DNA of 63,949 nucleotides, the filler included, from Thermoplasmatota archaeon (GTDB lineage Archaea > Thermoplasmatota > E2 > JACPAO01 > JAHFTW01): the NCBI GenBank assembly GCA_041623215.1. It is 3 parts of 3 records of this genome, joined end to end, with 100 filler letters (N's around TTAATTAATTAA, not from the genome) between each part and the next. Parts side by side here need not be neighbours in the genome. Positions count along the whole stretch, not along the records: positions 1 to 30,808 come from JBFJXH010000006.1; 2 more parts are not named here. One strand, written 5' to 3'. The position numbers and the translations under genes are program-made. The notes under the pieces were generated by a model. It was not told where the DNA came from. It saw only the letters and a program-made list of their open reading frames with translations, and ran no database searches. Positions 1 through 63,949 of the stretch are shown here, piece by piece; within the stretch, counting starts at the first letter, position 1, and the number at the start of each line of letters is the position of its first letter.

Positions 1-90
1 ACCCACCATGACAACGGACACTGCCCCGCGAACGGAAACCGTTCGATCGCTTAAGGCGGGCACGCAAGCGTACCCACCATGACAACGGAC
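1..90. repeat. 19-bp direct repeat (71-bp period) duplicating the tRNA-Arg 3' end and flank
   Basis: ACCCACCATGACAACGGAC at 1-19 and 72-90; similarity continues as (a)CTGCCCCG; perfect hairpin CGAACGG-AAA-CCGTTCG at 29-45. Confidence 0.8.
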
Positions 91-159
91 CTGCCCCGAT
101 TCGAACAGGGGTCCTCGGCTCCGAAGGCCGAAAGGATATCCAGACTACCCTACAGGCCC
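86..159 (-). tRNA. tRNA-Arg (anticodon TCG)
   Basis: Reverse complement folds as a cloverleaf: acceptor GGGCCTG/CAGGTCC, anticodon arm TCGGC-CT TCG GA-GCCGA, T-arm CCCTG-TTCGAAT-CGGGG; CCA not encoded. Confidence 0.95.
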
Positions 160-205
160 AACTGGGTTGGGAGGAGAAAGGAAGGAGGGACGAATAGACT
201 GGCGC

Positions 206-943
206 CTATTCTTCTTCGCCGCCGACGTCGGCCACGACACCATCGGTGTCGCCTTCCGATTCGTCGCTGACGGCGGCGCCTTCATCTTCGGCCGGTTCCG
301 GTTCGGGTTCGGCGGGCTTGATGAGCGGCGTTTCATCCACTTCAATGGCAGGAGCGGTGAGCATCTCGGTCTTGGCGATTTCGACGCGGCGCACGGGGTG
401 AATCTTGCGGGCATCCTTGTAGATGCGGTTGGTCAAGTCACCGACCAGCACATCGGCCAGGAAGGCGCTGAGGTTCTGCTCGGCAGCAGCGGTCTCAATG
501 CGGTCCTTCATGATGCGGCGGATTTCCTGCATCTTGGTGGTCTGCGCACGGCGGTCGGTGATGGCGAATGGCTTGACGCGAACGCGGCTTCCATCCTTGG
601 TCTTGACATCGAAGACGGCACTGACCTTGCCAGCACCACGGCGCGTCAGGCGGCGCACGTAGTCACTGGTGTGTGCGTGGCCATCGAAGACCGTCTTGGC
701 TTGGTTGCCGCTGACTTCGGCGACCTTGAAGTTGAGCTTGACGTGCATTTGCTTGAAGTCGCCGGTGAGCTCTTGCAGGGTTGCTTCGACGCGGCGGCCT
801 TCGAGCTTGGCAGGGTCATCGGCTAGCGTCTCAGCCAGCACGTGGTTGTTGAAGGCAATCGGAGCGACGACCTTGTACCATTGCTTTGCCTTCCAGCGGT
901 CCTTGACGCGCCGGGCTGCTTGACGGGAGCGGGCTAGTGCCAT
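206..943 (-). CDS. rps3ae: 30S ribosomal protein S3Ae (eS1)
   Basis: KDRWKAKQWY, GRRVEATLQELTGD, DYVRRLTRR and KIHPVRRVEIAK motifs; acidic C-terminal tail. Confidence 0.95.
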   Translation of the reverse strand: MALARSRQAARRVKDRWKAKQWYKVVAPIAFNNHVLAETLADDPAKLEGRRVEATLQELTGDFKQMHVKLNFKVAEVSGNQAKTVFDGHAHTSDYVRRLTRRGAGKVSAVFDVKTKDGSRVRVKPFAITDRRAQTTKMQEIRRIMKDRIETAAAEQNLSAFLADVLVGDLTNRIYKDARKIHPVRRVEIAKTEMLTAPAIEVDETPLIKPAEPEPEPAEDEGAAVSDESEGDTDGVVADVGGEEE

Positions 944-1027
944 GGGGCGCGCGACAAAGGACCCCTATATGAGTGCTACCCACCACCAGAGCAGACCGAC
1001 GCCAACCCCATAAGAGAAAACGCTATT

Positions 1028-1043
1028 GTAACATATCTGTTAC
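1028..1043. promoter_or_regulatory. Palindromic operator candidate GTAACA-N4-TGTTAC
   Basis: Perfect 6-bp inverted repeat just upstream of the HTH gene start. Confidence 0.45.
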
Positions 1044-1050
1044 GAAAGTC

Positions 1051-1563
1051 GTGCTTGGCCCCAACCCACTGCTTGCCATGCTGGGCCGCCAAGGCCGCCC
1101 CGCGGTCGTGCGAGCGCTGCTCGAAGGCACCGAACAACCGTGGAACGTCCGTGGCCTCGCATCGGCGGCAGGGGTGACACCCATGACGGCCAGCCGCGCC
1201 ATCGGCGAATTGCTCGCCTTGGGCGTCGTTGACAAGGCCCTCGGCCGGCGCGACGCCCACATCCAAGTCCAACAACACCACCCCGCCGTCGCTTGGCTCC
1301 GCGACCTTTCACCCCCAGACCTTAGCGGCACCATTGTCACGACGTTCCTGGACGCCTACCAACAACCCGCCGGCGTCACACGGATTGCACAGCAAGAGAG
1401 CACCGCCGACGCCGTGCCCTTCCAGCCACCACGCATTACCATCCATTGCGTCGGCGACGACGAAGCCGCATGGGACGCCCTCGGGCCGGCACTGGACGCC
1501 GTCCGCCAACGCGCCCTGCCCGCTCCCGAAGTGGACGTCATCATGGACGACCGCGATTCCTAA
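1051..1563 (+). CDS. Winged-HTH protein with a possible degenerate nucleotidyltransferase-like C-terminal domain
   Basis: WNVRGLASAAGVTPMTASRAIGELLALGVV is HTH-like; start at GTG 1051 or ATG 1078. Confidence 0.6.
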   Translation: MLGPNPLLAMLGRQGRPAVVRALLEGTEQPWNVRGLASAAGVTPMTASRAIGELLALGVVDKALGRRDAHIQVQQHHPAVAWLRDLSPPDLSGTIVTTFLDAYQQPAGVTRIAQQESTADAVPFQPPRITIHCVGDDEAAWDALGPALDAVRQRALPAPEVDVIMDDRDS

Positions 1564-1601
1564 CCACCACGGCGCTGCCCCCCGAGCCGTTCGGCTCCGG
1601 C

Positions 1602-1802
1602 TCAAAATACGTTGCTCAGCAGGTACTCCAATCCGAGCCAAATAGCGACTCCGATGGCCACCAAGATCGCAATCTTGGCCAAGGTAAGCACCGACTTGAT
1701 GACGAACTTCAAGACCAGCAACGCCACCACGATGACAAGGACCGCGATGATGAGCGACAGGGGAATTCCTAGAATGGCCACGCCCTTCCATCCCCGCCCC
1801 AC
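1602..1802 (-). CDS. Small 2-TM membrane protein
   Basis: Two hydrophobic helices; may start at GTG 1781. Confidence 0.6.
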   Translation of the reverse strand: MGRGWKGVAILGIPLSLIIAVLVIVVALLVLKFVIKSVLTLAKIAILVAIGVAIWLGLEYLLSNVF

Positions 1803-1827
1803 TCATGAGGTTTGGCTGCGGGCCCGG

Positions 1828-2289
1828 TTACCGCTTTAGCTTTCGACGCAGCCGTCGCTTGTCGAGCCGATAGACCCACGTGTTCGGGTTGCCATCCTCC
1901 TTGACCCGAAGTGCCAGTGTCGCGTCACGGCCACGCGCAAACTCCAACAGGTTGGCCACAAATTCCGGCGTCTGGCCGGCCAGCGCCTCCGCTGCCTCCG
2001 CCTCATAGGTGTCGTAGTGAAAGGGAAACCGCACGCCGGTGGCAACGGTCTTGATGGTGCCATCTCCCCGCAGCCCGGTAATCGTCACCAGTTCGCCTGT
2101 CATTTGCCGCTCGTGAGCCCCGGCACCTAAGGTCGGATTGGGGAACCATGCGTTGCACGCCGTGCACAGCAGTTCTCCGACGGTATCCAACCCCTCTACG
2201 TCCTCGTGGTCTTCCAGAACTCGGACGAGAATGCCGTCCTTGAATGCCATGAACAAATCGGTGCTCGCGCATTCAGGGCACGCATACAT
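1828..2289 (-). CDS. Zn-ribbon hypothetical protein
   Basis: CPEC...CTAC; CTTAAG TATA-like box about 25 nt upstream. Confidence 0.7.
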   Translation of the reverse strand: MYACPECASTDLFMAFKDGILVRVLEDHEDVEGLDTVGELLCTACNAWFPNPTLGAGAHERQMTGELVTITGLRGDGTIKTVATGVRFPFHYDTYEAEAAEALAGQTPEFVANLLEFARGRDATLALRVKEDGNPNTWVYRLDKRRLRRKLKR

Positions 2290-2351
2290 GGTGTTCTTGG
2301 ACCTACCAAATCGGCTTAAGGAGGTCGGTCGGGGGCGGAAAGCTCCACGCC

Positions 2352-2720
2352 TTATTCCATGCCCACGACCGCTTGGGGCTCGCCCTGGCGCGCAAAGCCA
2401 CCGCCGGGATGAAGTTCATGCGGCGTGCCACAATTGCTGCAATAGGCGGTACGCGGCAAGTCGTCATCACTCGCAAACCGCATCCGCTCATCACACACGG
2501 TGCAGACGACGCTGAGGCCACCTCCTGGCAGGGGGGCCAAATGCACGGACGGGTCACCCAGGGGAACCTTGCGCACGAGAACGGCGCCGCGGTCCGTGTT
2601 CATGATGTATTCCTCGACTGGGCCGCGCACGCGCCAGCCGTTCAGGATGAGAATACCGGGGTGCCGGCGTCGCGCCGCGGCTACCACCCAGGTGGGCAGA
2701 GTAACCGGTTCCTTGGTCAT
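2352..2720 (-). CDS. Zn-ribbon hypothetical protein
   Basis: CTVC...CSNC; ATG 2720 overlaps the upstream stop (ATGA). Confidence 0.65.
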   Translation of the reverse strand: MTKEPVTLPTWVVAAARRRHPGILILNGWRVRGPVEEYIMNTDRGAVLVRKVPLGDPSVHLAPLPGGGLSVVCTVCDERMRFASDDDLPRTAYCSNCGTPHELHPGGGFARQGEPQAVVGME

Positions 2721-2956
2721 CGGTGTCCCCCATACGACGTGCTTGCCACATCCTCCACATCCGCCAACATGGCGCGCGGCGATGGCCCGGCCAGCAGGAT
2801 GACAATGATTCCTGCCAGGTACACTGCATAGCCAATCCAGATGAGGCGACTCCACAAGCCGTCATGATTGGTTTGGTCCCACCACGTTGCCAGCCACAGG
2901 AGCACGCCTACGACCATGCTGAGTCGCAATAACCGTCGGATCAATTCGAATGTCAT
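2717..2956 (-). CDS. Small 2-TM membrane protein
   Basis: Two hydrophobic segments; ATGA overlaps on both sides. Confidence 0.65.
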   Translation of the reverse strand: MTFELIRRLLRLSMVVGVLLWLATWWDQTNHDGLWSRLIWIGYAVYLAGIIVILLAGPSPRAMLADVEDVASTSYGGHR

Positions 2957-3822
2957 AATCGGAACCTCACAGCCAAACCATACATGGCCAGGACGAGGCC
3001 CGTGCCACTCAGCCCGGCGGCCGTTACCATGGACCAGGGCAAGTCATCAATGCCGCGCACCAGCACTGGCGCCTGACTCACCAAGCCTCGAATGCCACTA
3101 GGCGCCTCGGCGCCATCATACTCCAGGATCAAGCCGCCGCTGGCACCATCAACCGTGACCACAAGGCGCACGGCAGAGCCGGCTGGCAACGCCGCCTGAT
3201 TGACGTCCAAATCTAGGACAATCGTGGTATCGGAATTCGCCGCCAGGCTCAGCATTCGGGAATCGGCCGCAATCGTGGTGGTCGGACCATTGGGCGGAAG
3301 CACGACCAAGCGGGCATGAATCTCGCCCGTCACATGCAGTTGTCCCCGCACGTGTAGCACCAGCGCTGCCGTCCCCACGAGTTCCCTGTCGTCGGGTGCC
3401 AACCCAGTGGCAATCCATGACCGCCGGCCGTCGGCCTGACCAAGGACCGGCGCCACGGTGTCCTGGGTCCCGTCGCCCGTCGGCGGGGCATCCCACATCA
3501 CTAGGTCGTTGGGATAGCCATCCTCATCGGCAGCGCGGGCCGTCAAGTAAAGGTCCGTGCTGGTGGGGCCGACATCCTCATCTCCGGGTTGAGGAGCCCC
3601 ATCCAGCTTCGGAGACCCGCCCGAGGCCCACGCCGCGCCGTTGTCCCCCAGCGCGTTGATGGCGTCGAGCCCCGGGCCGGGGTTCACATGCAACGCCGCA
3701 GCAGCAGGACTGGCGGCAACGGCGACGACCGCGACGACGAGCGCCGCGACGACCGCTGCTGGCGTCCTCACCACGGTGCCTTGCACGGGCCAACGATTCG
3801 CCCATCCCACTTGAATGCTCAT
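2953..3822 (-). CDS. Secreted protein with C-terminal membrane anchor
   Basis: Signal-peptide-like N-terminus, beta-rich body, C-terminal TM plus RFRL; start uncertain. Confidence 0.7.
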   Translation of the reverse strand: MSIQVGWANRWPVQGTVVRTPAAVVAALVVAVVAVAASPAAAALHVNPGPGLDAINALGDNGAAWASGGSPKLDGAPQPGDEDVGPTSTDLYLTARAADEDGYPNDLVMWDAPPTGDGTQDTVAPVLGQADGRRSWIATGLAPDDRELVGTAALVLHVRGQLHVTGEIHARLVVLPPNGPTTTIAADSRMLSLAANSDTTIVLDLDVNQAALPAGSAVRLVVTVDGASGGLILEYDGAEAPSGIRGLVSQAPVLVRGIDDLPWSMVTAAGLSGTGLVLAMYGLAVRFRL

Positions 3823-3873
3823 CTTGCCGCCCCTCGCCTACTGCTTGAAATATCAAGAGACAGGTCGTCCGGT

Positions 3874-5028
3874 GTGCCATTCCCGTCCTTCGACCACGCG
3901 GCCTTCTTGGCGGCCGGCCATGACGTGCCGCACGCGCTGGGGGGCAGTGCATTCGAGCGCACTCGGCCGTTGCCCCCGCCCGCCGGCGGCGAACCTGGAG
4001 CCGGAGACATGCATTTGGCCACCCCGGCAGCCTTGGCCGACGATGTCGGCCGGTTTTGGACCGTGCCTGCATCCGGCGTAGTGGCGACTTGCGGCACAAC
4101 GGGCGCCAACACCGCCACCCTGCTAGCAGCCTACTCGCGCCACAAGGCGCGCAGGCGACACGGCGGCGGCCAGGCGAACGCTGATGGCCACATCGTCGTG
4201 GAGCGACCCACCTACCAGCCCTTGATGGGTGTCGCACAGGGCCTGGGAATCCACGTCACGAGCGTGGACCGAGACCCGTCGCAGGGCTGGCGGCTGCGCC
4301 CGGACGCTGTTGCGGACGCGGTGGACGATGATTGCTTCCTCGTCGTCCTGGCAAGCCCGAACAACCCAACGGGCGCCGCCTCGTCCGCGGCGGACCTCGC
4401 CGCCCTTGCTGGCGCTGCCGCCAGCCACGACGCCTGGACGTTGGTGGACCAGGTCTACCAGCCCTTGACCGACGTTCCGGTCGCCGCTGTGCCCAACAGC
4501 GCGGATGAAGGCGCCTTGCCCGGCATGATTGCGACGGCCGGGTTCAACAAGACCTTCGGTGCGGCATCTCTTCGAACTGGGTGGCTGGCCAGCGATGAGG
4601 AAACAGCCGCCGCCATCCAGAAAGCGCACGTCCTGACTCACCTCTCCCCTCCCGCCGCGGGCGTTGCCATCGGACGCGCACTGCTCGCCGAAGCGGACGC
4701 ATGCCGTTTGGACTTGGCCGAGCGCATTGCCGAAAACCGTGCGCGCTTCGATAGCTGGTGCCGGGAATCCGGGGCACTCGCGGCCCCGCCCCAGAGCGGC
4801 GATGCCTACCTAGCACCCCACAACCCGCTCACCATTTTCCCACGCCTCGAAGGCACTAACGACACCCTGGCCTTTTGCCAAGCCGCGCGGGCGGCTGGCA
4901 TTCTCGTCCTGCCCGGCGAGTTCTTTGGCCACCCCGGCCACGTGCGCATCGGACTCGGCGGCGATCCGCACCGGTTTGCCCGCGCGTTGGCCGCCTTCGA
5001 GGCGCTCCTCAAGCAGACCGCCGCGTGA
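3874..5028 (+). CDS. PLP-dependent aminotransferase class I/II
   Basis: SPNNPTG, DQVY, GFNKTFG (PLP Lys), LRTGW, PGEFFG, HVRIG; start taken as GTG 3874. Confidence 0.9.
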   Translation: MPFPSFDHAAFLAAGHDVPHALGGSAFERTRPLPPPAGGEPGAGDMHLATPAALADDVGRFWTVPASGVVATCGTTGANTATLLAAYSRHKARRRHGGGQANADGHIVVERPTYQPLMGVAQGLGIHVTSVDRDPSQGWRLRPDAVADAVDDDCFLVVLASPNNPTGAASSAADLAALAGAAASHDAWTLVDQVYQPLTDVPVAAVPNSADEGALPGMIATAGFNKTFGAASLRTGWLASDEETAAAIQKAHVLTHLSPPAAGVAIGRALLAEADACRLDLAERIAENRARFDSWCRESGALAAPPQSGDAYLAPHNPLTIFPRLEGTNDTLAFCQAARAAGILVLPGEFFGHPGHVRIGLGGDPHRFARALAAFEALLKQTAA

Positions 5029-5053
5029 CAAGACTCAAGAATAGCCACGCCCG

Positions 5054-6280
5054 GTGAGCCCCATGGCCTTGCCCCGCATCGGACACTTCGGCTTGCCTGC
5101 CGTGCTGCTGGCGCTTCTGCCCCTCATTGCCCTCATTGTTCACGCATCCGCGCCGTTCATTGTACTCAGCGAGAACGGCGAAACGAACGAATTTACTGCC
5201 ACCGAAACGGAGGACGCGTTTGGCGACTCCGAGCTCGGTCCCGCAGCTAGCCCGAACCTGATTCTGGCCGGTCTCATCGTGGCGACCGTGGCGGGCTTTG
5301 GCCTACTTGTGTTTGGCTTTACGCCCTTGCCCAAAGAGGCGGTCCGTTGGATTGGATGGGGCACCATCGCCGTTGCCTTTGTTGGCCTTGGTATGGCGTT
5401 CCACACCAGCATGTTGTGGACTGGTTCCGGGCTCGGTCTGCCGCACCCCGAGGCCTTCGAGGGCGGCGCCCAAGCTGCCGATCAAAGCTTCGAGTACACC
5501 ATCCCCGGATGGGGGGGTGGAAGTCCGCAAACATTCCAATTCACCATGCCCATGTTCTTTTGGAGTATGACGGGCGGCTTCACCGGTGTGCTGGAAAGTA
5601 TGGCTGGCACCGACCACGGGACTTCCGTTTGGGTCGTAAGCCCCGCCATCACGGCACTCTTTACGGCGGCGGCCCTCGTGCTGGGGCTCGTGGCCATCAG
5701 CGGCCTCATCTCCACGAAGGGCGACGCACGCCACGACGCCAGCCGGCACCTCGGCGTGAGCCTACTTGGCATCGGCATCCTCCTGGTGACCATGCTGGTG
5801 CCGTGGAGCATCGGCGAACTCACGGACAGCGAAGGAGCCGGAGACCAAGACTACTTCTTCTTTGGAGCCCGCACGATTCTTGCTGCCGAAGATGTCAGCG
5901 ACGGCGAGTCCTTCAGCGGTCTTGCCTACACCATCAACGTCCTCATGGCGACGGGGTGGACTGCCTTCGCGGCGGGTATCCTCGGCTCCCTGGGCGGGCT
6001 CCTTCGGTCGTCGGGCGTGTCTGCTGCTTCAGCCCGGCACCTCGATTGGGCGGTGATTCCCGCCCTTGTGCTTGGTTTCTGGAGTGCCATGGCATACGTG
6101 GTGTATTGGACGTACCAATGGCGCCCCTTCAGCGGCGCCGACGGCTGGCAGCCCGGTTGGTTCCCCATCCTCCTACTGCCCTTGTTCGTCCTCCTGGGAT
6201 GGCAAATGGTGCGCATTGCTCGCGGCTTACAAATCCCGCAAGACGCCGGACAAGGCAGGGCCTTCCACAGCTTCGACTGA
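5054..6280 (+). CDS. Multi-pass membrane hypothetical protein
   Basis: About 8 TM segments with acidic extracellular loops. Confidence 0.75.
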   Translation: MSPMALPRIGHFGLPAVLLALLPLIALIVHASAPFIVLSENGETNEFTATETEDAFGDSELGPAASPNLILAGLIVATVAGFGLLVFGFTPLPKEAVRWIGWGTIAVAFVGLGMAFHTSMLWTGSGLGLPHPEAFEGGAQAADQSFEYTIPGWGGGSPQTFQFTMPMFFWSMTGGFTGVLESMAGTDHGTSVWVVSPAITALFTAAALVLGLVAISGLISTKGDARHDASRHLGVSLLGIGILLVTMLVPWSIGELTDSEGAGDQDYFFFGARTILAAEDVSDGESFSGLAYTINVLMATGWTAFAAGILGSLGGLLRSSGVSAASARHLDWAVIPALVLGFWSAMAYVVYWTYQWRPFSGADGWQPGWFPILLLPLFVLLGWQMVRIARGLQIPQDAGQGRAFHSFD

Positions 6281-6324
6281 GCGGCCCAACCTACCCCCAG
6301 CCTGGCTACCTTGGCTTCCGCTGA

Positions 6325-7653
<1,329 letters not shown>

Positions 7654-7738
7654 GCAAACGAAAGCAGCCAGCCGCATCGTCGGGAAAATTCCCGACCACA
7701 AACGACCCACCATATGGCGGCGCCGACCATGCTAACCC

Positions 7739-9775
7739 ATGGCCCGCACCATGGTCGCACCCACCGTTACGCTTGCATTGCTGCTGCTCATCCCTATTGG
7801 CCTACCCGCTGCCGCGGCCAGCGAACCCATGCCACCAGCAGGGACGATTTGGACCGTCTTTACCACCGTGGAAGCCAACGTGGTCGATGACCACGCGGTG
7901 GTGAAGGTCATCGCAGACATCGGCAACCGCGGCCCAGACCCCGAGTTTCCCTTCCTTGTTCAGGTGCCATCGGGCGCCTACGTCACGGGCTTAACGATTG
8001 AGCGCGACGGAGAGATTCATACGGCGCGGATTGAAGAGCGCGATGCCGCCCGCCAGGAATACGAAGCGCACAAGTCGCGCGAGGAAACCGGCGGCCTCGT
8101 GGAGAAGCAACGCGGCAGTGACGCCTACGCCTACCTCATCAATGTAGCCGAATTTACGAGCGTCCGGGCCACCCTGACGTACGAGCAACTGTTGTCCCCC
8201 CGCGACGGCGACTATGTTTTGGACCTCCAAGCCCCCGTCTCTGGCTTTGGCCAAGATCTCGGCGCCGCCTTCGATGTCTCCATTGCCTCCAGCGAAGGCG
8301 TGACCTCCGCTTGGACCGCCCCACCATCCGAACAGTACCCTGCCGAAGCAGGCGTACTTCGCCACTACTACCGCGTCGGCGCGCGACCCACGGACGACGC
8401 AACGCCGTTTACCGTCACGTACCGGTTGCCCCCCACTCCTGAAGCTGGGCGCTTGCAGACCGCGATTGTAGATGGGGAAGGCATGTTTCTGCACCGTTTG
8501 CGGCTGCCCGCCACGGCGGCCAGCGACTTGCCCGTGGACCTTGTGATGGTGCTGGATACCAGTGGCAGCATGAGCGGCCTCAAGCTCGACCAGATGCAAG
8601 ATGCTGCGAGGCAACTCGTCGGGCGCCTAGACGCCGACGACCGGTTGGCCCTGGTGCCCTTTAGCAGCAATCCCTTGCCTGCATGGAGCGGCTTACGCGC
8701 TGCGACGAATGAAACGCGCAGCGAGGCGATGGAGCGGATTGACAACTTGTTCGCCGGGGGAGGCACCAATACTCGCGACGCCGTGGGCGCCGGGTTTGCG
8801 GCCCTCTCAGACGCGACGGGCGACACCGTCGCCAACGACCAGCCAATTCCGGGCCGCGTACAAATCGTGCTGTTTCTGACCGACGGCATGGGTAACGGCG
8901 GCCGCGAAGAGGCGGTCCAGTTGAATACCATGGAAGCTCGAGTATTCGGCGTCTCGTTCGGCGCCGGCGCTGATACCGCCTTCGTGGCGGGCCTAGCCCG
9001 CGATGGCGGCGGTGCCTTCATCCACATCCCGGAGGGCGTCGGAGCCGAAGTGGATTTGGCCGACTTCATGACACGACTCACCGCCCCGGTTGCCACTGAT
9101 ATCCAGGTCACCTACACCACGCCCGGCGTGACCTGGTTCGCCGTCACCCCTGGCACCTTGTTTGCAGGCGACGCCTACGTCGTCGTTGGGACATTCCCGT
9201 GGGCTAACGGGCGCCTCGCAGGCACCTTATCGTGGACGACCGACACGGCGCACAACGCAAGCTTTGACGTCGCCATCAGCCCGGCCAGTTGGGCCCCCCA
9301 ATGGACCCGCGCGGTCATTGCGTACCAGTTGAAGGACCTAGAAGCACGCATCGCAGCCGGCGAGCCTAGCCTGGAAGCTGACCTCACCGCACTCGCCCTC
9401 AAGCACGGCTACGTGACGGATACCACCAGTCTGGTCCTGACGTTGGCCCCACGGGCCGTGGGTTCGGATGATTGCTGCTGGGAGCCAGAAGCCATGGGTG
9501 AGGCGGCCGATTCCCCCATGACGGCCACAACGAGACCTGGTGGCTCGGCGTCCCAAGACCCTGCCGCTGACGCATCCGACAGCGCACCCGGCCCCGGCCG
9601 GGCTGGCGGCCAAGGCGCAGGCAATGCAGGCGGAGTCGGTGGCGATGCAGACCACGGTCTGACCCTTGAGGGCCCCCGCGACGACGCCGAAGCTGAAGCA
9701 ACCCCGTCACCCCTATGGGCTCTCCTAGCGGCCCTTTGCGCCGCGGCCGTGGTGGCCCGCCGACGCGTTCGATGA
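7739..9775 (+). CDS. Secreted VIT + vWA domain protein with C-terminal anchor
   Basis: Signal peptide, VIT-like N-domain, MIDAS DTSGSM...GGT...LTDG, tail TPSP-TM-RRRVR. Confidence 0.85.
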   Translation: MARTMVAPTVTLALLLLIPIGLPAAAASEPMPPAGTIWTVFTTVEANVVDDHAVVKVIADIGNRGPDPEFPFLVQVPSGAYVTGLTIERDGEIHTARIEERDAARQEYEAHKSREETGGLVEKQRGSDAYAYLINVAEFTSVRATLTYEQLLSPRDGDYVLDLQAPVSGFGQDLGAAFDVSIASSEGVTSAWTAPPSEQYPAEAGVLRHYYRVGARPTDDATPFTVTYRLPPTPEAGRLQTAIVDGEGMFLHRLRLPATAASDLPVDLVMVLDTSGSMSGLKLDQMQDAARQLVGRLDADDRLALVPFSSNPLPAWSGLRAATNETRSEAMERIDNLFAGGGTNTRDAVGAGFAALSDATGDTVANDQPIPGRVQIVLFLTDGMGNGGREEAVQLNTMEARVFGVSFGAGADTAFVAGLARDGGGAFIHIPEGVGAEVDLADFMTRLTAPVATDIQVTYTTPGVTWFAVTPGTLFAGDAYVVVGTFPWANGRLAGTLSWTTDTAHNASFDVAISPASWAPQWTRAVIAYQLKDLEARIAAGEPSLEADLTALALKHGYVTDTTSLVLTLAPRAVGSDDCCWEPEAMGEAADSPMTATTRPGGSASQDPAADASDSAPGPGRAGGQGAGNAGGVGGDADHGLTLEGPRDDAEAEATPSPLWALLAALCAAAVVARRRVR

Positions 9776-9984
9776 GCCTCGCACCCCTCCCCGCGCGGCC
9801 GACAGCTGTGCCAAGTCACCTCTACCCCCTTCCGCTTCCGCTCCTGCGATGCGCGGTGCCAGGCCATCCCGCCCCGTCGCGATAAGGTCGTCCGTCCCGC
9901 CACCCAACCCAACCTCGAGCAGGGCAGGGCGGTTTCGCCAACCTCGCCACAACCCTTACCGCATCGAAGCGAGCTGTGGCCTCC

Positions 9985-10503
9985 ATGCAGCGGCTACTGA
10001 CATTCCTGGCGATTTCCTTCACGCTCGCGTTGGCGGGGTGCCTAGGCAACGACGAAGCATCCCACCCGACCGATGACGTTGCCCTCGATGCGGAGCCAGG
10101 CAGCAATGCAACCGCTGCCCCACCCGAGTCCGTACTCGTCGCCGAACGTGATGTTCCCACAGGAGGAATCGCGGAGGCAGATTTCCTGTGCGTCTCGGGG
10201 GGGACCGACTTCTATGACTTGCCACAACCCAATCCCATTCCCGCAGCGACGACCCTTTTGCGCTTCGAGGTGCAAAGTGGCCCGACCACCACCGGGGTCC
10301 AGGCAGGCTATGAAACAGCCGACGGCATCACTTGGCTCGACGTCGTAAGCAACGGCCAAAGCACGTTCCTGTGGGAGGTTCCTCCTGGCATCGACCTGGA
10401 CGCATTGTCGTTCAAGTACCAATTGAACACGCCCGCCCAGCAGGATTGCTACACCGGAGCCAGCGTTGGCGACTACAGCATCAAGGTGTTTGCCGAAACA
10501 TAA
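9985..10503 (+). CDS. Hypothetical lipoprotein
   Basis: Lipobox LAGC after a hydrophobic stretch. Confidence 0.75.
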   Translation: MQRLLTFLAISFTLALAGCLGNDEASHPTDDVALDAEPGSNATAAPPESVLVAERDVPTGGIAEADFLCVSGGTDFYDLPQPNPIPAATTLLRFEVQSGPTTTGVQAGYETADGITWLDVVSNGQSTFLWEVPPGIDLDALSFKYQLNTPAQQDCYTGASVGDYSIKVFAET

Positions 10504-10541
10504 GCCGGTGGCCTGAAACCAGCGGCCATTGTGGCGCCAAT

Positions 10542-11525
10542 GTGACGGGGACCGCCGCCATTGCTATCGAGGGCCTTCGCAAAACCTACCCTGGTGGATT
10601 GGAGGCGGTGCGCGGCATTGACCTGAGCATCGAGGAGGGTGCCTTTCATGGGCTGCTGGGTCCAAATGGCGCCGGCAAGACGACGACCATCGGCGCCATG
10701 ACCGGCTTGGTGCGACCGACCGCTGGCACCGTGCGCCTGTTCGGGAAGGACGCGTGGCAAGAACCAGCCGCCGCCAGGCGCCTCGTGGGGCTTTGTCCCC
10801 AAGAGCCCAACTTTGATGATTTTCTTGGCTGCCAGGCGATCCTTGCCTATCATGCCGGCTACTTCGGCGTCCCGTACGGCCGCGGCAAGGACCTCGCCGG
10901 CGACTTGCTCAAGCGCTTCGACCTCTGGGACTATCGCGACAAACGCACCAGCACCCTCAGTGGCGGCATGAAGCGACGCCTGTTGCTAGCCCGGGCCATG
11001 ATGACGCAACCGCGCCTCCTAATCCTCGACGAACCCACCGCCGGGGTGGATGTGGAAATCCGCCGTAGCCTGTGGGAAGAAGTCAAGCGCCTCAACCAGG
11101 AGGAGGGCGTGACGGTTCTGCTCACGACGCACTATCTGGAGGAGGCCGAGGCGTTGTGCGACAACATTACAGTCATCGACCAAGGCCGCGTTATCGAGCA
11201 GGGCGCACCCCGCGACCTCGTGGGCAAATACGGCTCGAGGCGCGTTACCATCACCGTGGCAGGCCCGCCGGTTTCCGTGCCCGGCTTCCAGGTCACGGAC
11301 GCAGGCACCCTGGTGCGCGAAGGCGCTGATGCAACCGAGCACCTCCCCGCGGCCCTCGCCGCCATCTCGGACAGCGGGGGCACCATCCAAGACGTGGAAG
11401 TCACGCGCAGCCGGCTCGAGGATGTCTTCGTGGACCTGACGCGTCGCGGTCGGCCCGCCAGCAGTGCCGCTGCCGCGCACGGCCCCGCCACCTCCCCCAA
11501 GGACGACTCGGAGGCCCAAGCATGA
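10542..11525 (+). CDS. ABC transporter ATP-binding protein
   Basis: Walker A GPNGAGKT, LSGGM signature, ILDEPT, TTH; start taken as GTG 10542. Confidence 0.95.
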   Translation: MTGTAAIAIEGLRKTYPGGLEAVRGIDLSIEEGAFHGLLGPNGAGKTTTIGAMTGLVRPTAGTVRLFGKDAWQEPAAARRLVGLCPQEPNFDDFLGCQAILAYHAGYFGVPYGRGKDLAGDLLKRFDLWDYRDKRTSTLSGGMKRRLLLARAMMTQPRLLILDEPTAGVDVEIRRSLWEEVKRLNQEEGVTVLLTTHYLEEAEALCDNITVIDQGRVIEQGAPRDLVGKYGSRRVTITVAGPPVSVPGFQVTDAGTLVREGADATEHLPAALAAISDSGGTIQDVEVTRSRLEDVFVDLTRRGRPASSAAAAHGPATSPKDDSEAQA

Positions 11526-12289
11526 GCGTGGCAGGCCGGGGCATGTGGCTGTTCATTCGTCGGGAAATGGCTCGCTACTGGAACGTATGGGGCCAAACCA
11601 TCGTCCCGCCCGTCCTTTCAGCGGTGCTGTTTCTGTTCGTTTTTGGCCACGCCTTGGGCGACCGCATTGGGTCCTTTGATGGTGTGCCCTACCTGACGTT
11701 CCTGGTGCCCGGCCTCGTCGTGCAGGGCGCCATCAGTAACGCCTATGCCAACACGAGCACGAGTGTGTTTGACGCGCGGCGGGCTGGCTACATCGAGGAC
11801 ATCCTCACATCGCCCCTCACGAACCTGCAAATCGTCATGGGCTACGCGCTATCCGGCGCCAGCCGAGGCATGATTATCGGGCTTCTCACACTGTTCATCG
11901 GCCTTCCCGTAGGCGGCGGCTTCAAGGTAGCCTGGATTCCGTTTCTGCTGGTGCTAACGGTCGCGTCGACGCTGTTTGCGCTGATTGGCATGGTGGCCGG
12001 CCTCTACGCTAGCCGCTGGGACCACATCTTCGTGCCCAACACGTTCCTGCTGACACCGCTGACTTTCCTTGGCGGCGTCTTCTATCCGGTTTCCGACCTG
12101 CCCGCGAACCTAGCCACCGCCAGCCGCTTCAACCCCATCTATTACGTGGTGGATGCCCAGCGCGCCACAACGCTGGGTTCAGCGGATTGGCCCTGGCTTG
12201 GATCTACCCTGGCCTTGACGGCCCTGGTTGTTGGCCTTGCCCTGGTAGTTTGGCGCCTGTTTGATACCAGCCCGCGCCTGCGCGGCTAA
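11522..12289 (+). CDS. ABC-2 type permease
   Basis: 6 TM; YLTFLVPG, FLGGVFYP, NPIYY; ATGA-coupled to the ATPase. Confidence 0.92.
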   Translation: MSVAGRGMWLFIRREMARYWNVWGQTIVPPVLSAVLFLFVFGHALGDRIGSFDGVPYLTFLVPGLVVQGAISNAYANTSTSVFDARRAGYIEDILTSPLTNLQIVMGYALSGASRGMIIGLLTLFIGLPVGGGFKVAWIPFLLVLTVASTLFALIGMVAGLYASRWDHIFVPNTFLLTPLTFLGGVFYPVSDLPANLATASRFNPIYYVVDAQRATTLGSADWPWLGSTLALTALVVGLALVVWRLFDTSPRLRG

Positions 12290-12372
12290 TGGCTGGGCCC
12301 ACGGGCACGCCGGTTGCGCTACCACGAGAACCGGGCGTGGTCCTTTTATGAGGCCCCCCCGTCGGCGGCGAC

Positions 12373-13119
12373 GTGGACCTCCAGGCAGTGGGGCGACTGG
12401 CCAGAAGCGCCGCCCCTGCAACCTTGCTCCTTCTGTTGGCGACCGCCTTGTTGGCCCCGCAGGCTTTTGGCTTCAGCGGCGGCATCACCAAGGATACTGC
12501 CCCAGATGCCAATGCGTTTGCCGGCGAGGGGTGTACGGCGTGCCACGGCGACCACAATTTCGCTGTCGGCGGACTAGAATCGGTCGCCTGGACCATTACG
12601 GATGCTGACGGCAACGCCTTGGCGGGCAACGCCTACGAGCACGACGCCGAATACACCATCTCCATCGCCCTCAACGAGCAAAATGCTCCTGAAGCGGCCA
12701 ACCGGGCTGGCTTCAACCTACGCGCCTCCGCCGGCACCTTAGTCGGCGTGGACGGCAGCAGCCAAGCCACGGGCGACGGCGCCGAAGCAACGCACGTGAA
12801 CGCGGGCGCGGCCTCCTGGACAGTCATGTGGACAGCTCCAGCTGAAGGACCAGTCGTCTTCGACCTCTTCGTGAACGACGTAGATGGCAGTGGGGCGCCC
12901 GACGCCACAGACTGGGTTTACCGTGTTGGCTTCTGGCTGACCGACGACCACCACGCCGTTCCCGGCGCCGTGGAAGAACACGAGGTTCACTTCGGCATTA
13001 GCCTGCAGCAGTACTGGCTTGGCCTCATCGCCATCGCGGCGGCCGGCTTCGTCATGGTCTTCGGGTTCTTCTACCTCAAGTACGCCAGCCCGCACAACAC
13101 CGACTCCAAGGACCGCTAA
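12373..13119 (+). CDS. Secreted mono-heme CxxCH protein with Reeler/choice-of-anchor-V-like beta domain and C-terminal TM
   Basis: Signal peptide ending AFG, CTACH, TH and WTAP motifs, C-terminal hydrophobic helix. Confidence 0.8.
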   Translation: MDLQAVGRLARSAAPATLLLLLATALLAPQAFGFSGGITKDTAPDANAFAGEGCTACHGDHNFAVGGLESVAWTITDADGNALAGNAYEHDAEYTISIALNEQNAPEAANRAGFNLRASAGTLVGVDGSSQATGDGAEATHVNAGAASWTVMWTAPAEGPVVFDLFVNDVDGSGAPDATDWVYRVGFWLTDDHHAVPGAVEEHEVHFGISLQQYWLGLIAIAAAGFVMVFGFFYLKYASPHNTDSKDR

Positions 13120-13120
13120 G

Positions 13121-13492
13121 ATGAGCGGCTTGAGCGTCCCAACCAACAAGACGCCTGGCGAGGTTCTTCGCCACACGCCGGCGCCGCGCCCCGCCATCAT
13201 TGGCTTGTCCATTGTGATTCTGATGTTGGCGGAGATTGTCTTTGTGACCCTCGTTTTCTGGGCCATTAGTGATGGCGCCAACGACGCGACCGCCATCGAC
13301 CCAGAAATTCAGGCGGCGCCGATGGGCTTCATCTTCCTCAATGAGCAGTCCCTCATTGCCTTCTGGCTGGCCTGCACGTTCTTCTGCCTCAGTTTCATTA
13401 TTCTGCTGTACCAGCGCTACTTCACGGACCACGTGACCATCGCCAAGTACCGCTACCGTAAGTGGGAAGACGAAGGGGTGCAACTCAAATGA
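13121..13492 (+). CDS. 2-TM membrane protein in the cytochrome operon
   Basis: ATG 1 nt after the upstream stop; stop overlaps the Rieske start (ATGA). Confidence 0.75.
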   Translation: MSGLSVPTNKTPGEVLRHTPAPRPAIIGLSIVILMLAEIVFVTLVFWAISDGANDATAIDPEIQAAPMGFIFLNEQSLIAFWLACTFFCLSFIILLYQRYFTDHVTIAKYRYRKWEDEGVQLK

Positions 13493-14277
13493 GCGCGAAC
13501 CAGGCACGTGAACCACGCCCAAGCAATTACGCCCGCCGCGATGTGGCCGAGGCCCCGCCAAAGGAGAACCTCTTCTCCCGCCGTGGCTTCATCAAGAGTG
13601 CCATGGGCTTGGCGGTCGCCGGCGCCCTGATTCCCGGTGCGGTGACCCAGGTCCTTCCCGCCATGGCCCCCAGTGCCTTGGCCGCAGGCGGCGCAGGCCC
13701 CGTGGTCCTGCGTGACCCTGCCACCAACGCGAAGATTCCGGTCAGCATCTCAGACCTGGCGGGCAAGGCCCCCGTGGTCGTCATTGCAGAATGGAACTTC
13801 CTTCCGGCGGTCGTGTACAAGGTCAAGAAGGCGGTCTTGGAAGCAAGCACCGCCGCCCGTGGCTACAACACGGCCCAACATGCTCTGCCGCACCCGACCG
13901 AGCCCGAGCACGCCATTCTCGTCTACGAAGGCAAGTGCAAACACCTGGGTTGCACGGTAGGGTGGAACGAGGGGCTGCCATCCAGCAGTGACGTTGGCGA
14001 CTACGACGATGACGGCGCCAACGACGGCAGCGTGCTTTGCCCGTGCCACCAGGGCCAATACGACATCTACGATTTGGCCTTGAACAAGCCTGGAACGCCG
14101 CCCCCGGCGCCCCTCAACGTCATCCAGTTCACCATTGAAGCCGCCGAAGGCGACCTCGGCGTCAGCGTCTCGGACGCCATTGTTGGCACCGGCAAGCTGG
14201 AGCAAGGCGCCTACCGCGACGCCGACCTGGCGGGCGATGGCAGTGCGTTTGCCTTCTCCGAGGGGGCCGCCGCATGA
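13489..14277 (+). CDS. Rieske [2Fe-2S] subunit of a Rieske/cytochrome b complex
   Basis: Tat motif SRRGFIK, CKHLGC, CPCHQGQY, PPPAPL. Confidence 0.93.
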   Translation: MSANQAREPRPSNYARRDVAEAPPKENLFSRRGFIKSAMGLAVAGALIPGAVTQVLPAMAPSALAAGGAGPVVLRDPATNAKIPVSISDLAGKAPVVVIAEWNFLPAVVYKVKKAVLEASTAARGYNTAQHALPHPTEPEHAILVYEGKCKHLGCTVGWNEGLPSSSDVGDYDDDGANDGSVLCPCHQGQYDIYDLALNKPGTPPPAPLNVIQFTIEAAEGDLGVSVSDAIVGTGKLEQGAYRDADLAGDGSAFAFSEGAAA

Positions 14278-15089
14278 GTGACCATGACGCGGACGTCCGC
14301 GCCCACAAGCAGGGCAAGCGCGCCTATGAGGAGCTGGCCAAGGAGAAGCGCCTGGGCATGTTCGCCCGCGTTTACCTGATGCTGCTCGCCTACCTAGATG
14401 ACTCCATTCGGATTCGCAACCACATCGACGCCGCCAAGCGCGCGTCCTTGTCCATCCAGCGCCAACTTCCCCGTTCTCACACGGAGCGTTACAAGCTCAC
14501 CACCATCTGGTACTGGTACCCCTTGTATTGCTTGGGCGGCTTGGCCTTCGTCAGCTTCTTGATTCTGACGGTGAGCGGCGTGATTCTGGGCATCTATTAC
14601 ATTCCCCACTACGAGCCGCAAGAAGTCTTCGCAGCGCGTGATTCAGTCCAATTCATCATGGAGGACGTTACGCTTGGCTACATCCTGCGGGGCGTCCACC
14701 ACTGGGGGGCCCACATGATGACCGCATGCGTGTTCCTGCACATGATGCGTGTTTACTTCACGGGAGCCTACAAGAAGCCGCGCGAACTGAACTGGGTGCT
14801 TGGTGTCGCCCTCATCGGCATCACGTTCTTCTTCGCCTACAGCGGCTACTTGCTGCCCGCCGACCAATTGGCCATCGCAGCGGCCACCATTGGCATGAAC
14901 ATGTTTGGCAGCATTCCCGTGCTCGGGGAGCCCATTGCGGGCCTCATGTTCAGCGGCACGAGCGTCACGGCGGGCCTGATTCCCCGCATGTACCTCCTGC
15001 ATGTCTGGGTTTTGCCCTTCGCGCTGTTCGGACTGATGGTGCTGCACATGTTTATTGTGTGGCTGCAAGGGATGGCGGAACCCCACTGA
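14274..15089 (+). CDS. petB: Cytochrome b6-like subunit (N-terminal half of split cytochrome b)
   Basis: YCLGG, HHWGAHMMTACVFLH, GAYKKPRELNW, SGYLLP, HVWVLPFALFGLMVLH. Confidence 0.93.
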   Translation: MSDHDADVRAHKQGKRAYEELAKEKRLGMFARVYLMLLAYLDDSIRIRNHIDAAKRASLSIQRQLPRSHTERYKLTTIWYWYPLYCLGGLAFVSFLILTVSGVILGIYYIPHYEPQEVFAARDSVQFIMEDVTLGYILRGVHHWGAHMMTACVFLHMMRVYFTGAYKKPRELNWVLGVALIGITFFFAYSGYLLPADQLAIAAATIGMNMFGSIPVLGEPIAGLMFSGTSVTAGLIPRMYLLHVWVLPFALFGLMVLHMFIVWLQGMAEPH

Positions 15090-15104
15090 TTGAGGTGAAC
15101 AAGC

Positions 15105-15827
15105 ATGCCAAGTATCTCTGAACTGACGCGCCTGTACACCGAATCCAAGGACCGCCTTGAGAAGGCCCGTGGCCCCCCGAAGAAGCAGAAGGCCGTGGAA
15201 GGCGTTCCACTGTCGCAGGAATTGGTCCGCGACGGCGCCATCGTGAGCTTCGTTATGGCTGTCATTTTCCTGATGATTGCCATCGCTCCGCCGCCGCTGC
15301 ATGACGGCTTCGACCTGACCACCCCGCCCCTGTTCGTCAAGCCGGATTGGTACTTGCTGTGGTCGTTGGGCCCCATCTTCCTGGCCAAGTGGCCGTTGCC
15401 CAACCCCGGTATTCCGTTCCTGCCGGACCCCTTGATTGACCAGGCCTTCATGGGCACCATCTTGGTGAACGTCGCCTTCGTAGTCCTGCTGGCGGTACCG
15501 TTCGTGGCCCGCGGAAAGTCGCGCCGCCCGATTGAGTCTCCCATGAACTTTGCCGCAGGCATTTGGGGCTTGATGTTCATCTGGTGGATGAGTATCGTTG
15601 GCATCGCCGACATCATCTTCGCGTTCGAAGTGCAACCCGCCTATGGGCGCCTCCACTCATGGTTCCAGGGCGGCATTTCGCCGGATCCGAGCGAACTCAT
15701 CAACGTGCTTGGCATCATTAGCTTACAGCAAACGTTCCTGTTCACGTTCCTGGCCTATTGGCTCATGGCTCGCCACCGACCGAAGTACGAGTCGAAGCTG
15801 AACGCCAACTACTACAAGGCACGGTGA
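15105..15827 (+). CDS. petD: Subunit IV-like protein (C-terminal half of split cytochrome b)
   Basis: TPPLFVKPDWY (PEWY variant), LAVPFV...RRP, several TMs. Confidence 0.88.
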   Translation: MPSISELTRLYTESKDRLEKARGPPKKQKAVEGVPLSQELVRDGAIVSFVMAVIFLMIAIAPPPLHDGFDLTTPPLFVKPDWYLLWSLGPIFLAKWPLPNPGIPFLPDPLIDQAFMGTILVNVAFVVLLAVPFVARGKSRRPIESPMNFAAGIWGLMFIWWMSIVGIADIIFAFEVQPAYGRLHSWFQGGISPDPSELINVLGIISLQQTFLFTFLAYWLMARHRPKYESKLNANYYKAR

Positions 15828-15831
15828 AGCG

Positions 15832-16074
15832 ATGCCGCTCGTATTGCGTGAACGTGACTACAAGCTGGTGACCATGTTTACGAAGATTCTGGGCATCTTC
15901 GTTTTTGCAGCCGGCACCATCAACATCGTAGACTTTGGCCGGGTCCTTCTCGGCCTCGGCCTGTGCGTACTAGGCGTGGCAGTAGTTCTCGCCCCCGTCC
16001 CCATGAGCGTCGTGGTGCCAGAGGGCCTAGAGCCTGGCGCCGACCAAGACGGCATGTTGACCGTCAACGAGTAA
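15832..16074 (+). CDS. Small 2-TM membrane protein ending the cytochrome operon
   Basis: Starts 4 nt after the petD stop; two hydrophobic helices. Confidence 0.7.
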   Translation: MPLVLRERDYKLVTMFTKILGIFVFAAGTINIVDFGRVLLGLGLCVLGVAVVLAPVPMSVVVPEGLEPGADQDGMLTVNE

Positions 16075-16117
16075 CTGGAGTACCCAACGCCGATTCGCGG
16101 GGCGAGCCTTGCCGGGC

Positions 16118-17053
16118 TCAAAAGTCGCGGTCGACAGGCCCGTGCAAATCCTGCGTAACGGGGTCATAGCGATCGCTGACGAAGTCTTCCCCTTCGGGCT
16201 CCAATTGGATGGTGCAGTGGTCGAGGCCAAACCGCTCCGCTAGGGTTGCCTCGATGGCGTGCGTGACGTCGTGGAAGCGCGGAATCGCGTCGCGAAGAAT
16301 GCTGACGTGGAGGCTTGCAGAGTAATGGCCGGGTGTGAGGGTCCATACGTGCAAGTCGTGGACGTTGACCACGTCTGGGACCGACTCGACCGCCCGCTTC
16401 ACTTCTCCCGCGTCAATATGCGCCGGCGTTGCCTCCAGGAGGATGGTGCCCGTGTCTCGAATCAGTCGAAGGGCGGCAGCGGCAATGATGGCGGCGACGA
16501 GGAACGACACCAGCGTGTCGTAGATGGGGTCGCCAGTGAACCGGACCAGCAGGGCGCTCGCCACCACCCCGAGGCTAGCCAAGGCATCGCCGATTACGTT
16601 GAGAAACGCCCCTTGCGTGTTGATGTTCTCTTGCGCGTCGGCGTGCAAGAACCAAGCTGCAACTAGATTCGCAAGAAGGCCCGCCACGGCCACCGGCAGA
16701 ACGATGTCCGTGTCGAGTTCCTCGAGCGGCTGCTGGAGCCGTGAAATGGCACGAGCCGAAATGAAGAGTACCACCGCGAGCAGCAGGAAGCCATTGAAGA
16801 GGGCCGCCAGCACCTCCGCGCGGTAGAAGCCGAAGGTCGCCCGCGGGGTTGCCGGACGGGCGGCCCACCGCAGCGCAATGAAGGCCAAACCGAGGCCCGA
16901 TAAATCCACCAGGAGGTGCCCTGCATCCGACAGGAGAGCGAGGCTGCCCGTGCGGATGCTGGCCCAAACCTCGACCAGCATGACACTGCCGCTGGCTAGG
17001 AACGCAAGCAAGATATTGCGTCCGTAGCGCTGGTCGCGGCGCGGCGGCTCCAC
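16118..17053 (-). CDS. czcD: Cation diffusion facilitator (CzcD/ZitB-like)
   Basis: GSLALLSDAGH, TFGFYRAEVL, VHDLHVW, HCTIQLE. Confidence 0.93.
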   Translation of the reverse strand: MEPPRRDQRYGRNILLAFLASGSVMLVEVWASIRTGSLALLSDAGHLLVDLSGLGLAFIALRWAARPATPRATFGFYRAEVLAALFNGFLLLAVVLFISARAISRLQQPLEELDTDIVLPVAVAGLLANLVAAWFLHADAQENINTQGAFLNVIGDALASLGVVASALLVRFTGDPIYDTLVSFLVAAIIAAAALRLIRDTGTILLEATPAHIDAGEVKRAVESVPDVVNVHDLHVWTLTPGHYSASLHVSILRDAIPRFHDVTHAIEATLAERFGLDHCTIQLEPEGEDFVSDRYDPVTQDLHGPVDRDF

Positions 17054-17315
17054 GTGTTCTAGGTGGATGTTGATGAGGGCCCACGGTGCCCGTTACGCAA
17101 AAGGAACCCGGTGTGCGGCCAACGGGACGATCGGTCCGCCCCCGACTGCGCCGCGCTGGCCGGCGGCCAGGCGTGTTCGAGGTGATGCAGTGGCAACGTC
17201 GGTGAACCAGTTCGTATCAGTCACAAACTGTTTCATTATGAATCACATGACTCATCTTCTAAACGATGCTGATATGAATGATTGCTACAATGGCCCATTG
17301 GTCAAACGACCAGGG

Positions 17316-18731
17316 ATGCCCATGATGCCGTCTGCAACCAACCTCCGCTCAACCTTCACGACCCTTGCCCTGGCAGCCGTATGCATCGCCTTGCTACCCG
17401 GTGCCAGTGCCCAGGACGCAAGCACCAACACGGAAGCCGTCGCATCCGCCGGCAGCCTAGACATGGTCTGGTTATTCCTCTGCGCCTGCTTGGTCTTCCT
17501 GATGCAGGCGGGCTTCGCGCTCTTGGGCGCCGGAGCGGTTCGATCCAAGAACGCGGTCAACTACCTCGTCAAGTCCCTCATGGATTTCGGCTTGGGGGCA
17601 ATTGTGTTCTTCCTCGTTGGTTATGCCCTCATGTTCGGTGCAGGTGACCTCGTTGGCACGACCGGCTTTGGCCTCGCCGGAGCAGGAAGCGAGGAACTCA
17701 TGTTCTTCCTGTTCCAAGTCATGTTCGCCGCCACCGCAGCCACCATCGTAGCTGGTGCGGTGGCCGAGCGGATGAAGTTGGGCGCCTACGTGATTTACAC
17801 GGTCGCCATCACAGCCATCATTTACCCCGTGTTTGGCCACTGGGTCTGGGGCGGCGGATTCCTTGCCGCAGCTGGCTTTACAGACTTCGCCGGCAGCGGA
17901 GTCGTGCATGCCGTCGGAGGACTACTTGCACTGGTGGCCGCCGCCATCTTGGGCCCCCGACACGGTCGCTACGGCGCTGATGGCCGTGCACGACCCATGC
18001 CCGGCCACAACCAAGTGTATGTGGTATTAGGGACCCTGCTACTGTTCTTCGGCTGGTTTGGCTTCAACACAGGCAGCACCTTGGCCGCCGGTGACGCCTC
18101 CATTCCCCTGATTGCCGTCAACACGTTTCTAGCAGGGGCCGCAGGAGCAACAGCCGTCTTCCTCTACCGCCTGCCCAAGGGCCGCGTCGAAATCGGCGAC
18201 GTTTGCAACGGCATGCTAGCTGGATTGGTGGCCATTACCGCACCGTGTGCCTTCGTTACGCCCGCATGGTCTCTCGTTATCGGGGGCGTGGGCGGCCTCG
18301 TGTACCTAGCTGCGGCAGCGCTGCTCACCCACCGCATCCGTATCGATGACCCCGTAGGAGCGATTGCTGTGCACGGTGTCACGGGCATCTGGGGCGTCCT
18401 TGCAGTGGGCCTCTTCGCCACGCAAAATGGTGTGGCCGGTCTGATCGCAGGCAACGGAGGACAATTGATCACGCAGCTCTACGGCGTCGGAGTCCTACTG
18501 GCATGGACTCTTGGCAGCGGCTACCTCTTGTTCAAGGGCATTGACCTGGCAATGGGGCTGCGCATCGGTGCCAAGGAGGAACAGGCAGGCCTGGATTCCT
18601 TCCACCACTCGACCGCTTACCCGGAAGTGGTAGCCAACAAGCCAAGTCCGCGCAAGGGGACCGGCGGCCGCGTGGCGTTGCGACGCGGCAAGCCCGGCCA
18701 TACCACGCTGGTCGGCGTCATCAACAAGTAA
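17316..18731 (+). CDS. amt: Ammonium transporter (Amt family)
   Basis: MQAGFA, AERMK, HWVWGGG, DFAGSGVVH, WFGFN, DDPVGAIAVHG; start at 17316, 17322 or 17325. Confidence 0.96.
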   Translation: MPMMPSATNLRSTFTTLALAAVCIALLPGASAQDASTNTEAVASAGSLDMVWLFLCACLVFLMQAGFALLGAGAVRSKNAVNYLVKSLMDFGLGAIVFFLVGYALMFGAGDLVGTTGFGLAGAGSEELMFFLFQVMFAATAATIVAGAVAERMKLGAYVIYTVAITAIIYPVFGHWVWGGGFLAAAGFTDFAGSGVVHAVGGLLALVAAAILGPRHGRYGADGRARPMPGHNQVYVVLGTLLLFFGWFGFNTGSTLAAGDASIPLIAVNTFLAGAAGATAVFLYRLPKGRVEIGDVCNGMLAGLVAITAPCAFVTPAWSLVIGGVGGLVYLAAAALLTHRIRIDDPVGAIAVHGVTGIWGVLAVGLFATQNGVAGLIAGNGGQLITQLYGVGVLLAWTLGSGYLLFKGIDLAMGLRIGAKEEQAGLDSFHHSTAYPEVVANKPSPRKGTGGRVALRRGKPGHTTLVGVINK

Positions 18732-18783
18732 GCTTCCTCCGAGCATCCGCTAGGCAAGCCCATGGTGGAACGCAGTGTTGCAC

Positions 18784-19593
18784 CTAGGCAGCGACGGTGG
18801 CGGCGTGGCGCGCCTTGCGGCTGGCGTCCAAACCATCCCAGAATACCTTCACGGCGTCTAGGATATGGGTGGCGCCTTCGAGGTACTTTTCTTGGTCAAA
18901 CCAAGGTTCCTCAAAGTCCTCCAGGAGCTCTTCTTGGGTGTGCTCGGCGTGCTGGTCCTCGACCATGTCGTGCCACTTCCAGAATCCCAGGTTGAGGTTC
19001 GCCCCTTGGTCATTGTTGAACGCCTCGATGCCGGCGATGAGTTCCTTCCAGAACCCGGCCGCAGCCCAGTTTTCAACGGCGTAGGAGGCACCAGCGCCGA
19101 CGCATGGGTCGGGGTTGCCATACCATTCGTTGAGTGCATTGCAGAAATGATGCGTGGCCTCGGTTCCCATGTGCCACTTGCCGATTTCGTTGAATCCTAG
19201 GCCGAGTGGTTCGGCGAACTTGAGCAGCCATTCGAAGTGAGCCGCAGTGTGGCGGTACTTGCCGCCATTGACGGTGCCTTCGGTCGGCACCGCATTGGGG
19301 TCACTGTCATCGGCAGCGGCCGCGCCCGGCTTGGTGAACGATACGCCCAATTCGTTCATGAGAATCTCCTTGCCGGAGTGATATTGCTCGAGGGTCTGGG
19401 CCGCGAAGCACTTGAGCATCTGGGCCTGCATGAAGTAGTGCGAAAAGACGCTGAACTGGATGGTCAGGTCCTTGATGTCCTCTTTTGACATATTGCCTTC
19501 TGCGACCCACTTCGTGTAGGTGTTGTCAGTAACGACAGGGTGGTTGAACACGATGTCATTCACCTTGGCTCGGAAAGCCTCAAACTCGCTCAT
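18784..19593 (-). CDS. Heme-oxygenase-like diiron protein (PqqC/CADD/TenA superfamily)
   Basis: Helical protein with ligand pattern NE...AAH...VEN...WHDMVEDQH. Confidence 0.75.
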   Translation of the reverse strand: MSEFEAFRAKVNDIVFNHPVVTDNTYTKWVAEGNMSKEDIKDLTIQFSVFSHYFMQAQMLKCFAAQTLEQYHSGKEILMNELGVSFTKPGAAAADDSDPNAVPTEGTVNGGKYRHTAAHFEWLLKFAEPLGLGFNEIGKWHMGTEATHHFCNALNEWYGNPDPCVGAGASYAVENWAAAGFWKELIAGIEAFNNDQGANLNLGFWKWHDMVEDQHAEHTQEELLEDFEEPWFDQEKYLEGATHILDAVKVFWDGLDASRKARHAATVAA

Positions 19594-20016
19594 GCGGCGC
19601 TGACACAGTAGGTCGCGTTTAAGGCTGAGGGGCGCGGGCTGAACCTGTTCGGCCCCACCATACCTAGTTCATCAAAAGAAGTGGAGCCGGCGCGACTCAC
19701 GGCCGCGCCGGCTTGCCACCACCACAACCTTACCCTAGACCCTTACGGGCCTTTCAGCCGCCCATCCAGGCGTTGGCGTAAAAAGGCTGGGGAGGGGGCA
19801 ATGGGGTGCCCCGGAGCCCATCTGCCGCACCGCAAGCGTCATACACCAGGCCGCTGCGGCCCGCATCAGCGTGAAGGGCCCCATTCCCCCGGGAGCACGG
19901 CCAGCTGCGCCCCCGTGGACCCTCCATGCCCATTGAATCAGACGTTTTTGCCAGCCCCTCGACTGCCCACGCTCACCGTGAGGCCCCCGTGACCCATCTT
20001 GACGAGGTGATCAATC

Positions 20017-21828
20017 GTGGCTAACTACGGTAGCTATGACGGCGCCAGCCGCGGCGGCCGCGGCGGACGGGGAGGCAGGGGAGGCCGGGGCGGACGAGGA
20101 GGCCGCGGCACAGACCGAGGAGGACGAGGCGGTCGCGGCATGGACCGCGGCGGCAGGGGAGGTCGCGGCGGCCGCGGCATGGACCGAGGAGGACGGGGCG
20201 GCAGGGGAGGACGCGGGAACTACCGCAGCCGCGAGCCCCAGCATGAGCCCGAACCCCCGACCATGGACCCCGAGGAGCCACCGATGCGCTTCGCCGACGA
20301 ACCGTTCTCGGACCCGGTCAAGGCAGCCGTTGAAGCTATGGGCTTCACCGAAGCGACCCCAATCCAGACGGGTGCCATTCCGCCTTTGATGAACGGCCGC
20401 GATGTCATCGGCCAAGCCCAGACGGGCACCGGCAAGACCGCCGCCTTTGGCATCCCCCTCATTGAGGCTGCAAGCACCGGCCGGCGCGGCTTGGTATTGG
20501 CACCGACGCGCGAATTAGCCAAGCAGGTGCAGCAAGAACTCCAGGCCATTGGAAAGGGTAGCCCCGTTGAGGCCATTTGCATCGTGGGTGGCGCGCCATT
20601 TCGCGATCAATTGCGCGCGCTCGAGCGCCACCCGAACGCGATCATCGTGGCAACCCCAGGCCGGATTGTTGACCACTTGGGTCGCGGCACCATCGACCTC
20701 TCGGACGTCAGCCTCTTTGTTCTAGACGAAGCGGACGAAATGCTCAGCATGGGCTTCCAGGATGAATTGGACGCCATCATTGAGACCCTCCCCCAAGAGC
20801 GCCAAAACGTCCTGTTCTCGGCCACGATGGCCCCCGCCGTGGAGCGCCTCGCGCGCAAGACCTTGAACGACCCCGTGACGGTGCGCGCGGCCCACGGCCC
20901 CGCCCCGACCATTCGACAGTGCCACGTCCAGGTTGCCGGCCGCGACCGCGTGGACGCCATTAGTCGCATCCTGGAAGCCGAGGACCCTACGTCCGTCCTC
21001 GTGTTTGCACGAACGCGGGCTCGCGTGGATGACCTTGTGGACCAATTGCGACCCATGGGCGCGGACGCTTTGCATGGCGGCATGTCCCAACCGGTGCGCG
21101 AAGGCGTGATGCGCCGATTCCGTGACCAAACCACCCGCATCCTCGTGGCGACCGACGTTGCCGCACGAGGCCTCGATGTCGAAACCATTGACCTCGTCCT
21201 GCACGACGAACTGCCCACCGATGTGGACACCTACATTCACCGAATTGGCCGCACTGGCCGGGCTGGTCGCGAGGGTACGAGCATTATCCTCGTAACACCC
21301 GGCAAGCTCCGCCGCATGGCGCCGTTTGAGCGCGTCGCCGGCAACATTGCGCGCTACACGGTCCCCGATGACGAAGCCATTGCGGCCGCCCGTGCGACTC
21401 GGCTGGTGGACGAGGTACGGGCCATCCAGCCTTCTGACGCGGCACGCGAAGCGATGGCGACCCTCCTGTCAAGCGGCTTAACGGCCCAAGAGGTGGGCGA
21501 GCGTGTCCTCGAATCCATGCTGGGCCGCCAGCCCGAAACGGCTGCCCCAGAACCAAACAGCGGAGAAACCACCGGGCTAGCGCTCAAGGTTGGCCACATG
21601 GACCAAATTCATCCCGGCTCGCTCGTGGGACTTCTCACCAATGCGGGAGGGCTGCCAGCAAGCGCCGTTGGCCGCATCGACATCTTGGAGAAGATGTCAG
21701 TCGTCGAAGTGCCCCGCGCCGACATCGAGCGCGTGTGCGAAGCATTGGCACGGGCACGGCTGAGCGGCCGCCCCCTGCTACCCCGGGAAGCGGACGACTG
21801 GAGCTTCCGGACAACGCCGCGACATTAG
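20017..21828 (+). CDS. deaD: DEAD-box RNA helicase (DeaD/CsdA-like) with N-terminal RGG tract and C-terminal DbpA-type RNA-binding domain
   Basis: Q motif, GTGKT, PTRELA, DEAD, SAT, HRIGRTGR; SD GAGGTGA before GTG. Confidence 0.93.
   Translation: MANYGSYDGASRGGRGGRGGRGGRGGRGGRGTDRGGRGGRGMDRGGRGGRGGRGMDRGGRGGRGGRGNYRSREPQHEPEPPTMDPEEPPMRFADEPFSDPVKAAVEAMGFTEATPIQTGAIPPLMNGRDVIGQAQTGTGKTAAFGIPLIEAASTGRRGLVLAPTRELAKQVQQELQAIGKGSPVEAICIVGGAPFRDQLRALERHPNAIIVATPGRIVDHLGRGTIDLSDVSLFVLDEADEMLSMGFQDELDAIIETLPQERQNVLFSATMAPAVERLARKTLNDPVTVRAAHGPAPTIRQCHVQVAGRDRVDAISRILEAEDPTSVLVFARTRARVDDLVDQLRPMGADALHGGMSQPVREGVMRRFRDQTTRILVATDVAARGLDVETIDLVLHDELPTDVDTYIHRIGRTGRAGREGTSIILVTPGKLRRMAPFERVAGNIARYTVPDDEAIAAARATRLVDEVRAIQPSDAAREAMATLLSSGLTAQEVGERVLESMLGRQPETAAPEPNSGETTGLALKVGHMDQIHPGSLVGLLTNAGGLPASAVGRIDILEKMSVVEVPRADIERVCEALARARLSGRPLLPREADDWSFRTTPRH
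20050..20220 (+). repeat. Coding (RGG)n tandem repeat
   Basis: RGGRGG...RG(T/M)D blocks encoded by varied synonymous codons. Confidence 0.9.
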
Positions 21829-21955
21829 GCACAGCCAGAGGCCGGCGCACCCCCTAATCGAACACCGTGCGGCAGCAAGGCCGCGCCAGCCCGCCCCTCT
21901 AGCCGGGCCATTGCCAAAGAATGGAGAAGAAAGAAAGAGGAGCCTGGGCGCCCGG

Positions 21956-23230
<1,275 letters not shown>

Positions 23231-23382
23231 GGAGTTGCGGACCTGGGACCATTTATCAGGGTTGGGGGTGGGGCATCGATTGCCGTCGTCGAGTTCCTTG
23301 CACTTCTTGGTCGGGCGCAGCCGTTGCCGGCCGGCCACCCTCCGCCGGGACCTCTTTACCGCCTTGGCCCTCTCACCGCGTC

Positions 23383-23799
23383 ATGGTTCGGTGCTTCTTC
23401 TACGGCTCCTACATGGACCCGGATGTCCTACGCGCCTACGGAGCCCGGTCCGCCGGCACCCCCGTGCCCGCTGTTCTTCCCGATTGGGACCTCGGGTTCA
23501 CGCCCCATGCCAACATTCACCGCGTCCAGGGACGCAGCGTGCACGGCTTCCTGATGGAGCTGCCAAGCTGGGAAGTGGCGCGCCTGTATGGGCCGGACGG
23601 CTTTGTGACGGATTATGCCCCGGTAGCCGTGACCGTGCAGTCGCGCGGCGGACCGGTGCCGGCGACGACGTACGTTGCGCCGTGGACCCCTGGCATGCCT
23701 GATGCAGCCTACTTGGCGTCCTATCTCGCGATTTGCAGGCGCATGCGCTTACCGCCCCCGGCAATCGCGGCCATCGAAGCGAGCCGCAGCGTCAACTAG
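23383..23799 (+). CDS. Gamma-glutamylcyclotransferase-like protein
   Basis: N-terminal FFYGSYM, VHG, P..AYL pattern. Confidence 0.8.
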   Translation: MVRCFFYGSYMDPDVLRAYGARSAGTPVPAVLPDWDLGFTPHANIHRVQGRSVHGFLMELPSWEVARLYGPDGFVTDYAPVAVTVQSRGGPVPATTYVAPWTPGMPDAAYLASYLAICRRMRLPPPAIAAIEASRSVN

Positions 23800-23863
23800 G
23801 GCCCCATGAGCCGCCGGCAATCGAGCAAGTTGCCTTCAAGACCCACCGGGACCATGGGCGATC

Positions 23864-24349
23864 GTGCCAGACCCGCCAACCGCCGTCCCGATGCGCCAAT
23901 CCGCCAGCACGCTGAGCCGGCTCATGCAACCAGACGAAGCAAACGTGTACGGCAATGTACATGGCGGCGCGATTCTGAAATACATCGACGAAGCAGCGGC
24001 AGTTTCCGCTTGGCGTCATTGCCGCAAACCCAAGGTTGTGACGGCTAGCTTTGAACGGATGAGTTTCCGGCAGCCGGTGTACGTGGGCGACATCTTGCAT
24101 GTTCATGCCACGGTGCGCCACACGGGGAGAACGAGCATGATTGTGGGCGTTCGCGTGGAAGCGGAGGACCCGCCGACCGGTGAAACGCGCCACGTCGGAT
24201 CGGCTCACGTCACCTTCGTGGCTTTGGACAAGAACAACCAGCCTACTGCGGTGCCTGGCGTCATGGCCGAGGACGAGGCGGAGCAGGAAAAGATGGATCG
24301 CGCCAAGCGAGTACACGAGGCTTTGCGGGCGGCCCTGGGGCGCGACTAG
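23864..24349 (+). CDS. Acyl-CoA thioesterase (hotdog fold, YciA-like)
   Basis: ANVYGNVHGG, VVTAS, F..PVYVGD, GRTSM, TFVALD. Confidence 0.92.
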   Translation: MPDPPTAVPMRQSASTLSRLMQPDEANVYGNVHGGAILKYIDEAAAVSAWRHCRKPKVVTASFERMSFRQPVYVGDILHVHATVRHTGRTSMIVGVRVEAEDPPTGETRHVGSAHVTFVALDKNNQPTAVPGVMAEDEAEQEKMDRAKRVHEALRAALGRD

Positions 24350-24414
24350 GCCCCAGCCCGAACCTTGAACAATCGTGCCAGGCTCCTCATAACCGTCCAA
24401 ACGTCGTGGGAATC

Positions 24415-26484
24415 ATGGCAGTACCCAGGCCCCTTGGCGCCTTTCTCGTAGGCTCGTTATTGATGGTCACCGGCTTCCTTGTGACTGGTTGGAGCAGTGC
24501 CGCCGCCGACCGCGAAAGCGCATCGTTTGATCTTCCAGCCATACAGGTGGGCGACCAAGGCCAATACAATGGCAGCGATGGGTCCACCGTGGCCTTCCTC
24601 ATCAGCCACCAAGGCACCTGGTATGACAGCGAAGGTGCCGCCTTCCACGGCGTTCACCTGTTGGTCTCGCACGCCAGTAAGCAGGAGGTTTCCACGAGCG
24701 GTTTCTGGTTGGATAGCCAGAGCCTAGAACCCGTGGCCGCCTGGAGCGCCGGGGGCGGCAGCGGGTCGGGGATTGGGGTCGGAGTCGGCCCCGTTGACTA
24801 CGGGCGGTACGGAGGCCACACCGCCATCCACATGATGTGGGGCCATCCCGGCCCTTGGTGCGGTTTGCTGCATGACCGCATCGGCCAGTCATCGGATGCA
24901 AGCTCATCGCTTCGCCCCATCGGTGACTGTGAAAGCGGGTCGCTGCCCGGCAAGGGGACCATCGAGGAGGCACCCGGAGAAGCCCACATCTACGGCGAGC
25001 CCGAGCAGTTGCAAGTCGTAGTTGCCCCGGCAGTTCCGGTACCATTGCAACTGACGACCGGGGGAATTACCTGGAACCTCACGACGTTTGGGCGGGGCGC
25101 GGAACCCCTTGAGCCGCCTGCAGACGACCGCCGATTCGCACCTCAGCTAGAACGCTCCGCCGTCCACCATGGCCCCGATGCCAGTGGCATCGAGCATGAT
25201 TTCCAACTGGCGGATGCGGTCGATGACGCTCTGGCATCTCCGGTGGGCAACGATTTGCAGGCGTTCTTTGCCCGACATGCGGACGCCTACATTGCAGCAG
25301 CGGATTACGTCCAAGAACGCGAGCCGGGCACGCGCATGGATGCATGGGCCATCGTGGCAACCGATGGCCAGGCCGCAATTTCGCTTCGCATCGAAAGGGA
25401 CGCTGCGGAGGTGGCGCGCGCGACGGGGCCCCTGCCCGCCGACACAGGACTTGATGCACCCGCTGCGCCAATCCAGCGCGTGACAGAAGCAGTGCCCGTG
25501 GCCGGGCCTTTTCCCTCGCCCCGCGCCTTGCCATCTGACCTACCCTCGGTGGCCAGCCTGGCCGAGCGGTGGGCCGACCATGCCGCAAGTGGCAGGGAGA
25601 AGGAGCGCGCCACAGCGTACGGCTTCGCCTACCGCTGCGGGCTTACGTGCCATGAGCTCGAGGCAAGCATTTGGGTGGGTCAAAACGCTACGGAGGCACC
25701 CGTACCGCGGGAAACTCCCCGGGTTTGCATTCTCGTCTGCGCTGCGGATCAGCCCGTTTGGCAGGCGAGTCAACTGTTCGTGGACGCACAAGGGCAGAGC
25801 CAAAGCATGGTCGCAACGGAGTGGGTGACACGCGTGTATGCAGGCTACGACTACGCCAATCCGCAACTCGACATGTCGGGTCGCAGTGTCCATACGCCGC
25901 CTGCTGCCGAAGGGGCATCGCCATCGGCCGCGTCCTGGGCCTGGCCAAGCACCAGCGCCGCGGCGGGCATCACGTTCCTTGGTCTAGTGGCTGCGGCCCT
26001 CTACTATCTCGGAACCGCGCTGAAAGCAGGCCCTCTTGCGCTCTTCTCCCGGGTCCGGCGCGACCGCGCCCTCGAGCATCCGGTGCGAGCCGCCATCAGC
26101 GACGCAGTCCACGCTGAACCTGGCATACACTTGCAGGAGCTGGGGCGACGGGTCGGCAAGCAGGCCGGCGTCCTGCGGCACCATGTGGATGTCCTCGTTG
26201 CCAAGGACCTCATCAAGGCGCGGCGCGACCGAGGCTACATTTGCTTCTTCCCACCAACCGCCGGCGCCGCGACCATGCAGCAAGCCGCCGTGCTGCGCAA
26301 TCCAACGGCCAAACAATTGTTGGACCAAGTCAACGCCCGACCCGGCCAAACCATGGGCGACGCCGCCGTGGCCTTGGGCGTGTCAGCTGGCACAGTGACC
26401 TACCATGCGACTAGGCTCGAGCAGCGAGGCTTGCTGCGCCGCCACAAGGTGGGGCGTGACGTGCAACTCTTTGCCGCCGCCTAA
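24415..26484 (+). CDS. Membrane-anchored regulator: large extracellular domain, TM, tandem winged-HTH
   Basis: Signal peptide; TM near residue 520; two ArsR-like HTHs (PGIHLQEL...LRHHVDVL and PGQTMGD...VTYHATRL). Confidence 0.8.
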   Translation: MAVPRPLGAFLVGSLLMVTGFLVTGWSSAAADRESASFDLPAIQVGDQGQYNGSDGSTVAFLISHQGTWYDSEGAAFHGVHLLVSHASKQEVSTSGFWLDSQSLEPVAAWSAGGGSGSGIGVGVGPVDYGRYGGHTAIHMMWGHPGPWCGLLHDRIGQSSDASSSLRPIGDCESGSLPGKGTIEEAPGEAHIYGEPEQLQVVVAPAVPVPLQLTTGGITWNLTTFGRGAEPLEPPADDRRFAPQLERSAVHHGPDASGIEHDFQLADAVDDALASPVGNDLQAFFARHADAYIAAADYVQEREPGTRMDAWAIVATDGQAAISLRIERDAAEVARATGPLPADTGLDAPAAPIQRVTEAVPVAGPFPSPRALPSDLPSVASLAERWADHAASGREKERATAYGFAYRCGLTCHELEASIWVGQNATEAPVPRETPRVCILVCAADQPVWQASQLFVDAQGQSQSMVATEWVTRVYAGYDYANPQLDMSGRSVHTPPAAEGASPSAASWAWPSTSAAAGITFLGLVAAALYYLGTALKAGPLALFSRVRRDRALEHPVRAAISDAVHAEPGIHLQELGRRVGKQAGVLRHHVDVLVAKDLIKARRDRGYICFFPPTAGAATMQQAAVLRNPTAKQLLDQVNARPGQTMGDAAVALGVSAGTVTYHATRLEQRGLLRRHKVGRDVQLFAAA

Positions 26485-26530
26485 TCCCACCACCGTCGCC
26501 GCTTTCAAGCGCACCCAACTCGGCTCGGCC

Positions 26531-27937
26531 ATGACGGAAGGCACCTTCGAAGCTATGGCCGGCCCGCAAACTCGAACGGAACGCGATTCCATGGGAGAAA
26601 TGGAAGTCCCCATTGATGCCAAGTGGGCCGCGCAGACGCAACGTGCCGTGCTAAATTTCCCCGTTTCCGGGACGCGGATGGCGCCCGAATTCGTCCAGAG
26701 TCTCGGGCTCGTCAAGTGGGCCTGCGCCGAGGCCAACAAGCAATTGGGCGAGTTGGACAGCGAGGTTGCCGACGCCATCGCGGCCGCAGCCTACGAAGTG
26801 TACCAAGGAGAACATGGCGACCAATTCCCCGTGGATGTGTTTCAGACCGGCTCCGGCACATCGAGCAACATGAACGCCAACGAAGTCATTGCCCACATCG
26901 CAAGCGGGATTCTTGGCTCGGACGTACATCCCAATGACCACGTGAACCGTGGTCAATCGTCGAACGACATCATCCCAACAACCATGCACGTGGCGGCAGC
27001 CATGCAACTGGAACACGACTTGCTGGAAGCCCTTGATGTTCTTCGCGCTGGCCTAGCCGCTAAGGCCGAGGAGTTTGACGGCGTCATCAAGATTGGACGC
27101 ACGCACCTCATGGATGCTGTACCGATTCGCCTTGGCCAAGAGTTCAGTGGCTTCGCGCGTCAAATCGAATTGAGCATGGACCGGATTCGGGCGACCATCC
27201 CCGGGCTGCTGGAATTGGCTCAAGGCGGCAGCGCCGTTGGCACGGGCCTGAACGCGCACCCCGAATTTGGATTGGCAGTGGCCAGCAAGTTGCACGAAGC
27301 CACAGGACTCGCCTTCGTGGAGGCGACCAACCACTTTGAGGCCCAAGGATCCCGCGATGCCTATGTGTTTGCGGCCGGCGCCTTGGACACCGTGGCGGCC
27401 AGCCTGATGAAAATTGCCAACGACATCCGTCTGCTTGGTAGCGGGCCCGATTGCGGCCTAGGCGAACTCCAGTTGCCGGCCATTCAACCCGGCAGCAGCA
27501 TCATGCCCGGCAAGGTAAACCCGGTGATGTGCGAAATGGTTGTCCAGGTCGGGGCCCACGCGACGGGCAACAACCTCGCCGTCAGGTTGGGCGGCCAATG
27601 GGGCCAATTGGACCTCAATGTGATGCTCCCCATGATGGCGCACAACCTGCTGGAATCAACGCGCCTACTGGCAAACGCTTGCCGCGTTTTCAACGAAAAA
27701 TGCCTTGATGGCCTGACGGCAAACAAAGACGTTGCCGAGGCGTACGTGGAGCGAAGCATCAGCATGGCGACGGCCCTCAACCCTCTCATTGGCTATGACA
27801 AAGCAGCTGAAATTGCCAAAACCTCGTTCAAGACCAAGCGCACGGTGCGGGACTTGGCCTACGAAATGTCGGGTCTTAGTAAGGACGAGGTCGACCAGGC
27901 ATTGGACCCCCGCAAGCAAACCGGGCCCGGCGCCTAG
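26531..27937 (+). CDS. fumC: Class II fumarate hydratase
   Basis: RTERDSMG, QTGSGTSSNMN, GRTHLMDA, PGSSIMPGKVNP. Confidence 0.97.
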   Translation: MTEGTFEAMAGPQTRTERDSMGEMEVPIDAKWAAQTQRAVLNFPVSGTRMAPEFVQSLGLVKWACAEANKQLGELDSEVADAIAAAAYEVYQGEHGDQFPVDVFQTGSGTSSNMNANEVIAHIASGILGSDVHPNDHVNRGQSSNDIIPTTMHVAAAMQLEHDLLEALDVLRAGLAAKAEEFDGVIKIGRTHLMDAVPIRLGQEFSGFARQIELSMDRIRATIPGLLELAQGGSAVGTGLNAHPEFGLAVASKLHEATGLAFVEATNHFEAQGSRDAYVFAAGALDTVAASLMKIANDIRLLGSGPDCGLGELQLPAIQPGSSIMPGKVNPVMCEMVVQVGAHATGNNLAVRLGGQWGQLDLNVMLPMMAHNLLESTRLLANACRVFNEKCLDGLTANKDVAEAYVERSISMATALNPLIGYDKAAEIAKTSFKTKRTVRDLAYEMSGLSKDEVDQALDPRKQTGPGA

Positions 27938-28527
27938 GTCGCTGACCGCGCCACCACCGACACCCGAAGATGCGCCTCACCCGCCCGTGCGGCTAGCTCG
28001 TCGCCTGCCACGATGGGGCCAACACCAGCTGGCGTTCCCGTAAGCAAGACATCGCGTTCACGCAGGGTCGTCCAGGATGCCGCATGGCGCAGCAGTGCGG
28101 CGACGGGCCACACCATGTCGGCGGTGTGACCATCCTGGCGCAGTTCCCCGTTGACCGACAGCCGCAGCGGCAAATCTTGAACATCGACCCCATCCAAGAG
28201 CCGCCACGGACCCAACGGCAGGAACGTGTCGTAGCCCTTGGCTTGCGCCCACGGCCAACCCTGGGCCTTGGCCTGCGCTTGTAAGTCCCGCGCCGTGACA
28301 TCAATGGCCACGGTGTAGGCGTCTGGCTCGCCATCCGGCCCAATCCGCAAGGCGAGTTCCACCTCATGGTCCACCCGGCCTATACGGGCAGGCAACTCAA
28401 TCGATGCCCCGTCCTGAATGATTGCGCTATCTGGCTTCCAGAACCAAAGGGGCTGCGGCGGCGGACCCAGGCCATCTAGCTCCCGGGCATGCGCATCGTA
28501 GTTCTTGCCAACGCAGAGAACCTTCAT
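27934..28527 (-). CDS. Fumarylacetoacetate hydrolase family protein
   Basis: CVGKNY..H, HEVEL, DVTARDLQ, KGYDTF, LTGTPAGVG. Confidence 0.93.
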   Translation of the reverse strand: MKVLCVGKNYDAHARELDGLGPPPQPLWFWKPDSAIIQDGASIELPARIGRVDHEVELALRIGPDGEPDAYTVAIDVTARDLQAQAKAQGWPWAQAKGYDTFLPLGPWRLLDGVDVQDLPLRLSVNGELRQDGHTADMVWPVAALLRHAASWTTLRERDVLLTGTPAGVGPIVAGDELAARAGEAHLRVSVVARSAT

Positions 28528-28594
28528 GGGAGCGCCAAGGCCAGCGACGCCTTAGACGCGTTGCACGCCTTCGGCCGAGGGGTGCCGGGCCGCG

Positions 28595-29437
28595 CTACGC
28601 GTCGCCTGCGACGAACGACCAATCGGAGGGGGCATCGCCGTGGTAAAACATGGTCGCAAACACCTCAAATTCAACGTCCACTTGTTGCGTTGGGAAGGTT
28701 TCTGGTGCCACCGTCAGCACGAATGGCGCGGCCGGGTCCAGTCCCGGTGCATCCGCTTCGAGCCGAACGAGCAGCGGATTGCCGCCCGTGCCGCCCAAGA
28801 TGGGTTCGTTGTCTTGCTCGATGGTGTACCGGAAACTCATGGCCGCGGGCTCGCCGGCCATCGATTCCGCACCGTCACCTACTGCCTCAAGAATGAGGGT
28901 GGACAGGTTGCCATCGTTGCCCAGTCTGAATTCACAAACGTTGCAGTAACCGAGACTGAAAAGCCAGCCGTGCGTCATTTCGGCCTGGCCAATGAATTTG
29001 GTAGTGTCATGGTACGGTTCAGCCGGGGGGATGATGGTTAGGACGAACTTGATTCGCGTGACATCCCCGTCGCGCACGTCCACGACGGTTTCCGCGCCCA
29101 GGTGCCCCGTCGCGTTGACGACCACGCGGTACGGGCCAGCCCACAGCTCACCAAACGCAAACACGCCATCGCGGTCGGTCTTGGTACTGAGGTCCAGACC
29201 CGGCAGCCGCACGGTCGCGCCCGAAATGGGTCGCAACGCTTCGTCGAGTACGAAGCCGGTCAGCTGACCTTCCTGGGCATGGCGTTCCTCCGTCGAAGCC
29301 GGGGTCCCGGCCGTTGATTCATCGTCGCTGGAAACGGCAGGGTTGTCGGAGAATACCACCGTGTCCGCGGGCGCATCGTCGGCGCATCCGGCCAGGGTTG
29401 TCACGACCAGCAGGGCGGCCACCAAGTGCAGGCGCAT
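28595..29437 (-). CDS. Lipoprotein with carboxypeptidase-regulatory-like domain
   Basis: LAGC lipobox; GFVLD...PISGATV...TDRDG.F...G.Y. Confidence 0.8.
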   Translation of the reverse strand: MRLHLVAALLVVTTLAGCADDAPADTVVFSDNPAVSSDDESTAGTPASTEERHAQEGQLTGFVLDEALRPISGATVRLPGLDLSTKTDRDGVFAFGELWAGPYRVVVNATGHLGAETVVDVRDGDVTRIKFVLTIIPPAEPYHDTTKFIGQAEMTHGWLFSLGYCNVCEFRLGNDGNLSTLILEAVGDGAESMAGEPAAMSFRYTIEQDNEPILGGTGGNPLLVRLEADAPGLDPAAPFVLTVAPETFPTQQVDVEFEVFATMFYHGDAPSDWSFVAGDA

Positions 29438-29500
29438 GGCTAGAACGAGGCAAGGGCAGCTATAAGCAACCTAGTGAGGACGTTGAAATGAACGCCGGCC

Positions 29501-29941
29501 TTAGGCGGCGGCGGTGGCATCTTCGAGCCCGAGAATCTCAAGCTCAAAATGCAGTGTCTGCCCCGCTAAGAAGTGGTTGAAGTCGAGGATGACGTGTTCA
29601 TCCGTGATTTCGACAACGGTTGCCCGCAGCACCGCCCCGTCGTCTTCAGCCGTCATCTCAATGTATTGACCGACCGCGATGTCTCCTTGGACTTGGTCAC
29701 GTCCGAGCCGACGGACTAGGTCTTCATCGCGGGGCCCGTACGCAGTTTCCGGAGGAATGCTCACGGTCACCGACTCCCCAACCTCCTTGCCCCGCACCGC
29801 GTCCTCGAAGCCCGGAATGACCTCACCCGCACCCACGGTGAAGATGAGCGGATCGTGGCCATCACTGGTGTCAAACACAGTGTCATCATCGAGGCGCCCG
29901 GTGTAATGAACGCGAACCGTGTCGCCGTCCGAGATGGCCAT
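29501..29941 (-). CDS. slyD: FKBP-type peptidyl-prolyl isomerase (SlyD-like)
   Basis: VHYTGRL, FDTS, VIPGFE, AYG, DFNHFLAG. Confidence 0.93.
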   Translation of the reverse strand: MAISDGDTVRVHYTGRLDDDTVFDTSDGHDPLIFTVGAGEVIPGFEDAVRGKEVGESVTVSIPPETAYGPRDEDLVRRLGRDQVQGDIAVGQYIEMTAEDDGAVLRATVVEITDEHVILDFNHFLAGQTLHFELEILGLEDATAAA

Positions 29942-30030
29942 GTCGGGTACACGCCGGCGCATGCTATTTGGCGGTGCCGGCCCGGGTGGCGCGGCACAAA
30001 GTCCAATATGGAACTGGTTGGTCCGATGGC

Positions 30031-30465
30031 ATGGTTGAAGTCCAGACGCGTGCGCGCGCCAAAGACAAGGAACTGGTTGTTGCCCGAGGCGTTATTCACG
30101 AGCAACCGGCGATTGAGCCAGAGGACCTGCCGGAAGAAATCCGCGCGTCCGTGGGCCGTCGCTTGACGCTGAAGCTTCCTTTCCGCTTCGATGAAGCAAG
30201 CCCGGAGGAAGAGACCTACCGCTTTGCCATCCATGCCGCGGTCGGGGGGATGGAGCGCGCCGACGAAGCGCGCTTCAAGGACCGCTGGGGCGTCACGGAC
30301 GCTGGCATGGGCTTTGTTTCCGTCGTCTTTGATAATCTTCCTGCTGGCACGCACGAGGTCAGCGTCGACTGTGTGGCGGAGTACGGCGTTGGCAAGTGGG
30401 GGTCACATGACGAAGCCGTCTACACGGCCAAAGAAACCGTGACTTTCACGCTGTCTGTTGCGTAG
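30031..30465 (+). CDS. Hypothetical protein
   Basis: Protein-like composition, divergent from slyD; start taken as ATG 30031. Confidence 0.6.
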   Translation: MVEVQTRARAKDKELVVARGVIHEQPAIEPEDLPEEIRASVGRRLTLKLPFRFDEASPEEETYRFAIHAAVGGMERADEARFKDRWGVTDAGMGFVSVVFDNLPAGTHEVSVDCVAEYGVGKWGSHDEAVYTAKETVTFTLSVA

Positions 30466-30808
30466 CCTCAGACACCTGAACCTGGCTTTTCTCGCCCCCA
30501 GGTCCATCCTCGCCGGAAACTAGGCCGCGCGCCCACCGCGCCGCAACGAGGCCGCCCGTTGCAAACATGACGAGGGAGTAGAATCCAGGCGCCAGGGCAG
30601 CGGCTCCGGAGTTCAATTGCGTCGTCGCAAGCACAATGCCGAATGTGCCGTTCTGGAAGCCAACCTCGATGACGATGCTGCGCCGGCGTGGTCCGTCGGT
30701 GGCCTTGCCAAGCAGCCACCCGGCGCCCATGGCAGCAAGATTGAGCGCCAACGCTGCCGGCACGGTCAAGGCAGCCTTGTCCCAGAAACCATCGCGGTTC
30801 TGGAAAAT
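30446..30808 (-). CDS. Bile acid:sodium symporter family protein (3' fragment, cut by the gap)
   Basis: RRSIVIEVGFQNG motif and flanking TMs. Confidence 0.85.
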   Translation of the reverse strand: MFQNRDGFWDKAALTVPAALALNLAAMGAGWLLGKATDGPRRRSIVIEVGFQNGTFGIVLATTQLNSGAAALAPGFYSLVMFATGGLVAARWARGLVSGEDGPGGEKSQVQVSEATQQTA

Positions 30809-30908
30809 NNNNNNNNNNNNNNNNNNNNNNNNNNNNNNNNNNNNNNNNNNNNTTAATTAATTAANNNNNNNNNNNNNNNNNNNNNNNNNNNNNNNNNNNN
30901 NNNNNNNN
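30809..30908. other. Artificial contig linker
   Basis: Ns flanking TTAATTAATTAA (stops in all six frames). Confidence 0.98.
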
Positions 30909-31044
30909 TGGCGTGGACGAAGCAGTCGCGCCAGTGACTGTGACTGTCCAGGTCATTTGACGAGCGAAGCGAGGAAAGTGGCGTGGACGAAGCAGTCGCG
31001 CCAGTGACTGTGACTGTCCAGGTCATTTGACGAGCGAAGCGAGG
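30909..31044. repeat. 70-bp-period tandem duplication (two identical 66-bp copies)
   Basis: 30909-30974 is identical to 30979-31044, separated by AAAG. Confidence 0.95.
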
Positions 31045-31178
31045 CCATGGACCCGCCCCCGGCGGACGCGCACCCGGCAGGGGAGTTGGCCCTGCTGGCC
31101 TAAGCCCCACGGAGGGTTGAACTTCACATCCAACCCGTTTACCGACTGCCTATCAACCTGGAACGCCCATGTTCCGCC

Positions 31179-31424
31179 ATGACCTGCCAACAGGCCAACT
31201 CCCTGGTTCCGGACCTGCCACCGTCTGTGCAAAGCGTATTGTGCCGCTTGGCGCAGGACACGCCGCAGACAACGGCTGACCTGACCGCCGCCACTGGCCT
31301 CGCCAGGCGAACCGTCTATGTGGCCCTGAAACGCCTGCGCGCCCGCGGGTTGTTGGCTGAGCAAGTGAGCCTTCGCGACTCGCGCCAAACCTGGTTTTGG
31401 CTCAAGGCGCCCAGCGAATCATGA
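31179..31424 (+). CDS. Small archaeal MarR-like winged-HTH regulator
   Basis: LPPS...RRTVYVALKRL...DSRQ pattern. Confidence 0.8.
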   Translation: MTCQQANSLVPDLPPSVQSVLCRLAQDTPQTTADLTAATGLARRTVYVALKRLRARGLLAEQVSLRDSRQTWFWLKAPSES

Positions 31425-32632
31425 CCCTCCACGCCACGGGTGGCCGCACGCCGGCGGTGCCCCTGACACTCTGGCTTAGCCTGCTAGTTTTGCTCGCCTC
31501 GACGGGCGCGGCGGGCGCCAGCCATGTGCCCGCTACGGATATTCGGTGGGCCTGCGGATTCGGCGGCGGCGGCCAGACGGGCCACCCGGACCGCTGCGGC
31601 ATTGACCCCGTGAACGACCCAGAATTTGGGGACGCATGGATTGATGGCGACGAGCGCGTCATGGGCGTGGTCGTCAACGGCGAGGCGCGCGCCTATCCTG
31701 TGAGCGTGCTTACACGCCACGAAATTGTCAACGATGTTGTTGGCGGCGTGCCAGTGGCAGTGACTTTTTGTCCCCTCTGTGGCAGCGGCATTACCTTCGA
31801 TGCGACGGTTGCCGGGGAGGTGCGAACCTTCACAGCCAGTGGGTTCCTGTACGAACACGACCTCGTGATGATGGACGCCGAAACTGGCACCCTTTGGACA
31901 CAGATTCGCGGCGAAGCAGTCGGCACGCTGGTGGATGAGTCTGTGCGGCCTGCGCATCCGGACCAGCGCTTGACATTCTACCCCAGTGTCATTGCGTCGT
32001 GGAACGAATGGAAGACCCGGCAACCCACGTCACTCGTGCTGCAGCCGCCGCTTGGCGAGGGAAGCTACGCAAGCGACCCTTACGCCGGCGGCTTCGGTCG
32101 CGGCAGCTATTATGAGTCGTGCGAGCAAGGAATTTCCGGCCGGGGGCCGTGCGACATAGAGGGCCTTCACCCAAAGCAGCTGGTCATTGGGATCTGGCAA
32201 GCAGACGGTAACGCCACGGCGTTTCCACTGGATGCGGTTGCCCAGGCAGGCGGCGCCATCCAGCACGGACCGTTCCTTGTTGTGTCCAATGATGGCGGTC
32301 AAACGGGGCGCGCTTGGCATGCGGGAAGCCATGTTTTCGAGCGCACCAGCGATGGCTTCTGGCAGGCCGACGGCCAGGCATGGGACGTGGCGGCCGGAAG
32401 GGCAGAGGACGGCACACAGTTGGAGCCAGTTGCAACGGCGATTACCTCGTTTTGGTTTGCGTGGAAAACACATCACCCTGAGACGAACGTTTGGATTCCG
32501 CCGACCTACAAGCCCGACTTGGAGGCCAAGGAAACGCCATGGCCGGGAATTGCTGGAACCCTGATCGCTGGCCTCCTTGCAGCCGTGGCCGCGGCCAACA
32601 AGGTAAGGACTCAAGAACGCCAGAGGCGGTGA
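31421..32632 (+). CDS. DUF3179-family secreted protein with C-terminal anchor
   Basis: ARAYP, HEIVND, TFCPLCGSG, SGFLY...D.ETGTLWTQ, FWFAW..HHPET; ATGA-coupled. Confidence 0.85.
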   Translation: MTLHATGGRTPAVPLTLWLSLLVLLASTGAAGASHVPATDIRWACGFGGGGQTGHPDRCGIDPVNDPEFGDAWIDGDERVMGVVVNGEARAYPVSVLTRHEIVNDVVGGVPVAVTFCPLCGSGITFDATVAGEVRTFTASGFLYEHDLVMMDAETGTLWTQIRGEAVGTLVDESVRPAHPDQRLTFYPSVIASWNEWKTRQPTSLVLQPPLGEGSYASDPYAGGFGRGSYYESCEQGISGRGPCDIEGLHPKQLVIGIWQADGNATAFPLDAVAQAGGAIQHGPFLVVSNDGGQTGRAWHAGSHVFERTSDGFWQADGQAWDVAAGRAEDGTQLEPVATAITSFWFAWKTHHPETNVWIPPTYKPDLEAKETPWPGIAGTLIAGLLAAVAAANKVRTQERQRR

Positions 32633-32638
32633 GCAACC

Positions 32639-33271
32639 ATGCGCGTCTTGCTGACTGCCGCAGCGTTTCTGGCAGCTGGTCTTGCCGGATGTGCGAGTCC
32701 CGACCCAGGTGACGCGCAGGTTTTGGCCCGGTACGGCATTGACGCGCACGGCGATGACCCCTGGCTGGGCGACCCCGCCGCTCCCGTTACGGTCATTGCC
32801 TACGAAGCGCCCGGCTGTAGCGCCTGCCGCCATTTTCACTTGAATTCCCTGCCGGACTTGGAGCGACAGTACACGAACGAGGGCTTGGTCGTTTTCTATT
32901 TCTTGCAATGGACGATTGGCTATGCGTATGACGCGACGGCCGGCGTGGCCATGGAGTGCGCGTTTTCCCATGGCGGCAATGAGGCCTTCTGGCCGTACAG
33001 CCACTTCGTCTACGAGCAGCAAGGAGCCAGCGACGCTGAGCTGCGCCAAGCACTCAACGACAGTGCCACCGCACATGGATACGACGCAGAGGCGGTGACC
33101 TCGTGTTTTGATGACCAAGAGTCGCTGGAAGAGGTGCAAAGCGATATTGCCGCAGGACGGGACCGGCAGGCCCGTGCAAGCCCGACCTTCTTTGTCATCG
33201 GGCCCGAAGGAACGGAGATGATTAGCGGGAGTCGCGACTTGTTTGCGGCCATTGACGCCCAGCTGGCGTAG
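32639..33271 (+). CDS. DsbA-like thioredoxin-fold lipoprotein
   Basis: LAGC lipobox, GDPAAPVTV, CSAC, SPTFF cis-Pro loop. Confidence 0.88.
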   Translation: MRVLLTAAAFLAAGLAGCASPDPGDAQVLARYGIDAHGDDPWLGDPAAPVTVIAYEAPGCSACRHFHLNSLPDLERQYTNEGLVVFYFLQWTIGYAYDATAGVAMECAFSHGGNEAFWPYSHFVYEQQGASDAELRQALNDSATAHGYDAEAVTSCFDDQESLEEVQSDIAAGRDRQARASPTFFVIGPEGTEMISGSRDLFAAIDAQLA

Positions 33272-33357
33272 GGGCGGGCCGGCTCTTGGTAGGCTTTGAT
33301 GCATCCGAAACCAAATGACCCGCGCCATTGCATGGCACGCCAGCGTCCCAGGATTGG

Positions 33358-34041
33358 CTAAACTGCGACTTCGGCGTCGCTTCGCCCGCGGCCAACCAGA
33401 AGAAGCTCCCCCATTTCCGTCAGCTTGATGGTTAGCCTGCCAAACGAGCCTCGTTCAATATGGACAAGGCCCATGTCCTCGAGGCCTTTGCCCTCCCGCG
33501 TGGTTCGCAGGTGGTATGACAAGAGGCTCTTCTCGACCCCGCTTTGCTCCGACAGGTCCGCCAAGCTGTCGGCCTGTCCTTTCATGTCCCGAAGCGTCTC
33601 CATGATGCGAAATTTGGCCTCACTGATGAGCTCCCGGTAACTGAATTTCAAGACGGGCAGCGTGAACGGGGAATCTCCGGCTACACCGATGGCCGGGATG
33701 CCATTGACAAACGCGGCCGAAAGAGCACTGCACGTCTGCATTTTCTCACCGCTGGAGACATTCAGGATGATATCTGGAACTGCCACCGCAGCGTCGGCAT
33801 GAATGCTGGCGACTTGTCGCAGCGTATCCATGAGCATGTCAGCTTCGCTTACTTCCCGCAACTCCACTTCGATGCGCAATGGCATCAACTGCGTCACCAG
33901 CCCCTCCGCTCGGTTCCTGTATTGTGGCGGGAACAAGAGGACGAGCCGCCGGACCGGGTAGTCGCGGACGCCGACGAGGACGGCTTCGGTGTCCTCGCCC
34001 ACGGTGGCAATCATGAGCACTCCCGTGCCCGGCCCTGCCAT
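33358..34041 (-). CDS. CARF + winged-HTH transcription regulator (Csa3/DUF6293-like)
   Basis: N-terminal IATVG strand, NVSSGEK motif, LP linker, C-terminal wHTH; start ATG 34041. Confidence 0.8.
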   Translation of the reverse strand: MAGPGTGVLMIATVGEDTEAVLVGVRDYPVRRLVLLFPPQYRNRAEGLVTQLMPLRIEVELREVSEADMLMDTLRQVASIHADAAVAVPDIILNVSSGEKMQTCSALSAAFVNGIPAIGVAGDSPFTLPVLKFSYRELISEAKFRIMETLRDMKGQADSLADLSEQSGVEKSLLSYHLRTTREGKGLEDMGLVHIERGSFGRLTIKLTEMGELLLVGRGRSDAEVAV

Positions 34042-34613
34042 CAGTGGGCCCCCTTCATCTGGCGCCCGGGCCAACGGGCAGCCAAGGCGGTGGCACCGAG
34101 CAGGCCGACGATACCGAGTGGGATGTGCCATCCTGGGATTCCATTGCCACCGCCGGCCTCTGGAGGTAGTTCTCCATCGGCAGTCGTCACAATGACGCGG
34201 CCCGACATGGTGTCTGGATGAAAGCGACAATAGAAGGCAACCACGCCAGGCGTATCGAACGAGAAGGCCATGGATTCGCCTTGGCCACGTAGCTGCTGGT
34301 CAAACAGCCCGTTGGGTTGCTTGTTGTCCAGGGAATCGGTACTTGTTACCGTGTGGGCGCCAGCAGTCGGCTGGTCGTAGCGCCACCAAACTGTGGAGGC
34401 TGGCCCCACGGTCACTTCAGAGGGACTGAAGGATTGTCCGAAGGAGTTGTCCTCAATCTGGATGGTGGCTTCTTGTTGCCCAGATCCCAGGGGGGCAAGG
34501 GCAGAAAGCAGCAACAACCCGACGAGCGTGACGACCACAGCCCCTAAGCGGGTACGGCGGCGAACCGGACGCAGGGCACGGCAAGTCCTGGGCTTCACAG
34601 CCGCCAAGGTCAT
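34041..34613 (-). CDS. Secreted cupredoxin (plastocyanin/halocyanin-like) with C-terminal anchor
   Basis: FSPSEVTV, AHTVT, YCRFHPDTM type-1 Cu ligands; TGATG overlap with the CARF gene. Confidence 0.88.
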   Translation of the reverse strand: MTLAAVKPRTCRALRPVRRRTRLGAVVVTLVGLLLLSALAPLGSGQQEATIQIEDNSFGQSFSPSEVTVGPASTVWWRYDQPTAGAHTVTSTDSLDNKQPNGLFDQQLRGQGESMAFSFDTPGVVAFYCRFHPDTMSGRVIVTTADGELPPEAGGGNGIPGWHIPLGIVGLLGATALAARWPGRQMKGAH

Positions 34614-34684
34614 GATGGCGACTTCACCTTTGGCCAACGTGAAAAGCAGGTACAAGGGTGTGAAAGGTACGAGGTAATCGAGTC

Positions 34685-34915
34685 TTACGAGGGCGGCGAA
34701 CCGGACTGCGCGGCGCGCTTTTCGGCATCCAAGTCTTCGAAGTAATCGGCCAGGGCCTTGGTAACAACATCACTGAAGGTGCGGCTGCTGGTCAGCTTCA
34801 GGTAGTGCAGCTTCAGCAATTGGCGAACGGGGAGTTTCACCTTAACTTCCTTCAGTTCGGTTAGGTCGGGCTTCTCAATGCCCATCAGGCGTTCGGTGGT
34901 GGTGGCGGCGTTCAT
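34685..34915 (-). CDS. Small ribbon-helix-helix-like protein
   Basis: KEVKVKLP strand, then helices ...FSDVVTKALADYF; SD-like GGAGATGA. Confidence 0.7.
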   Translation of the reverse strand: MNAATTTERLMGIEKPDLTELKEVKVKLPVRQLLKLHYLKLTSSRTFSDVVTKALADYFEDLDAEKRAAQSGSPPS

Positions 34916-35127
34916 GTTTCATCTCCGTGAGCCAACAATGACCAGGGGGAGAGGGCCATTGTCGTCCCAGGCCCCTATGTGCGGTAGTCCTACCTTAAGA
35001 CCGACATGCAAAACGTTCAAATAAGGCCCTTTGGCCCCCGGTTTCCCCCCAGGACCAGGGCCTGTTGGCGCTCGAGGTCCGCGATTCATATAGCATCCCC
35101 GACCAGGCTTGGCTGTCAGGAGGGAAA

Positions 35128-35328
35128 ATGCACGAACAAACACACCCCATGGGGGATGACGAGGAACGGCGGACCGTCAAATTCCGGATTCCCCTGGATT
35201 TGCACCTGCGCCTCCACCAGCACCGGCTCTTGGGCCACCAGGCGATCAGCGACACCGTAGAAGCTGCGCTTGACAAGTATCTAGCGCACGAGATGCCCGA
35301 TAGCCATAATCGCGAACATCATACCTGA
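35128..35328 (+). CDS. Small ribbon-helix-helix-like protein
   Basis: RTVKFRIP strand, ...ISDTVEAALDKYL; SD GGAGG before ATG 35128. Confidence 0.65.
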   Translation: MHEQTHPMGDDEERRTVKFRIPLDLHLRLHQHRLLGHQAISDTVEAALDKYLAHEMPDSHNREHHT

Positions 35329-35528
35329 ACCACGCACATTGGGGTGTGCCGTGGGGCAAAGTCACCCGTCGATTCATCGGTGATGCCCTTTTGCCGTCAT
35401 GCGGCGAATCGACGGGTGCAACATGGGATGCGACCGCGTCCAGCGCCGCCGACCAAATCGTTCGGCTTGTGCTTTGACGGACGCGAGAAATGGTATCGCC
35501 ACCCCTGGAAGCTGGGTTGGCCCCATGC

Positions 35529-35547
35529 GCGAAGCATCTTGCTTCGC
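35529..35547. terminator. Hairpin downstream of tRNA-Leu
   Basis: GCGAAGCA-TCT-TGCTTCGC, 8-bp perfect stem. Confidence 0.4.
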
Positions 35548-35559
35548 CCGCTACTGCAG

Positions 35560-35641
35560 TGCAAGGGGCAGGATTTGAACCTGCGAACCACTAAGGACTA
35601 GACCCTGAATCTAGCGTCGTTGGCCACTTGACTACCCTTGC
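35560..35641 (-). tRNA. tRNA-Leu (anticodon CAG)
   Basis: Acceptor GCAAGGG/CCCTTGC, anticodon arm CTAGA-TT CAG GG-TCTAG, long variable arm, T-arm GCAGG-TTCAAAT-CCTGC. Confidence 0.95.
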
Positions 35642-35752
35642 GTCAAGATGGGGCGAGTGCGGAAGCCGCCCACTTGGGCGACGTTCTTGAGGCTTGTGAA
35701 AAGAGGGGGAAAAGGAGTGCAGGAACAGAGCCGCCGAGGCGTGCGCCGACGC

Positions 35753-36544
35753 CTACAGGGCCGCGAAGGCTTGGCCAAGCGCCTCGAAGCGATGCTTGAG
35801 GAGTTCGACCGCCTTCATGAGCGCGTCATCAGCCTTCAGACTGCCATCGGTCTCGAAGCGGAACAGGAATTTCCGGTCGTCGTAGGTGACGTGGAATCCT
35901 TCTTCCCCGACCATGAGGGCGGCGTCGTCAGCCCGGTTCACGTTGACCTCGTCGAGGACCACCAGCTTGCTACCGTCAAGCCCGAGCACGCCCTTCGGCG
36001 TGCGGGCAACCGCAACCTCAGCGTCTTCGGCCTTGATCTTGCGATTGTCCACGTGGGCCGTCGGGTAGTACTTGTAGCCCACCGCGTGACAAACTTGCCA
36101 CTTGGCGTGCTGAGTACCATCGCCAAGGACCGCCACGCACTCAAGGATGAGGCGCTGACCGGCCAGTAGCTGGACAATTGGGATGCGGTCGTCAGCCGGC
36201 TTGTAGGCCGGGTCTTCGCATTCCAGGTCGCCCGAGTACACCGTGCAGGGCCCTTCCTTCGTTAGCGTGTAGCGCACGAGGTATTCCGGGTTTCCCTCGT
36301 CGTCCACCCGGCCAGCCAAGTTGAGGCTGCTCGGGTCGGTGGTCAACGGAATGAGGCCCAAGCGATGGGCCACCATTTCGTCGAAGAGGGCGCTAGTGTT
36401 GTCGTAAAACGTCACTTGGTCGATGGCCAGCTTCGGGACTTCCGTCAGCAAGGTGCGTCGCAGGGCATTGACGAAGTACGGGTGCACTCCTTCGATGACA
36501 AGCTCGCCTTGGTTCTCGGTCAGTTCACGAATCTCGAGTTTCAT
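35753..36544 (-). CDS. rpoD: RNA polymerase subunit D (Rpo3)
   Basis: NALRRTLLTEVP, NTSALFDEMVAHRLGLIPL, VYSGDL, HAKWQ, ETDGSL. Confidence 0.96.
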   Translation of the reverse strand: MKLEIRELTENQGELVIEGVHPYFVNALRRTLLTEVPKLAIDQVTFYDNTSALFDEMVAHRLGLIPLTTDPSSLNLAGRVDDEGNPEYLVRYTLTKEGPCTVYSGDLECEDPAYKPADDRIPIVQLLAGQRLILECVAVLGDGTQHAKWQVCHAVGYKYYPTAHVDNRKIKAEDAEVAVARTPKGVLGLDGSKLVVLDEVNVNRADDAALMVGEEGFHVTYDDRKFLFRFETDGSLKADDALMKAVELLKHRFEALGQAFAAL

Positions 36545-36552
36545 AGGATTCC

Positions 36553-36939
36553 TCAGACCCGGCGGCCGCGGCGGCCGCCCTTCTTGCGGCACCCATCGTG
36601 GGGGACCGGCGTCACATCTTCGATGCGTCCGACCATGATTCCGTTACGGGCCAAGCCACGGATGGCAGCTTGGGCACCAGGGCCGGGGCTGCGAGCCTTG
36701 TTGCCACCGTAACCGCGCACGCGGATGTCCACGGTGCTGAAGCCCTTCTCCTTGAGGGCCTCGGCGACGCGCTGGGCCGCACTCATGGCGGCGTGCGGGC
36801 CACCTTGGTCCTTCTGTGCCTTGACGACCATGCCGCCGCTGCACTTGGTGATGGTTTCGGCGCCCGTGGCGTCGGTGACGGTGATGAGGATGTTGTTGTA
36901 GGACGCAAAGATGTGCGCCACGCCCTTCTTGTCACTCAT
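36553..36939 (-). CDS. rps11: 30S ribosomal protein S11
   Basis: [39 protein letters not shown]. Confidence 0.98.
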
Positions 36940-37661
36940 GCAGTTGCCTCCTTGTTGTCATCGGTAGCTTCCGCAGCAGCTTCCTCTGCAGGCGCGGCTT
37001 CGGTAGCTTCAGCCGGCTCGGCAGGTGCATCCTCAGCGGGAGCCGCTTCTTCGCTAGCCGTTTCGGCGACCGGTTCAGTGGCGGCCGGTGCTTCGGCGAC
37101 CGCGGCTTGGGCGGCCTCCAGAATTTCAGCGCCGGCAGCACGCGGGCGCACGGGGTGAGCATCGTCGGCCACCGTGGCGGTGGGGTCGATGTGAATCAGG
37201 TCTTCCTCTTCCCGGCGGACCAGGTAGGAAGGCGCGGTGACGCGGCGGTCGCCAATTTGCACGAGACCGTGGCTGACGAATTGGCGGGCCTGCTTCATGG
37301 TGCGCGTGAGGCCCTTGAGGTAAACCTGCGATTGCAGGCGGCGGTTCAGGATGCGCTCAACATCAAGACCCAGCACTTCATTGAGGCTGGCATCGGCTTC
37401 GATGTAGCCGCTGCGGTGCAGACGGGTGAGAAGCAGCTTGGCTTCCTTGTGGGCCTGCGTGTTGTCCGCGTCACGCGTGGTGGACACGAGGCCACGCGCC
37501 TGACCACGGATTTCACGAAGGCGCGTCTGGGCCTTCCAGATTTCGCGCTTGTTCTTGAGGCCGAACTTCTTGACAATCTCGTTTTCGGCCTGGATGCGGT
37601 CGCCTTGCCAGGGGTGGCTCGGCGTTTCGTACTTCTTACGGGGGAATTTTGGTTGTCCCAT
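36936..37661 (-). CDS. rps4: 30S ribosomal protein S4
   Basis: [32 protein letters not shown]; Ala/Glu-rich tail. Confidence 0.97.
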
Positions 37662-37675
37662 ACAATCACCTCAGG

Positions 37676-38137
37676 CTATTTCTTCCTCTGGACACCAACA
37701 GTGGCGCCAGTGCGGCCGTTAGCCTTGGTGCGTTGCCCACGAACGGGGAGGTTGGCGTCGTGGCGGATACCGCGCCAGGAGCGGATCTTCTTCAGCCGGT
37801 TCAGGTCGTCAGTCAACTGAAGACCTACTTCGGTGGTGATGATGTGGCGGTCGTCGCCGCTTTCCGGGTCGTGGCGGCGGTTGCGCATCCAGACCGGTGC
37901 GTAATCCTCGACACGGGCGACGGTTTCGGCCAACTTCTCGATTTGGTCGTCCTTCAATTCGCCCATGACGGCGCGACGGTCGATGCCCGCTTCGCGGCAG
38001 ATGACGCGGCTCAAGCGGTGGTTCACGCCCTTCAGGCCAGTGAGGCCGTTAGCGACGGTGTTCTTTCCGTCTAGGTCCGTGTTGTGGATACGGACCAAGA
38101 ACCGAAAGTCCTCAGGGTATTCTTCTTTTTTTGCCAT
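37676..38137 (-). CDS. rps13: 30S ribosomal protein S13
   Basis: VRIHNTDLDG, WMRNRR.D, RGIRH..LPVRGQRT; start ATG 38137. Confidence 0.97.
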   Translation of the reverse strand: MAKKEEYPEDFRFLVRIHNTDLDGKNTVANGLTGLKGVNHRLSRVICREAGIDRRAVMGELKDDQIEKLAETVARVEDYAPVWMRNRRHDPESGDDRHIITTEVGLQLTDDLNRLKKIRSWRGIRHDANLPVRGQRTKANGRTGATVGVQRKK

Positions 38138-38331
38138 GGTTGACTCCCCCTTGCTCTCGAAGGAACAAAGGATCTGTGCCTGACCCACGCTAATGGGTCT
38201 TGCAGGCCGGCCGACAAGGGACCCCTATTTGAATGGTGCGGCGCTTCAACAGGGGGCGCGACGGGTTGGGCCGGACCACCAGGACGGGCCTTGTCGGCAA
38301 CTCCAAACACCGGAACGCCCCATGCACGGTT

Positions 38332-39366
38332 GTGACCGACACCTTGGCGCATCGCGTCGTCATCACCAAGCATGGCGGCCCGGACGTGCTGCGGCACGAA
38401 GCGTGGCAGATTCCGGAGCCCGGCGAAGGCGAAGTTCAGGTGGCCGTCGAAGCGGCCGGCATCAACTTCGCCGACCTGATGATGCGCATGGGCTTGTATC
38501 CTGAGGCACCCGAACCCCCCTTTGTGCCAGGCTACGAAGTTGCAGGACGTATTGGCAGCGTCGCCGACGGGGTTAAGGGGCTCAAGCCGGGAGACCGCGT
38601 CGTGGCGGCGACCCGCTTTGGCGGCTACACATCGCACACGAACCTGCCCGCCGAGGACGTCATCAAGGTACCGCGCGCCCTCGACCTTGAACAAGCAGCA
38701 GCGCTGCCCGTCCAGTACGTAACGGCATGGATTGCCCTGCATGAATACGGTCGCATCCGGGAAGGCGACCGCGTGTTGGTGCACGGCGGTGCTGGTGGCG
38801 TCGGGCAAGCAGCAGTGGCCATGGCCCAAGCGGCAGGGTGCGACGTCGTGGCCACCGCAGGCGGCAAGGCCAAAGTCGCCATGTTGCGCGAGCGTTTTGG
38901 CATTGAGGCGTTTGACCATCACGTTGGCCACGTGCGCCACCAATTGGATGCCCAGCACGGCTTCGACCTCATCTTGGACCCGGTGGGCGGCAGGCACCTG
39001 AAAGAATCGCTATTGACGCTTCGTCCCGGCGGCCGCGTGATTCTGTACGGTATGCAATCTCTAGTAACCAGCGACAAAGGCCGCCGAAGCCTTCGTGCCG
39101 CAGCCCGCGAATTGCCCGCCATGAAGGTCAAGACGATTCCCATGATGCTCCATAACACCGGCGTCCAGGGACTCAATCTCCTTAGCCTGTGGAAGGAGCG
39201 GCCGGATGTGGTGCGTCACGCCATGGACGGCGTGACCAAGGCGCTTGCTCGCAAGCGGATTCCGGCACCCACGATTGCGGCATCGTACCCGTTGGCGGAG
39301 GCGGCTAAGGCCCACCAGGCGATTCACGACCGGCGGCATGCCGGCAAGGTCTTGCTGACCTCGTAG
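38332..39366 (+). CDS. MDR-family NADPH:quinone oxidoreductase (VAT-1-like)
   Basis: INFADLMMRMGLYP, PGYEVAG, HGGAGGVG, GKVLL; start uncertain. Confidence 0.9.
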   Translation: MTDTLAHRVVITKHGGPDVLRHEAWQIPEPGEGEVQVAVEAAGINFADLMMRMGLYPEAPEPPFVPGYEVAGRIGSVADGVKGLKPGDRVVAATRFGGYTSHTNLPAEDVIKVPRALDLEQAAALPVQYVTAWIALHEYGRIREGDRVLVHGGAGGVGQAAVAMAQAAGCDVVATAGGKAKVAMLRERFGIEAFDHHVGHVRHQLDAQHGFDLILDPVGGRHLKESLLTLRPGGRVILYGMQSLVTSDKGRRSLRAAARELPAMKVKTIPMMLHNTGVQGLNLLSLWKERPDVVRHAMDGVTKALARKRIPAPTIAASYPLAEAAKAHQAIHDRRHAGKVLLTS

Positions 39367-39437
39367 CCACGCGGCCCGGTGTGCAAGGTTCTTCATGCAC
39401 TAGGTCACTCGACGATTGTCCCCCGTGGGGGCAGGTG

Positions 39438-39818
39438 TTGACCTTGAACCTTCGAAAAGCAATCCTCGTGACCGCTGTGGCGGCCTTCGCATTGAGCATG
39501 ACCGCCACGCCATCAAGCGCCCTCGCAGGCCAATGCTGGACGGCCCAGACCCAAACGTTCGACGTTTTTTCGTTCGGCGTCTCGGTCACGCCAACCTCGA
39601 CGACCTACGAACACGGCTGTTCCGACGAGGGGCAAGGCATCGGTTCCGCATCCGACTCCATGGGTGCGCAGGAATCGTTTGAGGCATCGGCGCAATTGAA
39701 CACCGCGACCAATGGCGTCTTGCCCGCCAAGAACGTGGAAGATGGCTGCCCCAGTGGCATGGGCCCCTTTGAAGCCGGCTCCTGCACCGTCGTTACGACC
39801 TACGCCATCGTTGCCTAG
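39438..39818 (+). CDS. Small secreted Cys-containing hypothetical protein
   Basis: Signal peptide LRKAILVTAVAAFALS...ALA and four Cys; TTG start uncertain. Confidence 0.55.
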   Translation: MTLNLRKAILVTAVAAFALSMTATPSSALAGQCWTAQTQTFDVFSFGVSVTPTSTTYEHGCSDEGQGIGSASDSMGAQESFEASAQLNTATNGVLPAKNVEDGCPSGMGPFEAGSCTVVTTYAIVA

Positions 39819-40837
39819 GCCTCGCCCATCGGCCTGGCTGGACGACCTTCGTCGCCTAGGTCAGGCACTTCGCTGCGGTCACGAACGGGCACCCCCAAGT
39901 GGGCACCTAGTTCGCCGATGGTTTCGTCCATTTGCGCGACGAGGTCGCCGAGAACATCCTCGCGAATCTCCCCCTCTTTTTCGTTCATGTAGACCTTCTT
40001 GTACTCAACGCTCAGCGTAATGACCTTGGGCCCGTAGAGGTGGCTCAAACGGCGGTTGACGTAACCGCCATAGAACACGCCGTTCTCCTGCACCATGCAT
40101 GCCTCTCCGAGGACGGTGTGCTGCTTTACCTGGTCCACAAACCAGTCCTTTACGGCGAGGCCACGGTCGTCCAGGTCCAAGTGTCGGGTCCCGATGTTGA
40201 TGACAGGTTTTTCGTCGTGGCGCCAATCCGTCGGGCCTGTGCGCTGGTAATTGTACGAGTGGAAATCAAACAGTACGGCAAAACCAAAGCGGCCGATGGC
40301 ATCCTCCACGGCGCAGTCAAGGAAGGTGTGATACTCATACCATTTCTCCAAGCTGAATTCCTTCTCATACTGGCTCAGCGGCTCCTTCCATACACGTTGG
40401 CCCCATGCCAAGCTAGGCTTACTGTAAACGGTGGTGTCTGGCGGTCGATTGATGTCGAATTCGTAGCGCGACTGGTTGGGCATCACCTGGTGCAGGCAAC
40501 GGCCCGTGAAGCGATGGGTTTCCGGGTCCTCTTCGTAGTAGCGGCCAGCAGCACCCAACGCCAGTTTGGGGGCGATGTCGGGGCGAATCGCATGGTGGGC
40601 GTGGACCGCGGTTCCGATGATGGGCGACGGCGCTGTGTAGTGGACCGTGGCCGCATCATACTCGCTGCGGCCGCAGAAGCCCCCCCGGTCTGCGTGGACC
40701 AGGCGCTCTCGGTAATTGCGTGGAAATAGGCCCGTCGATTCTTCAACGTGGTCGGGGCGCTCACGGGCCGCCGGCGGCGTTCGATTGGGCCCCCCTCCGG
40801 CGGCGTACCGAGCCGCATCCTTACTTCCTGACGTCAC
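39815..40837 (-). CDS. N-formylglutamate amidohydrolase family protein
   Basis: H...EED, SRYEFDINRP, YH, DFHSY, NIGT, N..FYGG, SVE. Confidence 0.88.
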   Translation of the reverse strand: MTSGSKDAARYAAGGGPNRTPPAARERPDHVEESTGLFPRNYRERLVHADRGGFCGRSEYDAATVHYTAPSPIIGTAVHAHHAIRPDIAPKLALGAAGRYYEEDPETHRFTGRCLHQVMPNQSRYEFDINRPPDTTVYSKPSLAWGQRVWKEPLSQYEKEFSLEKWYEYHTFLDCAVEDAIGRFGFAVLFDFHSYNYQRTGPTDWRHDEKPVINIGTRHLDLDDRGLAVKDWFVDQVKQHTVLGEACMVQENGVFYGGYVNRRLSHLYGPKVITLSVEYKKVYMNEKEGEIREDVLGDLVAQMDETIGELGAHLGVPVRDRSEVPDLGDEGRPARPMGEA

Positions 40838-42234
40838 CAGGATACAGCCCCGGTTTTGGCGCCGTTCTTGGGCTCCAAGGTCATGGCCGGTACGAGGCCG
40901 CCGCCGTAGCTGACATTGATGACGTTGCGCTCGGACACCCGCGAATAGGCGCCGGCATACTGGCCGGCAAAGGCCAAGGGATTGATGTTGACGTTGAGAA
41001 GCTTCATCGTTACTTCTCCGTTCTGAATGCGCGGGAACAACTCCTTAGGAATGGTGACCAACTGTTGCACCACCCAGGTCTGGTCCTCGATGTGTTTGTC
41101 AACAAGTTCTCGCCATTCGTCCGGGTTCGCCTCGAAGCCCAGCAACACGTCTTTGCCACCGTAACTTTGGGCCGCCTTGAGCACCAAGAGGTCCTTGTTG
41201 TCTAACACAAAGTCGCGCAAATTGACCTTGAAGCCCTGGAACATGGCCTTGTCTTCCCGCAAAATCCATGTCCACGGCATATGCGCACGCACCGCCTCCA
41301 GCTCGGAGTTGTTGAACACTTTTTGCGCGTCCGGGTGGTGCATCGCGGCCATGATTTTCTTGTTGCCAACGATGACGCTGCGGGGTGAATTGACCATGCA
41401 CAACTGGCCGCGCTTGTAGGCCTCGCGAAGTGCTTCGGTGGCCGGGTCAGCGACCAATTCGGTCACAATCACGCGCTTGTAGAGGACGTCGACGCGGCGT
41501 TCCCCTAGGTACACCCCATCGTCTCGTAACTCAAGGTCCCGCGGGTCGGCAAACGTGGCATCGAGGCCCTGCTCCGTGAGGTTTTGGATGGTGATGTCAA
41601 TGTCGGGAATGGTCCCAACGTCGCGCCAGTCCGATACCACAATGAACGGCTTCGCCGGACGGGTGGGATCCTGCTTGTTCAGCCGCCATTCGTGGTAGCA
41701 ATTGGTGAGCGTGTTGGCCAATTGCAGCAGCCTTTGGCGGTTGCTGATATGGAACCCATCGCCCAAACCATTGCGGTCAAACATGTCAAGAAAGGCTCGA
41801 TGAATGACGTCCGCGTAGCCGGTTCCGCCCGGTGAATCGCAGTTGAATTCGAGGAATTTTAGTTCGAAGTCTTGCAGGAAGCCGTCCAGCCGTGCAACCT
41901 GAATGGCGCCAGAGTACCCGGGGTCGATTTTGTACAGCGCCAACTCCTCCTCCGTAACGCCCCAGATGCGCTGCAATTCGTCGGATTGCAGCCAAAAGTC
42001 CACGAACTTGTTGAGCGCGGACATGATGTTCTCAACCGCGTTTTCCATGATGCGGCGCTGGTCCGGTGCGATGAAGTGCGGCTTCACCGGACACGGAATG
42101 GGTTTGCCATTGTACGTCGCGCCGTGCTCGCCCGTAAAACGAAGGATATTCTCCTGCTCTGCGGCAGCCCACGTAGGGTCGTTGGCCAGGCGGACCATGT
42201 AGTCCATGTTTACGCGGCCGATGTGGTCAATCAT
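40834..42234 (-). CDS. Circularly permuted ATP-grasp ligase
   Basis: RLD...LEFNCDSPGG, LYKR, GNKK, PWT, LVLK...YGGKDV, VVQ, INVSYGGG. Confidence 0.85.
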   Translation of the reverse strand: MIDHIGRVNMDYMVRLANDPTWAAAEQENILRFTGEHGATYNGKPIPCPVKPHFIAPDQRRIMENAVENIMSALNKFVDFWLQSDELQRIWGVTEEELALYKIDPGYSGAIQVARLDGFLQDFELKFLEFNCDSPGGTGYADVIHRAFLDMFDRNGLGDGFHISNRQRLLQLANTLTNCYHEWRLNKQDPTRPAKPFIVVSDWRDVGTIPDIDITIQNLTEQGLDATFADPRDLELRDDGVYLGERRVDVLYKRVIVTELVADPATEALREAYKRGQLCMVNSPRSVIVGNKKIMAAMHHPDAQKVFNNSELEAVRAHMPWTWILREDKAMFQGFKVNLRDFVLDNKDLLVLKAAQSYGGKDVLLGFEANPDEWRELVDKHIEDQTWVVQQLVTIPKELFPRIQNGEVTMKLLNVNINPLAFAGQYAGAYSRVSERNVINVSYGGGLVPAMTLEPKNGAKTGAVSW

Positions 42235-42298
42235 ATGACGTGCGTCGCAGGCCCCACCGGGCGTTTAACCCCTTCCGGGAGGGCAGCCGAAGGCCGCC

Positions 42299-43261
42299 TT
42301 ATCCCACCCGCTCCATTAGGTGTTCGGCGAGGCCAGCTAACGCCTGCCGACTGGCGGAATCCGGCAAGCCGTCAAGTGCGAGCAGGGCCGCCTGCGTGTA
42401 GGTGGCAGCTTCCTGTTGAGCTTCGGCCACGGCGCCCGTCGAGAAGAGCTCGTCGCGCACACGCGGCCAATCCGCGGAGCGCCGCTCACCCGGCAGCGTC
42501 CCGCCGCGTTCGAGGAAGGCAAGGTAGGGGCTACTCATCGTGCCTGCCAGGTAGTCAGTGCCGGCTGGCTTGCCGGTCCACTGTGGGTCGCCGGCCACAT
42601 CTAGAACGTCATCGAGGACTTGGAACGCGTGGCCCAACGCGTCCCCATAGTCTGTGAGTCGGGCGACTCGTTCGGGCGGGGCACCAGCCACGATGGCGCC
42701 AATGCCGCAGGCAGCAGCCAGCAAGGTAGCAGTCTTGTCGCGGATAATTGCACGGTAGGTGGCGGGGTCGCGGCTCCCGGTGTCCTGGAAGGCCTTCTCC
42801 CGCAGCTGACCTTCGCATAGGCGACGACAGGCATCGGTCATCAAATCCACGGCGTCCCGCGGCAGCCGCGCTCCAAGGGCAAACGCCTGCGTGAACAAGT
42901 AGTCGCCCACGAGGATTGCCCCATCCAGACCATGCGCTGCATAGGTGCTTGGCTTGCCGCGTCGGGTATCTGCACGGTCCATGATGTCATCATGAACGAG
43001 ACTCGCGGTGTGGATGAGTTCCACGCTCGCAGCGGCGGCAATCGCATCGGCTAGGCGCTCCTGCCCGCCCTTGCAGGCATCAAACGCCGTCAGCAGGAGC
43101 AGGGGTCGAACGCGCTTGCCGCCCGCCGCCACCGGTTCGGCGGTCCACGCGCCGAGCCGTTCGTCCCGGCTTTCGGCTTGGGCGGCCAGCAGCGTTTCGA
43201 CGTCGCGGAGGCGGGCATATGCTTCAGCCGGAAACAGTTCCTTCAGAGGGTTGCGAGTCAT
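42299..43261 (-). CDS. Long-chain polyprenyl diphosphate synthase
   Basis: GGKRVRP, HTASLVHDDIMD..RRG, GQ, KT, FQVLDDVLD; small residues before the first Asp-rich motif. Confidence 0.93.
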   Translation of the reverse strand: MTRNPLKELFPAEAYARLRDVETLLAAQAESRDERLGAWTAEPVAAGGKRVRPLLLLTAFDACKGGQERLADAIAAAASVELIHTASLVHDDIMDRADTRRGKPSTYAAHGLDGAILVGDYLFTQAFALGARLPRDAVDLMTDACRRLCEGQLREKAFQDTGSRDPATYRAIIRDKTATLLAAACGIGAIVAGAPPERVARLTDYGDALGHAFQVLDDVLDVAGDPQWTGKPAGTDYLAGTMSSPYLAFLERGGTLPGERRSADWPRVRDELFSTGAVAEAQQEAATYTQAALLALDGLPDSASRQALAGLAEHLMERVG

Positions 43262-44535
43262 GGGAATACCTGGATGAGGATGAGGCTGGCAGCAACGGTG
43301 GCCTGGACGGCGATGGTCGCGACGCGGGCGGGCGCTAGGCGGGGCGGGTCGTCGCGGAACCGCACCACGCGAAGCGTCGCCCATAGGGCCACAATGGCCG
43401 CAGCTGCAACGGCCAACAGCCAGGCGGTGGCAAGCAGCCAAACCGCCGCAGCCACGAGCCCGATGGCCAGCAGCATGGCGTACACGGGTGCATGGCGGCC
43501 TTGATGGAGGCGCACGAGCAGTGTCCGCCGGCCAGTGGCATGGTCGAGGGGACGGTCTGCCAAGTCATTGAGGTAGAACAGGGCCGCGGCAAGGGCGCCG
43601 GCTGGCAGGGCAAGTAATCCCGTGCCAAGAAGGGTCCAGCCGAGGCTGCCATCAGCGGCGTGGTGCGCGCCAATGGCCAGCACAGGTCCGTGAATGGCGG
43701 CCGCCAGAAGCGGCGCGAGGCCATGATCCTGAATGCGCGGGTAGAGCCAAGCAAGGCCCAGGCCTGCCAAGCCAACGGGCAGAATGAGAGGCGTGGCCCA
43801 TGCTAGAAAGCCGCCGATGAGCACCGCCGTGCTCCATCCACCCACCAGGGTAGCCCAAAGGAGTCCGGTGGTAAGGCCGGGGCGCGGCGCAAAGGGCCCA
43901 CGGTCGCGCCCCCGTCGCAGGCGGTGCAACGCAATGGCGCCCAGTTGGATGGCAAGGACGGCGGCTAGAATGATGACGCTCCGGGCAAGCCCGCCACCCG
44001 CCGCGGCAAGGCCAATGCCGGTGGCCATGCCGGCGCTGGCCAAGACGGGAAGCCGCAAGTCACTGGCGCGCCGAGCCAAGCGGACTAACCGCCGCGTCGC
44101 GGCCAAGTCATACGTCACTTCGAAGCGCTCCGGGGCGCTGCGGCGACAACGCGCAGTGGCACCGGTAAGCGCAACAAACGCCTCCACCAGACCTTCAAGG
44201 TAGGCAACAGGCAAGTCGTCGGCCATCCAAAGCGTCGCCGAACCGGGCGCCGTCGGCTCCAGACGCGCCGCGCGCGGAGCACCACGGAGGTAGGGGTACA
44301 CTTCGCTGGCCCAGATGCCCAGGGCATGTTCGGGCTGACCTTGCAAGTGGCGCACCAAAGGCCGGAAGGTTCTGGCCCACAAGGCAACGTAGTCTCCGCC
44401 AGCTCGCCGCTGCGCATCGGCATCGAGCTCATCGAGTTGTTCTGCCAGGCGCTTGGTAGGAACCAGTTCAGTGGCAACTTCGCTGCGAAGGCCGTGGTTG
44501 GCAAGGAGAATGCCTCGAACCGTGGAGGCGGGCAC
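43258..44535 (-). CDS. UbiA/MenA-like prenyltransferase fused to a soluble N-terminal domain
   Basis: NDLADRPLDHATGRRTLLVRL (second MenA motif) and multiple TMs; start taken as GTG 44535. Confidence 0.75.
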   Translation of the reverse strand: MPASTVRGILLANHGLRSEVATELVPTKRLAEQLDELDADAQRRAGGDYVALWARTFRPLVRHLQGQPEHALGIWASEVYPYLRGAPRAARLEPTAPGSATLWMADDLPVAYLEGLVEAFVALTGATARCRRSAPERFEVTYDLAATRRLVRLARRASDLRLPVLASAGMATGIGLAAAGGGLARSVIILAAVLAIQLGAIALHRLRRGRDRGPFAPRPGLTTGLLWATLVGGWSTAVLIGGFLAWATPLILPVGLAGLGLAWLYPRIQDHGLAPLLAAAIHGPVLAIGAHHAADGSLGWTLLGTGLLALPAGALAAALFYLNDLADRPLDHATGRRTLLVRLHQGRHAPVYAMLLAIGLVAAAVWLLATAWLLAVAAAAIVALWATLRVVRFRDDPPRLAPARVATIAVQATVAASLILIQVFP

Positions 44536-44558
44536 AGGCCTGCCAGCGAGGCTGCCGT

Positions 44559-45332
44559 CTAAACGTGACGGGAGCGGCGGAGGCGCAGGATACCCAGCAT
44601 CACCAGGAGGACCGGCAGAAGCGGGGGGGCGGGAATGCCTTCGTCCTGGAAATCCGGGTGGAGGAAGACGCGCGGGGCGACCGCGATGGTTTGGACCTGC
44701 GAGTCCTGCAGTCCGTCGTTGTCCGTGACGATGAGGGTCACTTCGTAAATGCCCGCCTCGTGGAAGTTGTAGACGGGGTTGATGCTGCTTGACTTTACGC
44801 CGCCACTTGTGAGCCAAACCCGCTCGCGAATCGTGCCGTCAATGTCGCTGCTGTGGTCTAAGAATTGGACCGTATCAGCGGTGGTGGGGTGCAGGGGCCG
44901 GAAGGTGAAGGAAGCCCGCGGCGGGCTGCTGCCGACGTGCACGACCTTGGTGACTTCGCTGTGATCGCCGCAATCGTCCCAAACCGTGAGTTTGACTTCA
45001 TAGTCGCCTGGTTGCCGGATGGTTGCGTTGGGGGAGCGCAGGTCAGCTCCGCCGCCGAAGGGCCCATCCCAGTGCCATTGGACGATTTTCCCATCCGGGT
45101 CCTCCGACAAATCGATGGCGAAGACCTTGTCGCCAGCCTGGACCGGATTCGGGGTCCAGGTGAAGTCGGCGGTCGGCGGTACGTTGTCAAAGCCGCGTGT
45201 GCGCGGTTCGCAAGCACTGGCTGCCGCCGGCAAGAGCAGCAATCCAAGTACAACGGCTACGAGCCACGGGCTTCGCACACCCTGGAGTCGCCAGCGCGCG
45301 ATTTGACGCTTGTGGGATGCATCTGGCTTCAT
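44559..45332 (-). CDS. Secreted PKD-domain protein (2 PKD) with C-terminal anchor
   Basis: Two PP.A.F...S.D.DG.I..W...G.Y.V.L.V.D units; GIP-TM-RRSR tail. Confidence 0.88.
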   Translation of the reverse strand: MKPDASHKRQIARWRLQGVRSPWLVAVVLGLLLLPAAASACEPRTRGFDNVPPTADFTWTPNPVQAGDKVFAIDLSEDPDGKIVQWHWDGPFGGGADLRSPNATIRQPGDYEVKLTVWDDCGDHSEVTKVVHVGSSPPRASFTFRPLHPTTADTVQFLDHSSDIDGTIRERVWLTSGGVKSSSINPVYNFHEAGIYEVTLIVTDNDGLQDSQVQTIAVAPRVFLHPDFQDEGIPAPPLLPVLLVMLGILRLRRSRHV

Positions 45333-46363
45333 GGGCCGATGCGATTGCGCGTTCGAATCAGGAGCAAGGCAGCCACGATGGCCACCGTGAGCACCAGCGG
45401 AGCCACCAATTTGGCGGGCGGCGGAACGGCATCTCCCTGCACGGGGAGGCCGGGGTCCACGCGGATTTCCTTTTCCGCCTCAACGATGGCCCCGGTCGTG
45501 AGGACTGCGGTCAGGCGCACCTGGTAGGGGCCCACCTGCTTGAAGATGTGGACCGGCTCGCGGGCCCGACTGGCGGTACCGTCGCTGATGACCCAGGTCC
45601 AAGATTCGATTTCTACGCCACGCGGAAGGTCCGGGACGGCACGTAGGAACACCGGCGTGTTCGGGGTCGGTTGGCTCGGTGTGTGCAGGATAGCTACCTG
45701 CTCACGGGGGCCTTGTTCGACCGTAATCATGCGAACGGCGGTGGCGGTCGCCCCGTGGTTGTCAGAGGCCACGAGCGTGACATTGTAGGTGCCGGGAGCC
45801 GGGAAGCGGTGACTCATGGTGCTGCGGAAGCTCTGTTGGCCACCTTCGGGAGTCCATGTCCAGCCAACGACGCGCCCATCGGGGTCGCGGCTGCGGTCCT
45901 TGAATTGGATGAAGTCGTTGGTCGTGGGGACGCCCGACTCGGAGAGGACTTCCCAGTCGAATGCGGCGACAGGCGGGGTTGGCAGCACCGTGATGTCCTT
46001 GGTGATGCTGTCGGTTGCACATTCGTTGTCGGTGACGGTGAGGGTCACGGCGTAGGTGCCGGGATCGGCGATTTGTTTGCCGGGCGTGCGTTGTAGACTG
46101 CCCCCGCCAAGCGGACCACGCCAGTCCCACGCCACGATGGCACCGTCTGGATCCTGGCTTTGGTCGATGCCGCGAATGAAGTCGCTTGTGGTTGGATTGG
46201 CGGGAGTCCAGGTGAAATCGGCGGCAGGGGGGATGGTGCTGCTATCGCAGCTGACCCGGGCCGCCGCGTCGCGAACGGCGACGGGTGCGCCCGGCAAGAG
46301 CGCGGGCGCCGCAAACAAGGCCATAAGGCCGAGGGCAACCCATGCAAGCGAGCGACGGTGCAC
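45329..46363 (-). CDS. Secreted PKD-domain protein (3 PKD) with C-terminal anchor
   Basis: Three PKD repeats; paralogous to its neighbour; start taken as GTG 46363. Confidence 0.86.
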   Translation of the reverse strand: MHRRSLAWVALGLMALFAAPALLPGAPVAVRDAAARVSCDSSTIPPAADFTWTPANPTTSDFIRGIDQSQDPDGAIVAWDWRGPLGGGSLQRTPGKQIADPGTYAVTLTVTDNECATDSITKDITVLPTPPVAAFDWEVLSESGVPTTNDFIQFKDRSRDPDGRVVGWTWTPEGGQQSFRSTMSHRFPAPGTYNVTLVASDNHGATATAVRMITVEQGPREQVAILHTPSQPTPNTPVFLRAVPDLPRGVEIESWTWVISDGTASRAREPVHIFKQVGPYQVRLTAVLTTGAIVEAEKEIRVDPGLPVQGDAVPPPAKLVAPLVLTVAIVAALLLIRTRNRIGP

Positions 46364-46529
46364 AGGGGGCCCATGCGTAGGGGATATACTTGGTTTGCCG
46401 AACGCTCCAGGAGGAAATCCCCAGTGTCCGCCCGCCCCTAGCTGGATTAACCTCAAATACGAGTGCTGATACACCAAAATCGACCGCTGGCAGGATTAAC
46501 CCTGCACAGCGGGTTTCGAAGGTGAACCC

Positions 46530-48179
46530 ATGAACGGAACCCAACAACCTGTTTACATCCTGAAGGAAGGCACGGACCGCACCCGCGGCCGCACCGCGCA
46601 GAGCAACAACATCTACGCCGCCCGCCTCCTGGCGGACATGGTGAAGACCACCCTCGGCCCCCGCGGGATGGACAAAATGCTCGTCGACTCCATGGGCGAT
46701 GTCGTCATCACCAACGACGGCGCCACCATCCTCAAGGAACTCGACCTCGCACACCCCGCCGTCAAGATGGTCCAAGAAGTGGCCAAGACGCAGGACGCGG
46801 AATGCGGCGACGGCACCACCACCAGCGTGGTTCTCACCGGCGAACTCCTGAAGGTCGCAGGCGAACTCTTGGAGAAGGGCATCCACCCCACCACCATCAC
46901 CAGCGGCTACAACCTCGCCTCGAAGGAAGCGGTCAAGGTCCTCGAAGGCATGGCCGTCGACATCAAGCCCGGCGACAAGGCGGTCCTTCGCAACATCGCC
47001 AAGACCGCTCTGGCCAGCAAGTCGGCCAACACCTCCAGCGAACTGTTGACCCAGATTGTGGTTGACGCAGTCGTCAGTGTCGCCGAGACCGTGGGCACCG
47101 GCAAGAAGGCCGTCACCACCGTTGACCTGGACAACATCCTCGTCCAGAAGGCCAACGGCGGCAGCCTGGAAGACACCAGCCTCGTCCAAGGCATCATCCT
47201 CGACAAGGAACGCGTCCACGGCAACATGCCCGAAACCGTCTCCAACGCCAAGATTGCGCTCGTTAACGCCGCCCTCGAAATCAAGAAGACGGAAGTCGAC
47301 GCCAAGATTGAGATTACCGCGCCCGACCAACTCGGTGCCTTCCTCGCGCAAGAAGAATCCACCCTCAAGGGCTACGTTGACAAGGTCAAGAAGGCCGGCG
47401 CCACGGTCCTCGTTTGCCAGAAGGGCATCGATGACCTCGCCCAGCACTTCCTCGCCAAGAATGGCATCTACGCCATCCGCCGCGCCAAGAAGTCGGACAT
47501 GGAGAAGCTGGCCAAGGCCACGGGCGCCACCATCGTCAACACCCTGGACGACCTCAACAAGGCCGCCCTGGGTGCAGCCGGCCTCGTCGAAGAGCGCAAG
47601 ATTGGCGACGACACCTTCACGTTCGTCACCGAGTGCAAGGACGCCAAGGCTGTCAGCATCCTCATTCGCGGCGGCACCGAACACGTCGTTGACGAAGCAG
47701 ACCGCGCCCTGGAAGACGCCCTCAGCGTCGTCGCCGTCGCCCTCGAAGATGGCAAGATGACCCCCGGTGGCGGCGCTGCTGCCACCGAGATTGCCATGCA
47801 GCTTCGCAACTTCGCCCCCACTGTGGGTGGCCGCGAACAAATGGCGGTCGAAGCCTTCGCTGACGCCGTCGAAGTGGTGCCCCGCACCCTGGCCGAAAAC
47901 GCTGGCCTTGACGAGATTGACATCCTGCTGAGCCTGCGCCGTGCGCACAAGAAGGGCAAGACCAGCGCCGGTGTCAACGTGTTCACGGGCAAGGTCGTCG
48001 ACATGTTCGACGAAAACGTCATCGAACCCCTGCGCGTCGGCACCCAAGAGCTGAAGGCCGCGACCGAGGCAGCCGTCATGATCCTCCGCATTGACGACGT
48101 GCTGTCCGCCAAGCCCATGAGTGGCGGCGGCGAAGGCGGCCCCGGCGGCATGGGTGGCATGGACGGCATGGACTTCTAA
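46530..48179 (+). CDS. thsA: Thermosome subunit (group II chaperonin)
   Basis: TTLGPRGMDKML, TNDGATIL, GDGTTT, ILRIDDV, GGM tail; SD AGGTGA. Confidence 0.97.
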   Translation: MNGTQQPVYILKEGTDRTRGRTAQSNNIYAARLLADMVKTTLGPRGMDKMLVDSMGDVVITNDGATILKELDLAHPAVKMVQEVAKTQDAECGDGTTTSVVLTGELLKVAGELLEKGIHPTTITSGYNLASKEAVKVLEGMAVDIKPGDKAVLRNIAKTALASKSANTSSELLTQIVVDAVVSVAETVGTGKKAVTTVDLDNILVQKANGGSLEDTSLVQGIILDKERVHGNMPETVSNAKIALVNAALEIKKTEVDAKIEITAPDQLGAFLAQEESTLKGYVDKVKKAGATVLVCQKGIDDLAQHFLAKNGIYAIRRAKKSDMEKLAKATGATIVNTLDDLNKAALGAAGLVEERKIGDDTFTFVTECKDAKAVSILIRGGTEHVVDEADRALEDALSVVAVALEDGKMTPGGGAAATEIAMQLRNFAPTVGGREQMAVEAFADAVEVVPRTLAENAGLDEIDILLSLRRAHKKGKTSAGVNVFTGKVVDMFDENVIEPLRVGTQELKAATEAAVMILRIDDVLSAKPMSGGGEGGPGGMGGMDGMDF

Positions 48180-48283
48180 GTCCGCCAACCCACGCTCACG
48201 CGACGCCCTTCCCTCATCCCCTTCCCCCCCCCTTTGTTCTGTGGGCATTGTCACCCACAGTGGCCGCCAGCGGCGCTACCGCC

Positions 48284-49651
48284 CTAGCTATCGACGAGCC
48301 GATAGACGCCCAAGCCGGTGGCCCCGTCACCGGCGAAAATGTAGCCCTGGTAGTACCAAGCGTCCATGGGATTGTCATCCGCATGCTGGGCCGCGATGAC
48401 CGGGCTGCCGGCATTGGTGAAGTCAATGAGTACCAAGCCGGCGCGGTAGAATGCCATGACCAGCAGGTCGCGTTCTTCGTGTGGCACCATGCGCCCCACG
48501 TGGGCTGTACACGCCCCGGGTTCAGGCTGGTACACGATGTGCGCGCTTGGGCTAATCCAACTGAGTAGTACCGGCGATTGTTCGTTGCTGATATCGTAGA
48601 ACCAAACGTTGCCCAGCGGCCCCGAAAGGTCTCCGCCTTCCATGGGCACATGCGCATCACACATGGGGGCCGCGCCGCCACCAGCCTCGTCAGCAATGGC
48701 CAGCACGGTCGCATCGTAGTTCACCACGGCCCAGTGGCTAATGCTTGCCGGCGGCGGGACACCGGGCCCCCCTTCCTCCCCATGGGGCATGGGAATGGTT
48801 GCCACAACTGTTGGCTGGAGGGGTGCGGTGATATCCCAAATCTGTGTTGCATCTACGCCGGCACAATAAGCGCGTGACCGTTCCTCGTTGATGTGGAAGC
48901 TAATCGCGTGGCATCCGTAGCCATTTTGCCACGCTTGCAGCAAGACTGGCTGGGCGGGGTCGGAGAAATCGTAGATTTCGGTCTGCCCCCCGGTACTTCC
49001 CACCGGATTGAACGGGAAGAAGGGCAAGGAACCCGCTGCATTCGCGTGATAGAGAATGGGCGTGCCCGACACGATGGCGATGGTGTGGCCATTGTTGTCC
49101 ACATCGACGATGGTCACCTCGCGGGCGTTCAGGGGATCCGTCACATCCCAGACAGGAATCAGACCTGCGTCGGTAGCAAACAGGGCGAACAGGCGACCAT
49201 CGGTGTGTGGCATGAAAAGTGCCTGTCGCGTGGTCATCCCCACCGGCAATTCGGTCAAAAGAACCGCATTTTCTGGGTCGCGGATGTCATACAGGGGCGC
49301 CGTTTCGCCAACGGCGGGAAAGACCGCTAGTCCACCAAACACGCCGAAGCCGTCGCCGCCCCAGCCCGGCCCCCCGCCACCTACAGGCTCAAATCCGACG
49401 GGGTCGAGCGGGACTTCGGTTGCCGGGATTGGTTGCCACCAGTCCGGGGCGTTGTCCGGAATGTGGGTGACCGTTGGCCAATGGTAGGCAGGATGCGGGT
49501 ATTGCTGCGGGTCGGGCCAAAGGGCATCCGCCAGTGGCGGCGCCAGCAAATCATTCGCCGCAGCCTCGTCGTCGGTGCCGGGCGAGTCTTCAACGCAGCC
49601 GGACAACAACAAACTCGCCACCATCAGTAAGGTGATTGTAACTGACTTCAT
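48284..49651 (-). CDS. LVIVD-repeat (beta-propeller) lipoprotein
   Basis: LSGC lipobox; repeated [YW]D[IVF].[DA]P..P units; CH, TAH, FYRAGL motifs. Confidence 0.8.
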   Translation of the reverse strand: MKSVTITLLMVASLLLSGCVEDSPGTDDEAAANDLLAPPLADALWPDPQQYPHPAYHWPTVTHIPDNAPDWWQPIPATEVPLDPVGFEPVGGGGPGWGGDGFGVFGGLAVFPAVGETAPLYDIRDPENAVLLTELPVGMTTRQALFMPHTDGRLFALFATDAGLIPVWDVTDPLNAREVTIVDVDNNGHTIAIVSGTPILYHANAAGSLPFFPFNPVGSTGGQTEIYDFSDPAQPVLLQAWQNGYGCHAISFHINEERSRAYCAGVDATQIWDITAPLQPTVVATIPMPHGEEGGPGVPPPASISHWAVVNYDATVLAIADEAGGGAAPMCDAHVPMEGGDLSGPLGNVWFYDISNEQSPVLLSWISPSAHIVYQPEPGACTAHVGRMVPHEERDLLVMAFYRAGLVLIDFTNAGSPVIAAQHADDNPMDAWYYQGYIFAGDGATGLGVYRLVDS

Positions 49652-49821
49652 GATGGCAAAGTCCCCCGGGCAGACAAAATGGTAACGGGCCCGCCCCCCC
49701 CCGTTTCGCCACCCCCACATCGCCCTACGGCCCGCCACGCACTGGCTTGGAAAGCGGCATCACCGCCGCCCTTCTTCCCACCTGATTTGCTGCCGCGCGG
49801 CCAAGGGCAAGCCCGGTGAAC

Positions 49822-50298
49822 TTACACAACCACCAGTGTCCCTTTCATGCCGGCTTCCAGGTGGCCTGGCAGGTAACAGCCGATTTCGTAGTGGCCAGGC
49901 TCCGGTGCCCTGAAAGCGCCGCGCACCGTTTGATTGCTCTCGGCGTGAAGGTGGAAGGCGATGTCCTTGATGGCAAGCTCGTGATCAATGTCCCCAACAT
50001 TGCGAAGAACAAGGCCAATGCGCTGGCCTGCCTCCACCTCGACCCGGCTTGGGTTGAATGCAAATTCATTGGGTTCGCCAGCCGCGATTTCAATCACCAC
50101 ATCCTCCTCGCCCGTCAAAGGCAGCGTGCCTTCATCCGCAACGGTGCCGTGATGATGGGGGGCACCATGGTCGTGGTCGCCATGGTCATGGTCGTCCTCG
50201 GGGGAACCCGCGCATCCTGCCAGCCCAACGAGTAGCGCAACGGCGATGGGCGCTAAGGCCCGCAGAGAAGTGGGTCGCCTGACGAAGCGAACGACCAT
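49822..50298 (-). CDS. Cupredoxin lipoprotein with His-rich linker
   Basis: LAGC, DHDHGDHDHGAPHHH, HEL, CYLPGHLEAGM. Confidence 0.9.
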   Translation of the reverse strand: MVVRFVRRPTSLRALAPIAVALLVGLAGCAGSPEDDHDHGDHDHGAPHHHGTVADEGTLPLTGEEDVVIEIAAGEPNEFAFNPSRVEVEAGQRIGLVLRNVGDIDHELAIKDIAFHLHAESNQTVRGAFRAPEPGHYEIGCYLPGHLEAGMKGTLVVV

Positions 50299-50552
50299 GC
50301 TTACTCATTGGTGCAGCCCCGCTTTAGCTTCTCCGAGCAATATCCCAAGCCGTGCGTGAAACGGGGCCACGGCTCATTTTCGGGGACCGGTTCAAGACAG
50401 CCCACCGCTACGATGGGGCTGGCCGGAATCGCGCGCGACCGTAAGTGCCCAAGGCCCCAATGGCCGACACCCCCCTTGGCCCGAACCCCGAGTCCCTGGC
50501 CCCATGCGGCCGGCCAAGCACAGGTAAATATAGTCCAGAACCAGGGTTCCCC

Positions 50553-52088
50553 ATGGCCGTGCGGCCACTGGAACTGGCAGCCGTCGCGGGGAGCATGTTG
50601 CTTCTTGTGGTTCTCCTGGGCACGCCCCTGCGAGAGGCATATTTCTCCCACGACGACGTGCATGTGGCACTCGTCTCTGTCGCCAATATCGTCTCGGCGG
50701 CGATTGGCGTCGCGGCCATCTACACGTTCCTGCAAACCGGAAAATTCAGAGAGCTTGGCTTGGCCGTCGCCTTCTTGGGCTTCGTAGACATCTACCTCTG
50801 GCACGGCTTCTACACCCATGCCGAGGTCGATTTTCAATGGCTCATCTTTGGCCCGGCAAGCCGCGTAGCATTCGCAGCGGGCCTACTGCTCATGCTGAAA
50901 CCCGGCACCATCCCCAAGCAGCATCGAGTGCCCCTCGCGGGGAGCATCGGCGCAGTCGCCGTGGCGGTTGCAATCGGCGCGTGGCGCGTCGGGCCCGCCA
51001 TTGGCCACTGGGCCGCTTCAGCGGATTCCCAGCAAGTTCAGGCATCGCGCCTCGCAACGGAAGCCCTGGCCGTCTTGCTCATTGCAACGGCGTGGATTCT
51101 CATGCGACGGCAACCATGGGCCAACCCATTATTCAGCGCCGGCATCGTTGTTGTCGTCTTCCAGTCAATCTTCTTCCTGGCGGGCTTACCATGGACCGGC
51201 GTTTGGTGGGCGGCGCACGGCTTGGGCGCGGTGGGAACCGCAACCTTGGCCGGCGGTGTGCTGGTAGTTGCCCGCCAGGCCGAGCGCGAGGCAACCGAAG
51301 ATCGATTGGCGCACGAAGCGCGAATTCGACAGGCATTCATCAACCATGCTTCACACGCCATCGCCACGCCATTGACAATCATCCGCCTCAACGTGGATGC
51401 CCTGCGAGCTTCGGCCCCCGACGCGCGCACGAGAAAGTCCCTGGACGCCCTTGACCGCGCAACCAAACGTTTGACGTCGGTGGCATCCCAGTTACAGGAA
51501 GCAGCACATACCACGAGCGACGTGGAGGTAAATATCCAGGAATGCCGCGTGGCGAAGATCATCGACGAAGTCGCAGCAGAGTATGCCAAACGTCGGCCCG
51601 ACCACGTTGTAAACGTCGAGCACCCCGGAATCGCCCTGCAAGCCGAGGCCGACCCCGAACTCCTGCGAGACGTGCTGCTGCGGCTAGCAAGCAATGCATT
51701 TCACGCAGGCCCAGGCCACGCCACCATCGGTGCTGCAAAGGACGGGCGGCGCGTCAAGATTTGGATTGCAGACCGAGGACCCGGCATCGGCACGGCCGAG
51801 CCAGACTTGGTGTTCCTGCCCTTCTCCAAGTACTCCCACGAGTCCGACGCTGGAATCGCCCTCGCTTGGTGCAAACGTGCCACGATGGCCATGGGTGGGA
51901 CCTTGACCGTGCAAAACCGCGACGGCGGCGGCGCAGTCTTCACCATCAGCTTGCCGAGTCGCGCCGTGCGGCCCGGACGGCCGCCGCGCAAACGGAGCCG
52001 CGCCGCAGCAGTGGCAGCCGAGCACCCATCCCCAAGGGCTGACGCCCCCGAAGCAACTCCAGAGCCTTCCCACCCGGCCCGGCGCTGA
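50553..52088 (+). CDS. Membrane sensor histidine kinase (MASE3-like input domain)
   Basis: About 7-8 TMs, H-box SHAIATPL, N-box SNA, DRGPGI, F-box, GGAVFTI. Confidence 0.85.
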   Translation: MAVRPLELAAVAGSMLLLVVLLGTPLREAYFSHDDVHVALVSVANIVSAAIGVAAIYTFLQTGKFRELGLAVAFLGFVDIYLWHGFYTHAEVDFQWLIFGPASRVAFAAGLLLMLKPGTIPKQHRVPLAGSIGAVAVAVAIGAWRVGPAIGHWAASADSQQVQASRLATEALAVLLIATAWILMRRQPWANPLFSAGIVVVVFQSIFFLAGLPWTGVWWAAHGLGAVGTATLAGGVLVVARQAEREATEDRLAHEARIRQAFINHASHAIATPLTIIRLNVDALRASAPDARTRKSLDALDRATKRLTSVASQLQEAAHTTSDVEVNIQECRVAKIIDEVAAEYAKRRPDHVVNVEHPGIALQAEADPELLRDVLLRLASNAFHAGPGHATIGAAKDGRRVKIWIADRGPGIGTAEPDLVFLPFSKYSHESDAGIALAWCKRATMAMGGTLTVQNRDGGGAVFTISLPSRAVRPGRPPRKRSRAAAVAAEHPSPRADAPEATPEPSHPARR

Positions 52089-52388
52089 CGTCAGCGGGAC
52101 CCTGACGACCGTCGAGGGCCCGGTTTTCGACGCGGGCACCGGTTCCTGGCTGGCTGCAGCGCACCCACCTCAGGCGACATCACGGTGCCATGCATCGTCC
52201 CGGGGTGCGCGCGACGCGGCGATGCGCTTGGCTCGAACGGGCGCGGTTCTGTGCGGCAGCAACGGCCCACCATACGCAAGACTTCGGCGGCCAAGCCTAG
52301 GTGGCCAAGCTGCGGCGCGGCGGCCCCGAAGCATGGATGCGCCGACCCAGTCACACTTATTTCCCTACACCACAAAGCGCCCGCTGTC

Positions 52389-52994
52389 GTGCCCGAGCTT
52401 ACCTTTGCCCACCCAACGTCGACGCCGGCCAACCCGGCGACCCTGGCACGTCTGTGGCGCGAATTCCGGAGCGCGCTTGCGGAACAAGGAATGGCCTCGA
52501 TGGACGAATACGGCGACATGCTGAGTTGGTCGGTGCCCAAGGCGGACGGCGCGTGCCGGACGTTTCATGTCTTTCACCCGGATTGGTGTTCCTTTTCGGA
52601 CGCTTTCAAAGGGACCGTGCATTACCATGGGGGTTGGATTCGAGGCACCTTGTTGGCCGGACACATCCTCCACGATACGTACCAAGCGACCCGCGATTCG
52701 CAGGGAGACCGCCAATGGGGCGCCGACCGTTACACCCTCGCCCGTCACACGTCCGAGCACAGCCAGGGCGACGTGTATCATTTGGAAGCCTTCGTGCCGC
52801 ATTGGATTCGCCCTACGTCCTTGACCGTCACCCACTTCGAGGAGGAGGACAACGGCGAGATGGGCGACCTGCTGGAACCCATCAGCGCCGGCCACGATGA
52901 GCATCGTTGGGAGCAAGCGGACGCCGAAGCGCTCCTACCCGTGCTCATGCAGATGTGCGATGCCCGGCTGGCCGCGCTCCAGGTAATTGCCTGA
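52389..52994 (+). CDS. Cupin-like hypothetical protein
   Basis: VHYH...LLAG...Y.L....PHWI resembles cupin metal motifs; start uncertain. Confidence 0.6.
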   Translation: MPELTFAHPTSTPANPATLARLWREFRSALAEQGMASMDEYGDMLSWSVPKADGACRTFHVFHPDWCSFSDAFKGTVHYHGGWIRGTLLAGHILHDTYQATRDSQGDRQWGADRYTLARHTSEHSQGDVYHLEAFVPHWIRPTSLTVTHFEEEDNGEMGDLLEPISAGHDEHRWEQADAEALLPVLMQMCDARLAALQVIA

Positions 52995-53079
52995 CGCAAC
53001 TCCAGCCGTAGTCCGCACCCCCCGGCTTGGCGTCGCCACCGACGGCCGACCTTTTCCGCAGGCAAGAGCTTGTCCGGGC

Positions 53080-53505
53080 ATGGATGAGACGATGGTGCGA
53101 GCCAGTTTCGAGGCCCAAGGCGCGATGCGCTTGATTGGAGCCACGATGGATGAGGCGGCCAGCGGCCGGGCCGTTCTTTCCATGCCCTTCCGCAACGACT
53201 TGGCTCAGCAAGACGGCTTCTTTCACGCCGGCATTCTTACCACGCTGGCTGACTCTGCCGGCGGCTATGCCGCCTATTCGATGATGCCCGACGGCGCACG
53301 CGTGCTGGCCGTGGAGTTCAAGGTCAACTTTGTGCGCCCTGCCCAAGGCGACCGCGCCATCGCGACGGGCACAGTTGTCAAGGCGGGGCGAACGCTCACC
53401 GTTTGTGACTTGGAGGTCCACGTCCAACAGGGGGACACCCGGGTCCTGGTGGCAAAAGGGCTGCAGACCTGCATGTGCCTGCCAGGCGCGGCCACTCCTG
53501 CATAG
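53080..53505 (+). CDS. PaaI-family thioesterase
   Basis: QQDGFFHAG...DSAGGYA, EFKVNFVRPA, KAGRTL. Confidence 0.92.
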   Translation: MDETMVRASFEAQGAMRLIGATMDEAASGRAVLSMPFRNDLAQQDGFFHAGILTTLADSAGGYAAYSMMPDGARVLAVEFKVNFVRPAQGDRAIATGTVVKAGRTLTVCDLEVHVQQGDTRVLVAKGLQTCMCLPGAATPA

Positions 53506-53537
53506 TCAACTGCCAGCACGCCAGGGCGGTCGAACGC

Positions 53538-53804
53538 TTACCAGCCCGCTTTGGCTTCCAAGGCCTGCCAATCGGTGGCCTCGATGAAGGCCGTGACATC
53601 CCCATCCTCGGCAGCTTCAATGAAGGCAAAGGCCGCCCGGGCATTGGTTCCCAAGAGGTCCAGCATGGCGAGGCTCAGGCCCGTTGCACGCGCATGGTGT
53701 TCCAGAAGGCGAAGCACATTGTGATCCACATCGCCGTCGTACTCCAGCATAAGCGGCGGGTCGGCATGGGGGATGGAAGGGCGAGGCGGCCGGCGAGCGG
53801 GCAT
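53538..53804 (-). CDS. Small hypothetical protein
   Basis: Protein-like helical ORF; start uncertain. Confidence 0.4.
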   Translation of the reverse strand: MPARRPPRPSIPHADPPLMLEYDGDVDHNVLRLLEHHARATGLSLAMLDLLGTNARAAFAFIEAAEDGDVTAFIEATDWQALEAKAGW

Positions 53805-53917
53805 CAACTGAGTTTGGCCGTCTTCGGCTACTAATAGTCGTGGGCACAGGGATGGAAGGTTGCACCCCCCGCCGGCCCCAAGGGAGCTTTGCCAGCCGGG
53901 CAGAAGCGGACTGCCCG

Positions 53918-54457
53918 TCAAGCCGCAGCGAACTCAGCGTGAACAATGACGCTGTCCCGCACGGCCTCGTACGGCACCAGCAGGATTTCGTAGGCACCGA
54001 CCTCTAGGTTTGCCGTCAGCGACGCTGCTGCGGCACCCGGATTGTGGCTAGCGTCTTGCGCCACGATTTCGCCGTCCCGTAGCAGGTACAGATCAAAGTC
54101 GCTCAGCGCCGTCCTCCACGTCAAATCCACGGCGGCAATGAGGGCGCGCTCCACTTGGACCGGAATGGCCACGCACCAATCGCTGAATTGGCAGCGGCCC
54201 TCCACCACCTCACCAAAGCCATCCACAGCACCCAGGAATTGGTACTCACGAACAATCTCTTCCGGGACCGGTGGCTCTGGCTCGGCCGGCGCGGGGGCCC
54301 GTTGCTCCCCCTCGTTAGCCGGAGGCTGGTCGGCACCGGGACGAGGGGCACCGACAGGCTCGGCCATCGACTCTTCGCCATCCAAGGAGCCATCATCGTT
54401 CAAGCAGCCGGCCGTGGCCAGCATTAGGACCACGCCAAGAGCAACAAGCAGTCGCAT
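53918..54457 (-). CDS. Hypothetical lipoprotein (PPC-like C-terminal beta domain)
   Basis: TAGC lipobox; DFDLYL...G.Y.I. Confidence 0.75.
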   Translation of the reverse strand: MRLLVALGVVLMLATAGCLNDDGSLDGEESMAEPVGAPRPGADQPPANEGEQRAPAPAEPEPPVPEEIVREYQFLGAVDGFGEVVEGRCQFSDWCVAIPVQVERALIAAVDLTWRTALSDFDLYLLRDGEIVAQDASHNPGAAAASLTANLEVGAYEILLVPYEAVRDSVIVHAEFAAA

Positions 54458-54511
54458 ACAGGATTACGATTTGTCCTGCATTATAGCTTCAATGGACGCG
54501 TAGTTCGACCA

Positions 54512-57163
54512 TTAGGCTTTGGCGCGCTTGACTGCGGTCAACGGTTTTTCCTTCTTGGCCGCGACCTTGGTGTCTGCGCCCTTGGCCAGCACCTTGTAGA
54601 AGACGGGAATCACCATCATGGTTGCCGTGAAGATGATGCCAATGGCAACCGTTGTGGCAACCATGGTCCGACTGACGGCCACGTTCTGAATCATGGTGAA
54701 AACGGCAAACGCACCGGCGGTCGTAATGGCCGAGAACAGAATTGCCTTGCCCGTGGTTTCGAAGACTTGGCGTGCGCTAGGCGTTTGCTTCATGCTCCAG
54801 ATAATGTGGACTGCATAATCGGTCCCGATGTTGAAGATAAACACTAGCGGCAGCATCAGCGTAATGGCTAGACCAATGCCCATGCTTGGCAGGATGCCGA
54901 GCCACCAGATGCTGGTGATGCCAGCCAGGCCGGTTGCAACGACAGCCGCCTTCAGGTCGTTGGTAAACACCAGGACCAAGATGAACAGGATGATGGTCGC
55001 CGTGATGCTCATGTAGTTGAGCCACGGCAACTGCTCGTCCACAAACAGGTAGTTGGTTGCCGTGTTGCCGACGAACGCCACGTAGACGCCCTCCGGCGGG
55101 CTGCCTCCAAACTCACGGTTGGCCTCCTCAATGGCCTCCCACACCTGGAACCACACCTCTTCCGCTTCGTCGTAGGTGAATGCTTGGACGCTGAAGGTCA
55201 TGGCCGCCATGTCCATAGCGGGGTAGTTGATGGCGATGGACGCCAACTCTTGCATGGGAGAGTCGAAGACCTGCCGCACCTCTTCGCGCAGCGCCTCGGC
55301 CGTGGCGGGGAATGCCATTTGGTCGCTGCACGGTCCGGGGCTGCCGGCATAGCCGCCTAGCAGCGGGTCCAGTTCGCCGGGTAGGCGTTGTCCGGCCAAA
55401 TTGAGTCCGGCACACTCGGGCCCACCCTTGACGGTGAGCCATGTTTCGACAAACCAGGGAAGCGTCCGCAATGTGTCCTGAATGACACGGTCCTTCGTCT
55501 TGAGATTGGCCTCAATGACACGCATGTATTCGATGGCATCAGGCTCCAAGATGCCTGGGCCCTCAAACGTCAGGATGTTGGCCTTGACGTCGGGGTCGTC
55601 CATTTCGTAGAAGTACTTCAGCCCCTGTTCGTGCTCCCGTCGTACGGGGTCATCCTCAGGGAAGTTCTTGCCGGGGTCACCAAACGCCTCTTCATCCAAG
55701 TCGAGGCTCGCCATGTAGGCGCCGAAGGTCAACAAGCCGACGAGGGGAAGTACCAGCCAGCGGGTTTTGGTGACGCCGCGGGCCAGCCACGGCATGCTGG
55801 TGCTAGGTTGGAAGCTAGCACCCATTTTGTCCGTGCCGCCGACCAGCGTCAGGGCCGCAGGAATGAAGGTGATGGTTAGCACGTAGATCGCGATGATGGC
55901 GACCGCCGACAAGAAGCCAAGTTGCGCCATGAGCAGACTTGGCGAAATCATCATGACGATGAGACCCAGGGATGTCGTCAAGGTTGCAATCAGCATGGCA
56001 AGTCCGGCGCGGTGCCCGGCCCCTTGCAGCGCTTCATCGTCCGATTGGCCATGCGCCTTGTGCTCCAGAAACTCATTGATCATGTGAATGGCATAATCAA
56101 TGCCCACCCCCATAATGAGGGGCACAATCGTCATGTTGAGCGTGTTCAGGGCGATGCCCATGTAGCCCATGGTTCCATAGGTCCAGGTCACGCCGACTCC
56201 GAGCGCCGTGAAGGAAATGACAATGGAGCGAACATTGCGGAAGGCCACCCACAGGAAGACAATGATGAAGGCCGCAATGATGGGCATGAGCTTCACCATG
56301 TCCTCTTCGACCAGCCGGCTTGAGTGACTGTTGGCGACTGGAAGGTCCACCGTCAGAAGCGGGGGATTCCAGGGGCCAAACACAGTCCACTCGGTCTCAC
56401 CTGCTTCCACTGCGGCCAAGTAATCGTCGCGGGCCTGAAGAATCGAGTCTCCGAGGTCACGAATGTTCGCGTCGTTGTCCGCGGCCGGCATGAAGAGCAT
56501 GGCGCCATGGTTCCAGCTGGGGCTGGAGATGGCATCCACGCTTGACAAAACCGCAGCTTTGGTCGCTTGGTCAACCGCAACATAGTCTTGTGCGCCCTGG
56601 GGGGTCGTGTAAGTTGGCAGGCCGAAGGACTCTGGAGGGGCGTCGCCGTAGCCACCGGCGATGGTCCAGTTGATGAGAGAGTAGATGCCGGAGTGGCTAA
56701 TGACGCGGTCGAAGTCGGTGCGGTCCTGGATGTAGCGCTTCAGCTCGTCCATGGCACGAATATACACTTCGTCCGTGATGTTCTGGCTGTTGGCTTGGAT
56801 TTGATGCGGGCCATCAGGAGAGCCTGTATTTCCTTGGTCGTCGTAATAGCCTGAAGCACGATACTGTAACTTGGCGTTGTCTGCCCGCCAATATTGCCCC
56901 GACTCATCGACGTGCATCTGGAACGTCACTTGCTGCGTGAAGGTAGAGCGGAACCGGTCCGTCAGATTATACGCAGCCTCCGTGTTGGGGTTGCCTCGGG
57001 GCAACACGTCGGCGACGTCCACGTTGGTGGTGATGAGTGTCACGCCATACCCTGCGGCAAGCGTCATGGCAAGCACGACGGCCACCACTGCCTTGGCGTG
57101 GTGGCTACTCCACAGACTGACGTTTCCGATGCCCTTTGCGACCAGCTCGTGGAGTTTCGCCAT
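54512..57163 (-). CDS. RND/MMPL-family transporter
   Basis: Two-fold repeat of TM, large loop and 5 TM; GVGIDYAIH and NIGTDYAVH. Confidence 0.9.
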   Translation of the reverse strand: MAKLHELVAKGIGNVSLWSSHHAKAVVAVVLAMTLAAGYGVTLITTNVDVADVLPRGNPNTEAAYNLTDRFRSTFTQQVTFQMHVDESGQYWRADNAKLQYRASGYYDDQGNTGSPDGPHQIQANSQNITDEVYIRAMDELKRYIQDRTDFDRVISHSGIYSLINWTIAGGYGDAPPESFGLPTYTTPQGAQDYVAVDQATKAAVLSSVDAISSPSWNHGAMLFMPAADNDANIRDLGDSILQARDDYLAAVEAGETEWTVFGPWNPPLLTVDLPVANSHSSRLVEEDMVKLMPIIAAFIIVFLWVAFRNVRSIVISFTALGVGVTWTYGTMGYMGIALNTLNMTIVPLIMGVGIDYAIHMINEFLEHKAHGQSDDEALQGAGHRAGLAMLIATLTTSLGLIVMMISPSLLMAQLGFLSAVAIIAIYVLTITFIPAALTLVGGTDKMGASFQPSTSMPWLARGVTKTRWLVLPLVGLLTFGAYMASLDLDEEAFGDPGKNFPEDDPVRREHEQGLKYFYEMDDPDVKANILTFEGPGILEPDAIEYMRVIEANLKTKDRVIQDTLRTLPWFVETWLTVKGGPECAGLNLAGQRLPGELDPLLGGYAGSPGPCSDQMAFPATAEALREEVRQVFDSPMQELASIAINYPAMDMAAMTFSVQAFTYDEAEEVWFQVWEAIEEANREFGGSPPEGVYVAFVGNTATNYLFVDEQLPWLNYMSITATIILFILVLVFTNDLKAAVVATGLAGITSIWWLGILPSMGIGLAITLMLPLVFIFNIGTDYAVHIIWSMKQTPSARQVFETTGKAILFSAITTAGAFAVFTMIQNVAVSRTMVATTVAIGIIFTATMMVIPVFYKVLAKGADTKVAAKKEKPLTAVKRAKA

Positions 57164-57254
57164 ACCGACCAGGGCGGCCACCAGGGTTCAGGTAAAAACG
57201 ACTTGCGTCCGCCCCCCGTCCGCCCCGCTCGCCATCAGCACGGCGACATGGCAC

Positions 57255-59174
57255 CTACGACGAGTTGTCGAGGTCGAGGTACGTCCGTGCCTCGAGCAGG
57301 TCGAGGTAGGTCGCTTGAACCCGGGCCGCCTCGTCCTTGGTGAGCCTGCCCGCAGCGGCGAGGCGCTTGACGCGCCGCCGGATTCGGTCGCGAAGGTCCG
57401 CACGTTCGTAGCGAACCCATGCCAGCATGTCGCTGACCTTGCTTCCCTGGACGGTTTTGGTTACCCGCCAGCCTCCAGGAGCACTGTCATCCGCCTCCAC
57501 CCACGCCTCGTCGGTTTCGCCAAACAGGTTGTGGTAATCACCGAGGCTATCCTGGTAGGCCCCGACCAACATGGCTGCCAGATAATAGGGCTCCCCACGT
57601 CGCAAGGAATGCACCGGCAGGTCGGGCGCCGTCGCCTGATGATGAATGAAGCGGCGCAGTTCGCCATCCGAGTCACAAGTAATGTCCGCTAACGTAGCGG
57701 TTTCGCGGGGAACTTCTCGAAGTCGGTGAATGGGCAGCACGGGAAATTGCTGCTTTACTCCCCAGGCATCCGGCATCGACTGAAACACACTGAAGTTGCC
57801 CACCAGCTTCTGGCGAAGCAGACGCGTCGCATGTTCGTATTCCTCCGCCTCACGCTCGTCCTCCTGTTCCAAGAGACTTCGAACGCGATGCAAGACGTCG
57901 CGGAACAATGCCTCGCTCCTGCCTAGGCGCGGCAGGTCCAGGTGGCCAAGGTCAAACAGCGAGTGCAAGTCATCACGGTGAGCAATGGCATCGTGGAATG
58001 CTTCAAACACGGTTTTGGCCGTTAGTGATTCCCGCAGGGCGTAGAGATTCTGCAACTGCACCGGGTCATCCGCCTCGGGGGGACCAACGACTGGCAAGGC
58101 GATGCCGGGCACCCGCCGCAGCACATTGACAACGAGTGCCGCATGGTGTGCAACGACTGAGCGCCCGGATTCGCTGATGAGATTGGGCACATTGATGGCA
58201 GCGGCATCACACACTTCCTTGACCGTAGCGACAATGGTGTTGGCATACTCTTCCATGGTGTAATTGGCCGAGTTGGGGCCGCTGCTTCCCGAGCCGTCGT
58301 AGTCCACGGCAAGGCCCCCGCCCACGTCGAGGTACTGGAGCGGGACCCCGAGGCGGACCAATTCGGCATGCATGCGCGCCGCTTCTCGGGTGCCGTCTGC
58401 GATGCGGCGAATGTCGCTGATTTGCGAGCCAATGTGGTAGTGGAGCATGACCAGCTTGTCCAGGTGGCCGGCCTTTGTGAGCACCTCAATGGCGTGCAGG
58501 ACTTCTGGAATCGTCAGGCCAAACTTGCTCCCCATGCCGCCTGAGAGGGCCCATTTGCCGGGGGCTTTGGCACGCAGCTTGAGCCGGAGGCCAAGCTTGG
58601 GCGGATTAGGCACATCGAGACGTGGCAGGACCTGGGGCAACTCGCCAATTTCGTCAATGACGATGATGGCCGTGTCCTTGAACGCGGTCGCCTGGCAGGC
58701 CGCATCAAGATAGGAACTATCCTTGAAGCCGTTGACCACCAGCAGGCTGCGCCGGCTCGGGTCCATGGTCAGCGCCGCGAGCAGTTCGGCCTTGCTGCCA
58801 ACTTCGAGGCCGTAGCGCCACTTGCGCCCCGCCTTGGCCAGCGTTTGTACCACCACCTTGTGCTGGTTGACCTTGACGGGGAAGACTCCCTGGTACTGGG
58901 TGTCGCCGCACTCGTTGTCACGAAGCGCCGTCGCAAAGGCTGCGTTCAGTCGTTCGACGCGGCCGGCTAACATCTGCGGGAAGCGTACGACGACCGGCGG
59001 GGCAATGCCCTGTTGTTGCAGCGCCTCCGTCACCTGCAGAAGGTCGATGGCAGGACTGCCCGGCCCAAGCGGCGTCGCAACGAGACGCCCCTCGTCGTTA
59101 ACGTCGAAGAAGCCATCGCTCCAGCCCGACACATGATAGAGGTCGCGCGCTGCACGAGCCGACTGCCTTGCCAC
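57255..59174 (-). CDS. speA: Biosynthetic PLP-dependent arginine decarboxylase
   Basis: FPVKVNQ, GLEVGSKAEL, HYHIGSQI, DVGGGLAVDYDG, NFSVFQS.PD.W, DITCDSDG. Confidence 0.95.
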   Translation of the reverse strand: MARQSARAARDLYHVSGWSDGFFDVNDEGRLVATPLGPGSPAIDLLQVTEALQQQGIAPPVVVRFPQMLAGRVERLNAAFATALRDNECGDTQYQGVFPVKVNQHKVVVQTLAKAGRKWRYGLEVGSKAELLAALTMDPSRRSLLVVNGFKDSSYLDAACQATAFKDTAIIVIDEIGELPQVLPRLDVPNPPKLGLRLKLRAKAPGKWALSGGMGSKFGLTIPEVLHAIEVLTKAGHLDKLVMLHYHIGSQISDIRRIADGTREAARMHAELVRLGVPLQYLDVGGGLAVDYDGSGSSGPNSANYTMEEYANTIVATVKEVCDAAAINVPNLISESGRSVVAHHAALVVNVLRRVPGIALPVVGPPEADDPVQLQNLYALRESLTAKTVFEAFHDAIAHRDDLHSLFDLGHLDLPRLGRSEALFRDVLHRVRSLLEQEDEREAEEYEHATRLLRQKLVGNFSVFQSMPDAWGVKQQFPVLPIHRLREVPRETATLADITCDSDGELRRFIHHQATAPDLPVHSLRRGEPYYLAAMLVGAYQDSLGDYHNLFGETDEAWVEADDSAPGGWRVTKTVQGSKVSDMLAWVRYERADLRDRIRRRVKRLAAAGRLTKDEAARVQATYLDLLEARTYLDLDNSS

Positions 59175-59198
59175 GCCGCCGCCAGCCGCCCGGCCATC

Positions 59199-60122
59199 TT
59201 AAAGCAGCAACCGAAGGGCACCGGGCAAGACCTCGATGGTAGCCGGCGTCGAGCCATACACTTCGCCGTCGCCCAGGAGCGCTCCCCCACCTGCATCCGT
59301 GCCCCCATTCGGCTCGATGTGCACATGCCGAGCACGCCAGGTCAATACGCGTGGATCTTGCACATGCGTCCCACTGAAGATTTTGGGAAAAAGGCGCAGC
59401 AAGCCGACGCGGCTGATGCGGCCAAGTGCCATCACGTCGAGTAGTCCGTCATCCTGTTGAGCATCCGGCGCGATCGCCATGGCGCCGCCGGTGTGGACAG
59501 AGTTGCACACGGCAATCATGGTGTAGTCGCCCGATCGGTCTTCGCCATCCGTGATGAGCTTGGTCGGCGTCGGCCGCAACCGCATCAGGACGGGGAAGAC
59601 CGCGGCCGTGTACGCCTGCTTGCCCATCCACTTCAGGCGCTCATTGGCGTAGTTGCACACGTCCGCCACAAATCCCGTACCAAACACATTGATGGAATGC
59701 CGTGTGGCCTGCTCGCCATCAACCGGGTCTGGCCGGCCGTAGCGGATGCGTGCCGCATCAATACGACGCTCGCGACCTTTGGCAATTCGCGCCACCGCCA
59801 CGGCCAGCGGCTCCATACCAAAATCCCGAAGGAAATCGTTGCCCGTGCCGGCCGGAAGAAAGCCAAGTTGGACTTTGTCGCCGAGGCCCGCAGACAGGAT
59901 TCCATCGGCCGCCTCCGACAAGGTCCCGTCGCCGCCAAGGACGAACACTTTGTTATGGCGCCGTGCGGCGTCAGCCGCCAATCGGCCGGCGTGCCCCGGC
60001 GCGGTTGTGGGAACCAAATCCACCTCAATGCCGCGCGTGACAAAGAGGTCCCGCGCCGTCAGCGCCCTTGCTTCACCTTTCCCGTCGCCGCTGGCGGGAT
60101 TGTAAATGAGGGGGACGGCCAC
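59199..60122 (-). CDS. Diacylglycerol kinase family lipid kinase (YegS/BmrU-like)
   Basis: NPASG, GGDGT, PAGTGNDF, DDGLLD, DGE; start taken as GTG 60122. Confidence 0.92.
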   Translation of the reverse strand: MAVPLIYNPASGDGKGEARALTARDLFVTRGIEVDLVPTTAPGHAGRLAADAARRHNKVFVLGGDGTLSEAADGILSAGLGDKVQLGFLPAGTGNDFLRDFGMEPLAVAVARIAKGRERRIDAARIRYGRPDPVDGEQATRHSINVFGTGFVADVCNYANERLKWMGKQAYTAAVFPVLMRLRPTPTKLITDGEDRSGDYTMIAVCNSVHTGGAMAIAPDAQQDDGLLDVMALGRISRVGLLRLFPKIFSGTHVQDPRVLTWRARHVHIEPNGGTDAGGGALLGDGEVYGSTPATIEVLPGALRLLL

Positions 60123-60352
60123 ACAGGAACAAGGGCTGGCCGGCTGAAAACGGCTCGCCTCGCCCGATCGCATGGATGCCAAGCAGGGTTGCCGGGCTCG
60201 TTCAACCGCGGGCTTCGTCGCGGTCTTCAGCCATCCATTGATCAACCCACGCCCAGATTTGGGTCCACGCAGGCGTCGGCATCTTGGCCGAGGCGAGTAG
60301 CGGCCGGAGCACGCCACCCGCCACTTCGCTCTGTAGGGCGCGTAGCCGCCAA

Positions 60353-60569
60353 TTACCGGCGCTTCAGGCTCAACGTCAACGTGAAGGTCGCAACTGGCTC
60401 CGCTCCCTCGGACGGCACGGTGCACGTAATGGGCACGGGAATGTTGACGCGTTCGCCGGAAGCAGCGGCCTCTTTGACGGCGGCTGCAACCGCTGCGCCT
60501 TGGTCACTGACAAAGTGCACGTCGCCGTCGGGTCGGCGCAGGAAGTCGCCCTGCACGTCCTTGAAGACA
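60353..60569 (-). CDS. Hotdog-fold (DUF4442-like) protein, 3' fragment cut by the gap
   Basis: VFKDVQGDFLRRPDGDVHF...VATFTLTLSLK. Confidence 0.6.
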
Positions 60570-60669
60570 NNNNNNNNNNNNNNNNNNNNNNNNNNNNNNN
60601 NNNNNNNNNNNNNTTAATTAATTAANNNNNNNNNNNNNNNNNNNNNNNNNNNNNNNNNNNNNNNNNNNN
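60570..60669. other. Artificial contig linker
   Basis: Ns flanking TTAATTAATTAA. Confidence 0.98.
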
Positions 60670-60724
60670 CCGCGCCGCCGCGCCGCCACACAAGCGATAA
60701 AAACTGCGAGCGGGATGCTATGGC

Positions 60725-61831
60725 ATGGTTGGTCAGTGGCGCGCCGCAACTGTTGTGCTTGTATTGTTTGCCGCATCTTGGGGCTCTGTCCAGGGTGCGT
60801 CGGCTCCGCTGTTTGACGCGGACCTGCCGGACGCAAGCGGTGTTTCGTTGTGGCTTCGTTTCCGCGTCGTTGATTCCGACATTAGCCAGCCGTACGAAGA
60901 CGTGGTTCGGTTCGTTGACGGCGATGGCAACGTTGACTTCGTGCTGCAAGCAAGCGGCGGGTCCAAGCGGCTCCGAGTGACGGACGTCGATGCGACGTCG
61001 TCGTCCGGATGGCAGGTCCTTTCTGTTTCGCCCATTACTTCTGTGCACGAAGTGCTCATTTCCGTCCAGGGCGAATCGTACACGCTCCACATCGGCGGCG
61101 TGAACCGCGGCACCTTCCAGTCCCATCCGGGTGAAGCGGTCCGCGTCATCGGAGCACCGGGCGCCACCAATCTGGACATTCACGATGCCCTTCTTCTTGC
61201 CGGGGACGTCTGGCAGGACACCTTTGTCGAAGGACCAGCGTGGGACGAGGACGCGGGCGATGGTGCGGTGGAACATCACCCTACCAGCTTGATCAAGGAC
61301 GCAGGACGCGGCCACATCGACCTCCTGGCTCCACAGCCCATGGGCATCGGCACCGGCCCGACCCTCTCGCGCTTCTACGAACCTGGCAGCGCCATCCAAA
61401 TCGGCTTCCAAGCATCAAGTGCCTTCGCAAGACAGGACGACCTACGCGGGCCTGCCTCGTTTGCCATCCAAGGCATTTCCGACGAGGGCGAATGGACCCT
61501 GCAGGTGCTTCGCGAACTGGAGGGCGCCCACATCGTTCAGCTTGAGCCCAACCACGCCTACCTGGGCTGGTCTGCCGGCCCCCTCGGGCGATTGACCTTG
61601 TTCCAAGAAGGGGATCAATTGTGCGCGGTGACCGATCGCACCACGTGCGTGGCGGCCCCCGCCAGCCATACGATTGTCGTGGGTGACCCGTCGCCCGGCC
61701 ATGGTAGCGGGCAGACCACCTTGTACTGGACGCTTGGCGCCAGCAGCATGCAAAACTTGCTGGCCCACGAGTGCCCGGCGAGCGAGCAAATCTTGCCTGA
61801 TGGCCCCGGACAAAATCTGGTATGTCGGTAG
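60725..61831 (+). CDS. Secreted beta-rich hypothetical protein
   Basis: N-terminal signal peptide; 368-aa ORF with no recognised motif. Confidence 0.65.
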   Translation: MVGQWRAATVVLVLFAASWGSVQGASAPLFDADLPDASGVSLWLRFRVVDSDISQPYEDVVRFVDGDGNVDFVLQASGGSKRLRVTDVDATSSSGWQVLSVSPITSVHEVLISVQGESYTLHIGGVNRGTFQSHPGEAVRVIGAPGATNLDIHDALLLAGDVWQDTFVEGPAWDEDAGDGAVEHHPTSLIKDAGRGHIDLLAPQPMGIGTGPTLSRFYEPGSAIQIGFQASSAFARQDDLRGPASFAIQGISDEGEWTLQVLRELEGAHIVQLEPNHAYLGWSAGPLGRLTLFQEGDQLCAVTDRTTCVAAPASHTIVVGDPSPGHGSGQTTLYWTLGASSMQNLLAHECPASEQILPDGPGQNLVCR

Positions 61832-61841
61832 TTGCGCTCGT

Positions 61842-63269
61842 TCATGACCTGGCGTAAATGTTCCGCGCTTCCGAGAAGAACTCAAGCGACCACCGGCCAC
61901 CTTCCCGCCCGACGCCACTTTGCTTCATGCCGCCAAACGGCACGCGTAGGTCGCGCACCAGCCAGTCATTAATCCACACCATCCCAGTGTCAAGCGCTTC
62001 GGCGACGCGCTGGGCCCGTGCACCGTCAGGCGTCCATACGCTAGCGGCCAATCCGTACGCGGAATCATTGGCAAGTCGCACTGCCTCCGCTTCGTCCGTG
62101 AATCGCTGTACGGTGACAACGGGGCCGAAGATTTCTTCTTGCACACAAGGCGCATCCTGGGGCGGTTCGATGATGGCCGCGGGACGCAAGTAGGCGCCAG
62201 ACCCAGCGACGCGTTCGCCACCCACCACCGTCAAGCCACCCTCGCGCGCGCCTTCCACGTAGCTGGCCACTTTGTCCTGGTGGGCGTGGCTTACCAAGGG
62301 CCCCAGGCGCGTTGCGGGGTCCATGGGGTCCCCCAACGACATCTCCTGCATCCCGCCAACGAAGCGGTCAACAAACGCGGGGACTAGATTCTCCTGAACC
62401 AAGATGCGGCTGCCGCACAGGCAAACTTGACCGGTGTTCGTGAAGGCCGCCCGCAGTGCGCCAGCGACCACCGAGTCAAGGTCGCAGTCATCGAAGATGA
62501 CGGTGGCGTTCTTTCCACCCAGTTCTAGGCTGAGTTTCTTGAACGACGGGGCGGCGGCGGCTGCCACGACGCGACCCGTTGCGGTACCACCCGTGAAGCT
62601 GACGGCAGCGACATCGGGATGGGCGGTGAGAGGTCCCCCGGCGTCAGGGCCGGTGCCATGGATGACGTTGAGGACGCCATCCGGTAATCCAGCGGCTTTG
62701 GCAATCGGGCCGAGGCGGGCGGCCGTTGTGGGGGTCAGTTCACTCGGCTTGGCGACGATGGTGTTGCCCATGGCCAGTGCCGGCGCAACCTTCCACGTCA
62801 AGAGGTAAAGTGGCAAATTCCAGGGTGTGACGAGCCCCACCACGCCGACCGGTTTGCGGTGCGTTCGGTTCTCGGCGCCATCTGGCATGACGTGCTTCTG
62901 GTCCCGAAATGCCGTCGCGAAGTCGGCGAAGAAGCGTAGGTTGCGAACCGCGCGGGGGATGTCGAGGTCCCTGCTGGTCGTGATGGGTTTGCCGGTGTCG
63001 GTCGTCTCAGCCGCCGCCAATTCGTCCAGGCGTGCTTCAAGGATGTCCGCCATGTCGTGCAGCACGGCGCATCGCTTCGCGATGGGCGTCGCGGCCCAAT
63101 CAGGCAGCGCTGCCTTGGCCGACGCTACCGCTTCGTCCACATCGACCGCATTGCTTGCCGGCAGGGTGCCAATGACTTGGCCCGTGGCGGGGTTGACATT
63201 CTCCAACGTGGCGCCCGAGGCGGCGGGTCGCGCTGCCCCACCAATCCAATTGACCGCATCCACCGTCAT
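61842..63269 (-). CDS. Aldehyde dehydrogenase (2-amino/2-hydroxymuconate semialdehyde dehydrogenase-like)
   Basis: DIPRAVRN, PWNLPLYLLTWK, FTGGT, LELGGKN, GQVCLCGSR, EEIFGPV, VRDLRVPFGG. Confidence 0.92.
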   Translation of the reverse strand: MTVDAVNWIGGAARPAASGATLENVNPATGQVIGTLPASNAVDVDEAVASAKAALPDWAATPIAKRCAVLHDMADILEARLDELAAAETTDTGKPITTSRDLDIPRAVRNLRFFADFATAFRDQKHVMPDGAENRTHRKPVGVVGLVTPWNLPLYLLTWKVAPALAMGNTIVAKPSELTPTTAARLGPIAKAAGLPDGVLNVIHGTGPDAGGPLTAHPDVAAVSFTGGTATGRVVAAAAAPSFKKLSLELGGKNATVIFDDCDLDSVVAGALRAAFTNTGQVCLCGSRILVQENLVPAFVDRFVGGMQEMSLGDPMDPATRLGPLVSHAHQDKVASYVEGAREGGLTVVGGERVAGSGAYLRPAAIIEPPQDAPCVQEEIFGPVVTVQRFTDEAEAVRLANDSAYGLAASVWTPDGARAQRVAEALDTGMVWINDWLVRDLRVPFGGMKQSGVGREGGRWSLEFFSEARNIYARS

Positions 63270-63949
63270 GGCTCCACCCGGTTGGCAGCCACGTGCTGTC
63301 GCCAATCGTAGTACCAGCGGTCCTGGTCCGGATCCCATTCATCCCAGGTCGGCAGCGCATGGAGGGCTTCCAGTCGCTCCGGAGGCACAACGCCAGGCAC
63401 CAAGAACGCCTTCTGGCGATGCAAAGGATATGGGTTGCGAAGCTCAAATCCGAGAACGCCAAGAACGGCGCGTGCGACGTACCAAGTCGCCTGCGGATCC
63501 CAGCCGTGGGCAATCTTGATGACGATGCCAAGGCCGTCGGGATAGTCTTCGTGTTGGATGGCAAGTCCCAGCAAGCCATCGGCGCCTTCTTTGGCGATAA
63601 CGCGCCCCTCGCATGACTTGATAATCGTCGTGTCCAGACGATTGAATCCACCTACTAGGTCCGGGTGCTTCACCATCGCATCCCAAATCCAATCCTCATC
63701 GGGCCGGCGAGCAAGGTCGGCGTAGAGGGTCGCCAATTCGCTCACCGTGTTGCTGGTGGTTGGCAATCCACAGCCGTCGCGGGCGATGCGAAGCGGTTCC
63801 CAGCCATCGGTTCCGCCGAGTCGGTTGCGAAGCACATCCAAGTATTGCTGGAACCAAGCATGCTGTGGCAGCAGGTAGCCAATGGTCGGCCAGCCCTTCT
63901 CGCGGCAGCCGCGCACAATGGCGGCGTGCTCCCCGCTGCACGTGTGATA
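63266..63949 (-). CDS. Asparaginase II (Rhizobium-type) family protein, partial at the window edge
   Basis: HTCSGEH, DGCGLPT, HPDLVGG..RLDT, AKEGADG, KIAHG. Confidence 0.85.
   Translation of the reverse strand, partial: YHTCSGEHAAIVRGCREKGWPTIGYLLPQHAWFQQYLDVLRNRLGGTDGWEPLRIARDGCGLPTTSNTVSELATLYADLARRPDEDWIWDAMVKHPDLVGGFNRLDTTIIKSCEGRVIAKEGADGLLGLAIQHEDYPDGLGIVIKIAHGWDPQATWYVARAVLGVLGFELRNPYPLHRQKAFLVPGVVPPERLEALHALPTWDEWDPDQDRWYYDWRQHVAANRVEP

Follow-up and report, generated by a model that had tools for sequence, protein, structure and literature searches.

The first gene of a Rieske/cytochrome b operon in a Thermoplasmatota archaeon encodes a choice-of-anchor V membrane protein, Reeler-like and cytochrome-f-like, that, in our view, is likely to carry a haem c and with it to accept the electrons of a b6f-like complex, as cytochrome f does. 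The operon lies in a stretch of 63,949 nucleotides from assembly GCA_041623215.1, three parts joined end to end, which is referred to here as the window.

Gene order and conservation of the operon

The candidate gene (12373..13119, plus strand) has a GTG start and encodes 248 aa. On the same strand it opens a tightly packed run that continues with a small DUF7318 membrane protein (13121..13492), a Rieske [2Fe-2S] protein with a Tat-like signal and the motifs CKHLGC and CPCHQGQY (13489..14277), a short cytochrome b with a YCLGG haem-cn motif (petB, 14274..15089) and subunit IV with the invariant PDWY quinol-oxidation motif (petD, 15105..15827). The stop codon of the candidate is 1 base ahead of the DUF7318 gene, and the Rieske and petB genes overlap. 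Upstream, TTTTATGA at window positions 12344-12351, about 25 bases from the GTG, resembles by eye an archaeal TATA box with a leaderless transcript; a bacterial promoter scan gave nothing useful.

Linkage to Rieske and petB genes, which the sequence-only reading had proposed, is conserved among relatives. The order candidate, DUF7318, Rieske, petB recurs in 17 of 19 related loci, 16 of which also reach petD; at the remaining two the contig runs out, within DUF7318 in one case and just past the candidate gene in the other. The ABC genes upstream of the window operon were present at none of these 19 loci. The CxGG haem-cn motif of the window petB was found in 41 of 57 aligned petB sequences, and its Cys is lost in the other 16 (e.g., YTLGS). 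Two families (L061-L068, L097, L098) carry petD within open frames of roughly 930-970 codons, far longer than subunit IV.

The candidate protein and its conserved N-terminus

The open reading frame has the layout described from the sequence at the outset, with a signal peptide, CTACH, a beta-rich domain and one C-terminal transmembrane segment, the last appearing in the AlphaFold model as a single long helix at mature residues 178-205. The signal peptide (12373..12471) is predicted to be cut after A-F-G, and codon 12472, Phe34 of the precursor, is numbered here as mature residue 1 (Phe1). According to the model, the mature soluble domain (residues 1-161; 12472..12954) consists of an N-terminal arm bearing the haem motif and then a beta-sandwich. 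CTACH (C21, C24 and H25; 12532..12546) is the predicted haem-c attachment site, and His108 of ATHV (12793..12795) is a rival distal ligand or haem-pocket residue. The C-terminal anchor (12994..13116) comprises GISLQQYWLG, a transmembrane helix and a tail.

The NCBIfam model for choice-of-anchor V proteins, NF041895, matches residues 24-179 of the candidate with 64 bits against a curated cut-off of 42, and the family features G4, C-xn-C-H, T-H, W-x3-W-x-A-P and N-x-V-(D/N)-G are all present; the description of this model names no function. A Pfam scan of the candidate returned no match, either to Reeler (PF02014) or to the apocytochrome f N-terminal family (PF16639). Judged by these searches, the candidate is a member of choice-of-anchor V and not of the cytochrome f family. 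Weak Pfam matches to Reeler do occur in 20 of 112 relatives and in 26 of 49 members and, together with the NF041895 score and the Foldseek result given below, they bear out the suggestion that the rest of the protein is Reeler/choice-of-anchor-V-like.

A homologue search yielded 113 proteins, and leaving out one identical record and one N-terminal fragment we aligned 112 rows, namely the mature protein of the window and 111 homologues. Those with names come from Thermoplasmatota metagenome assemblies, with 3 of 19 record titles labelled otherwise. G4, C21, C24, H25, H108, W116, W120, N135 and D147 are invariant, with CxxCH in 106 rows and Cx4CH in the remaining 6; since C21, C24 and H25 never vary, the haem motif is not a chance occurrence. 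Counted from the invariant Gly4, position -1 is G, A or S and position -3 is G, A, V, S or T in all 111 homologues, a pattern that likely fixes the cleavage site after AFG. The N-terminus falls 3 residues ahead of Gly4 whatever residue 1 is, and that residue is F in 77 sequences, L in 25, V in 3, I, Y and H in 2 each and A in 1. An aromatic first residue, as had been supposed from the window protein, is therefore not a conserved trait (Phe or Tyr in 79 of 112, Leu in 25, others in 8). The motif does stand at Cys21/Cys24/His25 in the window protein, as first read, but this spacing is not conserved, because the first Cys lies anywhere from 18 to 29 (mode 20) and at 21 in only 24 of the 112. What stays constant across these sequences is where the N-terminus lies with respect to Gly4, and the numerical match to cytochrome f is in part a matter of luck; we dropped the exact 21/24/25 coincidence as evidence of kinship.

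Cysteine spacing is looser farther afield. Among 139 distant V-domain representatives, 93 have CxCH, 23 CxxCH and 11 a wider spacing (4-6), and the two-Cys motif is missing in 12, some of which are fragments. Most orthologues in the phylum, like most of the archaeal V members found, carry CxCH, whereas the window subfamily combines CxxCH with the respiratory anchor. Because CxxCH is canonical, this subfamily, unlike the CxCH forms, could be tested in a standard Ccm expression system. Single-Cys V-domain proteins (A-x-C-H; L060, P0128, P0132, P0179, P0183) recall single-thioether haem attachment. In a quick tree that included one off-frame row, the window subfamily formed one group, and a single origin of the operon V proteins was not discernible.

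The first-gene slot across the phylum

From 134 petB-positive genomes in a sample of 301 genomes of the phylum, we chose 40 petB loci with strong matches, spread over families. The first slot is filled by a V-domain protein in 20 of these, all outside the window's family (19 with CxCH, 1 with a single Cys), and by a cupredoxin in 8 (7 by Pfam, 1 by motif), and both kinds of protein end in the same C-terminal anchor, G-x5-(Y/H)W-x-G. Cupredoxins are fused to petB in 4 further loci; in this one family (L072-L074, L095) the N-terminal fusion comprises one or two cupredoxins. Another 4 loci have long N-terminal petB fusions, with Ig-like repeats in the 3 scanned by Pfam, and in one of them (L076) a Cys-x-CH stretch was seen by eye and was not recognised by NCBIfam; petD in this family (L075-L077, L094) has a Cys-rich, iron-sulfur-like extension as well. 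The other loci comprise one where a CxxCH V gene comes shortly after petD, one that is truncated and two left unclassified.

As far as these sequences go, a type 1 copper domain and a V domain exchange on one anchor, and because of this swap the slot is best read as that of a redox acceptor; it is the strongest evidence we have for such a role. The sequence-only reading had cast the candidate as the electron acceptor of the complex, and the cupredoxin swap supports that placement. In all 4 loci checked, moreover, cytochrome c oxidase subunit I carries an N-terminally fused V domain, which suggests that the V domain also serves as an electron entry to the oxidase. These fusions carry CxCH and come from four genomes (L219:285-2441, L220:1119-3401, L221:5167-7491, L223:3669-5936).

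The V domain is multi-copy and common outside respiratory operons, and many surface proteins with no part in respiration carry it. The window's family has, at 19 loci (L229-L252), a second V paralogue that shows CxxCH and adds a further C-terminal domain; none was detected in the window's own genome, which is 88% complete.

Probable haem attachment and candidate distal ligands

In the window genome an ABC ATPase gene (ccmA), ccmB and ccmC are consecutive, with ccmF on another contig. The gene after ccmC ends in CSSKF, a C-terminal motif that resembles that of the cysteine-type CcmE; a Pfam search for CcmE in this genome gave no match. System I (Ccm) is described in PMC4429474 as the only cytochrome c maturation system reported in archaea. 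All 103 genomes with a V match at E 1e-12 or better have the Ccm family, against 49 of the other 198, a contrast inflated by kinship; at the looser limit of E 1e-3 the figure is 120 of 129. Lineages with CxCH and lineages with a cupredoxin in the slot carry Ccm too, and we rejected the idea that it marks CxxCH lineages only. Class I cytochrome c (PF00034, PF13442) was absent from the five genomes tested, the window genome among them. With predicted export, a conserved CxxCH and Ccm genes in the genome (CcmE by motif alone), the candidate has what is expected of a c-type cytochrome and likely carries one covalent haem c. Another protein of this genome (L027:2840-4357, G000:C52), encoded beside a multicopper oxidase, combines a ferric-reductase-like membrane domain with CYSCH close to the N-terminus, and may be a second Ccm substrate.

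In cytochrome f the alpha-amine of residue 1 is the sixth haem ligand. PMC7908018 speaks in this connection of an iron-coordinating Tyr. We lean slightly towards the alpha-amine of residue 1 as the sixth ligand of the candidate as well, and the constant distance between N-terminus and Gly4 would suit a backbone amine. Among 63 natural sequences of cytochrome f, 17 likewise have Phe as residue 1. His108 is a serious but less probable choice for the ligand; it is kept in 135 of the 139 distant representatives (Gln in 4), which in these alignments is above what would be expected of a non-ligand. The second CxxCH paralogue of the window's family has Tyr at this position in 19 of 19 loci, judged by eye. 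Across the 112 rows, no Met of the soluble domain is conserved.

The same conservation could be taken to describe a metal (probably copper) redox site, with His25, His108 and the N-terminal amine as ligands and the cysteines forming a disulfide or one of them ligating; such a protein would still be an acceptor, functionally like the cupredoxin whose place it takes. Cys spacing that ranges from 1 to 6, or shrinks to a single Cys, while His25 and His108 stay nearly fixed would fit this, as would a copper protein as the alternative occupant of the slot. Yet we regard it as unlikely, given the canonical CxxCH of the close relatives, the strict co-occurrence with Ccm where no class I cytochrome c is available to account for it, an N-terminal arm that aligns with the arm of cytochrome f, and the CxxCH paralogue that does without His108.

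The haloarchaeal parallel and the rest of the respiratory chain

A parallel arrangement is known in haloarchaea, where split-cytochrome-b clusters include a halocyanin, proposed as the acceptor (PMC3509893). Like the window operon, the halocyanin-Rieske/cytochrome b cluster combines a split cytochrome b, a Rieske protein and a p-side redox protein, and the DUF7318 family is common to the window operon and Haloferax volcanii. The acceptor slot differs, holding a V domain in the window and halocyanin in the haloarchaeal cluster as described in PMC3509893, and so does petB, which keeps CxGG in the window whereas the haloarchaeal subfamily N is described as being without it (PMC5600118). The window Rieske motif CPCHQGQY is without the Ser of high-potential forms, and for this reason the potential of the acceptor may lie below the +370 mV of cytochrome f (compare the accounts in PMC3509893 and PMC7908018).

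The window genome also encodes oxidase subunits I-III with a CuA-like motif, and it has 7 cupredoxin matches. Subunit II (L028:6178-7674, G000:C51) has an extra C-terminal cupredoxin, its CuA-like motif CKEHCFNPGHAYM has one extra residue, and its gene points away from those for subunits I and III.

With so many cupredoxins at hand, and V domains on so many surface proteins outside respiration, the candidate might be a haem-c subunit that stores haem, senses or relays electrons elsewhere while a cupredoxin takes the Rieske electrons directly. We find this improbable, as V domain and cupredoxin substitute one for one on a common anchor in the first slot of the operon, and the V domain is fused to oxidase subunit I elsewhere.

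Predicted fold and possible relationship to cytochrome f

The AlphaFold2 model, haem-free and built from the 112-row alignment (pLDDT 93.5), is a beta-sandwich plus the helix at 178-205. In Foldseek the top match is the F-spondin Reeler domain (E 2.9e-6); cytochrome f is absent among the matches listed, yet lies within the top 1000. In a wide structural search of 48,161 chains the two best matches were cytochrome f (Z 9.8 and 9.3; model 1-161 on chain 1-248/250, with 136-137 residues aligned at rmsd 3.1-3.2), followed by Reeler (Z 8.3) and by unrelated sandwiches at Z 8.1 or lower. In a second comparison the top 13 entries were 3 Reeler (Z 11.4, 10.9 and 10.2) and 10 cytochrome f (10.2-9.0), with the first unrelated entry at Z 8.4; the best Reeler match aligns 121 residues at rmsd 2.9, and a full-length b6f chain aligns 1-213 on 1-292 at rmsd 12.3. 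Among the Reeler and cytochrome f matches, only cytochrome f aligns from residue 1, Reeler starting at model residue 7-14. A control model of a short, non-operon CxCH V domain (pLDDT 95.8) has cytochrome f as its best match, too (Z 10.2; alignment from residue 1 over 132 of 141 residues), with Reeler (10.0) and cohesin (9.6, from residue 23 only) within 1 Z. Because this unlinked domain ranks as it does, the modelled resemblance to cytochrome f, N-terminal arm included, is family-wide. The margins separating cytochrome f, Reeler and unrelated folds are small, and both models are haem-free predictions.

The likeness to cytochrome f proposed from the sequence is supported by the predicted fold, which matches cytochrome f from residue 1 onwards. 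The model has the Reelin-N fold and also that of the large domain of cytochrome f with its N-terminal haem arm, with Reeler scoring equal or higher. In the ESM Atlas, bacterial clusters contain Reeler in 13% of members.

At the level of sequence no kinship with cytochrome f was detected. From 120 metagenome loci we obtained 63 complete sequences of cytochrome f, with one locus left out and the rest partial. Their profile is shallow, with Neff about 2.2, and hhalign against it gave a probability below 4% over the CxxCH stretch only, and 0.2% once the motif was removed. In a collinear block test against cytochrome f, 72 and 87 of 300 shuffles did as well or better, and the resemblances noted by eye, W-T-A-P/I-L-S-P and V-N-D-V-D-G/G-G-N-R-G, were discarded as no better than shuffles. 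Searches of PDB sequences found nothing relevant with the single sequence and only CxxCH-local matches with the profile, and the cytochrome f motif had no match in viral contigs. The case for homology to cytochrome f is therefore confined to fold, topology and role.

On those counts the likeness is considerable. Cytochrome f (PetA) shares with the candidate a cleaved N-terminus, predicted in the candidate, CxxCH near residue 21-25, a single C-terminal helix and a beta-sandwich aligned from residue 1 over about 136 residues at rmsd of about 3.1-3.2, and cytochrome b6f has, like the window operon, a split cytochrome b with the CxGG motif as partner. Against this stand an identity of 7-12% with no profile match, an invariant His108, a variable distance from N-terminus to Cys and a non-photosynthetic archaeal host. 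The soluble part is also shorter, 161 residues against about 250 in cytochrome f, and with about 136 aligned over chain 1-249 the small domain of cytochrome f seems to be absent from the model. Cytochrome c1, to which cytochrome f is described as structurally unrelated (PMC5600118), and class I cytochrome c are alpha-helical with His/Met ligation, and the candidate differs from both in its beta-sandwich and in having no conserved soluble-domain Met.

Reeler (Reelin-N, PF02014/F-spondin) is the closest fold by Foldseek and by the Z of 11.4, and the titles of the solved F-spondin entries do not call them haem proteins. A Reeler-type domain free of cofactor and serving adhesion or assembly, with CxxC as a disulfide and a structural role in the operon, would explain why F-spondin tops two of the searches and why relatives match Reeler weakly, and we give it very little credence, considering the invariant C-x-x-C-H and His108, the replacement by a type 1 copper domain elsewhere and the want of any other c1/f-like gene in the operon.

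Proposed mechanism and significance

If the candidate is the haem-c acceptor, export and cleavage after AFG would expose Phe1, as the pattern in homologues implies, and System I, the genes for which are present, would attach haem at C21/C24 with His25 as the proximal ligand. The sixth ligand would most likely be the alpha-amine of residue 1, with His108 as the alternative, and the conserved anchor would dock the protein on PetB/PetD/DUF7318. Quinol would be oxidised at the PDWY site, with one electron passing from the Rieske protein to the haem and from there probably to a blue-copper protein of the genome and on to the CuA-type oxidase. We regard common ancestry with cytochrome f as somewhat likelier than convergence. 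A broader proposal, to which we give a little less than an even chance, is that V domains make up a large family of c-type cytochromes, so far unrecognised, whose sixth ligand is the free N-terminal amine, and that they share an ancestor with cytochrome f and with animal Reeler.

Cytochrome f is usually regarded as restricted to oxygenic photosynthesis. In the open full-text literature we found nothing on 'choice-of-anchor V' or describing the candidate, and 'cytochrome f' and 'reeler' occurred together only off-topic. Marine Group II archaea are reported to have cytochrome b and Rieske proteins and to lack a canonical bc1 complex (PMC6336850); if the proposed role is right, the V protein would supply the subunit reported missing from their Rieske/cytochrome b complex in that account. 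The archaeal V proteins would be the first likely relatives of cytochrome f outside photosynthesis, and the role would be the first function for the choice-of-anchor V family and a lead for Reeler domains. With a probable haem protein of cytochrome-f-like fold and layout leading an archaeal split-cytochrome-b operon, the question of where cytochrome f came from can be put to the test. Should the shared-ancestor proposal be true, cytochrome f would be a V member enlarged by a small domain, Reeler domains would have a haem-binding electron carrier as their ancestor, and Thermoplasmatota would run a b6f-like complex with a V member of their own.
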